A stretch of 64,000 nt of DNA, from assembly GCA_963815325.1 (NCBI GenBank), contig CAWFGG010000002.1:773472-837471 (forward strand). Reading direction: 5' to 3'. Shown here piece by piece: positions 1 through 64,000 of the stretch; position 1 is the first letter of the stretch, and the number at the start of each line of letters is the position of its first letter. A program made the position numbers and the translations under genes. This DNA is from an uncultured Gemmatimonadales bacterium (GTDB lineage Bacteria; Gemmatimonadota; Gemmatimonadetes; Gemmatimonadales; GWC2-71-9). The notes beneath the pieces were generated by a model, which was not told the origin of the DNA, searched no databases, and saw only the letters and a list, made by a program, of their open reading frames with translations.

Positions 1-263
1 AGCCGGGGATCATAGACGTGATGGATGGTGTCGGGAACTCGCTCGAGGCCCTCGAAACGAACGAGCGCCGGTGCCACCTCGAACTCCACCCCGTCATGGC
101 TGTCCGCGAGGAGCAGGAAGGTTTCCCGTCCACGGCTTTGGACCCGAAGCATGAGCCGATAGAGCCCGCGGTAGCGAACGGCCCCCGGATTGAACACCGA
201 CGTGACATCGTGGAGGGCCGGCTCAACCTCGGGGATGTCCCGCCGTGTGAGGATTGGGTTCAT
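1..263 (-). CDS. glycoside hydrolase family 130 (beta-mannoside phosphorylase-like), N-terminal fragment running off the window edge
   Basis: Own translation of the minus strand from ATG (263-261): MNPILTRRDIPEVEPALHDVTSVFNPGAVRYRGLYRLMLRVQSRGRETFLLLADSHDGVEFEV...HHVYDPR, open to position 1. This resembles the conserved GH130 N-terminus. It is absent from the ORF track because there is no stop in the window. Confidence 0.6.
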   Translation of the reverse strand, partial: MNPILTRRDIPEVEPALHDVTSVFNPGAVRYRGLYRLMLRVQSRGRETFLLLADSHDGVEFEVAPALVRFEGLERVPDTIHHVYDPR

Positions 264-286
264 CGAACTTCGGGTCAATGCCACGG

Positions 287-2209
287 CTATTCTCCCGCCT
301 CGACGTAGCCGTCGTCCTTCACGTCGCGTTGCGCGATGCGCAGCTGCGTCAACATGGCCCGCAAGTCCGCGATTCCCCCAATGGCAAACCACACCAGGAC
401 GATAATCGAGAGGACCACCTGGACGTAGAGATAGAGTCGCCAGAACTCCGCCCATCGCATGTTGTCCACGGTATGGGTCAGGCTGTACACCGTGCCTGCA
501 ACGAATACCGCCACCCAGAAGAAGGTGTGAACGTAGGTCACGATGTACAGGATCTTGTCCCGCCGCGTAAACTCCTTCCCCATGCCCAGAACCTTCCAGC
601 CCCGGCTTGGCGCCTCGGTAACAATCCGGGTTTCCGACGTGGCGTAGGCGCCACGATGCAGTAGCCGGTCCAGATCGAACGCCTCACCTCTTCCAAGGAG
701 CGAGACGGCGATGTACACCAGGACCGAGGCCCCGATGGCGATGGCCGCGAAGACCTGTCCATTGATGAAGAAGTCGTCGATGATGCGATGGATGATGATG
801 CCGCCCACCGATATCCCGGACCCGACGATCATGGCCGTCCACGCGGCGGCCGTCGTCCCGCGTTTCCAGTAGAGCCCGCCAATGATGACGGAGCCCGCCC
901 CGCCGAAGAAGATCGCGCCGGTGATCGCAAAGAAGAGGAAGATGTACTCGCTCTGCTGAAACAGGAGACTGAAGCAGAAGATGAAGCACGCGACGCCCAG
1001 GATGCTCCAGCGGAGCGCGCGGAAATGCTGTTCCGGGGTAAACGGGGTCGTTCGGAACGGCATGATGACGTCCTGGATGAAGATGCTCCCCCACGAATGC
1101 AGGTAGGTATCGTGCGTACTGATGAACGCCGCCAGCATGACCGCGGCGAAGGCCCCGAGCAAGCCGACGGGGAGCATGACCTTCAGCACCAGGGGCACGC
1201 GCATCTGGTTCTGGAGCGCTTCCGTCCCCACCGAACTCAACATCGCATTGACCTGCCCCGCCTGCACGGCAAAATCCGGATGATGCATGACGGTATAGGC
1301 AATGATCGGGACGAAGAGGATCAGCAGGTTCTGCGGGTAGTTCCGCCAATTGGTCAGCACGCTGCCCATCTTGGCCTCGTGCGCGCTTTTGGCGGACGCG
1401 TTATAGGCCTGGGTTCCCTGCCACGACATGGTCCCGTACACGTAGATCAGCACGCCGATCAGGAAATACCAGAAGTTGAAGTCTTCCACGTAGCCCGTTT
1501 CGAACGGATTGATCAGCGACTTATTCTCCGGCGCCATCGCCAGGGCTTCGACGACCCGCCCCCAATTGACAACGAACATGAGGTAGAGGGGCACGGCAAT
1601 GAACACCACGTTCATGAACAGGCCCTGGATGAAGTCGGCGATGATCACCGCGACCTGGCCGCCCCAGAAAACGAAGAAGAGCGCAATGCTCAACAGGACG
1701 AGCATCGTGAGCGGAAAGGTCGAGATGGCGACGCCGAGGATGGTGACGGCCGGCGGCAACCCGGTAAAGGCAATGAAGAATCGGGCCCCGACCGCGGGAA
1801 AGATGCCGAAGTTGACCACACCGGACGTGAACGCGATGAGCCCGGCGAAAATCCGAAATCGGCGGCTGTAGCGTCGTTCGAAGAATTCGGCCAAGGTGAG
1901 CGCGCGCGTCTGGCGGTAGCGATAGATGACCCATCCCGACACGGTCACGATCAAGACCACGACGCTCATGGTGAAGCCCCACCACGTCATGGCAAAGCCG
2001 GCCACGTAGTTCATCTCCAGCAAGCCGACCACGGTGATTGCGCCCAGGGCGGCGGCGCCCTGTGAGAGGCTCAGGAGATAGCGGCCGGCCGTGCGGCCGG
2101 CGGCCAGGAAGTCGGCCACACTCCGCATGTAGCTGCGGCTCAGGACGACGCCCACGATCATGAACCCGAGGACCGATAGCACGATGGTCCAATCGAGGGC
2201 AGTAAACAT
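287..2209 (-). CDS. sodium:solute symporter (SSF) family transporter
   Basis: Taken from ORF 287..2503. The hydrophobic multi-TM sequence starts at MFTALDWTIVLSVLGF. The start is trimmed to ATG 2209, downstream of the upstream gene's stop at 2235. The N-terminal 98 aa of the long ORF is Arg/Ser-rich out-of-frame-like sequence. Confidence 0.85.
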   Translation of the reverse strand: MFTALDWTIVLSVLGFMIVGVVLSRSYMRSVADFLAAGRTAGRYLLSLSQGAAALGAITVVGLLEMNYVAGFAMTWWGFTMSVVVLIVTVSGWVIYRYRQTRALTLAEFFERRYSRRFRIFAGLIAFTSGVVNFGIFPAVGARFFIAFTGLPPAVTILGVAISTFPLTMLVLLSIALFFVFWGGQVAVIIADFIQGLFMNVVFIAVPLYLMFVVNWGRVVEALAMAPENKSLINPFETGYVEDFNFWYFLIGVLIYVYGTMSWQGTQAYNASAKSAHEAKMGSVLTNWRNYPQNLLILFVPIIAYTVMHHPDFAVQAGQVNAMLSSVGTEALQNQMRVPLVLKVMLPVGLLGAFAAVMLAAFISTHDTYLHSWGSIFIQDVIMPFRTTPFTPEQHFRALRWSILGVACFIFCFSLLFQQSEYIFLFFAITGAIFFGGAGSVIIGGLYWKRGTTAAAWTAMIVGSGISVGGIIIHRIIDDFFINGQVFAAIAIGASVLVYIAVSLLGRGEAFDLDRLLHRGAYATSETRIVTEAPSRGWKVLGMGKEFTRRDKILYIVTYVHTFFWVAVFVAGTVYSLTHTVDNMRWAEFWRLYLYVQVVLSIIVLVWFAIGGIADLRAMLTQLRIAQRDVKDDGYVEAGE

Positions 2210-2234
2210 CAGGTGCCCGGCCCGCGCAGTGGAA

Positions 2235-3347
2235 TCACCAGACGCGTCCGTCTTGTGCGATGTGGAGCGCCCCGCCGAGTCGATCGCGCAGGCTCGCCTC
2301 GAAGAGATGGGCGGTTGCCTCGAGCACGACCGTGCCCTCGAACCCCTCGAGCACCGGGGTCTCGAGTCCCAACGCACGGACATCATCGGTAAAGCGTCCA
2401 TGACGAGCGTGCCAGCGACGTTCGGCGTAGTACACCTGCCGGAGGAACCAGCGGGCACGATCTTCGGGGCGCTCGACAAACGCATCACCGCCATCCCCGA
2501 CATCGGCCGCGGAGAACTGCACCAGCCCCCACATCTCGGGATAGTGCATGTTGATCAGGCCCTGCGGCGACCACACCCAATTGTCCTCCGGGCGCGTGCG
2601 GCCCGGCACCGTATCCGTGCGCACCACGTAGCCATCGCTCACGGTGTCGGCGCGCCATTCCACCCGCGAAAAATTCACCCGCCATTGATCGCCCGGCTCG
2701 GGGGGCGATGGTCGATGGGCCGCCTCCGCCAGGGCCGCCCAGGGCAGTGCGATCTCAACCGTCCAGCCGCGATCGATATCGGCAGGCTGGTTGAGTGTCC
2801 CATCCACGTGGACTGCGGCCTGGAGGTTTCGGATATACCAGCCATTGATGGCGGGGCCCCCATCGCGGTAGGGCTTGACCAGAAACAAATCCCACAGGGT
2901 GCCGAGCGCATTGATCTCGAGTTCGTAATAGTGATGGGTATCACCGTCGGGGTCGATGAACACCTCGAAGTCGTTGTCCCGATAGATCACCGCATCCCGC
3001 TCAACCAAGGTGGCCCATACCTGCGGCTCCTCCAGGAACGCCCCGATGTAGAGGGTGGCGTCGTCCCAGAGCAGTTTGGCTCGCGTGCGGAAGCGCGGCA
3101 CCGGCCCAAGCGGTCCTTCGATGTCCACGAAGTCGGCGGTCCACGCGGCGGCTTCCCAGGCCGGCTCATCCAGCCGGCCGTCGACCTGGAGCGGAGCCGG
3201 CGTCCGGTATGCGATGTAGCGCTCCGGGTTCCAGTCGATCGCGGGAACCGGGAGGTCATCTCCCGGAGGATTCCCGGCCTGAGTCTCCGCCCGATCGCTG
3301 CACGCGACCACACAGGCCGCCGCGGCGAGGAGCCAGGCCATGCGCAT
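2235..3347 (-). CDS. carbohydrate-binding family 9-like (DOMON-like) lipoprotein
   Basis: ORF 2235..3458 trimmed to MRMAWLLAAAACVVACSD (lipobox). Motifs DGRLDEPAW, LYIGAFLEE, DNDFEVFIDPDGD..YYELEINALG and WTVEIALPW are typical of CBM9-like domains. Confidence 0.7.
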   Translation of the reverse strand: MRMAWLLAAAACVVACSDRAETQAGNPPGDDLPVPAIDWNPERYIAYRTPAPLQVDGRLDEPAWEAAAWTADFVDIEGPLGPVPRFRTRAKLLWDDATLYIGAFLEEPQVWATLVERDAVIYRDNDFEVFIDPDGDTHHYYELEINALGTLWDLFLVKPYRDGGPAINGWYIRNLQAAVHVDGTLNQPADIDRGWTVEIALPWAALAEAAHRPSPPEPGDQWRVNFSRVEWRADTVSDGYVVRTDTVPGRTRPEDNWVWSPQGLINMHYPEMWGLVQFSAADVGDGGDAFVERPEDRARWFLRQVYYAERRWHARHGRFTDDVRALGLETPVLEGFEGTVVLEATAHLFEASLRDRLGGALHIAQDGRVW

Positions 3348-3358
3348 GACCCGAGCCG

Positions 3359-5752
3359 TCACGGCTTCCCAGCTCCGACACGAACCACGACCGGCGCCGT
3401 ATTCATCATCCGACAGGCTTCGAGCGCCCGCGGGGCGTCGGCCAGTTCGGGCCCCCACGAGACGGCGTACCGGAATTCATAGAATCCTCCGAGGCTCGCC
3501 GCGAAGTTGGTCTCCCAGTAATTGGTCATGACCCAAGCGTACATCTCCGCTTGGATGTCCTCCAGCTCGGGCGCGCCAGCCAAGTGCCTCGGCCCGGGCT
3601 CGAGCGCGCCCAGCTGAATCAGATTGGTGTCGGGCGTTGCGATGGCGATACCGCCCTCCGCCGACGTGACCGCGACCCCCGCCTGGATGCTGTAGAAGTC
3701 GGTCAGGGTGCCGGGCACCTGGTCCACCCAAGGCCGGAGCGTTGCCCCCGCCTTGTCGATCCAAAGCTCGGCTGGGGGGGGACCCTCAACGCCGAATGGC
3801 AGGGCCACATAGAGATTTTCGGGCTCCCATACACTCTGCTTGTGCAGGCGAATTGTCACATCCACCCGCGGCGTATCCATCGATGCCCGAAGCAACACAT
3901 CGTACAGGGTCAGACCGTCGACCGCATAGCGCAACTCCGCCGTGGCAAACACGTCCCCGCGGGCCAGCAGCCGACCCTGGACCAGGCGCCCGACGCTGCG
4001 CCGGACGTTGGGGCCCTTCCGGTTCAGCTGCATGGCGCCGCGAACCGCACACATCTCACTCCGGTCGGCCACCGGGGTCACCTCGTACACGGGGGCAAAC
4101 GGCGTGTGATGTCGGCCGGCACGGAGCAGGCTTCGGTCGGCGCGGCGATCGTGCCATGCGGTGATGCCGTCCGGCCCCCACGCGATCCGGACGAAGGGCG
4201 TCTCGAGCATCAGTGCGTCGTGCGATCCGGAATCGTCGGACATGACCGGGTCGGTTGCCGTGGCGGGGCGAAGCTCGAGCACGCACTCAGACCTGGGGGC
4301 GAGCACGAGGTGCACGCAGAAGTCACAGCCACCCGGGACGAAGTCCCGCTCCACCGCGATCTCCCGGTTCGCGGCGCTATCCCACACGATCGTCGGCCGG
4401 TCGAGTCCCAATTCCCGATACTCGAAGTGGCCCACATGGAGCCGCGCAACGCCGGTCAGGGTCGTTGTCGAGGCATTCAGGACACGGTAGCAGAGCGGCC
4501 GGCCGACGGCGAGGTCGGCTCCACCCAGGGTCGTCAGAGCGCGATCGGTCAGCCGCTCAACCTCCTCGAGGGCCTCGCTGGCATAGGCGCTCTTTCGCCC
4601 CGCGATCGCATGCACCGAGGGATGCCATGGCTCGGACATCGCGACGGCATGGCTGAACGTGTGCTCGGCGTAGCGGGCCAGGTCGTACTCGACGTGGTCG
4701 GTGGCTTCCCGGGTCAGTCGCGGAAAGCAGTCGAGCAGCTGGTGATAGGCGCGGAGATTTCGTTGTGCTTGGCGAAAGAGCTTGGTCGCCGCCGGGGTGC
4801 CGGCACAGCCGTCGGACCACCAATCGGGCCAATCGCCACGATACGTTGGGATGTCGACATCCTCGCTCCGCAGGCGCCGGAAGAATTCACTCAGGGTGGT
4901 CATCTCGACCCGGCAGACATCGCTGTGGTGTCGATTCCACCGCGCGCAGAACTCGGCGATTCCAGGATTCGGCGGTGCGTTGTCGGTTCGCAAACCGGAG
5001 ACCATGACCGGCGCGAACGGATAAGGGTATCCCGCTCGCTCCAGCCGGTCGAGATACCTGGGGATGCGCAGCTCCGCGACGCTCCAGTGATCGCCGAAAA
5101 TCATCTCGGCGTCGCATTCGTCCTTGGTGAGGTAGCTCGACACCGCCCCTGGGACGACACCGAGTTCATTGCCGAAGTGGTAGTGTTCCCCGTTCCACAC
5201 CAGGATGCGCTGCCCGGACGGTGTTTCCCACCAAAATGGGACCTGGGTACGGCCGAGCGGGAACATGCCGTGGTGGGTGTGAATGCAGGTGAAGAGGTGC
5301 TCGATCCCCGCGTCGTAGAGCGCCTGCGAGAATCCCCAGCTGTAGCCGTTGATGTCCGCCGTCATGGCGGAGTCGATCGGATAGCCGATGGACCTCCCGA
5401 AACTAGCCGCGCGCTTGGTCAGTGCGGCCAGGAGGTCATAGTCGGGCAGCTCGTTCAGGTTGAGGTAGCTGCCCGACAACCCGAGGTGCCCCGAGCCGAC
5501 GGCGCCCACGAACGCGGCCCGGTGGCCGGCGGATGCAGCCTCCCAGAACCGTTCCACCGCCCAGAAGGTCTCACACTGCCACTTCCAGCCGCCGGGTGCC
5601 CGACCGCCGGAGCGAGCGATGATGTCCAGCGCTTGGTGAATGAACCCCACATGCCACCGCTCCACCCGGCTCTGTGTTTCAGTGTAGCCGAGATCGGTGT
5701 GGCTGTGATGGATGAGAAAGAGAGTTCTGGGACTGGGGTGGGCGGCCGTCAC
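3359..5752 (-). CDS. glycoside hydrolase family 38 (alpha-mannosidase-like)
   Basis: 797-aa ORF. The N-terminus LFLIHHSHTDLGYTETQ matches the GH38 metal-binding HxHxDxGW/Y-type motif. The size and downstream domains are consistent with GH38. Confidence 0.8.
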   Translation of the reverse strand: MTAAHPSPRTLFLIHHSHTDLGYTETQSRVERWHVGFIHQALDIIARSGGRAPGGWKWQCETFWAVERFWEAASAGHRAAFVGAVGSGHLGLSGSYLNLNELPDYDLLAALTKRAASFGRSIGYPIDSAMTADINGYSWGFSQALYDAGIEHLFTCIHTHHGMFPLGRTQVPFWWETPSGQRILVWNGEHYHFGNELGVVPGAVSSYLTKDECDAEMIFGDHWSVAELRIPRYLDRLERAGYPYPFAPVMVSGLRTDNAPPNPGIAEFCARWNRHHSDVCRVEMTTLSEFFRRLRSEDVDIPTYRGDWPDWWSDGCAGTPAATKLFRQAQRNLRAYHQLLDCFPRLTREATDHVEYDLARYAEHTFSHAVAMSEPWHPSVHAIAGRKSAYASEALEEVERLTDRALTTLGGADLAVGRPLCYRVLNASTTTLTGVARLHVGHFEYRELGLDRPTIVWDSAANREIAVERDFVPGGCDFCVHLVLAPRSECVLELRPATATDPVMSDDSGSHDALMLETPFVRIAWGPDGITAWHDRRADRSLLRAGRHHTPFAPVYEVTPVADRSEMCAVRGAMQLNRKGPNVRRSVGRLVQGRLLARGDVFATAELRYAVDGLTLYDVLLRASMDTPRVDVTIRLHKQSVWEPENLYVALPFGVEGPPPAELWIDKAGATLRPWVDQVPGTLTDFYSIQAGVAVTSAEGGIAIATPDTNLIQLGALEPGPRHLAGAPELEDIQAEMYAWVMTNYWETNFAASLGGFYEFRYAVSWGPELADAPRALEACRMMNTAPVVVRVGAGKP

Positions 5753-5779
5753 CGGTAGCCCGGGGGCACGGCTCGCCGT

Positions 5780-7393
5780 TCAGACATGTTCGCGATAGTT
5801 CGGGTCGTACATCATGGACGCGATATGCGCCTGCAGGTCGCTCGGCGCCGGCCCGACCGCCTGGCCCTGCTCGAACGCCACTTGGGCCACGCTCAACGCC
5901 ACAGCAGCGGACACCTGCCGGATCGATTCGAGTGGCGGATAGATCGACCCCTGCTTCAAGAGGTCCTCGTCGACGCTTTCCGCGAGCGTCTTGGCGGCGG
6001 CATGGAACATGGCGTCCGTGACACGGGTCGCGCCCGAGGCAATGACGCCCAAGCCTACGCCCGGAAAGATGTAGGCATTGTTGCCTTGGCCCGGCACGAA
6101 GGTCTGGTCCTGGTAGGTCACCGGATCAAACGGGCTTCCGCTGGCAAAGACCACCCGGCCGTCGGTCCACCGGTAGGCCTCCTCCGCCGTGCACTCCGAC
6201 TTCGAGGTCGGGTTCGACAGCGCCAGGACAATGGGCCGGTCGTTCAGCCGGGCCATGGCACGCAGGATCGGCTCGGTGAACGTCTTCGGCTGCGCTGACA
6301 CCCCCACTAATGCCGTCGGCCCGAGCGCCTCGACCGCACCGAGGAGATCGGGAATGAAGGCGTGGTCATGCGCGAATGGCAGCTTGTGCTCCGCGAGATC
6401 GCGACGCGATGCCACGACCAACCCCTTGGAGTCCACGAACCAACAGCGCCGCATCGCCTCGGCTTCGTCCATGCCCTTGCCCATCATGGCGGAGGCGATG
6501 AGATGGGCGATGCCGGTGGCCGCGGACCCCGCGCCCAGGAACAAGACGGTCTGATCGGTGAGCTTCAAATCGACGATACGGCCGGCCGAGAAGAGCCCAG
6601 CGAGGGTGACCGCGGCCGTACCCTGGATATCGTCGTTGAACATGCAGGCCCGGTCGCGATAGACCTCGAGCAGGTGCACCGCGTTTTGCGTGGCGAAGTC
6701 TTCGAACTGGATGAGGACCTCGGGGAAGACCTCTTGGACCGCCTCGACAAATTCCTCGATGAACGCATCGTACTCCTCGCCCCGCTGCCGATGCTGCATG
6801 AGACCGATATAGAGCGGGTCTTTGAGCAGCTCTTCGTTGTTGGTCCCAACATCGAGCGTGATTGGAAGGCAGCGCGCGGGATCGATCCCGGCGCAGGCGG
6901 AATAGAGCGAGAGCTTCCCGATCGGGATTCCCATGCCCTGCGCTCCGAGGTCGCCGAGGCCCAGAATACGCTCCCCGTCGGTGACCACGATGATGTCGAC
7001 CTTGTCTTCGGGCCAATTCCGCAGCACGTCGCGGATTCTGCCTCGGTCGTTGATCGTGATGTAGAGGCCTCGGGGGCGCCGGAAGATGTGCCCGAACTTC
7101 CGACATGCCTCACCCACCGTGGGCGTGTAGATGATTGGCATCATCTCGCGGATGTTGTCGATCACGGCACGATAGAACAACGTCTCGTTCCGATCCTGGA
7201 GCGACGTGAGGAAGATGTACTTCTCCAGCTCGGACTCTTTGCGGCGCAGGTTCTCCAAGACGCGCCATTGCTGCTCCGCAAGCGTGAAGATGCGCGGCGG
7301 GAGGAGTCCGCGGATCTTCAGCGTATCGCGCTCGGCGTCGGTGAACGCCGTGCCCTTGTTGAGCCGCGGGTCGTGTAGGAGATCTTCACCCAT
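5780..7393 (-). CDS. NAD(P)-dependent malic enzyme
   Basis: ORF 5780..7564. Motifs: LHDPRLNKGTAFT, IYTPTVGEAC, VVTDGERILGLGDLG, FNDDIQGTA, GAGSAATGIA. The start is set at MGEDLL (ATG 7393); an earlier non-ATG start is not excluded. Confidence 0.85.
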   Translation of the reverse strand: MGEDLLHDPRLNKGTAFTDAERDTLKIRGLLPPRIFTLAEQQWRVLENLRRKESELEKYIFLTSLQDRNETLFYRAVIDNIREMMPIIYTPTVGEACRKFGHIFRRPRGLYITINDRGRIRDVLRNWPEDKVDIIVVTDGERILGLGDLGAQGMGIPIGKLSLYSACAGIDPARCLPITLDVGTNNEELLKDPLYIGLMQHRQRGEEYDAFIEEFVEAVQEVFPEVLIQFEDFATQNAVHLLEVYRDRACMFNDDIQGTAAVTLAGLFSAGRIVDLKLTDQTVLFLGAGSAATGIAHLIASAMMGKGMDEAEAMRRCWFVDSKGLVVASRRDLAEHKLPFAHDHAFIPDLLGAVEALGPTALVGVSAQPKTFTEPILRAMARLNDRPIVLALSNPTSKSECTAEEAYRWTDGRVVFASGSPFDPVTYQDQTFVPGQGNNAYIFPGVGLGVIASGATRVTDAMFHAAAKTLAESVDEDLLKQGSIYPPLESIRQVSAAVALSVAQVAFEQGQAVGPAPSDLQAHIASMMYDPNYREHV

Positions 7394-7621
7394 CGAGATT
7401 GTGCTCTTCGCGGGTCGCGATGCGACCGTCTTATTCGCCGCCACGGCGTTTGTCCTCAGGTAATGGATGAAACCGGTGCGCGCCCAACGGGCGCGCTCGA
7501 TCGAGCCGGTCCAAGTTCGCCTTCCCAGTTTGCCGCTCCGGGGGCCGCCCGGCAAGACCGGCAAAACCCCGCCCAGAGCCTGAGGCGCCGGGCGGGGTCA
7601 TGCCGGTTCGGCGCCCCTCGT

Positions 7622-9772
7622 TCAGCGGGTTGCCGGCTGAGCCACCCCCTGCAGCTCGTCGGCGATCCGATCGGCGTCATACACCTTCCGGAGCGCTTCG
7701 ACAATGCCCGCCGAATGGACACTAACCGACCGGGACACCTCGTCGGTGAAAATGAACCGGTTGGGCAGCATTTCGATGTTGCCGTCGAAGATGAGGCCTA
7801 CCACCTCCGCATTGCGATTGATCACCGGGCTGCCCGAGTTCCCACCGATGATGTCGTTGGTCGACACGAAATTGATGGGTGTGGTCAGGTCGAGCCGGTC
7901 CTTGCGGTCCAGCCACCGTTGGGGCAGGTCCCACGGGGGCTGGTAATCGAATTCGGCGGCCCGGCCGAACAACCCATAGAGGCTCGTCTTGTAGGGCGCG
8001 ACCGTTCCGTTCATCGGGTAGCGCTTGACAACGCCGTCACTGATTCGAAGCGTGAACGTCGCATCCGGCGGCAGCGCCTTTCCGTACGCCGCGAAGATCG
8101 CCTGCCCCACGAGCTCGGCGTTGGCCGAGATCGCATCATTGAGGGTCGTGGCCCGGTCCGCTTGCGCGCGGGCGAGCGGCTCGAGCTTCCGAGCCAGCAC
8201 GATCATGGGATCGTTGGACGCCGCAATGGCCTTGGTACCGCCGTCGAGCAGGGCCTTCCGGGCGCCCGCATCGGTCAGGGTGCTGGCATTGATCAGCGCC
8301 TCGGCCGCAACTTCGGGGCTCCGACCACCCAGAATCGCTTCCAGGAACGGGTCGTTGGCCGGGAGGTCTCGCTGGGCTTCACTGAGGAAGCCCGCGAAGG
8401 CGAGCTTGTCGGCCTCGGTATCGATGGGCTGATCGCGCAGGATGAAGCCCTTGACCCGGTCGAGCCCCTCGCCGCGGTACTGCGGCAGCCTGAGCTCATC
8501 GGCCATCGCCGCTTGCGCCGGCCAACGGACGATGCCACCGGCTAGGTTCAGCAGTTGCGACCCGCCGAAGCCGTAATACCGCGCCTCGGTGGCAAAGCTG
8601 GCCAGGTCCTTCTGGGCCTTCGCGATGTTGTCCCAGGCTGGGCCGTACTTCTGCTTGAGTGCCGGGTCGGCATCGATGCGCCCACGGAAGTCGGCTTCGA
8701 AGCGCTGCTTCTTCGCCATGATGCCGGGATCGAGGAGTCCGGTCAGGTAGCCCGTGATCGCCTTGTGGGCGTTCTCGAGACCAAAGATCTGATTCTCATA
8801 CTGACGGCGCGCTTCCTCGCTTGCCTTTGCCAGCTCCCGAGTGACGTCGAGCTGCCGCTCGATGGCGCGGAGCTGCGCTGGATACTGGACATCCCGCAAA
8901 TACTCCATCTGCGCCATGGTGAGGAGCCGCCCCGTCGAGCCCGGGTTGCCGGTGACGAAGACCAGCTCGCCCTCGGCCGCGCCGTTCTTGCTCCACGGGA
9001 AGTAATGCGCCGGCTTGTACGGCTGGCCACCTTCATACACGCGCAGCAGCGTCAGGTCGAGATCGTATCGTGGGTAGGTGAAGTTGTCGGGATCGCCACC
9101 GAAGAAGCTCGTCCGACCCTCTGGAGCAAACACCAACCGGATGTCGCTGAACCGCTTGTAGCGATACAGCGAGTACATACCGCCCTGGTAAAATCGAACC
9201 ACCTGACAGTTGAAGCCGGTGCCGGCCTGGCATTCGTTCTCGATCACCTCGATGACCGAGTCGCGCTGGGCGACTTGCTTGGCCGGTGTGGTGGCGGTAA
9301 CAGCCCCGCGTATCCTGGTCGTGACGTCCTCGATGGACTGCAGCTGGTCCACCCACAGGCCCGGGCAGGCACGTTCTTCCTCCTGCGTGCCCGCGCTGAA
9401 GCCGGTATCCTGGTAGTTGGTGTCCGCCGGCGAGACCGCGGTAATGCAGCCGCGGGAACAGTGGTGATTGGTCATCACGAGCCCGTTATCGGACACGAAT
9501 GAGGACGAGCAGTTTGGCAGCCGCACCGACGCAAGCCGAACCCTGTCCAGCCACGCCTGATCCGGAGCGAAGTCGTACGTCGCCTTCCAATAGTCGAGCG
9601 GAGGGGCGTCGAACGTCCACATCGTCCCAAATTCTTTGATGAATTTCGATTGTGCTGCCGGCTTGGCCTTTGCCTCTGCCTTTGGCGCCTGCGCGGCTGA
9701 GGTGGTAAAGGCTCCCAGGAGCCCTCCAACGGCAAGCAGCATGATAGAACCCAACGACTGAATGCGACTCAT
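7622..9772 (-). CDS. S46 family dipeptidyl-peptidase (DPP7/DPP11-like), secreted
   Basis: ORF 7622..9835 trimmed to MSRIQSLGSIMLLAVGG (signal peptide). Motifs: MWTFD, catalytic-His region VMTNHHC, and Ser motif GGNSGSPVIN. Confidence 0.85.
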   Translation of the reverse strand: MSRIQSLGSIMLLAVGGLLGAFTTSAAQAPKAEAKAKPAAQSKFIKEFGTMWTFDAPPLDYWKATYDFAPDQAWLDRVRLASVRLPNCSSSFVSDNGLVMTNHHCSRGCITAVSPADTNYQDTGFSAGTQEEERACPGLWVDQLQSIEDVTTRIRGAVTATTPAKQVAQRDSVIEVIENECQAGTGFNCQVVRFYQGGMYSLYRYKRFSDIRLVFAPEGRTSFFGGDPDNFTYPRYDLDLTLLRVYEGGQPYKPAHYFPWSKNGAAEGELVFVTGNPGSTGRLLTMAQMEYLRDVQYPAQLRAIERQLDVTRELAKASEEARRQYENQIFGLENAHKAITGYLTGLLDPGIMAKKQRFEADFRGRIDADPALKQKYGPAWDNIAKAQKDLASFATEARYYGFGGSQLLNLAGGIVRWPAQAAMADELRLPQYRGEGLDRVKGFILRDQPIDTEADKLAFAGFLSEAQRDLPANDPFLEAILGGRSPEVAAEALINASTLTDAGARKALLDGGTKAIAASNDPMIVLARKLEPLARAQADRATTLNDAISANAELVGQAIFAAYGKALPPDATFTLRISDGVVKRYPMNGTVAPYKTSLYGLFGRAAEFDYQPPWDLPQRWLDRKDRLDLTTPINFVSTNDIIGGNSGSPVINRNAEVVGLIFDGNIEMLPNRFIFTDEVSRSVSVHSAGIVEALRKVYDADRIADELQGVAQPATR

Positions 9773-10269
9773 GATGAATCTCCACACGAGGAAGCGGTGG
9801 ACGCGGCGGGGCCCGCTGGGCGGGTCACCCTCCAATCCAAGAAGAAATGCACCGGATACGATGAAAGAACCATGAAGCAGCGGTGAATCGACTCAGAGAA
9901 TTCGCCTCATAGGATAACCTGACGAACGAGAGGCGCGCACTGGTTGGCGCGAGGACGCATGTCACCATGCCGAAACCGGGCGCGAAAGCGGGCTCGGCGG
10001 CCGGCTCCGGCGACAGGATCATAACCTGACCCGGTCGGGGCCGTCATTGGCCGGAACCCAGGTCGGATCCGGGGCCTCCAGCCTGCCGGAAGGCAGTTCA
10101 CTGGCGCCCGATCGCGAGCACTCCGGCCAGTTAAGCTTACGTCTGCCTCCACTCGTCCGTTTCAGTACGATAGGTGGCGTTGGACGTGGCCGACGTGAGC
10201 ACTGAGGCATGAGGGCATTCGCTCTATGCGTTCTAAACGCTGGCCCCATGGCCGACATCCAATGGGTAG

Positions 10270-10851
10270 ATGCCCGTGAGCGCGAGATCCAGGGATTCCG
10301 AGCCCGAGGCCGGTAGGACCGCCTCTTCAACCCCCGACGTCCCTGCCCTGGTGGCGCGGGTGCAAGCGGGGGACATCGAGGCATTCGAGCCGCTGTACCG
10401 ACACCACGTGGATCGGGTCTACGCCCTGTGCCTGCGCATGGCCGGGCACGCAGGTCGGGCGAGGGAACTGACTCAGGATGTGTTCGTTCGGTGTTGGGAG
10501 CGAATCGGAAGTTTCCGCGGCGAGAGTGCGTTCGGGACCTGGCTCCATCGGGTGGCGGTGAACCTGGTCCTGGAGCAACACCGGGCCACGGGGCGCCGCG
10601 AAGGGCGGGTGGAGCCGCGAGCCGACCTGGAGAACTTGCCGCATGTGACGCTCTCCCGAACTGACGACCAGCGTCTGGATCTGGAGGCCGCCATCCAGGC
10701 CCTACCGCCCAAGGCCAGACAGGTCTTCGTGCTCCACGACATCGAGGGCTACACCCATGATGAGATTGCCCGCTTCACAGGCTCGGCGCCGGGAACGATG
10801 CGGGCGCATCTCCACCGCGCACGCCAGCTGTTAATGAAGAGGCTGTCATGA
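10270..10851 (+). CDS. ECF-type RNA polymerase sigma factor
   Basis: 193 aa. Region 2 (FEPLYRHHVDRVYALCLRM, QDVFVRCWE) and region 4 (VFVLHDIEGYTHDEIA) are present. The stop overlaps the next gene's start (ATGA at 10848-10851). Confidence 0.85.
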   Translation: MPVSARSRDSEPEAGRTASSTPDVPALVARVQAGDIEAFEPLYRHHVDRVYALCLRMAGHAGRARELTQDVFVRCWERIGSFRGESAFGTWLHRVAVNLVLEQHRATGRREGRVEPRADLENLPHVTLSRTDDQRLDLEAAIQALPPKARQVFVLHDIEGYTHDEIARFTGSAPGTMRAHLHRARQLLMKRLS

Positions 10852-11522
10852 CGCACCACCTGCGGGATGAAGAACTCCACGACCTGGTCGATGGAGTGCT
10901 GCCAGAGGCCGAACGGCAGATGGTCGACGCGCATGTGGCTTGCTGCGTCGAATGCAGCGAGCGGGTCGAGCAGCTGAGGCGGCTCCTGGCAATGGCGCGG
11001 GCTGCCCCTCGCGGAGTCGCCCCGCCGGACGACTGGTGGCCGGCCATCCGCACCGCGATCGGCCAGCGGAAGATCGTCCCGATCGGGGCCGTTCCGAGCC
11101 AGCCTCCCCGGCCATGGTGGACGAGGCCGTGGGCCATGGCAGCCGCCGCGGTGCTGTTGGTCGCGGCGTCGGCGACGGTCACCGCCATCGTGGTGCGCCC
11201 GCCCGAGCGGGTCCCGATGGCAGGCGTGCCGGATTCCGGGTTCAGCGTACCATCGGTTTCCCCTCGCTTGGCCACCATGACTGCCAACTATGAGGGTCTG
11301 ACCCGGCAACTCCTGACCGACTTCGAGAGTCGGCGCGGCGCACTACCCCCGGAAGCCGTGACCCAGGTCGAGCAGAACTTGCGGGTCATCGATATGGCAA
11401 TCAGTGAGATCGTGACCGTGCTCCAAGCCGAGCCGGACAATGACGTTCTGCTCGAATTGCTGGACACGTCCTATCGACAGAAGGTGGCGGTGTTGGAACA
11501 CGCAACAGAGTCGGTGTCATGA
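10848..11522 (+). CDS. anti-sigma factor (zf-HC2 type, single TM)
   Basis: N-terminal HVACCVECSERV zinc-finger-like motif, a central TM segment (WAMAAAAVLLVAASATVTAIV), and translational coupling to the ECF sigma gene. Confidence 0.7.
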   Translation: MTHHLRDEELHDLVDGVLPEAERQMVDAHVACCVECSERVEQLRRLLAMARAAPRGVAPPDDWWPAIRTAIGQRKIVPIGAVPSQPPRPWWTRPWAMAAAAVLLVAASATVTAIVVRPPERVPMAGVPDSGFSVPSVSPRLATMTANYEGLTRQLLTDFESRRGALPPEAVTQVEQNLRVIDMAISEIVTVLQAEPDNDVLLELLDTSYRQKVAVLEHATESVS

Positions 11523-12403
11523 ATCTGTCCCGGGCGGCCATCGGCGTGACGATGGCAGGCATCGCGTTCGGGGGCGTGCCGACCCCGACGCGCGCGCAGC
11601 AACGCATCGATCGCGGGCATCCCGCCGCGCAGGACCTCCGGCTCAAGATCTGGGCCCCGGCAGGTTCAGTCAGGCTCGAGGCCTGGGATCGGGATTCCCT
11701 CCAGATTCGCGGCACCGTGGAGCAGGGGAAGCTGTTTGCGGGTGGCGGGCGCGACGCGATGAAGGTGGCGGTTGAGGACCCCGCAGGGGCAAATCTCTCG
11801 CCTGTGGCCGATCTCGTGATTCGAGTTCCACGCGGCGCCCAAGTCTCCGTCAAGACCGTGACCGGCACGATCGAAGCCGTCGATGTGACCGGCTGGTATA
11901 ACTCGGTGAGCGGGAATATCCGGCTCCGCGGTACAGCACGACGGCTCGAAGCCGAGAGCCTGGACGGCGACATCACGCTCCAGGCTGAAGCCGAGTGGGT
12001 GCGGGTACGCACCGGGAGCGGTGCCCTCACCATCGAGGGACGGTACCGCGATCTCCTGGCGTCCAGCGTGAGCGGACCGATCCGCGTCGTGAACAAGGAA
12101 GTCGAACGGGGCCGTCTCGAATCGGTCACCGGAGACATCCACTATTTCGGCCGGTTTCGGGCCGGAGGATCGGTGGATTTCGACAGTCACAGCGGCACGA
12201 TTACGCTCGAGCTGCCGGCGGAGATGGCCGGCCGGCTCGATCTCACATCGGTGAGCGGCTCCATCGACAATCAGTTGACCGCGGATCGGCCGTCCAAGAC
12301 TGCCACGGGAGCGGGCCAGAAGCTGGACCTCACCCGCGGGGCGGGCGGGGTCACCATCACGGTCCGATCGTTCAAGGGCACGATCCGCCTGTTGCGAATG
12401 TGA
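11519..12403 (+). CDS. DUF4097-type beta-helical putative adhesin
   Basis: Repeated G(D/S/T)I.. strand pattern (TGTIEAVDV, SGNIRLRG, DGDITLQA, SGALTIEG, SGPIRVVN, TGDIHYFG, SGTITLEL, SGSIDNQL). The start overlaps the anti-sigma stop. Confidence 0.65.
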   Translation: MNLSRAAIGVTMAGIAFGGVPTPTRAQQRIDRGHPAAQDLRLKIWAPAGSVRLEAWDRDSLQIRGTVEQGKLFAGGGRDAMKVAVEDPAGANLSPVADLVIRVPRGAQVSVKTVTGTIEAVDVTGWYNSVSGNIRLRGTARRLEAESLDGDITLQAEAEWVRVRTGSGALTIEGRYRDLLASSVSGPIRVVNKEVERGRLESVTGDIHYFGRFRAGGSVDFDSHSGTITLELPAEMAGRLDLTSVSGSIDNQLTADRPSKTATGAGQKLDLTRGAGGVTITVRSFKGTIRLLRM

Positions 12404-12472
12404 GAAATCGTCGCGGCTAAGCACCGAAGCGTCGAGCGGCATCTCATTGACGACACCCACTCAGGAGTTCTC

Positions 12473-12991
12473 ATGTCACGCACCACAATCGCTGCATTCA
12501 GTATCGCCGGGTTGCTCCTTGCGCTGCCTCTCATCGGGGCGGCGGCCACCAAGCCCTACGGGCCGCCCTGGATCGCCGTCGAGTTGCCCGCCAACCCGCT
12601 GAACCCCGCTACCCGCGGTGCGGCGCTCGTGGTCCGCACCTACCGCCATGCGACACCCGAGCCAATGCCCTTGCGCGGGATGGCCGAGGGCCTCGTCCGG
12701 AACGAGCGGCGCTCGATCCCGCTCGAATTCGAATCCACCACCCAGCCCGGCGTGTACCGGGTCGATCAGAGCTGGCCCGCCGAGGGCAGCTGGATTATCG
12801 CGATTGCCGCGGGCGATGATGCGAATATGGTGATCGAATTGGGGGGTAACGACGGTGGGGTGAGCCGGGCTTCGTACTACGGCCAGTCAGCGACCGGCCT
12901 CGCCATCCGCTCGATTCGGACCAACCAGGGTAGGCTGTCGATGCAAGGGATCGACCGGGGTCTCAAGGCGCTCGCGCTCGCACGCGAGTAG
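12473..12991 (+). CDS. secreted hypothetical protein
   Basis: 172-aa ORF with a signal peptide (MSRTTIAAFSIAGLLLALPLIGAAA). Coding-like composition. No family recognised. Confidence 0.5.
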   Translation: MSRTTIAAFSIAGLLLALPLIGAAATKPYGPPWIAVELPANPLNPATRGAALVVRTYRHATPEPMPLRGMAEGLVRNERRSIPLEFESTTQPGVYRVDQSWPAEGSWIIAIAAGDDANMVIELGGNDGGVSRASYYGQSATGLAIRSIRTNQGRLSMQGIDRGLKALALARE

Positions 12992-13013
12992 CAGGCGCGC
13001 CGGGACGACGACA

Positions 13014-13046
13014 GTGAGGCGAATCCGCTTGATGGGTTCGCCTCAC
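13014..13046. terminator. bidirectional hairpin between convergent genes
   Basis: Perfect 10-bp inverted repeat GTGAGGCGAA (13014-13023) / TTCGCCTCAC (13037-13046) with a 13-nt loop. It overlaps the stop of the minus-strand gene. Confidence 0.5.
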
Positions 13047-13555
13047 TTGTTGATCCTCACGTAGTAATAGACCGCCACATTGCGGGGCCGGGTCTCGGCC
13101 CCACCGTAGGCCCCGGCCACGACGTCGATGCCGGCTGTGCCAACCGGCCCTGATTTTCGGGACGAAATACCGCCCGCTCCGCGGCCGCGTGCCGCATGCA
13201 CCGGGTGAGCATGGGCCTTGAGTCCGTCGGGTTGCCAACTGCCGGCCACTCGTCCGGCGCCGTTCGGATCGCCCTCGCCCTCATGACGCTGCCCCATCGC
13301 CTCATCGAACCGGTTGAGGCCTCGCAGGAAGACACCACGGAGGTCAACCGCCACCGGCTCGTCGCGGCCATTCCGCGGCAGCGTCCAGTTACGCTGCTCG
13401 GCTTTTCGGGCCAGATCCGACTCCTCGATGCTTCGGGAATCAGCGGGCGCCCACCGGCTGCGCGCCGGCTCGAAGGGGAACGGATCGCCCACTTCCCGGG
13501 CGTAGGCCTCGGGGTCGAGCATCGAGGCAATGATGGTTCCGAGGGGAACGGCCAT
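13043..13555 (-). CDS. phage tail-collar (MdpB-like) domain protein, orphan
   Basis: 170 aa. Motifs VPLGTIIA, DLRGVFLRG, GSWQPDGLKAHAHP and the C-terminal GGAETRPRNVAVYYYVRI follow the tail-collar pattern (PxGTI, LPDLRGrFlRG, Q.D....H.H, ETRPkNvA.nYiI). A strong RBS (GGAGGA) precedes the ATG. Confidence 0.55.
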   Translation of the reverse strand: MAVPLGTIIASMLDPEAYAREVGDPFPFEPARSRWAPADSRSIEESDLARKAEQRNWTLPRNGRDEPVAVDLRGVFLRGLNRFDEAMGQRHEGEGDPNGAGRVAGSWQPDGLKAHAHPVHAARGRGAGGISSRKSGPVGTAGIDVVAGAYGGAETRPRNVAVYYYVRINK

Positions 13556-13712
13556 GAATATCCTCCACCTGATTCTTTATGACGCAGCGCGGCCTCGTCA
13601 CAGCCCCGCAGCGCACATAATGGACGGGATTCCTCCGGAACGCTACATTCCCACCGGGCTGCGGGCGGTTCCCGAGGCCTCGCAGTCTCGATTGCACGTT
13701 AAGGAGGAACGC

Positions 13713-13964
13713 ATGGCAGGATCGATCACGGTCGACCGTTTGGTCCAGGAGCTCGAGAAACTCAAGACCCAGATGGATGCCGGGGAGCTCAAGCACAGCG
13801 AGTACGATCAGCGCTTGTCACGCGTCATCGCGGAGCTGCGTGAGCGTGGCATCGATGCGGACCGGGCGGCGATCACGGCGGCGCTGGATGGGCTGCTTCA
13901 GAAGGGCACCATTGTCCCATCGGTCAAGCAACACCTCGAGAAGCGGCTGGGCTTGACCTCGTAG
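13713..13964 (+). CDS. small helical hypothetical protein (83 aa)
   Basis: The ATG at 13713 is preceded by AAGGAGG. Sequence MAGSITVDRLVQELEKLKTQMDAGELKHSEYDQRL. The upstream part of ORF 13530..13964 is unlikely to be coding. Confidence 0.5.
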   Translation: MAGSITVDRLVQELEKLKTQMDAGELKHSEYDQRLSRVIAELRERGIDADRAAITAALDGLLQKGTIVPSVKQHLEKRLGLTS

Positions 13965-14233
13965 CGGACGCGACGATGAAGGACGAGACGTTCAACTTGG
14001 CGCTCGCGTCCGGGCTGCTCACCGGGTCTGAGACGCTCCGGGGCCGGGCTCGCCTCTCGAAATCGAGGGCCTTGCGCTCGAGACGGTGGTGTAGGGAGAC
14101 ATCAGTCTGACCTAGCCCGCTGATCGGCCCCGGGGCATCGCCGGACGCCGTTCACACCACAAAGCGGCGCGAGGCGTCGAGAATCGACCAGTTTCCGGTC
14201 ACAATCGACTAGCCTGTTGACAACACGCGCGAG

Positions 14234-14280
14234 GTGCAACATCCCGCATGGCCCTTCCGGGTGCGCTTGCCATGTTGCAC
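14234..14280. promoter_or_regulatory. inverted repeat, candidate enhancer-binding-protein site (UAS)
   Basis: Perfect 9-bp inverted repeat GTGCAACAT (14234-14242) ... ATGTTGCAC (14272-14280), 86-132 bp upstream of the sigma-54 promoter. Confidence 0.35.
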
Positions 14281-14365
14281 AACAGCAGCACTGTCCCCAT
14301 TGCTCACCTGGCCGAGCGTTACCCCCAAACCCCCAACCCAGTAGGGGTTAGCTGGACTGAGACCC

Positions 14366-14381
14366 TGGCACGCCCGTTGCT
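14366..14381 (+). promoter_or_regulatory. sigma-54 (-24/-12) promoter
   Basis: TGGCACGCCCGTTGCT is an exact match to TGGCAC-N5-TTGCW. It lies 42 nt upstream of the ATG at 14423. Confidence 0.6.
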
Positions 14382-14422
14382 CTACCTACTGCCGAAGATT
14401 CTCTCGCCGGCAGAGGGTGTGA

Positions 14423-16222
14423 ATGACGGATTCCCGAACACTCAGGAAACGAACCGGGGCGTTGGGGCTCGACCAGGGCGGATTCGCTCTGGAGGCCACC
14501 ATTTTCGTGCTGGTGCTCATGTCCGCCCTGACGATGGTGGCGGTGGTGGGGGTCGTCACCGCGACCCGGACGGCCAATTACGACTACCGCTATACGCAAG
14601 TCTCCTTTGCAGCCGAGGCTGGCGCGGACGCCATTATGGCCCAATTGGAGGACGCCATCCACGACGGGGCCATTACCGACGCGGAGCTGGCCGCCATCGT
14701 CCCGCCGAGCATCCCCGGTTTCACCTTCAGCGCGGTGAACGCCAGCCGCCTGGGAGGGGTCCAGGTCCAGTCGATCACGGACGGCCCGTTCGCAGGTCTG
14801 TACGCGCTCACCCAATTCATCGACATCTTCTCCGAGGTCCGGGACCCGATCGACAACTCGGCCGCCGCGATCGTGACGGCCAAGGCCCAGTCGATTCCCA
14901 TCTTCCAATTCGGCGTGTTCTACGAGAAGGACCTGGAGATCACCAACGGGCCGCCGCTCGAGTTTGTGGGATGGGTGCATTCGAACGGCAACATCTACTT
15001 GAGTTCCGACAACGCGTGGTATCGCGAAGTCATCACCACACCGAACAAGGTGTATCACGATCGGAAGGACTTTCACGAGGTCGAGTTCGGAGTCTTCATC
15101 AACGATGCCGTCGGCACCGAGGTTCCGCTCGATTTCGACAGCCGGAGCCATCCGACGCCCGCCGCGTTCATGACCGAGAGCCATGCCAAGTTCGACGACC
15201 GGCTGAAGACCGATGCCTACGGCGTGGACACGCTTCGCGTGCCGTTGCCGAACGGCTTCCCGCCGGCGGAAATCGTGGCGCCCCGGCGGGTCACGGACGG
15301 GGCGATCGAGCGGCGAGCCAAGTTTTCGTGGAAAGCCGATTGGGCAATTACGATCGATCTCGCCGGCCTCAACAACCCGGCAGACAATCTGTGCGCCGTC
15401 TTGGCATCGATCCGCGACGGGGGCGAGCAGGTTCCGACGGCACTCGACTGCGACACCATCTTCCGCTTCACGTGGGATGCCTGGTTCGAGGGCCGTGAGA
15501 AGCGCTACGTCGACGTGCTGAACATCGATCTGCAGCAGCTGTTCAACTGGGTCGGCGGCAACCCGAGCCGAATGACTCAGATCCTGCACGTGACCTTTAC
15601 CGGAATGGGCCACGATCCGAAGGGCGACGGGAACTTTCCGGTGGTCCGCCTCGTGAACGGCGACCAGATCGGCAACCCGTTCACCTTCTCCACCGACTAT
15701 CCGCTCTACGTCCAGGGGCACTACAACCGAACCAATTGGAAGCCGTCGGCGCTCACGGGCGACGCCATCACGATGCTCTCGAACGCCTGGAACGACGCCC
15801 AGCACCAGTGCACCACCTACAATCCTGCGGCGCTCACCCCGGCGACCATCTGCGGCGGCTTCGTCCAGCAGCCGGCGGCCGCCACCCAAGTGTGGGCCGC
15901 GGTACTGGCCGGCCATACCCCGACCCCGTGCGACCACGAGCTTCCGGGGTGCCCGGGCGGGTACGCGGACTTCTACGGCGGCGGCGTCGAGAACTTTCCA
16001 CGCTTTCTGGAGAATTGGAGCGGCGTCACGCTGACCTACCGGGGCTCGCTGGTGTCGCTCCACTTCTCGGCCAAGGCGGTCGGCACCTGGAATGGCACCT
16101 ACTACACCCCACCGACCCGGGACTGGCGGTTCGAGACCAGGTTCCACGACCCTGCCAACCTCCCGCCGGGCACACCGGTCGTCGGCAACGTCATTCACAC
16201 GGCCTTCCGGCCGGTGTACTGA
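14423..16222 (+). CDS. large PilX-N-terminal-domain pilus-associated protein
   Basis: 599 aa. N-terminus LDQGGFALEATIFVLVLMSALTMVAVVG resembles the PilX_N hydrophobic segment. It is the first gene of the pseudopilin operon. Confidence 0.6.
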   Translation: MTDSRTLRKRTGALGLDQGGFALEATIFVLVLMSALTMVAVVGVVTATRTANYDYRYTQVSFAAEAGADAIMAQLEDAIHDGAITDAELAAIVPPSIPGFTFSAVNASRLGGVQVQSITDGPFAGLYALTQFIDIFSEVRDPIDNSAAAIVTAKAQSIPIFQFGVFYEKDLEITNGPPLEFVGWVHSNGNIYLSSDNAWYREVITTPNKVYHDRKDFHEVEFGVFINDAVGTEVPLDFDSRSHPTPAAFMTESHAKFDDRLKTDAYGVDTLRVPLPNGFPPAEIVAPRRVTDGAIERRAKFSWKADWAITIDLAGLNNPADNLCAVLASIRDGGEQVPTALDCDTIFRFTWDAWFEGREKRYVDVLNIDLQQLFNWVGGNPSRMTQILHVTFTGMGHDPKGDGNFPVVRLVNGDQIGNPFTFSTDYPLYVQGHYNRTNWKPSALTGDAITMLSNAWNDAQHQCTTYNPAALTPATICGGFVQQPAAATQVWAAVLAGHTPTPCDHELPGCPGGYADFYGGGVENFPRFLENWSGVTLTYRGSLVSLHFSAKAVGTWNGTYYTPPTRDWRFETRFHDPANLPPGTPVVGNVIHTAFRPVY

Positions 16223-16225
16223 GGC

Positions 16226-16795
16226 GTGGCACTCGTGATCGAATCGCGCAAGGGCTTCACCCTGGTCGAAGCGGTGACCGTGATGGTGGTGATGGGCCTC
16301 ATGCTTGCCATCGGGATCCCCTACCTCCGGGTCAGCCCGTACCAGGAGGTGCGGAGCGCCGGGCTGCAACTGGCGCGTGACCTCGAGGCGGTCCGCACCC
16401 GCGCCCTCGCAACTCGCAGCACCGCCCGGATCGTGTTCGATCCTTCGGGCGGGAGCTACACCGGGTTCCTCGACGACGACCGGGACGGGGTGCTCACCGA
16501 GAGCTCGGTGGAACAGCGCGCGCTGCGCGCGTTTGCCGGCAATCGTGCGCTGGGAAGCGGAGTCACCTTCGGAAGCGGCGTGGCCGGCCCGGTGCCGAAC
16601 GACACCGCGACGGGGCCGATCACCTTCATCAATGACCGGCTGGAGTTCGACGGCCGCGGGGTGACCACACCGTTCGGCACCCGTGGGGTGGTCTACTTGG
16701 TCAACCAGCGCGAGTCGACGGCGGTCGCGGCCGTGGCCGTGTCGGGCGCCGGGTCGCTCAAGCTCTGGGTCTACCGGGAGGGCGCATGGCAATGA
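16226..16795 (+). CDS. GspH/FimT-family minor pseudopilin
   Basis: Prepilin-type N-terminus SRKG/FTLVEAVTVMVVMGLMLAI with Glu+5, and an LARDLEAVRTRAL helix typical of FimT/GspH. Confidence 0.75.
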   Translation: MALVIESRKGFTLVEAVTVMVVMGLMLAIGIPYLRVSPYQEVRSAGLQLARDLEAVRTRALATRSTARIVFDPSGGSYTGFLDDDRDGVLTESSVEQRALRAFAGNRALGSGVTFGSGVAGPVPNDTATGPITFINDRLEFDGRGVTTPFGTRGVVYLVNQRESTAVAAVAVSGAGSLKLWVYREGAWQ

Positions 16796-17169
16796 GGAAG
16801 GATGGCGGCTTCAGCCTGATCGCGGTGTTGGTTGCGATCGTGTTGCTCTCGATCGGACTGCTCGCGATCTCACGCGCAAGCACGCAAGTCCTGGCCATGC
16901 ATACGTCCGCGGCCTCGCGCTCGGCAGGGCTCGCGGTGGCCCGAGCCCACATGGAGACCCTCCGGAGCCAAGATCCGGCCACCATCGTCTCGCAAAGTGA
17001 GGTCGTCGTGAATGCCGAAGGCCAGCTCGACGCCTACGGCGCTTTCCACCGGACGGTGGTCGTCGACAGTGTTTCCCACAACTTGAAGGCCATTCGGATT
17101 CGGGTCACGTGGCCGCGCGCCAGCGCGCCCGTCGAGCTCGTCACGATGGCCTTCTTCAGCGTCGAGTAG
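16786..17169 (+). CDS. PilV-like minor pilin
   Basis: N-terminus MAMRKDG/GFSLIAVLVAIVLLSIGLLA. Ala replaces the usual Glu+5. The start overlaps the upstream stop. Confidence 0.7.
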   Translation: MAMRKDGGFSLIAVLVAIVLLSIGLLAISRASTQVLAMHTSAASRSAGLAVARAHMETLRSQDPATIVSQSEVVVNAEGQLDAYGAFHRTVVVDSVSHNLKAIRIRVTWPRASAPVELVTMAFFSVE

Positions 17170-17177
17170 TGACCATC

Positions 17178-18107
17178 ATGCCGTCACCCGTCGCGGGTCG
17201 CCGCGGATTTACCCTGGTGGAGATTCTGATCTCCCTGGTCATTGGGTTGATCGTGATCGGCGCCGCGATGACCTATGCCGTCAACACGGTGCGCAGTGTC
17301 GAAGCCACCGGACTCCGCGAGGGCGTCACGCGCAACTCGCGCTTCATGGCAATGTCGCTCGAGCGCGATTTCACTGGAACGGGTGTCGGGATCGAAAGCA
17401 CCATCGCCTACGGGTCGGTGCGGGTGCGGGGCGACACGCTGCTCGTGCTCAGCGTGCCGTTCGACAGCGTGATGTCGCCGCCATATGACCTGATCCCGCC
17501 CCCAGCCGCCACCAATCCCTTGCCGGCCGGCGGCACTTGTGGCGCCACGTGTCTCGACCTGATGAAGGCCGCGGACAGCACGTTCGATCTTCAGGTCGGA
17601 GACATCGGCCGACTCCAGGTCGGTGGAGAACGCCGGCTGCTGCGCGTCGAGAGCATGACGTCGAACGACACCGCAGTGCAGCTCGTGTTCACGCCGCTTC
17701 CCGAGATCTTCCTCCACCCGGCGAGCCTCTCGGGTGGCCTCTTGCTCAATCCCTTCAACACCTACGTCCAGAAGCTCGAGCCGGTGGCCTACTGGGTGGA
17801 GTCGGGCTCCCTCATGCGGGCGACCAGGGTCGAGGGCAGTGGTTCCTTCAAGGGCGAGGTCATGGCGGACGGGATTCAGTCGTGGGAGGTCAGTCTCATC
17901 TTCCAGGACGGGGACGAGCTGGACAACGCCGACCCGACGGACGGCGACCCGACCAATGATTACGACGACCTCCTGTCGATCAGAATCCGCGCCGTCGTGG
18001 CCGCCAATCGGGTGGATCGCCACGTGAACGCGGGGACGCTATTTACCCGGTCGTACGACTGGCGCTTCACGCCGCGAAACCTCATGTACGAGCGGAACCG
18101 GCGCTAA
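17178..18107 (+). CDS. PilW-like minor pilin
   Basis: ORF 17109..18107 trimmed to ATG 17178. N-terminus MPSPVAGRRG/FTLVEILISLVIGLIVIGAAM. Confidence 0.7.
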   Translation: MPSPVAGRRGFTLVEILISLVIGLIVIGAAMTYAVNTVRSVEATGLREGVTRNSRFMAMSLERDFTGTGVGIESTIAYGSVRVRGDTLLVLSVPFDSVMSPPYDLIPPPAATNPLPAGGTCGATCLDLMKAADSTFDLQVGDIGRLQVGGERRLLRVESMTSNDTAVQLVFTPLPEIFLHPASLSGGLLLNPFNTYVQKLEPVAYWVESGSLMRATRVEGSGSFKGEVMADGIQSWEVSLIFQDGDELDNADPTDGDPTNDYDDLLSIRIRAVVAANRVDRHVNAGTLFTRSYDWRFTPRNLMYERNRR

Positions 18108-18237
18108 GGGCCGCTGAGCGCCGGGCGCAGGGTTGGCTCCGCGACGTCGCAATCAGTCCTGGGGCTTCCGGGGAGCGGACGCTCCGATCGAGGCGGTGGC
18201 CTCGTGTTGAGTCACGAGCCGAATCGACGCACGGCTA

Positions 18238-18262
18238 TTGCGCAACGCGGCCGGGGTATTAT
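18238..18262 (+). promoter_or_regulatory. candidate csp promoter (copy 1)
   Basis: TTGCGC-N13-TATTAT. The same architecture (TTGCAG-N13-TATTAG) recurs at 18817-18841 upstream of the second csp. The spacer is short if these are true -35/-10 hexamers. Confidence 0.3.
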
Positions 18263-18321
18263 CTTTTAGGGGCTTGATGCACCCAAAGGGGTGCGCGCTG
18301 AACCGGAGATATCTGTCAAAA

Positions 18322-18350
18322 GAGGGATCTGGCTCGGAGCTGGATCCCTC
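18322..18350 (+). promoter_or_regulatory. conserved 5'-UTR stem-loop of csp gene (copy 1)
   Basis: GAGGGATC(18322-18329)...GATCCCTC(18343-18350). A near-identical 29-nt element occurs at 18900-18928. Confidence 0.5.
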
Positions 18351-18487
18351 GTTGCGTTTCAAGTGTTAGGCCGATCGTTTCACAAGTGGATCGGCAGCCG
18401 GCCACGAGGCCTTAACGTGGCAAACATGTCTCGGTGGTGCGGAATCTCCGAACTCCGACGACAGCTTTTATCAAGAGGAGTACGAGT

Positions 18488-18697
18488 ATGCGTACCACCG
18501 GAACCGTCAAGTGGTTCAACGACGCCAAGGGATTTGGCTTCATCACCCCCGAGAATGGCGAGAAGGACTGCTTCGTGCACCACTCGGCGATTCAGGCAGA
18601 GGGCTTCAAGTCTCTGTCCGAGGGCGACAAGGTCGAGTTCGACGTGACCCAGGGCCAAAAGGGCCCGGCCGCGGAAAACGTCGTCAAGATCAGCTAA
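18488..18697 (+). CDS. cspA: cold-shock protein, CspA family
   Basis: [35 protein letters not shown] carries the RNP1/RNP2 motifs. The RBS AAGAGGAG precedes ATG 18488. Confidence 0.95.
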
Positions 18698-18734
18698 CGA
18701 CTGATTGAGCGTCCCCGAACAGGGGAAGCAAGGG

Positions 18735-18766
18735 AAGGCCGTCCCGAAGTCCGGGGCGGCCTTTTC
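18735..18766 (+). terminator. rho-independent terminator after csp copy 1
   Basis: AAGGCCGTCCCG-AAGT-CCGGGGCGGCCTTTTCC: a GC stem (one wobble or bulge) followed by a T run. Confidence 0.55.
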
Positions 18767-18899
18767 CGCATCCGGATGTGCCGGTGGCGCCCACCGGCCC
18801 GACCGGGGCCGAGGTATTGCAGAAACCGGCCAGGTTATTAGCTTAGTGCAGCTTACCGCGCACCCGGTTTCTGTGCGCCTGAGGCCCGAGATACCGCAC

Positions 18900-18928
18900 G
18901 AGGGATCTGGCTCAGCGCTGGATCCCTC
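18900..18928 (+). promoter_or_regulatory. conserved 5'-UTR stem-loop of csp gene (copy 2)
   Basis: GAGGGATCTGGCTCAGCGCTGGATCCCTC. It differs from copy 1 only in the loop. Confidence 0.5.
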
Positions 18929-19066
18929 GTCGCGTATGGATGTTCCGCCGACCGCGCACTAACGCCGGCCGGCAGCCTGCCGCGGGGCGTGTCCGCGGTA
19001 ATGTCGACGGATGGTACGGAAACCCCGGACTCCGAAGACACAGATTCCACCAAGAGGAGTACGGCA

Positions 19067-19276
19067 ATGCGTACCACCGGAACCGTCAAGTGGTTCAACG
19101 ATGCCAAGGGCTTCGGCTTCATCACCCCCGAGAATGGAGGCAAGGACTGCTTCGTGCATCACTCGGCGATTCAGGCCGAAGGCTTCAAGTCGCTGGCCGA
19201 AGGCGATAAGGTCGAATTCGACGTCGTCCAAGGGCAGAAGGGCCCGGCGGCGGAGAACGTGGTCAAGGTCAGCTAA
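19067..19276 (+). CDS. cspA: cold-shock protein, CspA family (tandem paralogue)
   Basis: [35 protein letters not shown]. There are about 5 aa differences from copy 1, with the same RBS context CAAGAGGAGTACG. Confidence 0.95.
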
Positions 19277-19317
19277 CCGCCGACCGCGATCCCCTCTCAC
19301 GAGGGGAAACACACTGG

Positions 19318-19347
19318 GAGCCGTCCTGCGATTCGCAGGGCGGCTTT
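19318..19347 (+). terminator. rho-independent terminator after csp copy 2
   Basis: GAGCCGTCCTGCG-ATT-CGCAGGGCGGCTTT. Confidence 0.55.
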
Positions 19348-19498
19348 CGTGTGCCGAGGCTAGACCTCGGAAAGCTCACGGCTCCGAGCGCGGCTGCTTC
19401 GGTGACGCCAGCCTTGCGGAGGGCCGCGCCATGGGGTATATCGGAATCTGGCCCGCACAGACGGCGCGGGCGCCGCTCCTTCTTACCACGGAGGCTGG

Positions 19499-19699
19499 AT
19501 GGGCAAGGGACACGAAGACCTGCACACGCTGCACGAGGCGCTGGCCGCATTCGAGGAGGCGATTCGGCAGCGCGAGCGCCGTAACCCCCTCACGAGCAAG
19601 GTGTCCACAAAGCAAGTTGCCGACGAGGCTCGCCAGCATGTCGTGGAGGTCGTCGTCGAGATGGTCACGGCCGCGCGGATGGGTCGCGAAACCTCCTAA
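19499..19699 (+). CDS. small hypothetical protein (66 aa)
   Basis: ATG preceded by GGAGG. Strong GC3 bias and acidic/helical sequence (HEDLHTLHEALAAFEEAIRQRE). No family recognised. Confidence 0.4.
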   Translation: MGKGHEDLHTLHEALAAFEEAIRQRERRNPLTSKVSTKQVADEARQHVVEVVVEMVTAARMGRETS

Positions 19700-19776
19700 G
19701 CAACCTCGCCCTTGACCATGTGGCGCATAACAAGGCCCCGGGCGCCGATCGGCGCTCCCATCGTTGCTACCCGCAG

Positions 19777-21354
19777 CTACCCGCCGAACTTGATGCCCTG
19801 TGCCAAGGGGAGTTCGGTGCTCCAATTGACGGTATTGGTCTGGCGGCGCATGTAGGCCTTCCAGGAATCGGAACCCGATTCACGCCCCCCACCGGTTTCT
19901 TTCTCACCGCCGAAGGCACCGCCGATCTCGGCGCCGCTGGTGCCGATGTTCACGTTGGCGATCCCGCAATCGCTGCCACGGTGCGACAAGAAGTACTCCG
20001 CCTCGCGCATGTGCTCCGTGAAGATCGCGGACGACAGCCCCTGCGGCACCCCGTTGTGCAGTGCCACAGCCTCCTCGATCTCCGCCACCGACTCGGCCGG
20101 CGACGCCGACGCGCTGCCGTAGCCGATGATGTAGAGGATGGGCGCGAAGGTCTCCTCCTGCACGATGGCAAACTCGTTCTTGGCCGCGGCGATGCACGGC
20201 CTCACGTAATGTCCGCCCGGATAGTCCGGCCCGTCGAGCGGCTCGCCGCCGAAAAGAATGTCCCCGCCCTCCTCCTGGACCCGGCGGACCGCGTTCTGCA
20301 GATCCTTCACGGCCTGCCGGGTCACCAGCGGTCCCATCAAGGTCTCGCGGTTCCGTGGGTCGCCGATCCGGACACCCTCGTACGCCCGGCATAGGCGGCG
20401 GACGAATTCCTTCCGGATCGACTCGTGCACGATGATCCGGCGCGTGCTAGTGCAGCGCTGGCCCGCCGTGCCCACCGCGCCGAACAAGACCGCCGGGAGT
20501 GCTAAGTCCAAGTTGGCATGCGGCGTCACGATGATCGCGTTGTTGCCGCCCAGCTCGAGGATGGCACGACCGAGCCGCTTCCCGACCACCTCGGCGACGC
20601 GGTAGCCGACCTGGCAGCTTCCGGTGGCCGACACGAGCGGTACCCGCCGGTCGTGCAACATCCGGTCGCCCACGGTCGATCCCTTGCCGATGGTGAGCGA
20701 GAAGATGGCCGGGTCGACATCGTTCGCGCGGCACACCTGTTCCGCCAGCCTGGTGCACGCGATCGCGGTGAGCGGCGTCTTGCTGGCCGGCTTCCACAGG
20801 ACACTGTCGCCGCACACCGACGCGATGGCCGTGTTCCAGCTCCAGACGGCGACCGGGAAGTTGAACGCGCTGATCACACCCACCACCCCCAGCGGGTGCC
20901 ACTGCTCGAACATGCGATGGTCCGGCCGCTCCGACTGCATGGTGAGCCCGTAGAGCTGGCGGGAGAGGCCGGTCGCGAAGTCGCAGATGTCGATCATTTC
21001 CTGCACTTCGCCCTCACCCTCGGCCAGGATCTTCCCCATTTCGAGCGTGACGAGCTGACCCAGCTCGTGCTTCACCTCCCGGAGCCGGTCGCCGAGCTGC
21101 CGGATGATCTCGCCGCGGCGAGGGGCCGGCACGCGGCGCCAGGAAAGAAAAGCCTCGTGGGCGCGCCCCGCGATCCGGTCGTACTCTTCTTCAGTGACCT
21201 GTTGCACGGTCGCGATCCGCGAACCGTCGATGGGGGTGATGACCTCGAGTTCGGGACCAGATCCGATCCACTCACCGTCGAAGCCGCCCGCGTTGGTCTC
21301 CGAAATTCCCAGGGTCGCCAGAAAATCGCTCAGGACTGGGGCCGTCGTTGCCAT
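19777..21354 (-). CDS. aldehyde dehydrogenase, ALDH7 (alpha-aminoadipic semialdehyde / piperideine-6-carboxylate dehydrogenase)-like
   Basis: Motifs: EMGKILAEGEGEVQEMIDICDFA, ISAFNFPVAVWSWN, ELGGNNA, GTAGQRCTSTRR. The start is set at MATTAP (ATG 21354). Confidence 0.85.
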   Translation of the reverse strand: MATTAPVLSDFLATLGISETNAGGFDGEWIGSGPELEVITPIDGSRIATVQQVTEEEYDRIAGRAHEAFLSWRRVPAPRRGEIIRQLGDRLREVKHELGQLVTLEMGKILAEGEGEVQEMIDICDFATGLSRQLYGLTMQSERPDHRMFEQWHPLGVVGVISAFNFPVAVWSWNTAIASVCGDSVLWKPASKTPLTAIACTRLAEQVCRANDVDPAIFSLTIGKGSTVGDRMLHDRRVPLVSATGSCQVGYRVAEVVGKRLGRAILELGGNNAIIVTPHANLDLALPAVLFGAVGTAGQRCTSTRRIIVHESIRKEFVRRLCRAYEGVRIGDPRNRETLMGPLVTRQAVKDLQNAVRRVQEEGGDILFGGEPLDGPDYPGGHYVRPCIAAAKNEFAIVQEETFAPILYIIGYGSASASPAESVAEIEEAVALHNGVPQGLSSAIFTEHMREAEYFLSHRGSDCGIANVNIGTSGAEIGGAFGGEKETGGGRESGSDSWKAYMRRQTNTVNWSTELPLAQGIKFGG

Positions 21355-21591
21355 GGTTCTATCCACCGTATGTCTCGTCTGGAAAGAAAATCGCTGTGTG
21401 GAGTTCAGTATTGACGTCGGATTCTAGCATGGTCCGGCGGGCGGGGCCACTCCGCACTCAATGGGCGCCGAATCGCGAACAACCCATGGAATCTGGAGTT
21501 TCAAGACCCGTGCCGTCGTGGGTAGTACTCGCCATCCTGGCGGCGTCGAGCCGGCTACCGTAGTTTGCCGCAGACTCCGGAGGCAATCACC

Positions 21592-23526
21592 ATGCACATG
21601 CTTGCTCGTACACGATGTTTCCGATACCCGATCCTCACGGCCTTGTGGCTGGGACTCTTGACGTGGCCCATGACCGGTGCCGCGGCACAGGGCGCCACCC
21701 GATGGTCGGGCCCATCCCCGTTCCGGCCCCTCGACCTCCCGGCCGCGACAACCATCCGTACCGGCGCGGGACGCCCCGGCCCGGACTACTGGCAGCAACA
21801 GGTCGACTACGATCTCCGGGCGGCGGTCGACACCGCCACCCGGCTCCTCACGGGCTCGGGTGTCATGACGTACCGGAACAACTCCCCCGAGAGCCTGCCA
21901 TTCCTCTGGCTCAAGCTCGACGCCAACCGCTGCGGCGACGAGAGCGAGGCCGCGGTGCTCAACGTGCCGCCGCTCCTCTTCGGCGATGCGGTGTTCGACT
22001 TTTCGTGCCGCGGCGGCAGCGGCATGACGCTCGAGCGGGTGACCTCCTCGCGGCGTGCCCTGCCCTACCAGGTGTCCGGGACGGTAGCCCGCGTGGAGCT
22101 GCCCCATCCGCTCCAGCCCGGCGGAACGATCGATATCGAGCTCGCCTGGCGGTGGACCCTGCCGGACTACGGCTACGGCCGCATGGGGCGCGACGGCTCA
22201 CTTTATCAGATCGCGCAGTGGTATCCCCGGGCTGCGGTCTACGACGATGTGAGCGGCTGGAACATCGCCCCGTTCCTGGGCGCGGGAGAGTTCTACCAGG
22301 AATACGGCGATTTCAAGGCGGCGCTGAGCGTGCCGGCCGGCTACGTCGTAACAGCCACGGGCACGATCGACAACCCGGAGACGGTTCTCACCGCGGCCCA
22401 GCGCGCGCGGCTCGGCCGAGCGCGGGCGTCGGAAACCGCTGTAGCGATCGTGACCCGGGACGAGGCGCTCCGGGCCCGGCGGACAGCCGTCACGGGGACC
22501 AAGACATGGCACTTCTCAGCCCGGAACGTGCGCGACTTCGCCTTCGCGATGGCACCCGATTTCCGGTGGGACGCGAGCAGTTGGGACGGCACCCTGATCC
22601 AGACGTTTTACCGGCCCGAGGCGACACTCTGGGAAGAAGCCAACCGGATGTCGTGGGTGTCCATCAAGCACTTCTCGGAGCGGCTGGCCCGCTATCCCTA
22701 CCCGCACGCGACGACGGTCGAAGGCCCGAACGAAGGCATGGAATACCCCATGCTGACGTTCGTGCCCCGCGGTGCCTCGCGCGAAGAGCTCTACTGGGTG
22801 CTGACCCACGAGTTCGGCCACGAGTGGTACCCGATGTTGGTCAACTCCAACGAGAGGCTCCATCCGTGGATGGATGAGGGGTTCAATACCTTTATCGACA
22901 TCGGATCGGTCGAGGAGTACTTCGCGGGGCAGGCCTATGCCGACACCATCAGCCTGCAACCCCTGCACCTCTTTCCGCTCCATGCGATCGAAGGACAGGA
23001 GCAGCCCATGGCGCTGCCGCCTGACGAGCAGCACGATCTCTACTGGGCGGCCTATTTCAAGCCCGCGCTCATGCTGCATCTGCTGCGAACGGAGGTCCTC
23101 GGCGCCGAGCGATTCGACCGAGCGTTTTCGGAGTACACCAAGGCGTGGAGCTTCAAGCACCCCACGCCGGCGGATTTCTTCCGCTTCATGGAGAATGCCT
23201 CGGGTAAGCAGCTCGACTGGTTCTGGCGGGAGTGGATCTATTCGACCGCGCGGCTCGACCAGGCCATCGATCGCGTGACCGCGGAGCCGACGGCGGCGAC
23301 GACGGTGTATCTACACAGCCGTGGCGACATGCTGATGCCCGCCGAACTGGCGCTGACCTTCACCGACGGCACGACGGAGACCGTGCGCCTGCCGGTCGAG
23401 ATGTGGAAGCTCGGTCCGGAATTCGCCTATCGGGTCCGCGGCAACCGGCAACTGGCCCGCGCCGAACTGGACCCGCGGGGTGTGTATCCGGACGTGGAGC
23501 GCGGCAACAACGTGTGGCAACGGTAG
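21592..23526 (+). CDS. M1 family zinc metallopeptidase, secreted
   Basis: HEFGHEWYP plus WMDEGFNTF (HExxH-E). Signal peptide MHMLARTRCFRYPILTALWLGLL. GGAGG lies 9 nt upstream of ATG 21592. Confidence 0.85.
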   Translation: MHMLARTRCFRYPILTALWLGLLTWPMTGAAAQGATRWSGPSPFRPLDLPAATTIRTGAGRPGPDYWQQQVDYDLRAAVDTATRLLTGSGVMTYRNNSPESLPFLWLKLDANRCGDESEAAVLNVPPLLFGDAVFDFSCRGGSGMTLERVTSSRRALPYQVSGTVARVELPHPLQPGGTIDIELAWRWTLPDYGYGRMGRDGSLYQIAQWYPRAAVYDDVSGWNIAPFLGAGEFYQEYGDFKAALSVPAGYVVTATGTIDNPETVLTAAQRARLGRARASETAVAIVTRDEALRARRTAVTGTKTWHFSARNVRDFAFAMAPDFRWDASSWDGTLIQTFYRPEATLWEEANRMSWVSIKHFSERLARYPYPHATTVEGPNEGMEYPMLTFVPRGASREELYWVLTHEFGHEWYPMLVNSNERLHPWMDEGFNTFIDIGSVEEYFAGQAYADTISLQPLHLFPLHAIEGQEQPMALPPDEQHDLYWAAYFKPALMLHLLRTEVLGAERFDRAFSEYTKAWSFKHPTPADFFRFMENASGKQLDWFWREWIYSTARLDQAIDRVTAEPTAATTVYLHSRGDMLMPAELALTFTDGTTETVRLPVEMWKLGPEFAYRVRGNRQLARAELDPRGVYPDVERGNNVWQR

Positions 23527-23566
23527 CGGCGGCATCGAGCAAACAACCAGACATAGGAGAGGCGTG

Positions 23567-24726
23567 ATGGCGCAGATCGGCAACGAGACGTTCGACATGG
23601 CCGCCGTGCAACGCGGGGCCCGCCTTCGGCGCTCGCCGTTTTTCGAGGCGACGCTGGCGGCGGGATGCCGGGGCTACACGGTCTACAACCACATGTTCCT
23701 CCCGATCGCCTATGCCGACCTGGAAGAGGAATACTGGCGGCTGCTCAACGACGTGACCGTGTGGGACGTGTCGGTCGAGCGCCAGGTCGAGATTACCGGG
23801 CCGGACGCCTTTCGGCTGACCAACCTGCTGACCCCGCGCGATTTGACCAAGTGCCGGGTCGGTCAAGGCAAATACGTCGTAATCACGGCGGAGAACGGCG
23901 GGATCATCAACGACCCGGTGCTGCTCCGCCTGGGCGAGAACCATTTCTGGCTGGCCCTGGCCGACAGCGACGTGCTGCTCTGGGCCCGCGGCGTGGCCTA
24001 CGACTCGGGAATGGATGTCGAGATCACCGAACCGGATGTTTCACCGCTCCAGATTCAAGGACCCAAGTCGAAGCCGGTGGTGCAGGCGCTGTTCGGCGAC
24101 CGGGTGCTCGAGCTGCCGTACTACTACTTCATCGAGACCGAGGTGGACGGGATCCCGGTGGTGGTGACCCGGACGGGATGGAGCGGAGAGGTCGGCTATG
24201 AGATCTACCTGCGCGACGGAAGCCGCGGAACGGAACTGTGGGACCGGGTCATGGCGGCCGGAGAGCCGTACAACATCGCTCCGACCGGACCGTCGGACAT
24301 CCGGCGGATCGAGGCCGGCATCCTGAACCACGGCGTCGATATCACGCTGGACGATACGCCCTACCACGTGGGACTCGAGTGGCTGGTGGACATGGATCAG
24401 CAAGCCGACTTCGTTGGGAAGGACGCGCTCCGTCGATTGGCAGCCAAAGGCGTGAGCCGGAAACTGGCCGGAGTCGAGATTGCCGGCGACCCGCTGGACC
24501 TCAACATGACCCGCTGGCCGGTCCATGCCCGAGGCACCCAGGTAGGTTCGGTCACGTCGGCGGTCTACTCGCCCCGCCTGGAGCGGAACATCGGCTACGT
24601 CATGGTGCCGACCAAGTACACAGAACTCGGCACCGGCTCACCGTCCACACCCCGGCGGGCGAACGGGAGGCCACGGTGGTCGTCAAGCCGTTCGTCGATC
24701 CGAAGAAGGACGTGCCCAAGTCCTAA
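23567..24726 (+). pseudogene. aminomethyltransferase (GcvT/DmdA) family gene with an apparent 1-nt frameshift near 24632
   Basis: ORF 23480..24898 reads as GcvT-family up to ...VPTKYTELGT and then becomes Arg/Ser junk. Frame 24238..24726 continues RLTVHTPAGEREATVVVKPFVDPKKDVPKS*. The junction is GGCACC|GGCTC, where an extra C would restore the frame. Confidence 0.8.
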
Positions 24727-24767
24727 GCGGTTCGATCATGATGTATCTGCCCGTATCGGTGGCGTGG

Positions 24768-26835
24768 TTACTTCCACGCCACCGCACCCACCTCCACGAG
24801 GTCTTCCGCGTAGCGCCCGACGAGTAACGTGGGCACGGGGCCGTATTCCGCGCTCAGCGCGTTCCGGATGTCGGTCACGGTTCGTGTCCCGTCGATGAAG
24901 TTGACCAGCTCGAAGCGCTGGTCGCCGCTCAGGGTGAACTCGGGCGAGGCGTACCAGGCCGCGCGGTCCGGATCCAATCCGCTTTCGGGAAGGTCGAAGT
25001 CCAACGGCCCACGGGTCAGCCGGACCGGTACCCGTGAGTCGGTGGCGGTCGTCGGTGCGACCGGTGGGCAGACCCGCGGCCCGCGCCTCATCGCCAAGGG
25101 CCTTCCGGAAGGCGGCGGCCACCTGATCGAGCCGATTCCCCGCGGCGCGGACCGCGCGCCGGGCGTCCTCGCCTTCGTTGAAGAGCAAGACCGACGCGAT
25201 CGCCGCCTGGTCCCACGCCGTCGCGTGGGTCAGCGCGTTCTGGCCCTCGAACCAGGCCGATGCGCGCTCGTCGCCCGACGCCGCCAGCATCGCCGACCGG
25301 ACCGCGCGCGCCGCGGCTCCCAGCCGCGCCATGCCGTTCTGCCCGACCAGGTAGGCCACGTCGGCGGCTTCTTGGCCACTCAGGTCGGACAGATAGATGG
25401 CCGTTGCCGCGGCGATGATCTCACTCCGCTCGAGCTCCACCGGATCCACCTTGTCCGGCGTGTCCTCCGAGGTGTGGTGGGTGTAGTCGGGCCCGTGGCC
25501 CAGCATGATACCGGGCACCTTCCGGTCGATGAACATCATGTGGTCGCTGCCGCCGGAATACGGAGTGACCCGATAGTTCATGGCGGACAGGCTGCCACGC
25601 GGGGTCCGCACATCCATCCGCGAGACCATCTCCGCCATGTTCGCCACCACGTCGCTGAGCGCCGACGGAATCGATGCCGGTGTCCGGGTCAATCCCATTT
25701 GGGAGTGAATGAGCTCGAGGTTCTCGCCCACCATGTCGAGGTTCAGGTTGGCCAGCACCCGGCCGCCGAGTGCGGGGCCTCGGAGTTCGGGGTGGCGATC
25801 GATGTAGGCCATAGTGCCGTACCACTCGGGCACCCAGAGGAACCGGAGGGTGCGCTTGGGCCGCGGCAGCCGGCCGGACTCGATCAACTGATGCAGTGTC
25901 GCGGCGATGTCGACCAGCGCGGCCGAGCCCGACGCGTTGTCGTTGGCCGACTCCTTGGGATGATCGAGGTGGGCGCTGAACACGATCTCCTCGTCGGGAC
26001 GTTCGGACCCCCGGATGACGGCCACCGGCACGTCCATGAAGTAGGGCTCGAGCCCGATGCCGCTCACCCGTCCGTGGAGCACCACCTTGGTACCGCGTTC
26101 GAGCAGGGACCGAAGCCCGCTGCCCTGCCGGTTGGTCAGGTTGAACCCGAAGGTGACCCGCTCCAGCTCCTCGGTCAGCGGCCACATGCCAGTGTACGCC
26201 AGCATGTCCGGATATTCTCGGGCCCGGTCGTCGTCGAGGTAGCACACGACGGCTGCTGCGCCGTATTTGAGCACTGCGAGCCGGTGGACCGACCCGCCGT
26301 AGCCGGTCGCCAGGACGAACTTGCCGGCGATGTCCTTTCCTTCGTAGTCCGCGTCGCTGGTCCCACTTCCCACCCAGACCAACTCGGCCGTGACGTCGCC
26401 GGGATTGGAGTAGGTGATGACGCTCATCGCGATCTCGGGATACCCGACGATTCGCTCCTCCCGGGGCTCGACCATGCGAAGCTCGCCGGAGGTGATGTCC
26501 CAGCCCGAGGGCGACTGCCAAGTCTGGTAACTCACCCGGCCGTCGGAGGGAAACGACTCGGTGAAGGCGTCGGACTCGGCGAACCCCGCTGCCCGAAGCG
26601 CGGCCTCGACGTACCTGGCTGCGTGGCGGTAGCCCCGCGATCCCTGGATCCGGTGGTGGCGGCTGATTTCGATCACGTGGTCCTTGGCGCGCTCGCCCGA
26701 GAGGGCCTCGTGCAGCAGATCGCGGCGATTGGAATCGAGCAACGGGGCAAAATCTTGGGCCGGGAGTGGCGGCGGGAAGGCGGTCAGTAGGAAGGCGGTC
26801 AGGACGGTGGCCAGGACGGCGAGCGACGTTCTCAT
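24768..26835 (-). pseudogene. M28 family aminopeptidase (PA-domain type) with an apparent frameshift near 25060-25075
   Basis: ORF 24736..27132 trimmed to MRTSLAVLATVLTAF (signal peptide). Metal-site motif HLDHPKESANDNASGSAAL. The C-terminal ~95 aa continue in ORF 24768..25097 (...RVPVRLTRGPLDFDLPE...VEVGAVAWK*). Confidence 0.8.
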
Positions 26836-27025
26836 GACGGCTAAACTCCCTCGGTGGAACGGCCTCTTGGGCTCACTCTCGATCGTCAACAACGATAGTC
26901 CGACGGGATCTCGCAACACGATATCACCCCCTGAGCATACCGCTCGACCACTGAACCCGCCATCTTCGTATCGTTCGCGGCGAACACCAAGCGCCGCCAT
27001 CCGTGACCAACAACACCGAGCCATC

Positions 27026-27793
27026 ATGAACGATTTCAATGGAAAGCGCGCCCTGGTGACCGGGGCCACCAGCGGCATCGGCCGGGCCACGGCCAGGCTC
27101 CTGCTGGAGCGCGGAGCCACCGTCGTCGGCACCGCGAGGCGGGAGGAGGCGCTCGATCAGGCCGTGAGCGACCTCGGTGCAGGACAGCGATGGATCCCGA
27201 TCGCGGGAGACCTGACCACGGCCGATTTCCGGACCTCGCTCATCGCGGCGGCACGGCAACAGGCCGGCGGCCTCGACCTCCTGGTCAACGCCGCGGGCAT
27301 CCTGACCACGGGGACTTGGGAGACGACCAGCCTGGACGACTGGGACCGGATGCTCGACATCAATCTCCGGAGCGTGTTCGACCTCACCCGGCTCGCGATT
27401 CCTCTATTGAAGGAAGGCCGGGGCGCAATCGTCAATGTCAGCAGTGTGACCGGAACACGAGCGTTCCCGGGTGTGCTGGCCTACTGCGTGAGCAAGGCGG
27501 GGGTCGATCAGCTGACCCGTTGCCTGGCGCTCGAGCTGGCGGCCGACGGGGTGCGGGTGAACGCGGTCAATCCGGGGGTGGTGCGCACCGAACTCCACCG
27601 CGCCGGCGGGATGGACCAAGCGGCCTACGCGGCCTTTCTGGAGCGGAGCAAAACGACCCACCCGTTGGGGCGGGTGGGCCAGCCGGAGGAGGTCGCGGAG
27701 CTGATCGCGTTCCTCGGATCGTCGCGTGCCGGCTGGATCACCGGGGAGACCATCGCCATCGACGGCGGCCGGGCCCAGACCTGTAACCGCTGA
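27026..27793 (+). CDS. short-chain dehydrogenase/reductase (SDR)
   Basis: MNDFNGKRALVTGATSGIGRA (TGxxxGIG), NAAG, and the YCVSK catalytic motif. ORF 26684..27793 trimmed to ATG 27026. Confidence 0.85.
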   Translation: MNDFNGKRALVTGATSGIGRATARLLLERGATVVGTARREEALDQAVSDLGAGQRWIPIAGDLTTADFRTSLIAAARQQAGGLDLLVNAAGILTTGTWETTSLDDWDRMLDINLRSVFDLTRLAIPLLKEGRGAIVNVSSVTGTRAFPGVLAYCVSKAGVDQLTRCLALELAADGVRVNAVNPGVVRTELHRAGGMDQAAYAAFLERSKTTHPLGRVGQPEEVAELIAFLGSSRAGWITGETIAIDGGRAQTCNR

Positions 27794-27796
27794 GGG

Positions 27797-28351
27797 CTAT
27801 TCGCCCGACTGCTCGACCTGCTCCAGCACTCCGATGTAGGGCAGCGTGCGATACTGCTCGGCGTAGTCCAGGCCGTAGCCCACGACCCATACATCCGGAA
27901 TGTCGAAGCCGAGGTAGTCCACCCGGACGTCGCGCTCGGCGCGGCTCAGCTTCCGCACCAGCACACAGGTGCGGATGGAGGAGGGGTTCCGCGCTTGTAA
28001 CAGGTCGATGAGGTAATGCAGGGTGTTGCCGGAATCGACGATGTCTTCGACGATCAGCACGTGCTTCCCCTCCACCCGATGGCGCAGGTCCATCTCGAGC
28101 CGCACCTCCCCCGACACACTGCCCTTCTCGTAGCTCGACAGCCCGATGAACTCGATCCGCCGCGGAATGGTCAGGCGGCGGGACAAGTCGGCCAGCAGAA
28201 TGAACGACCCCTTGAGCACGCCGACCAGCACCACCTCGCCCTTGGCGCGGTAGTCTCGCGAGATCTGGGAGGCCAGGTCGATCACCCGCTCCCGAATGGT
28301 TTCCTCGGTGATCAGGACGGTCGGTTCCGGTGTCTCGGCGTGGCTTGGCAT
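27797..28351 (-). CDS. hpt: hypoxanthine phosphoribosyltransferase
   Basis: 184 aa. VLVGVLKGSFILLADL and the PRPP motif HVLIVEDIVDSGNTL. Trimmed from ORF 27797..28804. Confidence 0.9.
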   Translation of the reverse strand: MPSHAETPEPTVLITEETIRERVIDLASQISRDYRAKGEVVLVGVLKGSFILLADLSRRLTIPRRIEFIGLSSYEKGSVSGEVRLEMDLRHRVEGKHVLIVEDIVDSGNTLHYLIDLLQARNPSSIRTCVLVRKLSRAERDVRVDYLGFDIPDVWVVGYGLDYAEQYRTLPYIGVLEQVEQSGE

Positions 28352-28442
28352 AGACGGTAAGTTGGCGCCCACCCGGGAAAACGCAATCTCGCCCGAGCGG
28401 CCCGCATGACGCGGCGGCGTGACCACCGTAGATTGCGGCCTC

Positions 28443-29391
28443 ATGCCAACCACCGACGCGGCACACATCGCACGTCGCCGCATCCTGACCGGGCACCTGG
28501 CCCTGAGCGCGGCGCAGGTGGGCTTCGGGCTGTTCCCGGTGTTCGGGATCATCGTGTTCGGGCCGGCCGGCGTGTCGCCGCTCGGGGTCGGCACCTGGCG
28601 CATCGGGGCCGGCGGCGTCATCCTGGGCGCCCTTGCCTTCCTGCTCCATGGCAGGGCCGCCCTGCCCCAGCGCCGCGACCTGACTCGATTCTTCTGGTGC
28701 GCGCTCCTGGGTGTGGTCATCAACCAGGGGATGTTCCTGGTCGGTCTGTCCCGCTCGACGCCGATGAACGCCGGCCTGGTGATGTCGATGATCCCGGTGT
28801 TCACCTTTGCGATCGCCGCGGCCGTGGGTCAGGAACGTTTCAGCGCTCTCCGCGCCGCCGGCGTGCTGATCGCGCTCGTGGGCATGGCACCGCTCTCTGT
28901 TTGGGAATGGCGGTGGGGCCCGCATCTTGGCCCACTACGGCCCGGGCAACCTGCTGATGGTGGGCAACGCGTTGTCCTATTCCGTCTATCTCGTCATCGC
29001 GAAGCCACTGACCGAGCGGTATCCGGCGCTGGTGATCCTGGCGTGGAACTACATGCTGTCGTTCGTGGCGCTGCCCTTCTTCGCCTCCGGGGCCAAGCTC
29101 CTGCCCGACCCCGGCGCGACCAGCGCCTGGTGGTCTTTGGCGTTTATCATCGCGTTCCCGACCGTCATCAGCTACCTCCTGGCCATGATCGGGCTGGCGC
29201 GGGTGCGGGCCTCGACCACCGCGATCTACGTGTACAGCCAGCCGCTGATCGCGGGCATTGCCAGTTGGTTCGTGTTCGGCGAGGAGCCGACGGCCGCCAT
29301 GTTGATTGCGGCCGTGGCATTGTTCATCGGTATCTGGCTGGTGGCGCGGCGGCCTCCCCCGCCCAAGCTTCCCGCTCCCGCAGAAGCCTGA
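28443..29391 (+). pseudogene. DMT/EamA family transporter with an apparent frameshift near 28890-28925
   Basis: The first EamA half is in ORF 28419..29963 (up to ...GVLIALVGMAPL). The second half is in ORF 28927..29391 (HYGPGNLLMVGNALSYSVYLVIAKPL...IGIWLVARR). Confidence 0.8.
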
Positions 29392-29393
29392 CC

Positions 29394-30194
29394 CTATTCC
29401 TCGATGGTCCCGTCGACCACGCGGACGCGATGTTGCTTGCCCGCGCTCACCGCCACGAACGAATAGCCACGGTCGGTCCGCTGGTAGCCCTCGATGGCGG
29501 ACAATGTGCGAAGGATCGAGCGACTGCCGACGGGATCCCAGTTCTCCACATCGGAGAGCGAGAGCTGCGACGGGTAGGCGCCCTCTTCCGCGTTCATCGT
29601 CTCCAGATAGATCACGAGATGCCGCGTAGCCGCCCGGGTCTGGGCCCGCTCTGCCTGGGAGTGCGCGGCACCGACGACACCGGCCCCGTCGAGTATCGTC
29701 TCCACCTGCTCCCTCTGTGCCCGGGTCAGGTCCCGCTCGAGCAGGGGGCGCACCACCTCACTGCCCTCCTCCCATCGCTGGCGCACCATGAGCCATTGCG
29801 CCTGGCCGAGGTAGAAGTCGAACGCGAGATGCTCCTTCGCGCTCTCGCCGGCGGATGTGTCCGGCAAGTGGGTCGCGAGATCTTGCAGCATGCCTTCGGC
29901 GCGATCGAAGTCGCCTTCGCGGGCGAGCTCACGGGCCTCGTGGTAGCGGCCGTCGGCAAGTGAACGGAGGCGGTCGATTTCCGTCTCGACCTCGGTGACG
30001 ATCTCATACTTGCTGTTGGCGTCCATGAACGTGGTGAGCCGAGCGACGGATGCGCCCGGGAGCTGCTCATCCACGGTAGCGAGCAGGGACCGGAACTCCG
30101 CATCGACCTCGGCCGGGGTTGGTTGGGATTTCGAGCAGCCGAGCGCGGCGGCGGACAGGACGAGGGCTACCAGGGTAACGCTGCGAAGGCGCAT
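29394..30194 (-). CDS. lipoprotein, hypothetical
   Basis: Trimmed to MRLRSVTLVALVLSAAALGCSK (lipobox). Helical, repeat-like body. Confidence 0.6.
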   Translation of the reverse strand: MRLRSVTLVALVLSAAALGCSKSQPTPAEVDAEFRSLLATVDEQLPGASVARLTTFMDANSKYEIVTEVETEIDRLRSLADGRYHEARELAREGDFDRAEGMLQDLATHLPDTSAGESAKEHLAFDFYLGQAQWLMVRQRWEEGSEVVRPLLERDLTRAQREQVETILDGAGVVGAAHSQAERAQTRAATRHLVIYLETMNAEEGAYPSQLSLSDVENWDPVGSRSILRTLSAIEGYQRTDRGYSFVAVSAGKQHRVRVVDGTIEE

Positions 30195-30358
30195 CGCGAG
30201 TCTCCTTGATAGGGCCGGACGGAATGGCCGAGGCTGCAAATTCTGCGCCTCATCGCTCACCCGTCGACCACGACTCCGACGATCCGCGCCGGTCCACCGC
30301 TGTCGCACTCAAATGAGAACAGGGTCACGCGTCGCATGACGGACCTCCGAACGAGGCG

Positions 30359-30880
30359 TTACTCGTCGGATCCGGCGAGCACCGTGATCTGGTCGCGTCG
30401 TACTTGGAGCTGACCGGAGTGCCGAAGGCCACGCCGGGAATGAATCCGGTGACGACCTCGACGGTCGAGGGATCATGAAAGTGATCGGGCTTCGTGTCGG
30501 GATGAGGGTAATAGACGTACCCGCGATAGGTCTTGTCTTCGAGGGTCACTCGGCAGGGGGCAAAGGAGAAATCCTCCGCCGGCGCCTGGCCTGTCCACTT
30601 GACCTGCCGGAAGGTGTGCTCGGGATAGCGGAGCGCGAACGAGAACGGATGCGATGGAAACGTTGAGGGTCGCGGGGTAGAAACTCGAGAAATCGAGCCC
30701 GAGTTCTTGGAAGAAGGGCAGCTGGGTAGTGATGGTGCCTTCGGGGTATGGGCTGTCCTCGCTCATGCCCGACGCGACGCCGTAGCCCTCGACCACCACG
30801 CCTGGGATGGTGACCCACTCGTCATTCTCGGAAGCCATGTCGTCTCCGGGCTCTCCCTCATCCTCAATGGCCATGACCAA
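30359..30880 (-). pseudogene. DUF120 / CTP-dependent riboflavin-kinase-like beta-barrel protein, two apparent frameshifts (~30655 and ~30410)
   Basis: Three frames join into ...VVVEGYGVASGMSEDSPYPEGTITTQLPFFQELGLDFSSFYPATLNVSI | HPFSFALRYPEHTFRQVKWTGQAPAEDFSFAPCRVTLEDKTYRGYVYYPHPDTKPDHFHDPSTVEVVTGFIPGVAFGTPV | QLQVRRDQITVLAGSDE*. The G.V.G.G...TLNV pattern resembles archaeal RibK. Confidence 0.45.
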
Positions 30881-31123
30881 ACTCCAGGTAGGAGCCGCTG
30901 ACGGGCGTGGGCAGTGAAATGCGAGTGGGGCGCACCCAGGCTGAATCGAGAAGGACCTACCGCCAAAGATGTCCGCGTCAACCGCCGAAAGGGAGGTCTA
31001 CTGCCGATTTGACCGCGGGTTGAACGCTCCCGCTTTGCCCAATCCCCGGGTCGCGTCCTATCTTCAGTGTTACTGGGGGCCGACCCTCAGTCCGCCCCAG
31101 AGTAACCCCAACGCAGGACGGTC

Positions 31124-33790
31124 ATGCCGACGTTGCGTTTCACCCTGAACGGCACCGAAGTCTCCGTCCCGTACGAGGACGGCATGCACTTCCTCGACGT
31201 GCTGCGGGAGGAGTGCGGCGTTACCTCGGTCAAGGACGGCTGCGCCCCACAGGGCTATTGCGGCTGCTGCGCGGTTCTGGTGGACGACACACCGGTCCTG
31301 GCCTGCCTCAAGAAACCGGCACAAATCGAAGGGAAAGCCGTCACGACGCTCGAAGGCGTGCCGAACGAGCAGCGGGAGGTGCTGTCGCGGGCCTTCGTGC
31401 AGGAGGGCGGCATCCAGTGCGGCTACTGCATCCCGGGCATCGTGACACGGGCGAGCGCGTTGCTCACCCGCGGCCAGGCGGCCGATCGCGATCAGGTCGT
31501 CAAGGCACTGCCCGGACACCTGTGCCGCTGCACCGGGTACGCCCGTATCGTCGACGCGATCCAGACCGCCGGTGAAGCCTGGGACAACGGCGGTGCGTTT
31601 TCGTCCGATCGGCCACGCCGCACCGACTTCTTCGGCGAGCAGTTCGGCCTGTCCCGCACCACCCAGCCGAGCCCAAGCTGCCACGGCGTCGGCAGTGTCG
31701 CCGCCCGCTACCGCGGCGGCGAGCACGCGATGGGCGAGAAGCCCTACGTGGCCGACATGAAGCTCCCCGGCATGCTGCACGGCGCCGTGGTGCTGAGCGA
31801 GCATGCAAGGGCGCGAGTGACCGGCATCGATCCGGCGCCGGCCCTGGCCATGCCCGGCGTGGTGCGGGTGCTCACCGCCCACGACGTGCCCGGCGAGCGC
31901 TCGGTCGGGCTCATCGTCAAGGATTGGCCGGTATTCGTCGCCAAGGGCGAAATCACCCGCTGCGTGGGCGACGTGCTGGCGTTGGTGGTTGCGGACACGC
32001 AGTACCACGCGCGCCTAGCGGCGGACGCGGTCAAGATCTCGTACGAGGTGCTCCAGCCGGTGACCGACCCCGAGGCGGCGCTCTGGCGCCGGACGCGCCC
32101 ACGGGTCCATGAATCCGGCAACCTGCTCGAGACCAGCGCCTTCTCCCGCGGCGACGTCGACGCGGCGCTCGCCACGTCGGCGCACGTGATTCAGCAGCGC
32201 TTCACCACCCAACGGATCGAGCACGCCTTCCTGGAGCCGGAGGCGTGTCTCGCGGTGCCCAACGGCGATCGGCTGACCGTCTATTCCCAGGGCCAGGGCG
32301 TCCACGACGACCAGCTCCAGATCGCGGCGATCCTGGGCATCGACAAGGGACTGATCGACGTCGAGCTGGTGACCAACGGCGGCGCCTTCGGCGGCAAGGA
32401 AGATCTCTCGATCCAGGGCCACACGGCGCTGGCCGCACGGCTGCTCGATCGTCCGGTCAGAACGGTGCTCACCCGCGAGCAGTCGATCCGGATGCATCCC
32501 AAGCGCCATCCGATCACGCTGGACTACACGGTCGGGGCCGACGCCGACGGGAAGCTCACCGCGCTGCGGGCCCGGATCATCGGCGACACCGGCGCCTACG
32601 CGTCGGTCGGGATGAAGGTGCTGGAGCGCGCCGCAGGCCATTCGTGCGGTCCCTATCGCGTGCCCAATGTCGAGGTCGAGGCCAAGACGGTGTACACCAA
32701 CAACCCGCCGTCGGGTGCCATGCGCGGGTTCGGCGCCAACCAGGCGGCCTTCGCCATCGAGGGCGTGCTCGATCTCCTGGCGGAACGGGTGGGGATCGAC
32801 GGCTACGACATCCGCGAACGGAACATCCTGGCGCCGGGCGACGCGTTTGCCACCGGCCAGCGCATGACCGCGAGCTGCGGCATCCGGCAGACGCTCGAGG
32901 CCGTGAAGGACGTGTACAAGAGCGCCAAGTACGCCGGCATAGCGTGCGGCATCAAGAACACCGGCATCGGCAACGGCATGGAAGACGGCTGCCGAGTGAT
33001 CCTCCGGGTGGTCGAGGGCGGGCGGGTGGAGATCGTGACCGGGTACACCGAGATGGGCCAGGGGTTCTTCACGGTGCTCCAGCAGGTGGTGAGCGAGGAG
33101 ACCGAGCTCGAGCCCGACATCATGACCGTCCGGACGGTGAGCGATCCGGCCGTGTTCTGCGGCATGACCACGGCATCGCGCGCGACCGCGCTCGGCACCG
33201 CGGCGGCGCAGATCGCGAGCAGGAAGCTCGCCGCCGACCTCGCAGAGCGCCCGCTCGACCAACTTGCCGGCCGCGAGTACCTCGGCGAATACGTCTGCGA
33301 CTTCACCACCAAGCCGGGCGCCAAGACCGACGACCCCAAGACCCACCTGACCTTCGGCTACGCGACCCAGGTGGTGATCCTGGACGACGAGGGCAAGCTC
33401 TCGCGCGTGGTGGCGGCGCACGACGTGGGCCGCGCGATCAATCCGCTCCAGTGCGCCGGGCAGATCGAGGGATCGGTGCACATGGGCCTGGGCTACGCGC
33501 TGTCGGAAGACCTGCCCTGCACGGACGGGCGGCCGGATTCGCTGCTGCTCCGCGACCTCGGCATCCTCAAGGCCAAGGACACGCCGCAGATCGATGTCAT
33601 CCTGGTCGAGGTGCCGGACGAAGTGGGCGGCTACGGCTCGAAGGGTGTGGGCGAGATCGGCCTGGTGCCGACGGCGGGCGCCGTGGCCGCCGCACTCCAT
33701 GCCTTCGACGGCATCCGCCGCTTCAGCCTGCCGATGATCGACGCGCCGGCAGCCCAGGCCTCGGTCCCCAAATCGCGGCGGGCCTCATAA
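31124..33790 (+). CDS. molybdopterin xanthine-dehydrogenase-family hydroxylase with fused N-terminal [2Fe-2S] domains (Se-dependent XDH / XdhD-like architecture)
   Basis: 888 aa. N-terminus: GCAPQGYCGCCAV...C, then QCGYCIPG...CRCTGY. This is followed by an aldehyde oxidase/XDH Mo-binding body (GGAFGGKE, GAMRGFG, GVGEIGLVPTA). Confidence 0.85.
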   Translation: MPTLRFTLNGTEVSVPYEDGMHFLDVLREECGVTSVKDGCAPQGYCGCCAVLVDDTPVLACLKKPAQIEGKAVTTLEGVPNEQREVLSRAFVQEGGIQCGYCIPGIVTRASALLTRGQAADRDQVVKALPGHLCRCTGYARIVDAIQTAGEAWDNGGAFSSDRPRRTDFFGEQFGLSRTTQPSPSCHGVGSVAARYRGGEHAMGEKPYVADMKLPGMLHGAVVLSEHARARVTGIDPAPALAMPGVVRVLTAHDVPGERSVGLIVKDWPVFVAKGEITRCVGDVLALVVADTQYHARLAADAVKISYEVLQPVTDPEAALWRRTRPRVHESGNLLETSAFSRGDVDAALATSAHVIQQRFTTQRIEHAFLEPEACLAVPNGDRLTVYSQGQGVHDDQLQIAAILGIDKGLIDVELVTNGGAFGGKEDLSIQGHTALAARLLDRPVRTVLTREQSIRMHPKRHPITLDYTVGADADGKLTALRARIIGDTGAYASVGMKVLERAAGHSCGPYRVPNVEVEAKTVYTNNPPSGAMRGFGANQAAFAIEGVLDLLAERVGIDGYDIRERNILAPGDAFATGQRMTASCGIRQTLEAVKDVYKSAKYAGIACGIKNTGIGNGMEDGCRVILRVVEGGRVEIVTGYTEMGQGFFTVLQQVVSEETELEPDIMTVRTVSDPAVFCGMTTASRATALGTAAAQIASRKLAADLAERPLDQLAGREYLGEYVCDFTTKPGAKTDDPKTHLTFGYATQVVILDDEGKLSRVVAAHDVGRAINPLQCAGQIEGSVHMGLGYALSEDLPCTDGRPDSLLLRDLGILKAKDTPQIDVILVEVPDEVGGYGSKGVGEIGLVPTAGAVAAALHAFDGIRRFSLPMIDAPAAQASVPKSRRAS

Positions 33791-33831
33791 GCACGCTCGT
33801 CCCCATTCCGCTCGCGGACCTGGTCTGGCGC

Positions 33832-35922
33832 ATGCGGCGCGAGGCCCAGGCGAGCCAGGCCATCTTCGACCTGCCGGCCCGCAAGTGGTTCATTCCCGAC
33901 GGGGACCTCGACTTCAGCGCCATTCACTTCTCGCGCCGCGCCGCGACACCGGTCGGCCCCGCAGCCGGCCCGCACACGCAGCTGGCCCAAAACATCGTGC
34001 TCGCCTGGCTCGCGGGCAGCAGGATCATCGAGCTCAAGACGGTGCAGGTCAACGACCGGCTGGAGATCCCGCGGCCGTGCATCCACGTTCCGAATATCGG
34101 GTACAACGTGGAGTGGTCGCAGGAACTCAGGGTCGAGGAATCCACCAAGGAATACGCCAAGGCGGTGTTCCTGATCGAGATCCTCAAGGCGACGCGGGCT
34201 TTCGGCATGTTCCCGGACGCCCCCGCGACTCATGCAGCGTTGGATACGGTGTACGACATCAGCGTGGGCTACGACCTCGAAGGCATCCGATCGGACAAGG
34301 TGAACGGGTTCCTCCAGGCGTTGAAACGGCCCAGGGCGTTGTTCGACGAGCTGCGTGGCGAGCTGGCACGTGAATTCCCGGAGTATCGGGACCTCCCACT
34401 GCCGGAGTCCATTTCTGATTGCGTGACCCTGTCCACCTTCCATGGCTGCCCGGCCGACCAGATCGAGGCCATCGGCCGGCACCTGCTGGAGGAGTGCGGG
34501 CTCCACACCATCATCAAGCTGAACCCGACGCTGCTGGGCTACGAGCGCGTGCAGGAACTCCTGATCGAGCGGCTGGGCTACCGGCGCCTCGAGCTTCGCC
34601 AGGACGCGTTCGACCACGATCTCCAGTATGACGACGGCCTGACCATCCTGCGCAACCTCCGCCAGGTGGCGGAGCGCCACGGCTCGACCATCGGGGCCAA
34701 GTTCACCAACACGATGGTGGTGGCCAACAAGGCCGACGTGTTTCCGACCCAGGCCGACCCTTACATGTACGTGTCGGGCCCGCCGCTCCACGTGATCGCG
34801 ATGACGCTGATGCAGCGCTTCCGCGAGGACCTGGGCTTCGAGTTCCCGGTCTCGTTCTCCGCCGGCATTGACGCCAAGAACTTTCCGGCCGCGGTGGCGT
34901 GCGGCATGGTGCCCGTCACCACCTGCACCGACCTGCTGCGCCAGGGAGGCTACGGCCGCTTGCCAACATATTTGCGTGCGCTGGGCCGCGAGATGCAGCG
35001 GGTCGGCGTGACGTCACGCGAAGCGTATGTCTTGGCCGCCCGGGAGCACGGCGCGGAGGCCGCCAAGGAAGCGCTCAAGCTGGTGAGCGTCGATGCCGGG
35101 TTGTGGCACCGCGAAGGGCCCGGCATCGCCAAGACCGCCAGGGAACATCCGGACGACCTGCCCCGAGCGCTCCGGGCGCTGGCGCCCGCGCAAGGACTCG
35201 TTCCCGACGACCTGGTGCTCCTCGCAACCCGGATGGCGGGGCGGCTGAACGGCCGTGACATCGTCCCGCTCCTACCCAGCGACACGCGCTATCACGCCCA
35301 CGCCAACGCCAAGCCGCCGCGCACGATCGACAGCACGCTCGATCTGTACGACTGCATCAACTGCGATCTCTGCATCGCCGCCTGCCCCAACGATGCCATC
35401 TTCGCCTACGAGGCCGCACCGGTCGCGACCGCCACGGTGCGTCTCGAGTCGGACGGCGCGGGCGGCTTACGGCGCGCGCCGGGGCGCGGCTTCACCATCA
35501 ATGAGGCGCACCAGCTCGCGGTGATCGAAGGCGCGTGCAATGAGTGCTCCAACTGCGAGGTGTACTGCCCCGAAGACGGCGCTCCATTCGTGGTGAAGGA
35601 GCGACTGTTCCTGAGCCACGACGATTTCGACCGGGCCCACCAGCTCGACGGATTCGTGCGCGAAGGGGATATTCTCCTGGCGCGGCTGGACGGGCGAAAC
35701 CTCCGGCTCCGGCAGGATCATGCGGCAAATCGAGGAACCGTGACCGGCGAAGGCATCGACCTCCAGCTCAGCCTGGATCCGTTCGAGGTGACCGGCGGCA
35801 CGGTGTCGGATGACGGAGCAATCGATACTGCACTCCTCTGGCGGATGAAGACGGTGTGGGACTCGATCTACGGCGCTACCGCACCAAACGCGCTCAACTC
35901 GATGCACTACGCCGATGAGTGA
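33832..35922 (+). CDS. YgfK-like Fe-S oxidoreductase (DPD-like TIM barrel plus 2x[4Fe-4S]), lacking the GltD-like FAD/NAD(P) module
   Basis: This is the C-terminal two-thirds of ORF 32245..35922. Motifs: ATPVGPAAGPHTQLAQNIV, IELKTVQ, VTLSTFHGCPADQIEAIGRHLLEE, KLNPTLLGYERV, CINCDLCIAACP, CNECSNCEVYCP. Homology appears to begin about 15 codons upstream of ATG 33832 (LVPIPLADL), where no ATG/GTG/TTG exists. Confidence 0.65.
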   Translation: MRREAQASQAIFDLPARKWFIPDGDLDFSAIHFSRRAATPVGPAAGPHTQLAQNIVLAWLAGSRIIELKTVQVNDRLEIPRPCIHVPNIGYNVEWSQELRVEESTKEYAKAVFLIEILKATRAFGMFPDAPATHAALDTVYDISVGYDLEGIRSDKVNGFLQALKRPRALFDELRGELAREFPEYRDLPLPESISDCVTLSTFHGCPADQIEAIGRHLLEECGLHTIIKLNPTLLGYERVQELLIERLGYRRLELRQDAFDHDLQYDDGLTILRNLRQVAERHGSTIGAKFTNTMVVANKADVFPTQADPYMYVSGPPLHVIAMTLMQRFREDLGFEFPVSFSAGIDAKNFPAAVACGMVPVTTCTDLLRQGGYGRLPTYLRALGREMQRVGVTSREAYVLAAREHGAEAAKEALKLVSVDAGLWHREGPGIAKTAREHPDDLPRALRALAPAQGLVPDDLVLLATRMAGRLNGRDIVPLLPSDTRYHAHANAKPPRTIDSTLDLYDCINCDLCIAACPNDAIFAYEAAPVATATVRLESDGAGGLRRAPGRGFTINEAHQLAVIEGACNECSNCEVYCPEDGAPFVVKERLFLSHDDFDRAHQLDGFVREGDILLARLDGRNLRLRQDHAANRGTVTGEGIDLQLSLDPFEVTGGTVSDDGAIDTALLWRMKTVWDSIYGATAPNALNSMHYADE

Positions 35923-37288
35923 GACCATCCTGCTCGGCAACGGGGTGGTGGTGACCCCGCGAATTTCCGCGGATACCGCGCCAACGCACGTTATCCGGAA
36001 TGGCGCGGTCGTCTGGCGCGGCGATCGGATCGTCGGTGTCGGGCCTGAGGCACAGCTTCGCCGAGAGTTTCCCAACGCCGGGTTCATGGACGCCCACGGC
36101 GGCCTGATCATTCCGGGCCTGATCAACCTGCACCATCACTTCTACTCGGCGCTGGCGCGCGGGCTCGACCCCAAGACGCCGATGAAAGATTTCGGCGAGG
36201 TGCTGGACCGGCTCTGGTGGCGGCTCGACCGGGCACTCGACCTGGAAACGGTGCGGATCTCCGCCCAACTCTCAGCCGCGGACTGCATCCGCTCGGGTTG
36301 CACCACGGTGTTCGACCACCACGCCTCGCCCAATGCCATTGCCGGCAGCCTGGACGCGATTGCCGACGCGATGGAGGAGGCCGGCGTGTCGGCAGCGCTG
36401 TGTTACGAAGTCACCGACCGGAACGGCCACGACCAGGCGCAGGCCGGCCTCGATGAGAACCTCCGCTTCGTGCTCCAGCGCCAGCGCCCCCGGATCCGCG
36501 GCCTGCTGGGCCTCCACGCGAGCTTCACCCTGCGGGACGAGACCATGAAGCTTGCAGCCGATCGCCGCCAAGAAGGCATGGGCTGCCATATCCACGTGGC
36601 CGAGGACCCGATCGATGTCGTGGCGTCGCAGGAGGCGTTCGGGCGATGGCCCGTCGAACGGCTCGAGCAGTTCGGGTTGCTCGATTCGCGATGTCTCTTG
36701 GCGCATGGCATTCACCTTAGCGCTGGTGAATACCGGACCATAGCCCATCACGACGCGGTGATAATTCACAATCCCGAATCCAACGCCAACAACGGCGTCG
36801 GTCACTTGAACGTGGTGGACACTGCCGCTCACGGCTGCCTGGTGGGGCTCGGCACCGACGGAATGTCGTCCGCCGTGTTGCGCGCGCTCCGCTTCGCGTT
36901 CCTCACCCACCGCGGCCTCCAGCGCGACCCGTCGAGCGGGTTCCAGACGCTGCCCGACCTGCTCTCGAACAACGCGCGCGTCGCCCGCCGCTTCTTCGAC
37001 GAGCCCCTGCTCGGCGAGCTGGCCATCGACGCGCCGGCGGACATCGCGGTGCTCGATGCGCCGCCACCGACGGCCATCGAAGCGGGCAATGCGTTTGCCC
37101 ATCTGGTGTACGGCGCGAGCGAGGCCTCGGTCCGGCATACCATCGCCCGCGGCCATGTGCTGCTCCAGGACTTCCACCATACCGCCGTCGACACCGAACG
37201 CCTGGCCGCCCGGGCTCGCGAGGCGTCCCCCGCCCTCTGGGACCGGTTTCACGCCTTGCCCTGGGGCACTAGCTTTCTCGGCACTTGA
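35915..37288 (+). CDS. ssnA: SsnA-like amidohydrolase (chlorohydrolase/deaminase superfamily)
   Basis: 457 aa. GLINLHHHFYSALARG (HxH metal site), HVAED, and HGIHL. The start overlaps the upstream stop. Confidence 0.75.
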   Translation: MSETILLGNGVVVTPRISADTAPTHVIRNGAVVWRGDRIVGVGPEAQLRREFPNAGFMDAHGGLIIPGLINLHHHFYSALARGLDPKTPMKDFGEVLDRLWWRLDRALDLETVRISAQLSAADCIRSGCTTVFDHHASPNAIAGSLDAIADAMEEAGVSAALCYEVTDRNGHDQAQAGLDENLRFVLQRQRPRIRGLLGLHASFTLRDETMKLAADRRQEGMGCHIHVAEDPIDVVASQEAFGRWPVERLEQFGLLDSRCLLAHGIHLSAGEYRTIAHHDAVIIHNPESNANNGVGHLNVVDTAAHGCLVGLGTDGMSSAVLRALRFAFLTHRGLQRDPSSGFQTLPDLLSNNARVARRFFDEPLLGELAIDAPADIAVLDAPPPTAIEAGNAFAHLVYGASEASVRHTIARGHVLLQDFHHTAVDTERLAARAREASPALWDRFHALPWGTSFLGT

Positions 37289-37320
37289 TTCCCAGCCACC
37301 GGGCCAGACGGGTACCCCGC

Positions 37321-38782
37321 ATGCCGGCACCAGATAAGACGACCAAGAGCGAGAAGCGCCGCCGCGCCGTCGCGACGTGTCGCGAGCGCGGCGTCTTGAT
37401 CCCGACGTTCGCTCAGATGCGCGATCCGGACACCATCGACCCGGTCATCACGGCCAAGCTCCGCGGCATCGACATGCAGGCGGTGCATCCGCTCAATCTG
37501 TTCCGCATCACCTGGCACAACGATCCGCAAGAGCGGCGGCTTCGGACCGGTCAACATGTTGGAGCTCCCGCCCGTCCTGACCGGCGTGCCGGCCCGCATC
37601 GTGGGGCTGGTGGGCGAGTACTTCCCGACCGGCGCCCACAAGGTGGGTGCTGCGTTCGGTTGCCTGGTGCCGCGGCTCGTGTCCGGCGAGTTCGATCCCA
37701 CCACCCAGCGCGCCGTCTGGCCCTCCACCGGCAACTACTGCCGCGGCGGCGCGTTCGACAGCGCGCTCCTGGGTTGCCATGCGGTGGCCATCCTGCCGGA
37801 GGAGATGAGCCGAGAGCGGTTCGAGTGGCTGGAGCAGATCGGCGCCGAGGTCATCAAGACGCCGGGCGGCGAGAGCAACGTAAAGGAGATCTTCGACGCC
37901 TGCGCCGAGATCCGGAGGACCAGCCCCGAGGCGGTCATCTTCAACCAGTTCGACGAGTTCGGGAACTACCTGTGGCATTACGGCGTGACCGGCCCGGCCG
38001 CGGAGGAGGCGTTCCGGCGCCTCAAGCGGCCCGGCGATCGGTTGGCCGCATGGGTCGGCGCCACCGGCTCGGCCGGTACGCTGGCGACCGGGGACTATCT
38101 GAAGCGCGCCTTTCCCGGTTGCGCTATCGCCGCCGCCGAGGCGCTCCAGTGCCCTACCTTATTAGAGGCGGGGTTCGGGGGGCACCGAATCGAGGGCATC
38201 GGCGACAAGCACGTGCCCTGGATCCACAACGTGCGGAACACCGACCTGGTGACGGCCATCGACGACGAGGCCACCATGCGCCTCATGCGGCTGTTCAACG
38301 AGCCGGCGGGCCATGCGGTGCTGGCGCGCTACGGCGTGCCCGACGATACCGTGTCCCAGCTTCCCCTCCTCGGCATTTCGAGCATCTGCAACCTGCTGGC
38401 CGCCATCAAGACGGCCAAGTATTACGAGTTGGGCGAGCACGACATGTTGTTCACGTCGTTCACCGATTCGGTCGATCTCTACCGGACCCGCCTGGTCGAG
38501 CTCCAGGAACAGCATGGACCCTACACCGAGCTGGCCGCGGCCATCGACTTCGAGCGCTACCTGTTGGGAACCGCGACGGATCATTTGCGGGAGCTGCGTT
38601 ACACCGACCGGAAGGCCATTCACAACTTGAAGTACTTCACTTGGGTGGAGCAGCAGGGCAAGACCGCCGAGGAGCTCGACCGGCTGTGGAGCCCGGCGTT
38701 CTGGCAGGAACTGGCCGGGCAGCTGCCGGGGCTGGACGAGCAGATCCGAGCCTTCAACAGCGACACCGGGCTGGGCAGCTAG
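37321..38782 (+). pseudogene. fold-type II PLP-dependent enzyme (cysteine-synthase-like) with an apparent frameshift near 37530
   Basis: The N-terminal ~70 aa (MPAPDKTTKSEKRRRAVATCRERGVLIPTFAQMRDPDTIDPVI...FRITWHNDPQE) are in frame 37285. They continue in frame 37556 (SGGFGPVNMLELPPV...PTGAHKVGAAFG...STGNYCRGGA...GATGSAGT). Confidence 0.7.
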
Positions 38783-38821
38783 CGGGTCCGGTCCGAGACA
38801 ATACGACGGAGACACGACAGC

Positions 38822-40072
38822 ATGACCCAAGTGAGTAAGCAGGCTCTGGCCGACGCGCGGCAGTACGAGGCCGACATCGTCGCCTTTTTGCGGGAGATGA
38901 TCGCCATCCCCGCCGAGAGCCTGCAGGAGGGCGAGCGGTGCGAGCGGGTGCGGAAGGAATATCAGACGCTGGGCTTCGACGAGGTCTTCTTCGATACCCT
39001 GGGGAACGTCATCGCCAAGGTCGGCGACGGCCCGCTCACCATCCTGATGGACGGCCACATCGATTGCGTGGGCGTGGGCGACCGCGGCGCGTGGGAGTTC
39101 GACCCGTTCAAAGGCAAGCTCGAGGACGGCAAGGTGTGGGGCCGTGGCGCGGTGGACGAGCTGCCGGCCGTGGCCTGCATGGCCTACGCCGCCAAGCTGC
39201 TCATGGAACGCGGCCTGCCCAAGGACGTGACGCTCTACTTGTCGGCCACGGTCATGGAAGAGGACTGCGACGGCTATTGCCTGCTCCATATGATTGAAAA
39301 GGAGAACATCCGGCCCGACGTGGTGATCATCGGCGAGCCCACTGATCTCAACGTCTATCGCGGGCACCGGGGCCGGGTCGAGATCATGATCCGCACCAAG
39401 GGCGTGTCGGCCCATGCGGCGCACAGCGAGCGCGGGGTGAACGCGCTCTACAAGGCGGCGCGCATCATGCTCGACATCGAGGCGCTGAACGAGCGGCTCC
39501 CGGTGGACGACTTCCTGGGCAAGGGATCGATCGTGGTGTCGTCGGTCGAGTGCACCACCGCGTCGCTCAACGCCGTGCCGGACAGTGCCACGATCTATGT
39601 CGACCGGCGAATGACCGCGGGCGAGACGGTCGACGGTGTGCTGGCCGAACTCAAGGCGCTGCCGCACTTGGGCGACGCCACGGTCGAGGTATCGAATTAC
39701 GACGTGACCAGCTGGCTCGGCGAGCGGGCCCATCAGGAGAAGTTCTACCCCACCTGGGTCATGCCCGAGGACCATCCGCTGGTGCAGGGTGTTGCGCACG
39801 CGGTCGAAGCGGTGCTCGGTACCAAACCTAAGATTTCCCGCTGGGGGTTTTCCACCAACGGCGTCGCCAGCATGGGCCGGCACGGCATTCCGACTGTGGG
39901 GTTCGCGCCGGGGCTGGAGGAGCTGGCCCACACGACCCAGGAGTGGGTGTCGGTGGAAGACTTGGTGAAGGCCACCGCGGTATACAGCGTCATCCCAGGA
40001 ATATTGGCCGAACGTAAGGATCAACTCTTGGCGGCTCCGCAGGGCGGCGGGGCGGAGAAGGTCGGGCGCTGA
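38822..40072 (+). CDS. ygeY: YgeY-family M20 metallohydrolase
   Basis: 416 aa. Motifs: MDGHIDCVGVGD, GRGAVDE, MEEDCDG, GEPT, RGHRGRVE, VSAHAA. Confidence 0.75.
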   Translation: MTQVSKQALADARQYEADIVAFLREMIAIPAESLQEGERCERVRKEYQTLGFDEVFFDTLGNVIAKVGDGPLTILMDGHIDCVGVGDRGAWEFDPFKGKLEDGKVWGRGAVDELPAVACMAYAAKLLMERGLPKDVTLYLSATVMEEDCDGYCLLHMIEKENIRPDVVIIGEPTDLNVYRGHRGRVEIMIRTKGVSAHAAHSERGVNALYKAARIMLDIEALNERLPVDDFLGKGSIVVSSVECTTASLNAVPDSATIYVDRRMTAGETVDGVLAELKALPHLGDATVEVSNYDVTSWLGERAHQEKFYPTWVMPEDHPLVQGVAHAVEAVLGTKPKISRWGFSTNGVASMGRHGIPTVGFAPGLEELAHTTQEWVSVEDLVKATAVYSVIPGILAERKDQLLAAPQGGGAEKVGR

Positions 40073-40076
40073 GCCT

Positions 40077-41051
40077 ATGGATTCAAAACTCAAGGGCCGC
40101 GATTTCATCACGACTCAGCACTGGACCGTCGACGAGCTCGAGACCCTGTTCGCCCTGGCGGCGGAGCTCAAGGCTGCCAAGCGCAGCGGGAGGTCGACGC
40201 CAGTGCTTACGGCCAAGACGCTCTACATGATCTTCTTCGACGCGTCGACCCGCACCCGCAACTCGTTCGAGACCGGCATGACCCAGCTGGGTGGGCACGC
40301 CATTTACCTCTCGCCCGACAAGATGCAGATCAGCCACGGCGAGAACGCGCGCGACACGGCCAACGTCCTGTCGCGCTACGGCGACGGCATTGCCATCCGC
40401 CACTGCGCCTACGGCGAGGGCAACGCGTACCTGAACGACGTGGCCAAGCACGCCAGCATTCCGCTGCTCAACATGCAGTGCGACGTCTATCACCCGTGCC
40501 AGATCCTGGCCGACTACCTGACCATCCGGGAGAAGTTCGGCGACACCAAGGGGCTCAAGCTCGGCGTGTCGTGGACCAGTGCCCCGAACTACGTCCGGCC
40601 GCTCTCGGTGCCGCAGAGCCTGATCCTGATGATGCCGCGGTTCGGCATCGACGTGACGCTGGCCTACCCGCCCGAGTTCAAGCTCATGCCGCACATCGAG
40701 GCGCAGGCCAAGGCCAACGCCAAGGCGGCGGGGACCAAGTTCGAGATCTCCCATGAGTTCGACGACGCGTTCCGCGACGCCGACGCGGTGGTCCCCAAGT
40801 CGTGGGGCCCGTTGGTCACCACCGAGGACACGAAGCAGGGCTTGGCCCTGATCGAGAAGTACCCCACCTGGCGCACCGGCATGGATCACATGCGGCTCGG
40901 CAAGAAGCACCTGATCTACATGCATCCCCTCCCGGCCGACCGCGGCCGCGAGGTGACCGACGAGGTGATCGACGGGCCGCAGTCGGTGGTGTACGACGAG
41001 GCCGAGAACCGGCTCCATGTGCAGAAGGCGCTCATGGCGCTGACCATGTAG
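40077..41051 (+). CDS. ygeW: YgeW-like knotted carbamoyltransferase (short form)
   Basis: 324 aa. Motifs: FFDASTRTRNSFE, HGENARDTA, NMQCDVYHPCQ, LSVPQSL, VPKSWGP, YMHPLPADRG. These parallel the E. coli YgeW motifs as I recall them. Confidence 0.7.
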   Translation: MDSKLKGRDFITTQHWTVDELETLFALAAELKAAKRSGRSTPVLTAKTLYMIFFDASTRTRNSFETGMTQLGGHAIYLSPDKMQISHGENARDTANVLSRYGDGIAIRHCAYGEGNAYLNDVAKHASIPLLNMQCDVYHPCQILADYLTIREKFGDTKGLKLGVSWTSAPNYVRPLSVPQSLILMMPRFGIDVTLAYPPEFKLMPHIEAQAKANAKAAGTKFEISHEFDDAFRDADAVVPKSWGPLVTTEDTKQGLALIEKYPTWRTGMDHMRLGKKHLIYMHPLPADRGREVTDEVIDGPQSVVYDEAENRLHVQKALMALTM

Positions 41052-41063
41052 CGTGGTGACGTC

Positions 41064-42297
41064 GTGAGCGGCTTCCGGTTTCGCTGCACCGAGTGCGGCA
41101 CGGCGTATGGCGAGGACGACGTCCGGCTCACCTGTCCCGCGTGTGCCGGCAAGCAGGAGCCCGGCGGCGTCACCCGCGGCGTGCTCGAGGTGGAGATCGA
41201 CGAGCTGCCGACCCGTTGGCCCGATGTACCTCCGTCCCATCCCGATTTCCTGACCGCGTTCCTGCCGATTCCGTCGGCCGAGCATGTGCCGCCGCTTCCG
41301 GTCGGCGGGACGCCGCTACTACCGGTGCCCGAATTGCGTCGTGCACTCGGCATGCCGCGGCTCTGGCTCAAGGACGATACCCGAAACCCCAGCGGATCGA
41401 CCAAGGACCGGGCATCGCTTTTGGTGGTGGCCAAGGCCAAGCAGTACGGCTACCACACCGTGGCCGCGGCGTCCACGGGCAATGCCGCGACCGCGCTCGC
41501 CGCCGTGTCGGCCGCCGCCGGTACCCGAGCGATCCTGTTTGTGCCGGCCGCAGCACCCGAGGCCAAGCTGGTGCAGATGTTGAGCTATGGGGCCACCGTC
41601 TTGCCCATCGACGGCAACTACGACGACGCGTTCGAGCTGTGCCTCGCGGCCTGTGAGGCGTTCGGCTGGTACAACCGGAACACGGCGCTCAATCCGTTCA
41701 CCATAGAAGGAAAGAAGACCGCGGGTCTCGAGATCGCGCTGAGTATGGCGCCCGACGTGCCGGACGCGGTGCTGGTGCCAACGGGCGACGGGGTCATCCT
41801 GTCCGGCGTGGCCAAGGGATTCGCCGACCTGGTGCGATGCCGGGCTGATCGATCGCGTGCCGCGGATGATCGCGGTCCAGCCCGAGGGCGCGGCGGCGAT
41901 CGTCACCGCCCTGAAGGAAGGCAGCGAGACCATCACACCCGTGCCGGGTGCACACAGTGTGGCCGATTCACTCACGGTGGAGGCGCCGCGAAACGCGCTT
42001 CAGTGTCTCCGGGTCATTCGCGCCTCGGGCGGGAGCGGCGTCGCCGTACCCGACGCCGCTATCCTCGAGGCCATTCCCCGCCTCGCCGGCCTCAGCGGCG
42101 TCTTCGCTGAGCCGTCGGCGGCGGCGGTGTTGGCGGGGCTGGAGGTGGCGGTCGAGGAAGGATTGGTGGAGCAAGGCGAGCGCGTGGTGTTGCTGGTGAC
42201 GGGCACCGGGCTCAAGGACGTAGCAGCGGCGGCGCGAGCGGTGGAGCGGCCGGTACCGATTCCACCGACGCTCGAGGCTGTGGCGGCGAGGATCTGA
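41064..42297 (+). pseudogene. threonine-synthase-like PLP enzyme with N-terminal zinc ribbon, apparent frameshift near 41838
   Basis: FRCTECGTAY...CPACAG, then SGSTKDRAS (PLP Lys), STGNAA. ORF 41064..42110 derails after GFADLVR. ORF 41857..42297 continues (D)AGLIDRVPRMIAVQPEG...LLVTGTGLKD. Confidence 0.75.
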
Positions 42298-42304
42298 GGT
42301 TCTC

Positions 42305-43444
42305 ATGATGCCAAGAGTCATGCAGGGCTACAGTGGGCCTGTCCTCGTTCTGGCCATGCTGCTGTCAGCGTGTCGGACTCCCGACAACGCCTCACCCGCC
42401 AGCACGATCTGGCAACTCGACCCCGAACCCACCCTGACCCTCACCAGCGACCGCCTCCCCGAGGGTCACGAACTGAACGGCATCTATGCGGCGCTCGAGC
42501 TACCCGACGGCTCGCTCCTCATCGCCAACTCGGGCGCCCACGAGTTGCTCCTGGTCGACTCCGTCGGCCAATACCTGCGCACCATCGGCCGGAGCGGCCA
42601 GGGGCCCGGCGAGTACTCCGACAACCTCCAGCTGTTCCACGGCGCGGGCGACACGGTGGTGGTGTACGACGGTGCCGCCCTCCGGTGGACCTTCTTGACG
42701 CCTTCCCTGGAAGTGGCACGCACCGTAGTCGAGTACAACGCCGACCTGCCGAGCCCGAGCTGGCTGTTCCTGGGATCGCTGGTGATGGATGCCAAGATTC
42801 GGCAGAGCCGGGAGCGGGCCCGCGAGATCCTGACGCGCGTCCGGGCGCGCGACCCGGGCTTCGAGCACCTGCTCATCGCGAGACAGGACGCCCAGGGAGC
42901 GGTCTGGGTGCGGCGGCTCGACGACGCCCGGGAGTGGCAGGTGTACCAGGGCGGAGACACGACCTACGCCCGGGTCACGCTGCCCGCGGGCTTGGACCTG
43001 ATCGCAATCGGACGGCAGACGATCGTGGGCGTCACCCGCGACAGTCTGGGCGAGGAGCAAGTCCAGGCGCACCGCCTCGCCCGGCCGCCGGGCAGCAGCA
43101 GCCCCACAATCGTCGCGGAGGCGGAAGCCCCTGCCCCGGCGGCGGCGGCCGAGCAGCCGCCGCTGGCCCGAGAGCTGGTGAAGATGGTGGTGGCGCAGGA
43201 GGGCTACTACTCGGACCACGCCCGCTATGCCAACGTGGCCGACAGCCTCCGGGTTCGTATCGAGGGAGGGGGCCGGCTCTTCATTCTCTATGCCGACGAG
43301 CGCCACTGGGCCGGCGTGGCCGTGATGCCCGGGACCGGCCTGACCTGCGGCATGGCGGTGGGGTATCCGACGCCGGCCAGTTGGCAGGAGGGAGTCCGGT
43401 CTGCGACAGGTAAGGGGGTAAGTCGGAAGCGAGGAGAAGAGTGA
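42305..43444 (+). CDS. lipoprotein, possible beta-propeller fold
   Basis: Lipobox LAMLLSAC, and SGAHELLLVDSVGQYLRTIGRSGQGPGEY (NHL/6-blade-like). The last ~12 codons (GKGVSRKRGEE*) are encoded by the GA-rich repeat. Confidence 0.6.
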   Translation: MMPRVMQGYSGPVLVLAMLLSACRTPDNASPASTIWQLDPEPTLTLTSDRLPEGHELNGIYAALELPDGSLLIANSGAHELLLVDSVGQYLRTIGRSGQGPGEYSDNLQLFHGAGDTVVVYDGAALRWTFLTPSLEVARTVVEYNADLPSPSWLFLGSLVMDAKIRQSRERAREILTRVRARDPGFEHLLIARQDAQGAVWVRRLDDAREWQVYQGGDTTYARVTLPAGLDLIAIGRQTIVGVTRDSLGEEQVQAHRLARPPGSSSPTIVAEAEAPAPAAAAEQPPLARELVKMVVAQEGYYSDHARYANVADSLRVRIEGGGRLFILYADERHWAGVAVMPGTGLTCGMAVGYPTPASWQEGVRSATGKGVSRKRGEE

Positions 43445-43810
43445 GGAGTGAGGAGTGAGGAGTGAGGAGGCGGAAGGACGGCTCGCAAGCGTCGCGCGAG
43501 CGACGCCGTGCCGAGCAGCGGCTTCAGCCGCGAGGGGAGGCGGAAAGACGGTAAGTCGGGGAAGGCGGGAAGAGTGGGGAGTGAGGAGGGAGGAGTAAAA
43601 GGAGTGAGGAGTAAGGAGTGAGGAGGCGGAAGGACGGCTCGCAAGCGTCGCGCGGCGACGCCGTGTCGAGCAGCGACCGAAGGAAGTCCTTTAGGGCGGC
43701 TTCAGCCGCGATAGAAGAGACGGAAAGACGGGAAGGCGGCAAGGACTGATCGGCGCCTGTGAGGAGTAGAGAGTCAGGGATTGGGGAGTGGGCGGGACTA
43801 GGGAATACCC
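43417..43810 (+). repeat. tandem array (about 2.5 copies, 133-180 bp units) of a GA-rich plus double-hairpin element
   Basis: Unit 1 is 43417-43549, unit 2 is 43550-43729, and a partial unit runs to ~43810. Each unit has GGTAAGTCGG..GAAGAGTG(A/G)GGAGTGAGGAG heptamer-like purine tracts. Hairpin 1 is GCTCG-caa-GCGTCGC-gcg(a)-GCGACGC-cgtg(c/t)-CGAGC (43481-43516; 43637-43671). Hairpin 2 is CGGC-ttca-GCCG (43519-43530; 43697-43708). Confidence 0.8.
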
Positions 43811-44028
43811 TAGTGGGCGTCCTCGTGCTGTTGACAGCGCATGCCTGACACGGCAGTGTACCCAGAGAGCAGCGCAAGAGGGTACGACGATGAGCGTGCG
43901 AAGGACCGAGTGGCGACCTATGGACCAGTGCTTCGACTCTGGCCAGGCCGCCACTCGGCTTTTCAGTCTCCGTGGTGTATGCCGTACCGTCGGCGCTCAG
44001 CCCTCTTGCGCCAATTGACGGACAAGAA

Positions 44029-44440
44029 GTGGTAGCCTGCCGAGGTGTGGCTCTTGCGGTATTGGTGGTGATGTCCGGGTGTGCCGTCCCGAATCAGAGT
44101 CCCCACGCCTTGATAGTCGAACTCGACATCTTCAGTGGCCGCCCCAACCCCACCTGGGAACTCTCCAAGGAGCAGGCAGACGAGTTCGTGTCGCGGCTCA
44201 CGAATTTGCCACGGTGTGACCGGGTACCCAGCATCGGCGGCCTGGGCTACCGAGGATTCGAGATCCGCAATCTCGAAGGACGTGCCGATCTTGCAACACG
44301 GATTCGGGTCCTCAAGGGCTTCATCTACCTGATCGACGACGATCAGGCCGCGATGCTTCGAGGACGAGCAGGGGATCGAACCCTGGCTCATCGAGCAGGC
44401 CGAGGCACGTGGACTCGAAATACCAGGACGCGATAGATAG
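44029..44440 (+). pseudogene. small lipoprotein, DIFSGRPNP-motif family (paralogue A), apparent frameshift at ~44356
   Basis: Lipobox LAVLVVMSGC, then ALIVELDIFSGRPNPTWELSKEQADEFVSRL...GLGYRGFEIRN...LIDDDQAAM | FEDEQGIEPWLIEQAEARGLEIPGRDR*. The second part is in the +1 frame; the uncorrected frame is Arg-rich junk. The start is uncertain (43972/44029/44047). Confidence 0.5.
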
Positions 44441-44471
44441 GGCCGATACATCTCAGCATGCGAGGTGCACC

Positions 44472-44864
44472 GTGAAACTCAAGATCACCGTCGACGTGTT
44501 CAGCGGACGCGAGAATCCAGTCATCGAATTGGACCATCGCGCGAGCCTCCGGGCCCTGGATCGGCTGCAGCCCGACGAGGAGCTGTCGGCACGGGAGCGG
44601 AAGGTCCCGGAGGGGATGCTGAGGTACAGGGGCTTAGTGATCGAACAGATAGGCAGGGGAACAACAAGACTGCCAAGTTTCGCCTCGTCGATGGCAAGCT
44701 GCTCGGCCCGGACCTGGCTCATCGCGCAGCAGACCAAGGCTTCGAAGCCTACATCGGCGAACGTCGTCCGTATGCGACAGAGCCCCCGTCGCTTTAGCGA
44801 CGAGGTCCTGCCGCAGTTCTGCGGCTTCATGATCGTGATGCATGGACACATCAAGATCTCGTAG
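44472..44864 (+). pseudogene. small protein, DVFSGRENP-motif family (paralogue B), apparent frameshifts at G4 run 44656-44659 and C5 run 44783-44787
   Basis: VKLKITVDVFSGRENPVIELDHRASLRALDRL...MLRYRGLVIEQIGRG | NNKTAKFRLVDGKLLGPDLAHRAADQGFEAYIGERRPYATEPP | RRFSDEVLPQFCGFMIVMHGHIKIS*. It parallels paralogue A motif for motif. Confidence 0.45.
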
Positions 44865-44875
44865 GAGATACCACA

Positions 44876-45058
44876 ATGCCAAAGGCGCCACAGGCGGAGT
44901 TTCTGACCATCGCCGCCATCCGGAAGTCGCGCGGCCGGCGAGAAATCGAGTACCTGTTCAACGAGAAGCAACAGATCTTCACCTTCCGGTCGAAATCCAA
45001 GACGGCCGCGGCAGCGGCGGAGCGGCTCGAGGAGGCTTCGAGAAGAAGTGGCCGGTAA
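44876..45058 (+). CDS. small basic protein (60 aa) translationally coupled to the glutaminase gene
   Basis: ATG preceded by AGGAGA. Sequence MPKAPQAEFLTIAAIRKSRGRREIEYLFNEKQQIFTFRSKSK. Its stop (45056-45058) lies 11 nt inside the next ORF. Confidence 0.5.
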   Translation: MPKAPQAEFLTIAAIRKSRGRREIEYLFNEKQQIFTFRSKSKTAAAAAERLEEASRRSGR

Positions 45059-45830
45059 GGCCCGGCTCGAAATGACGAAGGGCTTCATCCGGCGCATCTC
45101 GAGGTCGACCGCCAAGGAAGTCGCTCAATTCGAGCGCAAGCGCACCGTCCTGGCCGATGCCGCACGGCCGCGCCGGATCGAGGTCGCCAAGATCGATCCG
45201 ACCACCTTCAACATCGTCGACCACTACCTCAAGCACCCGGTCTTCCGGCTCTGCCGCCGCGTGGTGCCGAGCTATCAGAGCGCCAAGACCATCTTCGACT
45301 TCTGCGCCAAACAATCGTGTCACCTGCCGGGGCCGTACGACATCTCACCCTGTATCCCGTTCCAGTACGTGCCGGACGGCTGCTACGCCCGGGCGCACAA
45401 GATGCGGTGGATCATCACCACCCGGTACCGCTACTGCTGCGACAAAGTGTTCAGCTTTGCCAATCAAGACAACGACCGGCTCGCGGTCCAGGCCAACAAG
45501 TGGGGCGGCTGCTGTATCACGTGGTGGTATCACGTGGCGCCGCTCATCCGCGTGCGCATCCGGTTGTCCAAGCTTCGCAACCTGAGCATCGTCCTGGCCA
45601 TGGTGATCGATCCCAGCATGTTCGACAAGCCGGTCCTGCTCAGCACCTGGCTGTCGGCCCAGGAGAACGCCGCCTGCCATCCCAACGCCCACGTGTCGAT
45701 GTACTCGATCCAGCCAGGCTCGGCCTATTGGCCGGCCAGCTACGACGGCACCACGTTCGGCACCGATCCGACCTACACGTTGACCGATGGGACACTCACC
45801 TCGTACCGGAACCTGGTGTCCTGCCCGTGA
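45048..45830 (+). CDS. protein-glutamine glutaminase (protein deamidase) family, no signal peptide
   Basis: SPCIPFQYVPDGCYARAHKMRWII (catalytic Cys), GGCCITWWYHVAPLI (His) and MVIDPSMF (Asp) align with my recollection of the Chryseobacterium proteolyticum enzyme (SPCITFRYPVDGCYARAHKMRQIL, CCVAWSYHVAILV, IIDPSLF). The N-terminal ~95 aa are polar and basic, with no hydrophobic leader. Confidence 0.75.
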   Translation: MAGKARLEMTKGFIRRISRSTAKEVAQFERKRTVLADAARPRRIEVAKIDPTTFNIVDHYLKHPVFRLCRRVVPSYQSAKTIFDFCAKQSCHLPGPYDISPCIPFQYVPDGCYARAHKMRWIITTRYRYCCDKVFSFANQDNDRLAVQANKWGGCCITWWYHVAPLIRVRIRLSKLRNLSIVLAMVIDPSMFDKPVLLSTWLSAQENAACHPNAHVSMYSIQPGSAYWPASYDGTTFGTDPTYTLTDGTLTSYRNLVSCP

Positions 45831-45947
45831 GGAGGAGACGCAAGGACATGGGGCTGCCGTGAACGGGACGAGCCGAGCCGGCCGAGAGCAGCCCCATTAC
45901 CGGATCATGCAGGTAGCGCAGGTCCGAGAACGGGAGGGGCAGACCAC

Positions 45948-46135
45948 GTGGGAGTGGTGTTCCTCGAGTCGGCCCGGTTCTATCGCCTCATGAGGTCGAA
46001 TGCGACGTTTGCAGAATCGTACGAGCTGCTGCAAGCGGCTCAGGAGCAGCTGAACTGCTCACGATCCGATTGCCGTCGATCGAGAGTGACATCATCGAGG
46101 GGGTATCCGCCGGGGTGCGTGAGGATGAGGAGTGA
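45948..46135 (+). pseudogene. stand-alone homologue of the protein-glutaminase pro-peptide (62 aa), apparent frameshift at ~46050
   Basis: GTG 45948 follows GGGAGGGG. Sequence GVVFLESARFYRLMRSNATFAESYELLQAAQEQ | ELLTIRLPSIESDIIEGVSAGVREDEE*. It resembles the pro-region segment I recall as KVSFMLTAQFYEIKPTKENEQYIGMLRQAVKNESPVHIFLKPNSNEIGKVESASPEDV. The uncorrected frame ends in Arg/Ser junk. Confidence 0.4.
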
Positions 46136-46150
46136 GAGGGGTCGCGGCGG
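46121..46150 (+). repeat. short GA-rich GAGGAGTGAG tract at a gene 3' end
   Basis: GAGGATGAGGAGTGAGAGGGGTCGCGGCGG. It supplies the (frame-corrected) TGA stop at 46133-46135. Confidence 0.5.
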
Positions 46151-46211
46151 TTGGTTTTCGAGTTGATGCCTGCTATCTAGCGCGCGCATCGGTTGCGTGG
46201 GGAGGACGAGC

Positions 46212-46557
46212 GTGTCGATCCTGACTAAGCGCGTGTACGAGGAGGCCTCCTCGGCCGACGGCCGTCGTATCCTCATCGATCGGTTGTGGCCGCGCGGAAT
46301 CTCCAAAGCCACTGCCCGGGTCGACTACTGGGCCAAGGAGGTGGCACCGTCCACTGAGCTCAGGCAGTGGTATCGCCACGACCACGACAAATGGCCTGAA
46401 TTCAAACGCCGCTACTTCGCGGAATTGGAGGCCGAGCCCGAGGCCGTGCAGGCGCTCCGGCGATCGCATGGGGCGCGGCAGGACGACCCTGGTCTACGGC
46501 TCGACGGAGCGGATCTACAACAACGCAACCGCGCTCAAGGAATTCCTCGAGCGGTGA
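46212..46557 (+). pseudogene. DUF488 family protein with an apparent frameshift near 46475
   Basis: [70 protein letters not shown] is classic DUF488. The C-terminus continues in another frame as [26 protein letters not shown]. Confidence 0.8.
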
Positions 46558-46620
46558 CACAAGAGTGAGGAGTATGGAGCAAGGAGGGAATCGGGAAATT
46601 TGGAGCAGGGACCCGACTTC
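46558..46620 (+). repeat. short GA-rich tract (GAGTGAGGAGTATGGAGCAAGGAGGGAATCGGGAAATTTGGAGCAGGGA)
   Basis: It lies directly 3' of the DUF488 stop and shares the GAGTGAGGAGT core with 43441-43470 and 50177-50200. Confidence 0.5.
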
Positions 46621-46642
46621 CTGGCGACACCCTACCGAGCAA

Positions 46643-46908
46643 CTACCCACCGGCGATACCGCCGATGACGAGGAACGGCTCGCTGCCCGATGCAGTCGGG
46701 CAGCGGGGCGTCCGGCGGTTGGTGGGACAGATCCTCCTCACAGGCAAAGAACCTGAGGAACGGCCGACGCTCCCGGGTGCCGTGGTCGCGGATCGTCCCG
46801 CGCAGCATCGGATAGCGGGCCTCGAGCGCGTCGAGCACGGCGCGCGCCGTCGGCGGTCAGAATGAACGCGCCCTTCCTCGTGCCGACCAATACACGGACC
46901 TTGCTCAT
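46643..46908 (-). pseudogene. MoaD/ThiS-like ubiquitin-fold protein ending in GG, two apparent frameshifts (~46845, ~46690)
   Basis: Three minus-strand frames join: [23 protein letters not shown] | [52 protein letters not shown] | [15 protein letters not shown]. Confidence 0.6.
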
Positions 46909-46977
46909 ACACTTCTCCCGTCTGGTCTGTTCACCAATGAGCCGCGGTAGTTCTCATACCCAGGAGGTCGGTTCTGT

Positions 46978-48180
46978 TCAGGGCTTCACTTCGTACGCCG
47001 TTGGAAACGGGCTCGCCGGATACGGACCGATCTTGTCGACGGTGTACTCGCCGGCCCACCGGTCCGGTGGGGAGTCGGATGCCTCGACTTCGTTGCTGGC
47101 CGGCCGGAGGCCGTGCTTGAGATAGGCGATGAGCGCCCACAAGTCCTCGTCCGCCATGTGGCGGACGGCGACCCATGGCATGATGGGGCCCAGGTAATCC
47201 GGCTCAGCCGGAAAGTTGTTCTGGTCTGCGGCAATCTCCATGTTTGTAGCGTCGCTCGGCCGGAGTCCGTAGCGCAGTGCGTTGAAGATCTGGCGGTCGG
47301 TGTAACGGCCCATACCCGTGGCATCGTCCGGTGTCAGATTACGCGGGCGCAGAATGAAGCAGGGTCCAGCCTCCGCCTCCCCACACGCCCCGATCGGGAA
47401 GGCATCACTCGGATCCCTAACGCCGACGAGCCAGCCGTCCGCCGCCGGGCTCGACCCCCCCCCGTGACAGCCGCCGCAGTCGTGCTGGATGGCCACTTGC
47501 CTGCCCCGGAGGACCTGCGCCCGATCAACGCCCGCCGGCGGTTCGGTCTCGTGTGCCGTCGGAAACGGGACGGCAGGCAGCGTGCCGATCTCCTCAGGCG
47601 TATACGCACCCGCCCAGAAATCGGGTGGCCCCTCGCTGTCTTCCACCTTGTGGCTGACCGGCGCCACACCGCGCTTCAGGTACGCGGCGATGGCCCACAG
47701 GTCTTGGTCGGGCATATGTCGCCAGGCCGGCCACGGCATCGGCGGCGCCAGGTACTTGGGGTTCACCGGGAAGTTCCCTTCGCCGGGAGTGGTGGAGGTG
47801 ATCTCCACGTCCGCCGTCTCGCCGGGACGCAGTCCATAGCGGAGCGAGTTGAAGATCTGGCGCTCGCTGAAGCGGCCCATGCCCGTGACGTTGTCCGGCG
47901 TCAGGTTGCGGGGCCGGGTCCGGAAGGGACCGATCAGGAACTCCTGATCCGGCCGCATCATGCCGGCCACCCAACCCTCCTGCCCGGGATCGAAGCTCCC
48001 ATGGCACAGGCTGCACGCGTGCTCCAGCACGAGCTGGCGACCGCGGAGCAGCTGCGAGGGGTCTGCCGGGCCGTCCGCCACTTCCCCTGGCCTGCCGGTA
48101 AATGCTGCGACTACCGCCACCGCCGCCACGATCGCGGGTACCGCCACCAACGGACGGATCCACCAAACGCTGCGCTTCAT
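46978..48180 (-). CDS. dihaem c-type cytochrome (internally duplicated), membrane-anchored or secreted
   Basis: Two CxxCH sites (CSLCHG, CGGCHG), each followed by RPRNLTPD..TGMGR...RQIFN(S/A)LRYGLRP...MPW...RHM.D.DLWA(I/L)(A/I)AYLK. The N-terminus is hydrophobic. Confidence 0.8.
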   Translation of the reverse strand: MKRSVWWIRPLVAVPAIVAAVAVVAAFTGRPGEVADGPADPSQLLRGRQLVLEHACSLCHGSFDPGQEGWVAGMMRPDQEFLIGPFRTRPRNLTPDNVTGMGRFSERQIFNSLRYGLRPGETADVEITSTTPGEGNFPVNPKYLAPPMPWPAWRHMPDQDLWAIAAYLKRGVAPVSHKVEDSEGPPDFWAGAYTPEEIGTLPAVPFPTAHETEPPAGVDRAQVLRGRQVAIQHDCGGCHGGGSSPAADGWLVGVRDPSDAFPIGACGEAEAGPCFILRPRNLTPDDATGMGRYTDRQIFNALRYGLRPSDATNMEIAADQNNFPAEPDYLGPIMPWVAVRHMADEDLWALIAYLKHGLRPASNEVEASDSPPDRWAGEYTVDKIGPYPASPFPTAYEVKP

Positions 48181-48193
48181 CTTCGCTTCCCCT

Positions 48194-49537
48194 TCATTTG
48201 ACTTCGAGAACTCCCATCATCCCGTTCACCTCATGATCCAGGATGTGGCAGTGGAACATCCATTTCCCGGGGTAATCATCGAACCGCACGATGATGCGCA
48301 CCGTCTCGTGCTTCGGCACGTTCACCGTGTCCTCCCAGCGCCGATACGCGACCGGCACTCCATTCACGTCAATGACCTGGAACCGATATCCGTGCAGGTG
48401 GAACGGGTGGTCCATACCAACCAGGTTCTCGATCGTCCAGATCTCGGTCGCGCCGAGGGCCGCGGTCTGGTCTACCCGGGCGAGGTCCATCGTCTTGCCA
48501 TTGATGAAGCCCTGCGTGAACGATAGCACCCGTGTGACCGTTGCCGCCGCCGTATCCAGTGGCACGACCGGCCGCATGATAGTGGGCAGCGTTGCGGGCT
48601 CGACGGGAGGATCGTCGGTATACGCGAGTGTCAGCAGGTTTCTGGTCTTGTCCCAGTCGGCCGGCCGGGTCTGGGGGATGTAGCGGTCGTACGGCAGGGC
48701 CTGCAGCAGGGCGGTGCTGCCCGGCGCGCCAGTGCCGCGCACCAACAGCTCCACCCGCTCGGAGTTGGACAGGATCACCTCAGTCGTGTCCACGGCGTGC
48801 TCGAACAAGCCGCCGTCGCTCCCGACCAGCAACAGTCGCTGGCCCGGAATCGCCAGCCGGTAGACCCGCGAGGCGGACGCGTTGACCACCCGCCAACGCT
48901 GTACCTCGCCGCTCCGGATAGCGATCGTCGGCCCGAGCTGCCCGTTCACGAACAAGAGGTCTCCCTCCCATCCGTTCTCGAAGTCCACCCGGCCTTGCGG
49001 CGAGGTAAGCGCCGGCAAATCGACGGATCCGTCCGCCAGGAACCGGGCGTCTGTGAGAATGAGCAGCTTCTCGGTAAGCGGGGGGAGCGGATCGTCCGCG
49101 GCCCGCACGATGATCGCCCCGAAGAGCCCCTTCGTTACCTGATCGCGTGTCAGATGGTGCGGATGCGGGTGATACCAGTAGGTACCCGCGGTGCCGGGCG
49201 GAATGGTGAAGTCGAAATCGGCCTGCCCGCCCGGTGGGATAGGATGGAACGGACTCCCGTCGGCGTACCACGGGATGTGGAGCCCATGCCAGTGCACGGT
49301 GGTCGGCTCAGGAAGCTCGTTCTTGAGGTGAACGATCAACCGGTCGCCCTCGCGTACCTCGAGCGTGGGCCCCGGTACCGTTCCGTTGTACGCGTAGGCG
49401 TCGGTCTCGACACCCGGCGCCAGCGAAACGCGGGTCGGGCCTGCGGTGAGCGTCACCTCGACGGTGTTGGGACCGCTGGCGCGGTCCGCCATGAGAGGCG
49501 GAGCCGTGAGGACTTGGGTGACCGGAGCGGCGGGCAC
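48194..49537 (-). CDS. multicopper oxidase
   Basis: Copper motifs HWHGLH, HPHPHH, HPFHLHGY and HCHILDHEVNGMM. The reading frame stays open upstream and encodes a signal-like IRLPLLLTALLGSVPLLAYTPLHSQEP, so the true start is probably near 49618. Confidence 0.85.
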   Translation of the reverse strand: MPAAPVTQVLTAPPLMADRASGPNTVEVTLTAGPTRVSLAPGVETDAYAYNGTVPGPTLEVREGDRLIVHLKNELPEPTTVHWHGLHIPWYADGSPFHPIPPGGQADFDFTIPPGTAGTYWYHPHPHHLTRDQVTKGLFGAIIVRAADDPLPPLTEKLLILTDARFLADGSVDLPALTSPQGRVDFENGWEGDLLFVNGQLGPTIAIRSGEVQRWRVVNASASRVYRLAIPGQRLLLVGSDGGLFEHAVDTTEVILSNSERVELLVRGTGAPGSTALLQALPYDRYIPQTRPADWDKTRNLLTLAYTDDPPVEPATLPTIMRPVVPLDTAAATVTRVLSFTQGFINGKTMDLARVDQTAALGATEIWTIENLVGMDHPFHLHGYRFQVIDVNGVPVAYRRWEDTVNVPKHETVRIIVRFDDYPGKWMFHCHILDHEVNGMMGVLEVK

Positions 49538-49892
49538 CGGTTCTTGTGAGTGGAGCGGTGTGTACGCCAGGAGCGGGACCGACCCGAGAAGGGCGGTCAG
49601 CAGCAGGGGGAGACGAATGGGGGTGCTCCTCAGTTCAGGGAAAGGTGTTCGGCCAAACCCTGTCGGGACGGAATATTCCTCTTGGCACAGGGGATCGCAA
49701 GCAAACCCAAGGCCTCGCCCACTCCAGAGGGCTCAGCGCCATGACCGACGGATTGGCGCCCTACCCTCTTGGGTTCAGCGGGAAGCAGGTCTCCTGACGT
49801 CCTTGCGCCCGGAGCCGATGGATAGTTACTTTGCAAGACAAAGTACTTGGTAAATGGTAACCCTGCAATCGAATCGTCGGGAGGCCCCGGGT

Positions 49893-50180
49893 ATGAGTCG
49901 ATCCCTGATCAAGCAGCCGAGCGCCGTGGTTCCGCTGGTCCTGTCGAGCGCGGCCCTGGCCCTGGTGCTCGGTCACGCGGCCCTGTTCGGCGTGGTCCAT
50001 GAGGCGGACGAGGGAACCGCCGCCCATATCTTCCAGCTCCTCATGGCTGCCCAGGTCCCGGTCGTGGCCTTCTTCGCCATCAGGTGGCTGCCGCGGGCTC
50101 CGCGGCAGGCATTCCAGGTGCTGGTGCTGCAGGCCGGCGCCGCGCTCGCGGCATTTGTCGCCGTCTTCTTCCTCACGTGA
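49893..50180 (+). CDS. small membrane protein (95 aa)
   Basis: GGGAGG precedes ATG 49893. Three hydrophobic segments. The stop TGA 50178-50180 is the first TGA of the GA-rich tract. Confidence 0.5.
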   Translation: MSRSLIKQPSAVVPLVLSSAALALVLGHAALFGVVHEADEGTAAHIFQLLMAAQVPVVAFFAIRWLPRAPRQAFQVLVLQAGAALAAFVAVFFLT

Positions 50181-50340
50181 GGAGTGAGGACTGAGGAGTA
50201 AGGAGCGGGGAGTAGGAGGACGAGAGAAGGAGCGGGGAGAGGAGTAGGGAGTGGGGTGTGCGGAGTGAGGAGTGGAGAGGAGACGCGCGGGAAGCAGGAC
50301 GTGGGCAGTTGTGGAGATTAGGGATGGAGGTGGGTAGGTT
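50177..50340 (+). repeat. ~160-nt purine-rich (C-poor) tract built from GTGAGGA/GAGTAAGGAG-type motifs
   Basis: GTGAGGAGTGAGGACTGAGGAGTAAGGAGCGGGGAGTAGGAGGACGAGAGAAGGAGCGGGGAGAGGAGTAGGGAGTGGGGTGTGCGGAGTGAGGAGTGGAGAGGAG... It is related to the purine part of the 43.4-kb repeat but lacks its hairpins. Confidence 0.75.
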
Positions 50341-50404
50341 AGTTGGTCGGTAACTGGTTCAACCAGACGGGATCGCACAGCATATCTCACAACGATGCTC
50401 GCAC

Positions 50405-50812
50405 ATGAACCAATCGATCATTCATGTGGCGCTGGTTGTTCGCGACTACGACGAAGCCATCGAGTTCTTCTGCCACAGACTGCATTTTACGCTGGTCGAA
50501 GACTCCTACCAGCCCGAGCAGGACAAACGCTGGGTCGTCGTCGCTCCACCCGGCTCCCGCGGCACCAACCTGCTGTTGGCTCGAGCCTCGACCCCGGAGC
50601 AGGCTGCGTTCATTGGCCGCCAGACCGGTGGCCGGGTGTTCTTGTTCCTCCAGACCGACGACTTTAGGCGTGACTACGATGCGATGCGCTCTGCCGGCAT
50701 TCGCTTCGTCAGGAAGCCGATCAAAGAACCGTACGGCACGGTGGCGGTGTTCGAGGATCTGTACGGGAATCTATGGGACCTGCTCGAGCCGACGAAGCAG
50801 GAGGCCACCTAG
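50405..50812 (+). CDS. VOC (glyoxalase/bleomycin-resistance/dioxygenase) family protein
   Basis: 135 aa. IIHVALVVRDYDEAIEFF...PYGTVAVFEDLYGNLWDLLE. Confidence 0.8.
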   Translation: MNQSIIHVALVVRDYDEAIEFFCHRLHFTLVEDSYQPEQDKRWVVVAPPGSRGTNLLLARASTPEQAAFIGRQTGGRVFLFLQTDDFRRDYDAMRSAGIRFVRKPIKEPYGTVAVFEDLYGNLWDLLEPTKQEAT

Positions 50813-50949
50813 ACGTGTTGGTGCCGCACAATTCTCTTCCGGATCGGACGCAGCCCCCCCCGTGGTGAAGCCAAACAGAGGACAATTGCGATGACAGGTG
50901 ATGCGAACTTGATAAGCGGTGCCTTCAAACGTCCTCGGAGGAAGAGATA

Positions 50950-52275
50950 ATGCGGAGAGGGCTCATTGTTCTATCGGTCATGATGCTCCCTGGGTTCCTG
51001 CTCCCTCCCCAGGCGTTTCCGGCTTCCCAATCACCAACCCAACCGCCTTCCGCGTCGGCCGCGACCCAGCTGCCACGCGCAGCAGCAGGGGACCTTTCGG
51101 CAGAGCGTCTCGCTCGGATCGACCGCGTGCTGCAGCAATACGTGGACGAGGAGCGCGTCGCCGGCGCCGTGGCCCTCGTGCTTCGAGACGGGCAACCGGT
51201 CTATGAACGAGCGTTTGGATGGAGCGACAAAGAAGCCGGGCGACGCATGGCCGCCAATACGATTTTCCGTATCGCCTCCCAGACCAAGGCGATTACCAGC
51301 GCGGCGGCCCTGTCGCTCGTGGAAGAGGGGACAATTGGCCTCAACGATTCGGTGAGCCGCTATATCCCTTCCTTCGCCACAACGACGGTGGCAGTGCGCC
51401 ACGATACCGGCGTCGCGTTCGTCGCGGCCACGCGTCCAATCACCATTCGGGACCTGCTCACGCACACGGCTGGCATCTCCTACGGAACGGAGAGTGACGT
51501 CGCCCAGTTGTACCAAGCGAAGGGGCTGGGGCCCGCAGCGGGCTTCGGGTGGTACACAGCGGACAAAGATGAACCGATCTGCGAGACCATGGAACGACTG
51601 GCGTCGCTCCCGTTCGTCGCCCAACCCGGCGAGGAGTGGGTGTACGGCTACAATACCGACGTCCTCGGTTGTGTCGTCGAACGCGCTTCTGGAGTACGGT
51701 TGGATGAGTTCGTTCGGACTCGCATCACCGAGCCGCTCGACATGAGGGATACCTATTTCTTTCTGCCGGCCGACCACAGGAATCGGCTTGCCGCAGTGTA
51801 CGCCAGCACGAGCGATGGCCGCTTCGCGCGGGCTCCTGAAGGTCCGACAGGCCAGGGCCGGTATGTTGACGGCCCGCGCCGCAGCTTTGCAGGCGGAGCC
51901 GGGCTCCTCTCGACCGCGCACGACTATGCTCGATTCCTCGAAATGATTCGCAACGCTGGAGCCCTGGACGGCGTCCGCATCCTGGCGCCACGGACCGTGA
52001 GGCTCATGACAACGAACCAAGTCGGGACCCTGTATTCTTCGACGGGCCTCGGGTTCGGACTGGGTTTCGAGACCACGGATCGGTTTGGTGCCAATGGAAT
52101 GGACTCCGAGGGCGCTTTTGGGTGGGGAGGGGCGTACGGCACGAGGTATCGAGTCGACCCCGAGGCTCGGCTCGTCATGGTCTTGATGATCCAGCTTCTG
52201 CCCAACGCGACGGACATCAGACAGAAGTTCCAGACCCTGGTGTATCAGGCGCTGGTTGAGCCACCGAACAAATGA
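50950..52275 (+). CDS. serine hydrolase, beta-lactamase/class C (PBP-like) fold, secreted
   Basis: Signal peptide, an SxxK motif (FRIASQTKAITS), a YGYNTD region, and a WGGAYGT box. Confidence 0.8.
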   Translation: MRRGLIVLSVMMLPGFLLPPQAFPASQSPTQPPSASAATQLPRAAAGDLSAERLARIDRVLQQYVDEERVAGAVALVLRDGQPVYERAFGWSDKEAGRRMAANTIFRIASQTKAITSAAALSLVEEGTIGLNDSVSRYIPSFATTTVAVRHDTGVAFVAATRPITIRDLLTHTAGISYGTESDVAQLYQAKGLGPAAGFGWYTADKDEPICETMERLASLPFVAQPGEEWVYGYNTDVLGCVVERASGVRLDEFVRTRITEPLDMRDTYFFLPADHRNRLAAVYASTSDGRFARAPEGPTGQGRYVDGPRRSFAGGAGLLSTAHDYARFLEMIRNAGALDGVRILAPRTVRLMTTNQVGTLYSSTGLGFGLGFETTDRFGANGMDSEGAFGWGGAYGTRYRVDPEARLVMVLMIQLLPNATDIRQKFQTLVYQALVEPPNK

Positions 52276-52432
52276 GGGGAGCCGACGCGCGGCCTGCCGC
52301 TGGATGCAAATGTAATGTCGAGCGCTTGTGTTCTGGAGGAAGTCGTGGAATCGTTACGGACCCAAGCGAATGAACCGCAGCCGCGCTAGGTAGCCTACAT
52401 AGATCGACGGGCATCCCGAGCGAGTTCCAATC

Positions 52433-52843
52433 ATGAAGACACTCAATCCCTACCTCATGTTCTCCGGCAATTGCCGCGAAGCCCTGACGTTCTATCAGGA
52501 ATGCCTGGGCGGCGACATCGTGTCGTTGCAGACCTATTCAGACTCGCCGCTCGGTGTGCCCGACGAACATGGCCATCGGATATTCAACGCGGTATTTCGC
52601 GCCGACGACCTGCTCCTCAGGGCGTCCGACGATATGCCGAGCCATCCGGTGACCCGAGGAAGCAACTTCGCCCTCTTCGTTGCGTTCTCGGACAAGGAAG
52701 AACAGGAACGGAGCTTTGCCGCGCTCTCGACGGGCGGGAAGATCTCCTTCCCGCTTGCAAACGGGTTCGGCATGCTCACCGACAAGTTCGGGATTCAGTG
52801 GATGTTGGCGCTGAAGGCAGCTAGCCTAGCCTTCACCCGCTAG
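52433..52843 (+). CDS. PhnB-like VOC-superfamily protein
   Basis: LNPYLMFSGNCREALTFYQECLGG...FGMLTDKFGIQWML is typical of PhnB / 3-demethylubiquinone methyltransferase-domain proteins. Confidence 0.75.
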   Translation: MKTLNPYLMFSGNCREALTFYQECLGGDIVSLQTYSDSPLGVPDEHGHRIFNAVFRADDLLLRASDDMPSHPVTRGSNFALFVAFSDKEEQERSFAALSTGGKISFPLANGFGMLTDKFGIQWMLALKAASLAFTR

Positions 52844-52871
52844 AGGTCGTGGCCAGCCTCCACGGAGATAT

Positions 52872-53081
52872 ATGGGCGAACCGGTTGTCGTTGGATTCGC
52901 GGTTCTGGCAGTCGTCGGCATCGCCCTCGTCCTGGTGGGTGCCGTTCGGCGTGCCGTCAATCTCATGGTGGTCGGGTCGGCCATCCTGCTCGCCATTGCC
53001 GGAGCCTGGATGCTGGGCCCCGTCGGCGCTTTGGTGGGACTGCTGGCCTTCGGATTCCTGAGACGCGGCCCCCGCTCGTGA
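52872..53081 (+). CDS. small two-TM membrane protein (69 aa)
   Basis: Hydrophobic ORF MGEPVVVGFAVLAVVGIALVLVGAVRR...LAIAGAWMLGPVGALVGLLAFGFL. No family recognised. Confidence 0.4.
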   Translation: MGEPVVVGFAVLAVVGIALVLVGAVRRAVNLMVVGSAILLAIAGAWMLGPVGALVGLLAFGFLRRGPRS

Positions 53082-53139
53082 GCTTCACTGCTTACTGAAG
53101 TGAGAGGGGGCCGGGCGGTCGTCTCAGGATGGTACCGCG

Positions 53140-53529
53140 CTACTGCAAGTTGGCCATCACGTGCTCCCACGCCTCGCTCAGCACCGGATACTCCGCCAGC
53201 TTCATCATCTGGGCCGCCGCTTTGCTCTGGAATTCTCGTCCGTCCGCACCGTACTTCTCGGCGATTTCCTGCATTTGCTCCCTCGTCGGCGGCGGTAGTT
53301 TCTTGACCTGCGCAACGACGTCGGCCATGCGTGTTCCCAACGCCTCGATCTCCGAGGCCGCCTTCTCGGCCGATGCCTGGTCCTTGACTCCCTCGAGAAC
53401 GTCGACCATCTCCTCCATGATTTCGGCCTGCGCCTCCATCGCGTCTTCATAGGAACTGATACCGCCGCCGCCACACGAAACAGATAACACACTTACAACC
53501 GCTGCCATCAGAATTCGCCGCATGTTCAT
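53140..53529 (-). CDS. lipoprotein, helical hypothetical
   Basis: MNMRRILMAAVVSVLSVSCGGG lipobox, with an acidic helical body. Confidence 0.6.
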   Translation of the reverse strand: MNMRRILMAAVVSVLSVSCGGGGISSYEDAMEAQAEIMEEMVDVLEGVKDQASAEKAASEIEALGTRMADVVAQVKKLPPPTREQMQEIAEKYGADGREFQSKAAAQMMKLAEYPVLSEAWEHVMANLQ

Positions 53530-54055
53530 TTCTCCTCAGAAGATACTTCGCAGTGTACTGTCGCCGACCGGTACCGGCAACACGGACCACCGGCGAGGAT
53601 TCCGACCCTGGGACGGGACCCCGATCAAGGCTTGCTCGACTGGGAGAGAGCGCGTTGATTCGAGTGGAGCGTGCCCCGAAGTGGCCACCCTAAGCCTGCG
53701 GCTCCTACCTACGACGATGATACCTCGTTTGTTGCCCGACCGCGGCATCGCGTTGGCCTGGGCGATCAACACCGGAGAAAGCCCGCGCGGTCTGGCCGAG
53801 CAGTTGATGGAGCGAACCTGGTCGGAGTTGTCCCGGGTCCTCTTAGAGCCGAGCAGGTAGCTCCGCAGAGCGGCTGGAGGCCGCGCCCCATGCACGCCAA
53901 ATGCCGACAATGATGGTCGATATTGGCACATGACTTCTGGTTGTCGCGGTTTTCAGCCTTTCTTTAAGCATGCAGTGCTATGATGAATGTGCGCCGGTGA
54001 CGCATTTGTGCGCGTCCGGTGCTGATGGCGGACATCCGCAGGGGGGAGGCCGATC

Positions 54056-54475
54056 ATGCCTGCCACGGAAGCCCGTTCGACGACGAAGACGATCCTGGTC
54101 ATCGACGACGACGACGACTTCACGACGGCCGTGCGCTCCGTGCTCGAGGGTGAGAACTACACGGTGGTCGTGGCCGATTCGGGCGCCGAGGGGCTGCAAC
54201 AGCTCCGCGCGTCCAAACCCGACCTGATCATCCTAGACATCATGATGGAAACCACGACCGAAGGGTACGGTGTCAACGAGGCGATCAAGTACTCGGACCA
54301 GTACGCCGCCTTTCAGCAGACGCCGATCATCATGGTGTCGTCGATCCAGGAGTCGCCCGACGACCTGTACCCGCGGGCTCCCGAGGTGGACATGATCCGC
54401 CCGGATCGTTACATGACGAAGCCGCTCGACGTTCCCAAGTTCCTGGAGATCGTCCGGCAGACGCTGCGTCGCTAG
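54056..54475 (+). CDS. stand-alone response-regulator receiver protein (atypical long beta4-alpha4 region)
   Basis: ILVIDDDDDF, the phospho-acceptor context LIILDIMME, and YMTKP. GGGGGGAGG precedes the ATG. Confidence 0.8.
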   Translation: MPATEARSTTKTILVIDDDDDFTTAVRSVLEGENYTVVVADSGAEGLQQLRASKPDLIILDIMMETTTEGYGVNEAIKYSDQYAAFQQTPIIMVSSIQESPDDLYPRAPEVDMIRPDRYMTKPLDVPKFLEIVRQTLRR

Positions 54476-54544
54476 CGCGCCACCCTGAGCGGGACACCCG
54501 CGCCGCCCGCCGTCGGTACGTGTGCCGCGGGGAGGGGGACGGGT

Positions 54545-55693
54545 ATGGTGGAGGTCGCGGGGGAGCTGGGGACCGTGGTCGTCATCGACGACGATTACGC
54601 GATGCGCCTGTCTTGCGAGCAGGCGCTCACCCGCGTCGGGTATAGGGTCGAGACCTTCGCGGACGGCGCCCAAGGGCTCGAGGCCGTAAGCACGTGCCAG
54701 CCCGGACTGGTGCTGGTCGACCTCAAGATGCCCGGGCTCAGCGGCCTCGACGTCATCAGTCGGCTGCATCAGATCGATCCCACCATCACCATCGTCGTCA
54801 TCACCGGCTATGCCACGATCGGCACCGCGGTGGACGCCATGCAGGCGGGCGCGTACGACTTCCTGCCCAAGCCGTTCTCCCCCGACGAGCTCAGGCTGAT
54901 CGTGCGGCGCGGCTTCGAGCGGCGGCGGCTCCAGTTGGACACGCGGGCCTGCGAGTTGGAGCGCGAACTGCAGCGTCGCAGGTTCGTGACCTTCGTGTCG
55001 CACCAGCTGAAAACACCCCTCGTAGCCGTACACCAATACCTCGATGTCCTGCGCACGATGGGCGACATGCCCGGGGACGCGGCGAAGCGCCAGGAATGGC
55101 TCGCCCGGTGTTTAGCCCGGACCGAGGAACTGCACCGGCTGATCGACGATTGGCTCACCCTTGCCCAGCTCGAGGGGGGCACCCTGGGCCGCCAGCACAC
55201 CCAAGTGGATCTCCGGCAGGTCCTGGAACAGATCACCACGACCTATGAACCACTGGCAGTCCGCCAGGACCTCGCGCTCACCTGCGAGCTGCCGGCGGAG
55301 CCGTGCGCGGTCCGCGGCGATCCGACCTGCATCGGTGTCCTGTTCGACAACCTCATAACGAATGCCCTCAAGTACAACAGGCCCGGCGGGCGGGTGTGCG
55401 TCCGGGCGGTCACGCAACCAGGCGAGATCGTGGTGGAGGTCGTGGATACGGGTATCGGCATACCCTCCTCCGCACTCCCGTTCGTGTTCGACGAGTTCTA
55501 CCGCGTCCGGCAGCCCGGCAAGCGCAAGGTCGAAGGCACCGGCCTCGGGCTCCCGATCTGCCGCCGGATCGCGGCGGAGCTCGGCGGCGTCATCGAGGTG
55601 GAAAGTACCGAGGGCAAGGGGTCGACGTTCTCCGTTCGTCTCCCGGCGTCCACCGTCGGTGACGAGGCCTCAGAAACGGAGCTGTCCGCATGA
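54545..55693 (+). CDS. hybrid receiver-histidine kinase (REC-HisKA-HATPase_c)
   Basis: VVVIDDD...LVLVDLKMPGLSG...LPKPF, then the H-box FVSHQLKTPL, the N-box ITNALKYN, and DTGIGIP, GTGLGLPI. Confidence 0.85.
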   Translation: MVEVAGELGTVVVIDDDYAMRLSCEQALTRVGYRVETFADGAQGLEAVSTCQPGLVLVDLKMPGLSGLDVISRLHQIDPTITIVVITGYATIGTAVDAMQAGAYDFLPKPFSPDELRLIVRRGFERRRLQLDTRACELERELQRRRFVTFVSHQLKTPLVAVHQYLDVLRTMGDMPGDAAKRQEWLARCLARTEELHRLIDDWLTLAQLEGGTLGRQHTQVDLRQVLEQITTTYEPLAVRQDLALTCELPAEPCAVRGDPTCIGVLFDNLITNALKYNRPGGRVCVRAVTQPGEIVVEVVDTGIGIPSSALPFVFDEFYRVRQPGKRKVEGTGLGLPICRRIAAELGGVIEVESTEGKGSTFSVRLPASTVGDEASETELSA

Positions 55694-56109
55694 CGCCCAG
55701 CGGTCGCATTCTCGTGGTGGACGACGATCGGGATTTCGTGCAGGCGCTCACCGCGCTGCTGGAGCGGCACGGCTACGAGGTCCTGTGCGCATACGACGGA
55801 CGGACGGGGGTGCTCCGGGCGCGGCGCGAGGCCCCGGACCTGATCCTGGTGGACGTGATGATGGACGAGCGGACCGAGGGCTTCTTCGTGGTCCAGGAGC
55901 TGCGCCGGGTGCCGGAGCTCGAAGGGGTGCCGATCTTCGTTGTGAGCGCGGTCTACGAGCAAGTCCCGGAATTCCAGGTGCCTCCCGACCGTGCGTGGCT
56001 GCCGTACGACGCCTTCTTCCGCAAACCCATCGACCCGGAGGCCCTGCTCGCCCAAATCCGCGAGGCATTGGCCGCGCGCAGCGCGACCCCGCCGGAGGCG
56101 CGCCCGTGA
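55690..56109 (+). CDS. stand-alone response-regulator receiver protein (paralogue of 54056..54475)
   Basis: ILVVDDDRDF, LILVDVMMDERTEG, FFRKP. ATGA overlap with the upstream stop; its own stop overlaps the next start. Confidence 0.8.
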   Translation: MTPSGRILVVDDDRDFVQALTALLERHGYEVLCAYDGRTGVLRARREAPDLILVDVMMDERTEGFFVVQELRRVPELEGVPIFVVSAVYEQVPEFQVPPDRAWLPYDAFFRKPIDPEALLAQIREALAARSATPPEARP

Positions 56110-57140
56110 AGACGCTTACATTGCCCAAAGAGCACCTGGACTTCTTCGCATCAGTCCTGCAGCAGTTTGGTGAGATCCATGGGCCCGTCGCCCAAGGCAA
56201 GCGATTCGTGTTTCGGCGGCTCCGCCGCTGGTCCGAGATCCGGCTCGATTACACCCGCACGATCCTACCGCCCAAAAAGTACTTCCTCCCCCCGCGTGAG
56301 TGCCTGTTCCGCTACCGGCGGCGCGAGGGCTACGTGCCGGAGACTGCGGGTCTCGAACGCCGCATCGTGCTGTTCGGCGTGCATGCCTGCGATATCTACG
56401 GCCTCAACATCCTGGATCAGGTCTTCGGCGGCCGCTATCCGGATCCATACTACCAGACGCGCCGGCGACACATTGCGGTGATCGGCGTCGACTGCACGCC
56501 CGATGAGCACTGCTTCTGCCGCTCAATGCGGGCGGACTTCGTCAGCGAAGGATTCGACCTGTTCTTTCAAGACCTGGGCGACCGCTACCTCGTGTTCGTC
56601 GGTACGGCGCTCGGAGACGACATGGCGCTGGCGACGGGGCCGCTGTTCCAGCCCACCAGCCGGGCGGACATAGAGGAATACAAGCGGCGCTCCGCCGCGA
56701 GAGAGGACGCGTTCCGGCTCGAGGCGGAGATCCGGGACCTGCCGGAAATCTTCGAGCTCGAGTACGAAAGCGACCTCTGGCAGCAGCTCGGTGAGCGGTG
56801 CCTCGGCTGCGGTGCCTGCAGCATGGTCTGCCCGACCTGCTACTGCTACGACGTCGCCGACGAGGTCGAACTAGGCAGCGCCGACGGGACGCGCACCCGG
56901 GTGTGGGACAGCTGCCTATTTGCATCGCATGCCGCCGTGGCCGGCGGCGAGAATTTCCGCGCCAGCCGGGCGAGCCGTATCAAGTTCCGGTTTTATCACA
57001 AACAGCGTGGCTTCGTCGCGGAATATGGCCGCCCGAGCTGTGTCGGCTGCGGCCGCTGCCTCGAGGCCTGTCCCGCCGGCATCGACATCATCGAGGTCAT
57101 CGAACAGCTCCGGGAGGTCAAGCATGCCACGGCTGGCTGA
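56106..57140 (+). CDS. [NiFe]-hydrogenase group 3b-type beta subunit (HydB/HyhB, Fe-S)
   Basis: GTG 56106 within ORF 55362..57140. Motifs: CDIYGLNILD, CFCRSM, CLGCGACSMVCPTCYCYD, CVGCGRCLEACP. This is sulfhydrogenase-beta-like. Confidence 0.75.
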   Translation: MKTLTLPKEHLDFFASVLQQFGEIHGPVAQGKRFVFRRLRRWSEIRLDYTRTILPPKKYFLPPRECLFRYRRREGYVPETAGLERRIVLFGVHACDIYGLNILDQVFGGRYPDPYYQTRRRHIAVIGVDCTPDEHCFCRSMRADFVSEGFDLFFQDLGDRYLVFVGTALGDDMALATGPLFQPTSRADIEEYKRRSAAREDAFRLEAEIRDLPEIFELEYESDLWQQLGERCLGCGACSMVCPTCYCYDVADEVELGSADGTRTRVWDSCLFASHAAVAGGENFRASRASRIKFRFYHKQRGFVAEYGRPSCVGCGRCLEACPAGIDIIEVIEQLREVKHATAG

Positions 57141-57996
57141 GGCCCCCCTTTTCCGCCCGGTCTTGACGACGAACCCATATCAGCCGGCGACGGCGCACAT
57201 CGTCAGCATCCACCGCATGGTCGCTGACAACTACCTGTTCACACTGCGCTTCGCGGACGACCACCAGGCGGCGGCGTTCCGCCACCGACCCGGCCAATTC
57301 GTGATGCTGAGCGTGCCCGGCGCCGGCGAGGCACCAATCTCCATCTCATCGTCGCCCACGAGACCTGGAATGCTCGAGCTGTGCGTGCGCCGCGTCGGCC
57401 GGGTCACCAACGCACTCTACCGTCTGCAAGCTACCGACCACGTCGGGGTGCGAGGCCCGTACGGCAACGGGTTCCCAATCGAGCGGCTGGAGGGCGGTGA
57501 CCTGCTGCTGGTGGCAGGCGGGCTCGGCATGGCGCCCCTGCGGTCCCTGCTCTGGTACGCGCTCGACCGCCGGGACCAATTCGGCAGCGTGACGCTGATG
57601 TACGGCGTGAGGACCCCGGCGGACATGCTGTTTCGCGACGAGTTGGTTTCGCTCGCCGACCGCCCGGATCTGACCTGTCTCTTGACCGTCGATCGAGACC
57701 CGGCGGGCGGGTGGACCCAACAGATCGGACTCTTGCCCACCCTGTTCGATCGCGCGGCCCCGGACCCCCGAACCACTCACGCCGCCGTCTGCGGTCCGCC
57801 GGTCGTGTACCGGCTCGTGCTCGAGCGCCTGCTGGCCCTCGGGTTCTCGAAGGACCGTATCCTCATGTCGCTCGAACGCCGCATGAAATGCGGCGTCGGG
57901 AAGTGCGGCCACTGCAGCGTGGGCTACAAGTACACCTGCCTGCACGGACCGATCTTCACCTACTGGGACGCCATCAATCTGCCGGAGCTCGTATGA
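57124..57996 (+). CDS. [NiFe]-hydrogenase group 3b-type gamma subunit (HydG/HyhG, FAD/NAD(P)-binding, [2Fe-2S])
   Basis: RPGQFVMLSVPGAGEAPISISS, LLLVAGGLGMAPLRS, and the C-terminal CGVGKCGHC cluster. ATG 57124 overlaps the upstream gene. Confidence 0.75.
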   Translation: MPRLAEAPLFRPVLTTNPYQPATAHIVSIHRMVADNYLFTLRFADDHQAAAFRHRPGQFVMLSVPGAGEAPISISSSPTRPGMLELCVRRVGRVTNALYRLQATDHVGVRGPYGNGFPIERLEGGDLLLVAGGLGMAPLRSLLWYALDRRDQFGSVTLMYGVRTPADMLFRDELVSLADRPDLTCLLTVDRDPAGGWTQQIGLLPTLFDRAAPDPRTTHAAVCGPPVVYRLVLERLLALGFSKDRILMSLERRMKCGVGKCGHCSVGYKYTCLHGPIFTYWDAINLPELV

Positions 57997-58793
57997 GGCC
58001 CGACGAAGAGGCAACCGTCACGGCCGCTGCCCGACCCACCGTGGGGTTCGTGGGGCTCACCGGTTGCGCCGGCGACCAGCTCGTTGTGCTCGACTGCGAG
58101 GACGAGTTGCTCGACTTGGTTGCGCTCCTCGACGTCCGCGAGTTTCTCATGGCCGCGTCGGACGGCAATGGAACGAAGGCACCACTCGACATTGCCTTCG
58201 TCGAGGGCGCAGTGATGAGCCGCCGCGACGAGGAGACGCTCCGGCAGCTGCGCGAGCGGACCCGCTGCCTTGTCGCCATCGGGACGTGCGCCGTCTGGGG
58301 CGGCGTGGCCGCGCTCGACAGACTGTTCGATCGCGGGGCGTTGGTACGTGAGGTGTACGGAGACGTCGGGGCAGGATTCGACACCCTCCCGACGCGGGCG
58401 GTGCGGGACGTCGTTCCGGTCGACTACGCGATCACTGGGTGCCCGATCGAGCGGGACGAGTTCCTCTCCGCCGTCGCGCACCTGCTTCAGGGCAACCCGC
58501 CCCCGGTGCGAGACATCCCGGTGTGCGCCGAATGCCGGATGCGAGAGGTGGGCTGTCTCCTGGTGGACTGCGGCCTGCCGTGCTGCGGTGCCGTGACCGC
58601 CGGTGGCTGTAACGCCCGGTGTCCAGCCCTTGGCGTCCCGTGCGTCGGCTGCCGGGGACCGGCGTCCGACCCAAATATCGAGGCGGCACTCGCCGCCTTC
58701 GAGGCCCACGGCATCCCGCGCGATGACGCCGAGCGCCGGCTGCAGGTCTTCGCCCCGCTGCCCGTCGAGGCAGCCGTGGGGGAGCTTCGATGA
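57993..58793 (+). CDS. [NiFe]-hydrogenase small (delta) subunit
   Basis: GLTGCAGDQ, IGTCAVWGG, GCPIERDEF and CxxC-rich distal cluster motifs. ATGA overlap with the gamma subunit. Confidence 0.8.
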   Translation: MRPDEEATVTAAARPTVGFVGLTGCAGDQLVVLDCEDELLDLVALLDVREFLMAASDGNGTKAPLDIAFVEGAVMSRRDEETLRQLRERTRCLVAIGTCAVWGGVAALDRLFDRGALVREVYGDVGAGFDTLPTRAVRDVVPVDYAITGCPIERDEFLSAVAHLLQGNPPPVRDIPVCAECRMREVGCLLVDCGLPCCGAVTAGGCNARCPALGVPCVGCRGPASDPNIEAALAAFEAHGIPRDDAERRLQVFAPLPVEAAVGELR

Positions 58794-60091
58794 CGACACG
58801 CATCACGATCGACCATCTAGCGCGCGTCGAAGGGCACGGCGGTGTCACCGTCGAGCTCGACGGTGACAGGGTCCAGGCCGTACGGTTTGACATCTTCGAG
58901 GGAGCCCGATTGCTCGAGGGCCTCATCCGAGGACGGCGTTACGACGAGGTGGCCCCGATCGTGTCTCGGATCTGCGCGATCTGCTCTGCCGCACACACGC
59001 TCACATCCCTCGCGGCTACGGAACGGGCGTTCGGAATCGTCCCGAGCCCAGCCACCGAGCGCCTACGAGAGCTCCTGCTCCGCGGCGAGAACATCGAAAG
59101 CCACGCGCTGCACATCTTCCTGCTCGCGATTCCCGACTACTTCGGTGCGCCGAGCGCACTCGCGCTCGCGGCGGATCGACGCGAGGTCGTGGAGCTCGGC
59201 CTCCGTCTCAAGCAACTCGGCAACCGCATCCAAAGGACCGTCGCAGGCCGGGAGATCCACCCCGTGACGACGGTAGTCGGCGGATTCAGTGCCCACCCGG
59301 ACACTGAGAGCCTGTTGCACCTCCGCGCGGCCCTCCTCGACGGCCGGCGTGACGTGGCAACCGCCCTCGACGTCGTCGCGGCGCTGCCTGCCGCCGATGT
59401 GGGCCGGAGCCAGAGCGCCTACGCTGCGCTCCGAACCGTCGGCACGTACGGGTACAGCGGCGATGAGATCGCAATCGAAGGGGCCGGACCATCGGTTACC
59501 GTGCCGGTGCCGGCGTACCGAACGTTTGCGCAGGAGCGGACCGTGGCCCACTCACACGCCAAGCACAGTCTCTGGAACGGTACGCCGGTGATGGTGGGTG
59601 CGCTTGCGAGGCTCGTGGTGAACGGCTCGGCCCTGCCACCAACGGCACAACAGGCAGCCGAGCGGCTGGGCCTCGTGCCTCCGTTCGACGACCCGCTCGA
59701 TAACACCCGTGCCCAGATGGTCGAGATGGTCGCGGATGTCGACCATGCGCTCCAACTCGTCGAGCAGCTGCTTGCCGGCGGGGAGCCCTCGGAGCCGGCG
59801 CCACCGGTGACGACGCGCGCAGGCACGGGGACGGCAGCAGTGGAGGCGCCGCGCGGCCTGCTCGTACACAGCTACCGCTACGATCAGCACGGCCGGATCG
59901 TGGAGGCGGACGTCGTGACGCCCACCGCATTCAACGCCGCGAGTGTCGAGTATCGGCTGTGTCGCGCCGTTGAGCAGGCCACGGACCGGTCGCCCGATCC
60001 CCTCCGGCGGCGGCTCGAGATGCTCATCCGGGCCTACGATCCGTGTATTTCGTGCGCGGTACACGTGATCACCTGTCCCCGTGCGCCTTGA
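58790..60091 (+). CDS. [NiFe]-hydrogenase large (alpha) subunit
   Basis: 433 aa. N-terminal RICAICSAAH (RxCxxCxxxH) and C-terminal DPCISCAVH Ni-binding motifs, followed by a short 8-aa tail. Confidence 0.85.
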   Translation: MTTRITIDHLARVEGHGGVTVELDGDRVQAVRFDIFEGARLLEGLIRGRRYDEVAPIVSRICAICSAAHTLTSLAATERAFGIVPSPATERLRELLLRGENIESHALHIFLLAIPDYFGAPSALALAADRREVVELGLRLKQLGNRIQRTVAGREIHPVTTVVGGFSAHPDTESLLHLRAALLDGRRDVATALDVVAALPAADVGRSQSAYAALRTVGTYGYSGDEIAIEGAGPSVTVPVPAYRTFAQERTVAHSHAKHSLWNGTPVMVGALARLVVNGSALPPTAQQAAERLGLVPPFDDPLDNTRAQMVEMVADVDHALQLVEQLLAGGEPSEPAPPVTTRAGTGTAAVEAPRGLLVHSYRYDQHGRIVEADVVTPTAFNAASVEYRLCRAVEQATDRSPDPLRRRLEMLIRAYDPCISCAVHVITCPRAP

Positions 60092-62057
60092 CCTGCCGTT
60101 CCGCCGCCGGTCGCTCAGGGCCCGGCTGATTCTCAGCTATCTCGTGATCCTGGGCACCGGCGGCCTCATCACGTCGCTGGTCGGCTCGTGGATCGTCAGC
60201 ACGACGATCATGGCGCAGGCCCAAAACGCTGCGGAACACGACCTCTCGACGGCCCGCACGATCTTCGATGGAGAACTCGAGACCCTTCGGCAGGGGGTCA
60301 TGTTCACCGCACCCACGATCGGGGCAAGTGTCGACGGCGGCGGGATGGCCGCGGTGCGTGCCCGGCTCGCGGCCGTACAGGCGGACGCGGACTACGATTT
60401 TCTGTCGCTCACCGATGCGACCGGCCGTGTCATCGCGCGCGCAGCGCAACTGGACTCCACGGGCGACCAGGTCGCGGAGCTGCAGGTGGTGGGCGCCGCG
60501 TTGGCGGGCCGGGTCGTGGCGGGGGTGGAGATCGTGCCGACAGCGCTCCTCGCGCGCGAGGGCCCGGGCCTCGCGTCCCAAGCCATAATCCCGTTCGTCC
60601 CGACAGCGCACGCCCGCCCGGACGACCGCGACGCGGTGACCGACGGCCTCGTCCTGCTCGCCGCGGCCCCGGTCACGGACCACTCCGGCGCCGTCGTCGG
60701 CGCGCTCTATGGCGGCCGCCTGCTGAACCGCCGATTCGAACTGGTGGACCGGGTCTGGGAGCTGCTGTACCGCGGCGAGCAGTACCGCCGAGAGGACGTC
60801 GGGACCGTTACCGTCTTCCAGGGAGATGTGCGCATCGCGACGACGGTCCGGCAGCCCGACGGGACTCGCGCCGTGGGCACTCGTGTTTCCGCGCCGGTCC
60901 ACGCAGCCGTTTTGGAGCGAGGGGAGTCGTGGCGCGACCGCGCCTTCGTGGTAGACAACTGGTACATTGCCGCCTACGACCCGCTGCGCGATCTCAAGGG
61001 TGCAGTCGTGGGGATCCTGTACGTTGGCGTACTCGAGCGCGCGTATGCCTCGATCCGCGATCGCGTCATCCTCTCGTTCTTCGCCCTGGCCACAGTGGGG
61101 TTCCTGCTGATCATCGGCTTCACCTACGTCATGATCAGCAACCTGACCCGACCGATCGGCGAGATGGTGGCCGCGACGCGGAACATCGCCGCCGGTCGGC
61201 TCGATCAGGAGGTGCGGGGGGACGCGCAGGGTGAGCTGGCGCTACTAGCCGACTCGTTCAATACCATGCTCGCGAGTCTGCGGCAAATGAAGGGCGATCT
61301 CCAAGAATGGGGACACACGCTCGAAGAAAAGGTCGAGGAGCGCACCGACCAAGTGATGGCCATGCAGGTCCGCATGGCGCAGTCGGAGCGGCTCGCGTCA
61401 CTCGGTATGCTTGCGGCTGGCGTGGCACACGAGGTCAACAACCCTCTGGGCGGAATCCTGACCCTGACCGCTCTCGCCCTCGAGAATATGCCCGCCGACC
61501 ACCCGGACCGTCACAACCTCGAGGTCGTGCTCCAGCAGACCGAGCGGTGCCGGGACATCGTGAAGGGGCTGCTCGAGTTCTCGCGGCAGTCCGACGCGGC
61601 GATGGAGCAGCTCGACATCAACGCGGTGCTCGAGCAGACCCTCGCCCTAATCGCCGGCCAGTCGGCATTCTTCAATGTTACGTTGGTACGCGACTGGGCC
61701 GATGCCCTTCCGGCGGTGATGGGCGATCGGTCACAGCTGCAGCAGGTGTTTCTCAACATCGCCGTGAACGCCGCACAGGCGATGGACGAGCTGGGCACGA
61801 TTACGATCCGCACCCGCCCTGGCGCCGGCAACCGTTCCGTCGAAGTCGCGATCAGCGACACCGGATGCGGCATCCCGACGGAAGTCATCGATCACGTCTT
61901 CGATCCGTTCTTTACCACCCGGGAAGGTGGGCGCGGCACCGGCCTTGGCCTCGCCATCGCCTACGGCATTGTGACCCGGCACCACGGTCATATCAGTGTC
62001 TCCAGCGAAATGGGCCGGGGGACGACCTTCACCATCGAGCTGCCGGCGGCGAGTTGA
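60081..62057 (+). CDS. sensor histidine kinase (2 TM, Cache-like periplasmic domain, HAMP, HisKA, HATPase_c)
   Basis: GTG 60081 overlaps the hydrogenase large-subunit stop by 11 nt. HAMP region LTRPIGEMVAATRNIAAGRLD, H-box AGVAHEVNNPL, then DTGCGIP, GTGLGLAI. Confidence 0.85.
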   Translation: MRLDLPFRRRSLRARLILSYLVILGTGGLITSLVGSWIVSTTIMAQAQNAAEHDLSTARTIFDGELETLRQGVMFTAPTIGASVDGGGMAAVRARLAAVQADADYDFLSLTDATGRVIARAAQLDSTGDQVAELQVVGAALAGRVVAGVEIVPTALLAREGPGLASQAIIPFVPTAHARPDDRDAVTDGLVLLAAAPVTDHSGAVVGALYGGRLLNRRFELVDRVWELLYRGEQYRREDVGTVTVFQGDVRIATTVRQPDGTRAVGTRVSAPVHAAVLERGESWRDRAFVVDNWYIAAYDPLRDLKGAVVGILYVGVLERAYASIRDRVILSFFALATVGFLLIIGFTYVMISNLTRPIGEMVAATRNIAAGRLDQEVRGDAQGELALLADSFNTMLASLRQMKGDLQEWGHTLEEKVEERTDQVMAMQVRMAQSERLASLGMLAAGVAHEVNNPLGGILTLTALALENMPADHPDRHNLEVVLQQTERCRDIVKGLLEFSRQSDAAMEQLDINAVLEQTLALIAGQSAFFNVTLVRDWADALPAVMGDRSQLQQVFLNIAVNAAQAMDELGTITIRTRPGAGNRSVEVAISDTGCGIPTEVIDHVFDPFFTTREGGRGTGLGLAIAYGIVTRHHGHISVSSEMGRGTTFTIELPAAS

Positions 62058-62484
62058 GCTTTGCGGGCCGAGGGACAGTCCGAGAATGCCCTAGCCTGCT
62101 CAGTTTGGCGGGGTTCCGAATCGCCGGGGAGCAGATGGGCGGGCCCTTGTGACTTAGAAGAAGTGATTGAATTTTGCCGGAGCGGTGCAAACTGCTGACA
62201 CGAAACTCGCTCGTTGGACGGGCGCACTGGAGGCATAGCCAATACTTGAGCTACCTCACGCTTGGCTTCGCCCTGGCTGTGGCCCTCCCCGGTGATACCC
62301 TCGACGGCCAGTCGCCCATCGCACCCACAGACACCATTACCATCGACAAACCCACGCTCCTCGGCCTTATCCTCCTGGCCCCGGCTGCAGGTGGGTCAGA
62401 CGGTTCCCACTAACCCAGAGATTGCTAGTCGAACGTCCGCGGTTTCGAGCGCGAGTCTTGTACGGCACATCTCACGAGGACTCA

Positions 62485-62880
62485 ATGGACGACCACTCTC
62501 CATCCAATGTCGGCCTCTCACAGATCGGGCAGATCGCCGTTCCGGTCGGCGATATCGACCGGGCAGTCGCCTTCTACCGCGACACCCTTGGAATGCGATT
62601 CCTGTTCCAAGCACCGCCAGGTCTCGTTTTCTTCGACTGCGCCGGTATCCAGCTGATGCTGGATGGTCCGGGCAAGGCGCAGGCCAACAACTACAGCTCG
62701 GTCATCTACTACAAGGTCCCGGACCTTCACTTTGCCTGTGACAGGTTGAAGGCTCGCGGTGTCGTGTTCGACGCGGAGCCACATGTGATCGCGAAGCTGC
62801 CAGATCATGAACTCTGGATGGCGTTCTTCCGCGACCCGGACGAGAACGTCCTGGCGCTCATGAGTGAGGTTCGGGCGTAG
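62485..62880 (+). CDS. VOC family protein
   Basis: IGQIAVPVGDIDRAVAFYRDTLGM...MAFFRDPDENVLALM. Trimmed to ATG 62485. Confidence 0.75.
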   Translation: MDDHSPSNVGLSQIGQIAVPVGDIDRAVAFYRDTLGMRFLFQAPPGLVFFDCAGIQLMLDGPGKAQANNYSSVIYYKVPDLHFACDRLKARGVVFDAEPHVIAKLPDHELWMAFFRDPDENVLALMSEVRA

Positions 62881-63257
62881 CCGCTCGAGCGGATTCCGCC
62901 GCGACCACGCCGCAGCCACGTTGCAAGGCTCGCAACTCCCCGATAACCCATCCCCCAATAGGGACCACCTCATTCACGATTGGTCTGACCCTTGCCATGT
63001 CCAGGGGGAACGGACCGTCGGCTCTCGCCAAGAACTAGGGTTTACCCTAAGGCGCGAGAGAGCTTCCGGACCCCGGATGGGGGCCAATCGCTCAGCGGGC
63101 CACCCCGCTGGCAGTGAACCCGTCGGCGCAGGACACCGGGAGGGAGTTGCAGATCGCATGAACGAGAGACCGGATGGTCGGACCAGTCGACGATCAACAC
63201 GGCCCCCCACCAACGGGTGCGCAACCGCTCGTGGCCAGGCCCTCGCCCCCGACGCCG

Positions 63258-63719
63258 ATGGGTAACTGGGCCGAGACCCAACGAGTACGCGCTCGGGTCA
63301 CCTTTGCCGGGGGGCGCTCCATCGAGGGCGACCTCCACATGCAACCCTGTACCGCGCTTCACCGGGACGTCGAGACGCCCCTGGAGATGCTGAACCGGCC
63401 GGAAGAATTCTTCGCGATCACGCTCCCGTCGAGCGGTGTCGCGCTGGTGGCCAAGTCTCAAACCACACTCGTGACGTGCACGGCAATGGGCTCCGACATC
63501 GACTCGGACGAAGCACTGGGCGGCAAGTCGGTGCGGCTGGACGTCATGCTGTCGGACGGAGCCGAAGTGAGCGGGTGCGCCCATTGGGCGTTGCCGCCCA
63601 CCAGTGCCAGGCCCATCGACTTCCTGAATACCACCGAACGCTTCTTCGCGCTCACGGATGACGCAACGACCCACTACGTCAACCGGGGTTTCGTGCAAGA
63701 GGTTCACCCGCTCGACTGA
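63258..63719 (+). CDS. hypothetical protein with two similar halves
   Basis: Halves: RARVTFAGGRSIEGDLHM...LEMLNRPEEFFAITLPSSGVALVAKSQTTLV and VRLDVMLSDGAEVSGCAHW...IDFLNTTERFFALTDDATTHYVNRGFVQEV. Trimmed to ATG 63258. Confidence 0.5.
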   Translation: MGNWAETQRVRARVTFAGGRSIEGDLHMQPCTALHRDVETPLEMLNRPEEFFAITLPSSGVALVAKSQTTLVTCTAMGSDIDSDEALGGKSVRLDVMLSDGAEVSGCAHWALPPTSARPIDFLNTTERFFALTDDATTHYVNRGFVQEVHPLD

Positions 63720-63727
63720 GGGCTCTC

Positions 63728-64000
63728 GTGGCACAAATCGATCGATTCATCGAGCTGCTCCACCAACGTCGCGGCGAGGCGCTCAACCTCGCGGCCGGCC
63801 AGCGCATCGGTCTGGCCCTCGACGGTGCGGTGCGCCACCTGACCCGCGATGCCCTGACTGAGGCGCAGGTCACGTCCCTGCTCCAGGAGATCGCACCCGC
63901 CGAGGCGCGCGCCGGGCTCGCGAACGGCGCGGAGTCGAGCTTTTCGTACGCGGCACCGACCGGCCAAGTCGACATCCACGTGCAGCGATCCAACGGCGGG
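63728..64000 (+). CDS. PilT-like (T2SS/T4P ATPase N-terminal domain-like) protein, 5' fragment running off the window
   Basis: Own translation from GTG 63728 (GAGGG RBS): VAQIDRFIELLHQRRGEALNLAAGQRIGLALDGAVRHLTRDALTEAQVTSLLQEI...SSFSYAAPTGQVDIHVQRSNGG, with no stop to the window end. The pattern resembles the PilT N-domain (..GASDLHL..G.P...R..G.l..l....Lt..q...l......dFSy.....RfRvN). Confidence 0.4.
   Translation, partial: MAQIDRFIELLHQRRGEALNLAAGQRIGLALDGAVRHLTRDALTEAQVTSLLQEIAPAEARAGLANGAESSFSYAAPTGQVDIHVQRSNGG

Follow-up and report, generated by a model that had tools for sequence, protein, structure and literature searches.

A group 3b-type [NiFe]-hydrogenase operon conserved together with a putative output-less His-Asp cascade

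Why would a hydrogenase operon encode two histidine kinases and two stand-alone receivers, and no protein with a regulatory output domain? We examined this question at a locus within a 64-kb stretch of DNA (the window), where an earlier note made from the sequence alone had described eight adjoining genes (Table 1). These genes are one conserved unit, and their linkage is no local accident. We give about an even chance to the reading in which this unit represents a 3b hydrogenase co-transcribed with a dedicated, output-less four-protein His-Asp cascade with a formate-like input; the most likely task of such a cascade would be to link the hydrogenase to a formate-like cue from outside the cell. 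The arrangement, kept in two major soil phyla, offers a testable lead on the control of hydrogen metabolism in these bacteria.

Table 1. Features of the hydrogenase-signalling locus, in window coordinates.
Feature	Coordinates	Strand	Details
Candidate extended -10 promoter element TGCTATGATG	53976..53985	+	~70 nt upstream of REC1
5'-leader block GCTGATGGCGGACATCCGCA	54021..54040 (approximate)	+	directly before REC1 ribosome-binding site
REC1, stand-alone receiver	54056..54475	+	139 aa, no output domain
REC-HisKA-HATPase kinase, soluble (REC-kinase)	54545..55693	+	382 aa, Pfam domains
REC2, stand-alone receiver	55690..56109	+	139 aa, 4-nt overlap with each neighbour
hydB, beta subunit, 4Fe-4S dicluster, AsrA-like	56106..57140	+	GTG start, 344 aa
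hydG, gamma subunit, FAD/NAD(P)-binding and 2Fe-2S	57124..57996	+	290 aa
hydD, [NiFe] small subunit (delta)	57993..58793	+	266 aa
hydA, [NiFe] large subunit (alpha)	58790..60091	+	433 aa
Membrane sensor kinase (Cache kinase)	60081..62057	+	GTG start, 658 aa
TM2-adjacent Cache module, kinase residues 241-318	60801..61034	+	formate-sensor-like pocket

Gene layout and enzyme class

All eight open reading frames lie in frame on the + strand where the earlier note had placed them, in the order REC, REC-kinase, REC, hydB, hydG, hydD, hydA and Cache-HAMP kinase, and the Pfam domains agree with the make-up proposed for their products. Re-reading the sequence returned each reported stop/start overlap: ATGA at 55690-55693 (REC-kinase/REC2), 57993-57996 (hydG/hydD) and 58790-58793 (hydD/hydA), GTGA at 56106-56109 (REC2/hydB), 17 nt between hydB and hydG (57124/57140) and 11 nt between hydA and the Cache kinase gene (60081/60091). 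The gap between REC1 and the REC-kinase gene, given before as about 70 nt, measures 69 nt. Across 26 full-length relatives, with starts projected by homology, the REC2-hydB overlap recurs in 24 (median -4 nt) and the hydA-kinase overlap in 18 (median -11 nt), and REC1 is nearly always followed by a gap (median +46 nt). Because the same overlaps are kept across these relatives, they are not due to chance. Neither a promoter-like site nor a terminator-like site on the + strand turned up in a simple consensus scan, and the couplings are conserved; the sequence is consistent with the earlier proposal that, from the hybrid kinase gene on, translation is coupled in a single unit; gene spacing suggests that all eight genes form one operon. 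Using a relative's HypA/B/C/D/F and HycI as tblastn queries, we found no hyp or hycI homologue in the 64-kb window, in line with the earlier claim that hyp and endopeptidase genes are missing from it.

Upstream of REC1, the region looks housekeeping-like. The candidate -10 element TGCTATGATG, which may have a promoter role, occurs once in the window and falls within a block conserved in two Gemmatimonadales relatives (L005 and L006), and 9 of 33 loci have TATAAT-like 8-mers ahead of REC1. A strict consensus scan gave no sigma-70 site, and no conserved sigma-54 -24/-12 element was seen upstream of REC1. The leader block GCTGATGGCGGACATCCGCA is conserved in a three-way alignment with the same two relatives; positions 52800-62600 contain no Rfam family match.

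The enzyme is an NAD(P)-linked [NiFe]-hydrogenase of group 3b (sulfhydrogenase type), the class that had been assigned to it previously, as all four subunits match sulfhydrogenase HydB/G/D/A best. NCBIfam models place HydB with ShyB (E 8e-99) and HydB (E 5e-91), HydG with PRK08345 (E 1e-98) and ShyC (E 2e-82), HydD with ShyD (E 6.5e-56) and HydA with HydA (E 1e-90), and the Pfam domains are Fer4_22 in HydB, NAD_binding_1, FAD_binding_6 and DHODB_Fe-S_bind in HydG, and Oxidored_q6 in HydD. For HydA, the best PDB matches are sulfhydrogenase I alpha chains (9nez, 9e15, 5yxy; E about 1e-85), against 7e-50 for MvhA (3c), 2e-41 for FrhA (3a) and 2e-39 for HoxH (3d). Both Ni-binding motifs attributed to HydA were found (L1 RICAICSAAH, L2 DPCISCAVH, with an 8-residue tail past the His), and 16 relatives all keep C62, C65, C419 and C422. 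The group 3b reference enzymes, sulfhydrogenases I/II of Pyrococcus furiosus and Thermococcus kodakarensis (HydBGDA, ShyBCDA), have the same subunits in the same beta-gamma-delta-alpha order, provide the best family and PDB matches for every window subunit, and share with window HydA the Ni-binding Cys motifs and the short C-terminal tail. All window subunits score below the NCBIfam equivalog cut-offs (HydA, 305 versus 880 bits), so the enzyme represents a distant bacterial lineage. Two-component genes are not known from archaeal sulfhydrogenase operons, and a literature search found no paper on them.

Conservation of the linkage

We compared the 80 species-representative genomes with the nearest HydA (52-69% identity). 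At least 42 of them have this set of four signalling genes next to hydBGDA; the hosts are Gemmatimonadota, Acidobacteriota and a few others. The signalling genes were seen in three arrangements relative to hydBGDA. The counts are 26 full and 7 truncated copies of the window's own arrangement, 7 genomes with a contiguous run of all four after hydA-hycI, and 2 further variants. In 26 of the 80, signalling genes are absent within 10 kb. Relatives with HydA at 69% and 62% identity have this cassette too, and in a neighbour-joining tree of HydA the deep branches, in Gemmatimonadota and Acidobacteriota alike, carry the window's arrangement; the linkage is the usual, and apparently the ancestral, state in a large clade of 3b enzymes from these phyla. 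In the window-type arrangement, the Cache kinase gene usually lies between hydA and the gene for a hycI-type maturation protease (endopeptidase), and one Gemmatimonadales lineage has a cassette kinase without a Cache domain. In one MAG, hydBGDA stands alone on one contig (L010) with the four-gene module on another (L086), and REC2-family members drawn from the protein database (53-54% identity) again lie in this module. Within 10 kb, hycI and hyp genes are the only other conserved gene families, and no output domain or DNA-binding protein is conserved there (about 40 loci, two phyla).

These comparisons change three points of the earlier note. Its two kinases and three receivers are present, but its picture of kinases bracketing the enzyme has to be corrected to one four-gene module, which also occurs contiguously downstream of hydA or on a separate contig. 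Its view that 3b enzymes are not normally wired to two-component systems fails for this clade, where the linkage is usual, and such wiring has a precedent in Mycobacterium smegmatis Hyd3, which lies beside a DosR-type cluster (PMC2799521). It had also allowed that the linkage might already be common and described; only the first half applies, since the linkage is common in deposited MAGs, yet our literature search found no paper describing a 3b hydrogenase operon with an embedded four-protein cascade.

A formate-sensor-like kinase and a proposed phosphotransfer chain

The Cache kinase consists of TM1, a bimodular periplasmic Cache region, TM2, HAMP, HisKA and HATPase, with hydrophobic stretches near residues 15-40 and 327-356 and Pfam matches to full-length sCache_3_3 (E 8.7e-33), partial Cache_3-Cache_2, HAMP, HisKA and HATPase_c (AF2 model, pLDDT 87). 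Its core is most like AtoS (4e-75) and ZraS. The sole PDB sequence matches of the TM2-adjacent module are the formate-bound sCache structures 8py1 and 8py0, with E values of 1.2e-6 and 5.5e-5 in a single-sequence search and 5.5e-8 and 2.7e-7 in a profile search; Foldseek against formate sCache structures gave 20-23% identity and a TM of about 0.6 on target. Formate contacts, as defined in PMC11804620, map to T244, F246, R251 and Y299, and T145/T158 of PacF map to T254/T267, all conserved in 38-41 of 41-42 orthologues. The window kinase shares with PacF and Atu0526 (8py0, 8py1; PMC11804620) the Arg salt-bridge residue, the Thr and Tyr hydrogen-bond donors and one Phe, together with PacF's two Thr residues, all at matching spacing. 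By these matches the module is homologous to formate sensors, and formate is the leading candidate for its ligand.

The predicted formate pocket also differs from those of the chemoreceptors. Its floor is Tyr (Y314) in place of the Phe that excludes ligands larger than formate in formate sensors (PMC11804620), so ligand specificity may differ; the orthologues have Tyr (25), Ser (7), Ala (6), His (2), Gly (1) or Phe (1). The module that holds it is preceded by an additional PAS-like module on its N-terminal side and lies against TM2, whereas the formate module of PacF is the membrane-distal one, and it outputs to a histidine kinase, whereas the PacF and Atu0526 sensors are chemoreceptors, the class in which formate sCache domains are almost exclusively found (PMC11804620). 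The formate-sensor-like module, the most informative feature of the locus, was absent from the earlier note. Formate as a hydrogenase-inducing signal has a precedent in E. coli, where it switches on hydrogenase 3 through FhlA; however, FhlA acts in the cytoplasm as a sigma-54 activator to which formate binds directly, is unrelated to the window system in sequence or mechanism, and serves a membrane-bound group 4a enzyme.

The REC-kinase has an N-terminal receiver as its only input and no hydrophobic segment. Its receiver is closest to NtrC (5e-31), FixJ and AtoC and its core to PhoR, PnpS and WalK, and its D59, T87, K109 and H153 do not vary among 35 orthologues. Across the signalling proteins, the phospho-acceptor Asp, Ser/Thr, Lys and His are invariant (33-36 orthologues), and the kinase H, N and G boxes are conserved. 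REC1 (Pfam Response_reg E 1.4e-17) has invariant D61 and S95 (33 orthologues) and the family signature lDiMME..eGY and SSI.esPDerfP....mIrPD.YlTKP; REC2 (E 4e-16) has invariant D55 and K112 (36 orthologues) and the signature M.ERTEGFF. Pfam bears out that neither carries an output domain, and their 33% identity over 131 aa, compared with 30% over 60 aa to the REC-kinase's own receiver, upholds the paralogy claimed for them. Both are most like DivK-type, PhoB, CseB, MtrA and YycF receivers, their best NCBIfam model being DVU0259/DivK-type (56-60 bits versus a 160-bit cut-off), and the next-best database relatives of REC2 are OmpR-family regulators. The long insertion reported for both was overstated, although extra residues do exist: alignment of REC2 to the solved receiver PleD shows one beyond the phospho-Asp and four around alpha-4, and REC1 and REC2 exceed the Pfam model by about 11 and about 7 residues, respectively. 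In the AF2 model of REC2 (pLDDT 87), alpha-4 is absent and residues 87-107 form a loop at pLDDT about 55. The real peculiarity of both receivers is a conserved non-helical loop that takes the place of helix alpha-4, each family having its own loop sequence.

Family-level similarity, a heuristic for pairing kinases and receivers that is distinct from specificity-residue analysis, suggests transfer from the Cache kinase to the REC-kinase receiver and on to REC1/REC2. The membrane kinase would bind a very small carboxylate, with formate favoured, in its periplasmic sCache_3_3-type module, and its AtoS/NtrB-type core would phosphorylate the NtrC-type receiver of the REC-kinase; this would switch the PhoR/WalK-type core, which would phosphorylate the OmpR/DivK-type REC1, REC2 or both. 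Gene adjacency would also fit transfer from the Cache kinase to REC2, as REC-kinase and REC2 are always coupled and REC2 adjoins the Cache kinase in the contiguous arrangement. Since REC1 and REC2 lack an effector domain and their alpha4-beta5-alpha5 face is remodelled to a family-specific loop, they would act by protein-protein contact, preferably on the hydrogenase itself or its maturation, with a transcription factor or some other unlinked partner as the alternative. Phosphotransfer order, ligand and final target are all inferred.

Alternative explanations and known systems

An ordinary transcriptional circuit is possible, if distinctly less probable: the cascade would end on an orphan DNA-binding regulator encoded elsewhere, or a receiver would dock a transcription or anti-sigma factor, with REC1/REC2 as sinks or DivK-like kinase modulators that never touch the hydrogenase. 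Single-domain receivers such as CheY2 and DivK commonly play these parts, and the occurrence of the module on a contig apart from hydBGDA means that it could act in trans. Evidence in cis for receiver-enzyme contact was not found, the physical links amounting to co-translation and one putative in-frame hydA-REC1 read-through. DosR, the regulator in a bacterial parallel, is a classical DNA-binding protein served by cytoplasmic haem kinases. That parallel is the Hyd3/Hyh enzyme of M. smegmatis, likewise a bacterial 3b enzyme of an aerobic soil organism that responds to a two-component system: msmeg_3931-3927 adjoins the DosR-like cluster msmeg_3932-3955 and is controlled at transcript level, being induced at low O2 under hypoxia (PMC2799521). 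Unlike the DosR system, the window has two kinases, three receivers, a periplasmic Cache sensor and no DNA-binding domain, with signalling genes interleaved among structural ones. Against such a circuit, about 40 loci in two phyla show no conserved DNA-binding protein within 10 kb, the promoter region looks housekeeping-like with no conserved sigma-54 element found, and a sink needs no 4-nt REC2/hydB overlap, yet this is kept in 24 of 26 loci.

We consider it improbable that the hydrogenase is instead the input, reporting H2 or NAD(P)H/NAD(P)+ to the kinases for control of distant genes, as in HoxBC-HoxJ-HoxA of Cupriavidus necator and HupUV-HupT-HupR of Rhodobacter. There too a hydrogenase-specific His-Asp pathway is encoded with hydrogenase genes, but in these systems a group 2b regulatory hydrogenase is bound to a soluble kinase with a PAS domain, and the regulator is a DNA-binding protein of the NtrC type, whereas the window has a full catalytic 3b enzyme, a periplasmic sensor and no such regulator. 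Co-translation of hydrogenase and signalling genes, the lack of a locally encoded output and a HydA tail past the His as short as in regulatory hydrogenases (0-11 residues in relatives) would fit; however, the solved catalytic enzyme is short-tailed as well (the alignment comes within 2 residues of the end of its 428-aa chain), the full set of four subunits is retained, diaphorase pair included, with a catalytic sulfhydrogenase as best match, most relatives have an endopeptidase gene with the operon, both kinases lack a cytoplasmic PAS or other domain on which a hydrogenase could dock, and the high conservation of the periplasmic Cache module argues for an external input. Least probable of all is that a mobile or hitch-hiking two-component cluster merely happens to sit in hydrogenase operons: the three arrangements and the 26 relatives without nearby signalling genes are set against a linkage kept from 52% to 69% HydA identity across phyla, four genes that stay together in every arrangement, a kinase gene inserted between hydA and hycI, maintained stop/start overlaps, a genome with lone hydBGDA that still has the module elsewhere, and REC2-family proteins at 53-54% identity in the same module.

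The dedicated output-less cascade that we prefer has counterparts in Myxococcus xanthus RedCDEF and Caulobacter DivJ/PleC-DivK, in which a membrane kinase, a second kinase and stand-alone receivers work by protein-protein contact. These networks share the effector-less multi-kinase layout of the window module and are tied to development or the cell cycle; the window network, by comparison, is tied to a metabolic enzyme, and the REC-HisKA-HATPase order and alpha-4-less receivers are specific to it.

Gene cluster and hydrogenase class

The eight genes that the earlier note had placed on the + strand at 54056-62057 were recovered at exactly the coordinates it gave, and every one of its domain calls was confirmed by Pfam. 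The cluster comprises two stand-alone receivers (REC1 and REC2), a soluble REC-HisKA-HATPase kinase (REC-kinase), the four hydrogenase genes and a membrane Cache-HAMP-HisKA-HATPase protein (Cache kinase). Its tight junctions are likewise as described, with ATGA at 55690, 57993 and 58790, GTGA at 56106 and overlaps of 17 nt (57124/57140) and 11 nt (60081/60091), and the gap 3' of REC1, put at ~70 nt, measures 69 nt. The absence of hyp (maturation) and hycI (maturation endopeptidase) genes from the window also held, since tblastn over the 64 kb found no homologue.

Genes of the cassette in the window
Gene	Coordinates	Strand	Remarks
REC1	54056-54475	+	stand-alone receiver, 139 aa
REC-HisKA-HATPase kinase	54545-55693	+	
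REC2	55690-56109	+	stand-alone receiver, 139 aa
hydB	56106-57140	+	GTG start
hydG	57124-57996	+	
hydD	57993-58793	+	
hydA	58790-60091	+	
Cache-HAMP-HisKA-HATPase kinase	60081-62057	+	GTG start

The group 3b assignment proposed earlier was borne out. Every subunit matches sulfhydrogenase families best (E 1e-51 to 1e-99), and the set at 56106-60091 consists of an AsrA-like Fe-S beta, an AsrB-like FAD/NAD(P) gamma, a small delta and a large alpha subunit. Among NCBIfam models, HydA scored 1e-90 against HydA and 6.5e-87 against ShyA, as compared with 2e-42 for VhuA and 3e-38 for FrhA; in the PDB its best matches were the sulfhydrogenase I alpha chains 9nez, 9e15 and 5yxy (E ~1e-85), followed at a distance by MvhA (7e-50), FrhA (2e-41) and HoxH (2e-39). 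The Ni-binding motifs RICAICSAAH (L1) and DPCISCAVH (L2) are present as reported, and C62, C65, C419, C422 and H425 are invariant among 16 relatives. The HydA tail past the terminal His is 8 residues long, as is usual in this class; the alignment with the solved archaeal chain (428 residues) reaches to within 2 residues of that chain's end. No subunit reached the NCBIfam equivalog cut-offs (sulfhyd_HydA/B/D/G, ShyA/B/C/D), the scores in bits being 305 against a curated cut-off of 880 for HydA, 331 against 690 for ShyB, 277 against 600 for ShyC and 190 against 460 for ShyD. The subunits are, as judged from their sequences, of the sulfhydrogenase class, though not archaeal orthologues, and the enzyme is almost certainly a bacterial group 3b [NiFe]-hydrogenase. 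The predicted NAD_binding_1 and FAD_binding_6 domains of HydG are the only sign of NAD(P)-linked reversible H2 metabolism.

A simple consensus scan of 53400-62500 revealed no promoter-like or +-strand terminator-like site, and no Rfam family was found in 52800-62600 at E <= 0.1. The 69-nt gap was rejected as an attenuator, since it folds no better than shuffled sequences (z = +1.5). A sigma-54 promoter 5' of REC1 was also rejected: 33 loci share no conserved -24/-12 element, making an NtrC-type activator acting at the REC1 promoter unlikely. Two short blocks upstream of REC1 (window 53955-54040) are conserved with two Gemmatimonadales relatives of ~69% protein identity; the first, TTCAGCCTTyCTTyA...GTGCTATGATG, is extended -10-like, and the second, GCTGAyGGCGrC.AyCCrC, lies in the leader. 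On metagenome contig L001 (L-numbers denote loci or contigs of relatives; L001:1-4953, 69% HydA identity), a divergent hycI-hypA-hypB-hypF-hypC-hypD cluster lies immediately upstream of REC1, where the window has an unrelated 129-aa lipoprotein-like ORF (53140-53529, - strand) without a Pfam match. Three small glyoxalase/VOC-superfamily ORFs flank the window cassette (50405-50812, 52433-52843 and 62422-62880; Pfam matches for two), a neighbourhood that is not kept in relatives.

Conservation of the linkage

The closest database relatives (69-71% HydA identity) belong to metagenomes and to MAGs of Gemmatimonadales and Bryobacteraceae, and the identical eight-gene order was found on contigs at 69% and 62% HydA identity. 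We then surveyed 80 species-representative genome loci with HydA 52-69% identical, onto which the window's eight proteins were mapped by phmmer. The full window arrangement was present at 26 loci and, interrupted by a contig end, at a further 7; at another 7, hydBGDA-hycI is followed by REC1, REC-kinase, REC2 and Cache kinase as a single block, and 2 showed other variants (module convergent downstream; REC1 not detected). No signalling gene flanks the hydrogenase at 26 loci, and 12 were too short for a call. Carriers include members of Gemmatimonadales, Longimicrobiales, Bryobacterales/Solibacteraceae, Terriglobales/Acidobacteriaceae and Krumholzibacteriia, together with one Planctomycetales-labelled MAG. 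In a neighbour-joining tree of HydA, the window's arrangement is the one on the deep branches, and the other two states are restricted to one derived, mostly Bryobacteraceae clade. The REC2/hydB overlap is maintained at 24 of 26 loci and the hydA/kinase overlap at 18 of 26, and the gap after REC1 is nearly always kept. Directly 3' of hydA most relatives carry a hycI-type endopeptidase gene; in many copies of the window arrangement hycI comes after the Cache kinase instead, which places the kinase gene inside the structural/maturation operon.

A Bryobacteraceae MAG carries hydBGDA alone (L010) and the four signalling genes together on a separate contig (L086). Two members of the REC2 family, drawn from the protein database at 53-54% identity, both lie within the module, one in a copy standing alone (L085/L086) and the other adjoining hydBGDA, and a 36%-identical REC2-like protein lies outside it. 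Chance co-location of the signalling genes and the hydrogenase is thus unlikely given the survey, and the eight genes very probably form one functional unit.

Besides the cassette itself, the only gene families recurring within 10 kb are hycI and the hyp genes; neither a DNA-binding regulator nor a formate dehydrogenase recurs within that distance in relatives. All-against-all clustering of flanking ORFs suffered from shadow ORFs, the DNA being rich in GC. In every contiguous copy of the four signalling genes, the hydrogenase-unlinked one included, a ~169-aa protein with an N-terminal membrane helix is encoded directly upstream of REC1 (L033:11771-12280, L053:7353-7853 and L085:5628-6137; also L045, L065 and L078). 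It has conserved Cys motifs (CPxTG, CSRWxER..C..CL, CxCCG and PVCWxCLVAETH), shows no Pfam or NCBIfam match and is missing from the window and from loci of the window arrangement.

Phosphotransfer proteins and the Cache sensor

Phosphotransfer residues are intact. Across 33-36 orthologues per signalling protein, H153, D59, T87 and K109 of the REC-kinase, D61 and S95 of REC1, and D55 and K112 of REC2 are invariant, and both kinases keep their H, N and G boxes. Transmembrane segments occur in the Cache kinase only (~residues 15-40 and 327-356). The core of the Cache kinase is AtoS/ZraS-like (4e-75) and the receiver of the REC-kinase NtrC/FixJ/AtoC-like (5e-31); the REC-kinase core is PhoR/PnpS/WalK-like, and REC1 and REC2 are DivK/PhoB/CseB/MtrA-like, with OmpR-family regulators as the next-best protein-database relatives of REC2. 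These two family-matched kinase/receiver pairs suggest that phosphate would pass from the Cache kinase to the REC-kinase receiver, then to the REC-kinase core and from there to REC1/REC2, an order made somewhat probable by family habits rather than by specificity analysis.

REC1 and REC2 consist of a receiver domain only (database orthologues of REC2 are 124-156 aa long). The classical fusion of a receiver to an output domain is thus not found here, and the 10 kb around the cassette loci hold no conserved gene for an output-domain protein. REC1 and REC2, which are 33% identical over 131 aa (compared with 30% over 60 aa to the REC-kinase's own receiver), are paralogues, each with a separate conserved signature. 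Both had been described as bearing an unusual long insertion; extra length does exist, but it is small (in REC2, one plus four residues relative to PleD), and the AlphaFold model of REC2 (pLDDT 87) shows a standard fold minus helix alpha-4, with residues 87-107 as a low-confidence loop, so that the feature is better termed a replaced alpha-4. Foldseek with this model returned only generic OmpR/PleD/DivK-type receivers and no special relative.

The N-terminal 350 residues of the Cache kinase gave a confident model (pLDDT 87) consisting of a long helix, a PAS-like module (107-214), a second and better conserved module (241-318) and TM2. For structure prediction we used a shallow alignment of 13 mostly fragmentary matches from a word-indexed protein search with the periplasmic domain, the matches being few because the list of candidates was flooded by common words. 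The second module matches the sCache_3_3 profile over its full length (E 8.7e-33, positions 3-103 of 107); Cache_3-Cache_2 matches in part (E 3.3e-25, positions 100-194 of 299). Across the whole PDB, the only sequence matches to the Cache region were 8py1 and 8py0, both by single sequence (E 1.2e-6 and 5.5e-5) and by a profile of 24 orthologues (E 5.5e-8 and 2.7e-7), and the same two structures were highest in identity in Foldseek (20-23%; TM ~0.6 on target).

Both are chemoreceptor ligand-binding domains crystallised with formate, which is held by an Arg salt bridge (R118/R111, equivalent to PacF R142) and by Thr and Tyr hydrogen bonds (T105/T100 and Y167/Y160) in a pocket with two Phe, including a floor Phe (F182/F175) that bars larger ligands; PacF T145 and T158 are also named for this pocket (PMC11804620). 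HMMER alignments map these positions to R251, T244, Y299, F246, the floor residue Y314 and the Thr pair T254/T267. R251, T254, T267, T244 and Y299 are conserved in 38-41 of 41-42 orthologues and F246 in 39 of 41, whereas the floor is Tyr in 25, Ser in 7, Ala in 6, His in 2, Gly in 1 and Phe in just 1. With the mapped contacts kept and the floor residue changed, a formate-sensor pocket appears to be retained with an altered floor. On this sequence basis, the ligand is probably a small carboxylate; formate specifically can be proposed only tentatively. In the present kinase, the formate-Cache module follows an extra module and directly adjoins TM2, in contrast to its membrane-distal place in PacF, and its carrier is a histidine kinase, whereas the family is otherwise found almost exclusively on chemoreceptors (PMC11804620).

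The sensor arm differs at a few loci. In the Gemmatimonadales chromosome OY970192.1 (L004/L009:11298-12572), the same cassette ends in a 424-aa HAMP-HisKA-HATPase kinase that has lost the periplasmic Cache domain and is followed by a hycI-like gene. L055 (1454-3837) and L020 (2520-4894) each have an additional Cache-kinase-like gene with one more receiver after it, located upstream of the cassette in the former and directly after hydA in the latter, a sign that the sensor arm has been duplicated or varies.

Receiver output and relation to known hydrogenase control

Lacking effector domains and with their output face remodelled, the receivers must act through contact with other proteins. As their target, we lean slightly towards the hydrogenase or its maturation, in a tentative choice prompted by the conserved REC2/hydB coupling, the lack of another conserved cis partner and a putative hydA-REC1 read-through; about as likely, and equally tentative, is that the receivers act on an unlinked transcription factor or in pure kinase feedback. 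The read-through occurs in the Gemmatimonadota MAG contig JBDHDN010000064.1 (L057:6990-7110), where hydA has no stop and 18 further in-frame codons (LSRRRPRRSPSTVRGGTT) join it to REC1, with a Shine-Dalgarno-like GAGAGGGGG ahead of the REC1 ATG. It represents either a HydA-REC1 fusion from which the maturation endopeptidase cuts off the receiver or an assembly error. A bolder version of the hydrogenase target, which we consider rather unlikely, is that the alpha-4-less receivers would be phosphorylation-dependent hydrogenase subunits or switches, through which external formate, detected by the formate-Cache family member on the kinase, would gate activity, direction or Ni-dependent maturation of the cytoplasmic NAD(P)-linked enzyme post-translationally and without a transcription factor. 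A receiver would then be released from, or dock at, the HydA C-terminus, the site of the maturation endopeptidase cut, and the in-frame read-through would fit this. We know of no precedent for such control, should receivers indeed act directly on the hydrogenase.

Two-component control of hydrogenases is known from HoxJ/HoxA and HupT/HupR, which work with group 2b sensors; such a system comprises a two-subunit sensor hydrogenase, a PAS-containing soluble kinase and an NtrC-type DNA-binding regulator. The present cassette, in contrast, has four subunits including a diaphorase and no PAS, DNA-binding or AAA+ domain, and a sensory role for its hydrogenase, as in group 2b, is unlikely. Formate control of a hydrogenase has a precedent in E. 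coli FhlA. The group 3b enzyme of M. smegmatis is hypoxia-induced and adjoins a DosR-type cluster (PMC2799521). A full-text literature search found no description of this cassette, an output-less two-kinase/three-receiver cascade interleaved with a 3b operon and with a formate-family Cache sensor borne by a kinase; the silence may be due to the fact that every carrier found is a MAG.

Few hydrogenases are as widespread in soil and aquatic bacteria as those of group 3b, and Acidobacteriota and Gemmatimonadota are dominant, poorly cultured soil phyla. Outside archaea and mycobacteria, the physiological role and control of these enzymes are acknowledged to be unresolved (e.g. PMC12342949). The cassette would provide a conserved, dedicated regulatory module for the 3b enzyme in these two phyla, together with a concrete and cheaply testable ligand hypothesis, namely formate or another very small carboxylate. 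Should the ligand be confirmed, H2 and NAD(P)H balancing in these organisms would be tied to extracellular products of fermentation, the formate-Cache family, itself defined only recently, would reach beyond chemoreceptors to kinases, and a four-protein output-less phosphotransfer network with a searchable target would be defined.

Finally, we searched for REC2 relatives more widely. An exhaustive phmmer search of 1.84 billion representatives gave a top list made up mostly of multi-receiver proteins, ranked there by summed scores, in which ~ten single-domain clusters at 44-55% identity were visible. A metagenome scan with the REC2 alignment, keyed on the generic receiver peptides ILIVDDDxD and DLILVDVMM, yielded 80 loci, mostly unrelated receivers at <=45% identity, with partial module-like contexts only in L096 and L122. 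At L096:3965-8866 (SDBU01011369.1), a tandem pair of REC2-like receivers, together with a weak REC-kinase-like gene, is convergent to hydG-like and hydB-like (AsrAB-type) genes, perhaps a related combination of receivers with an oxidoreductase that falls outside the HydA clade. The 36%-identical REC2-like receiver lies at L088:4782-8803 in a cluster of a Fer4-CCG-REC fusion, a PAS kinase and two stand-alone receivers adjoining an Rrf2 regulator, and thus in another redox-protein/receiver combination.
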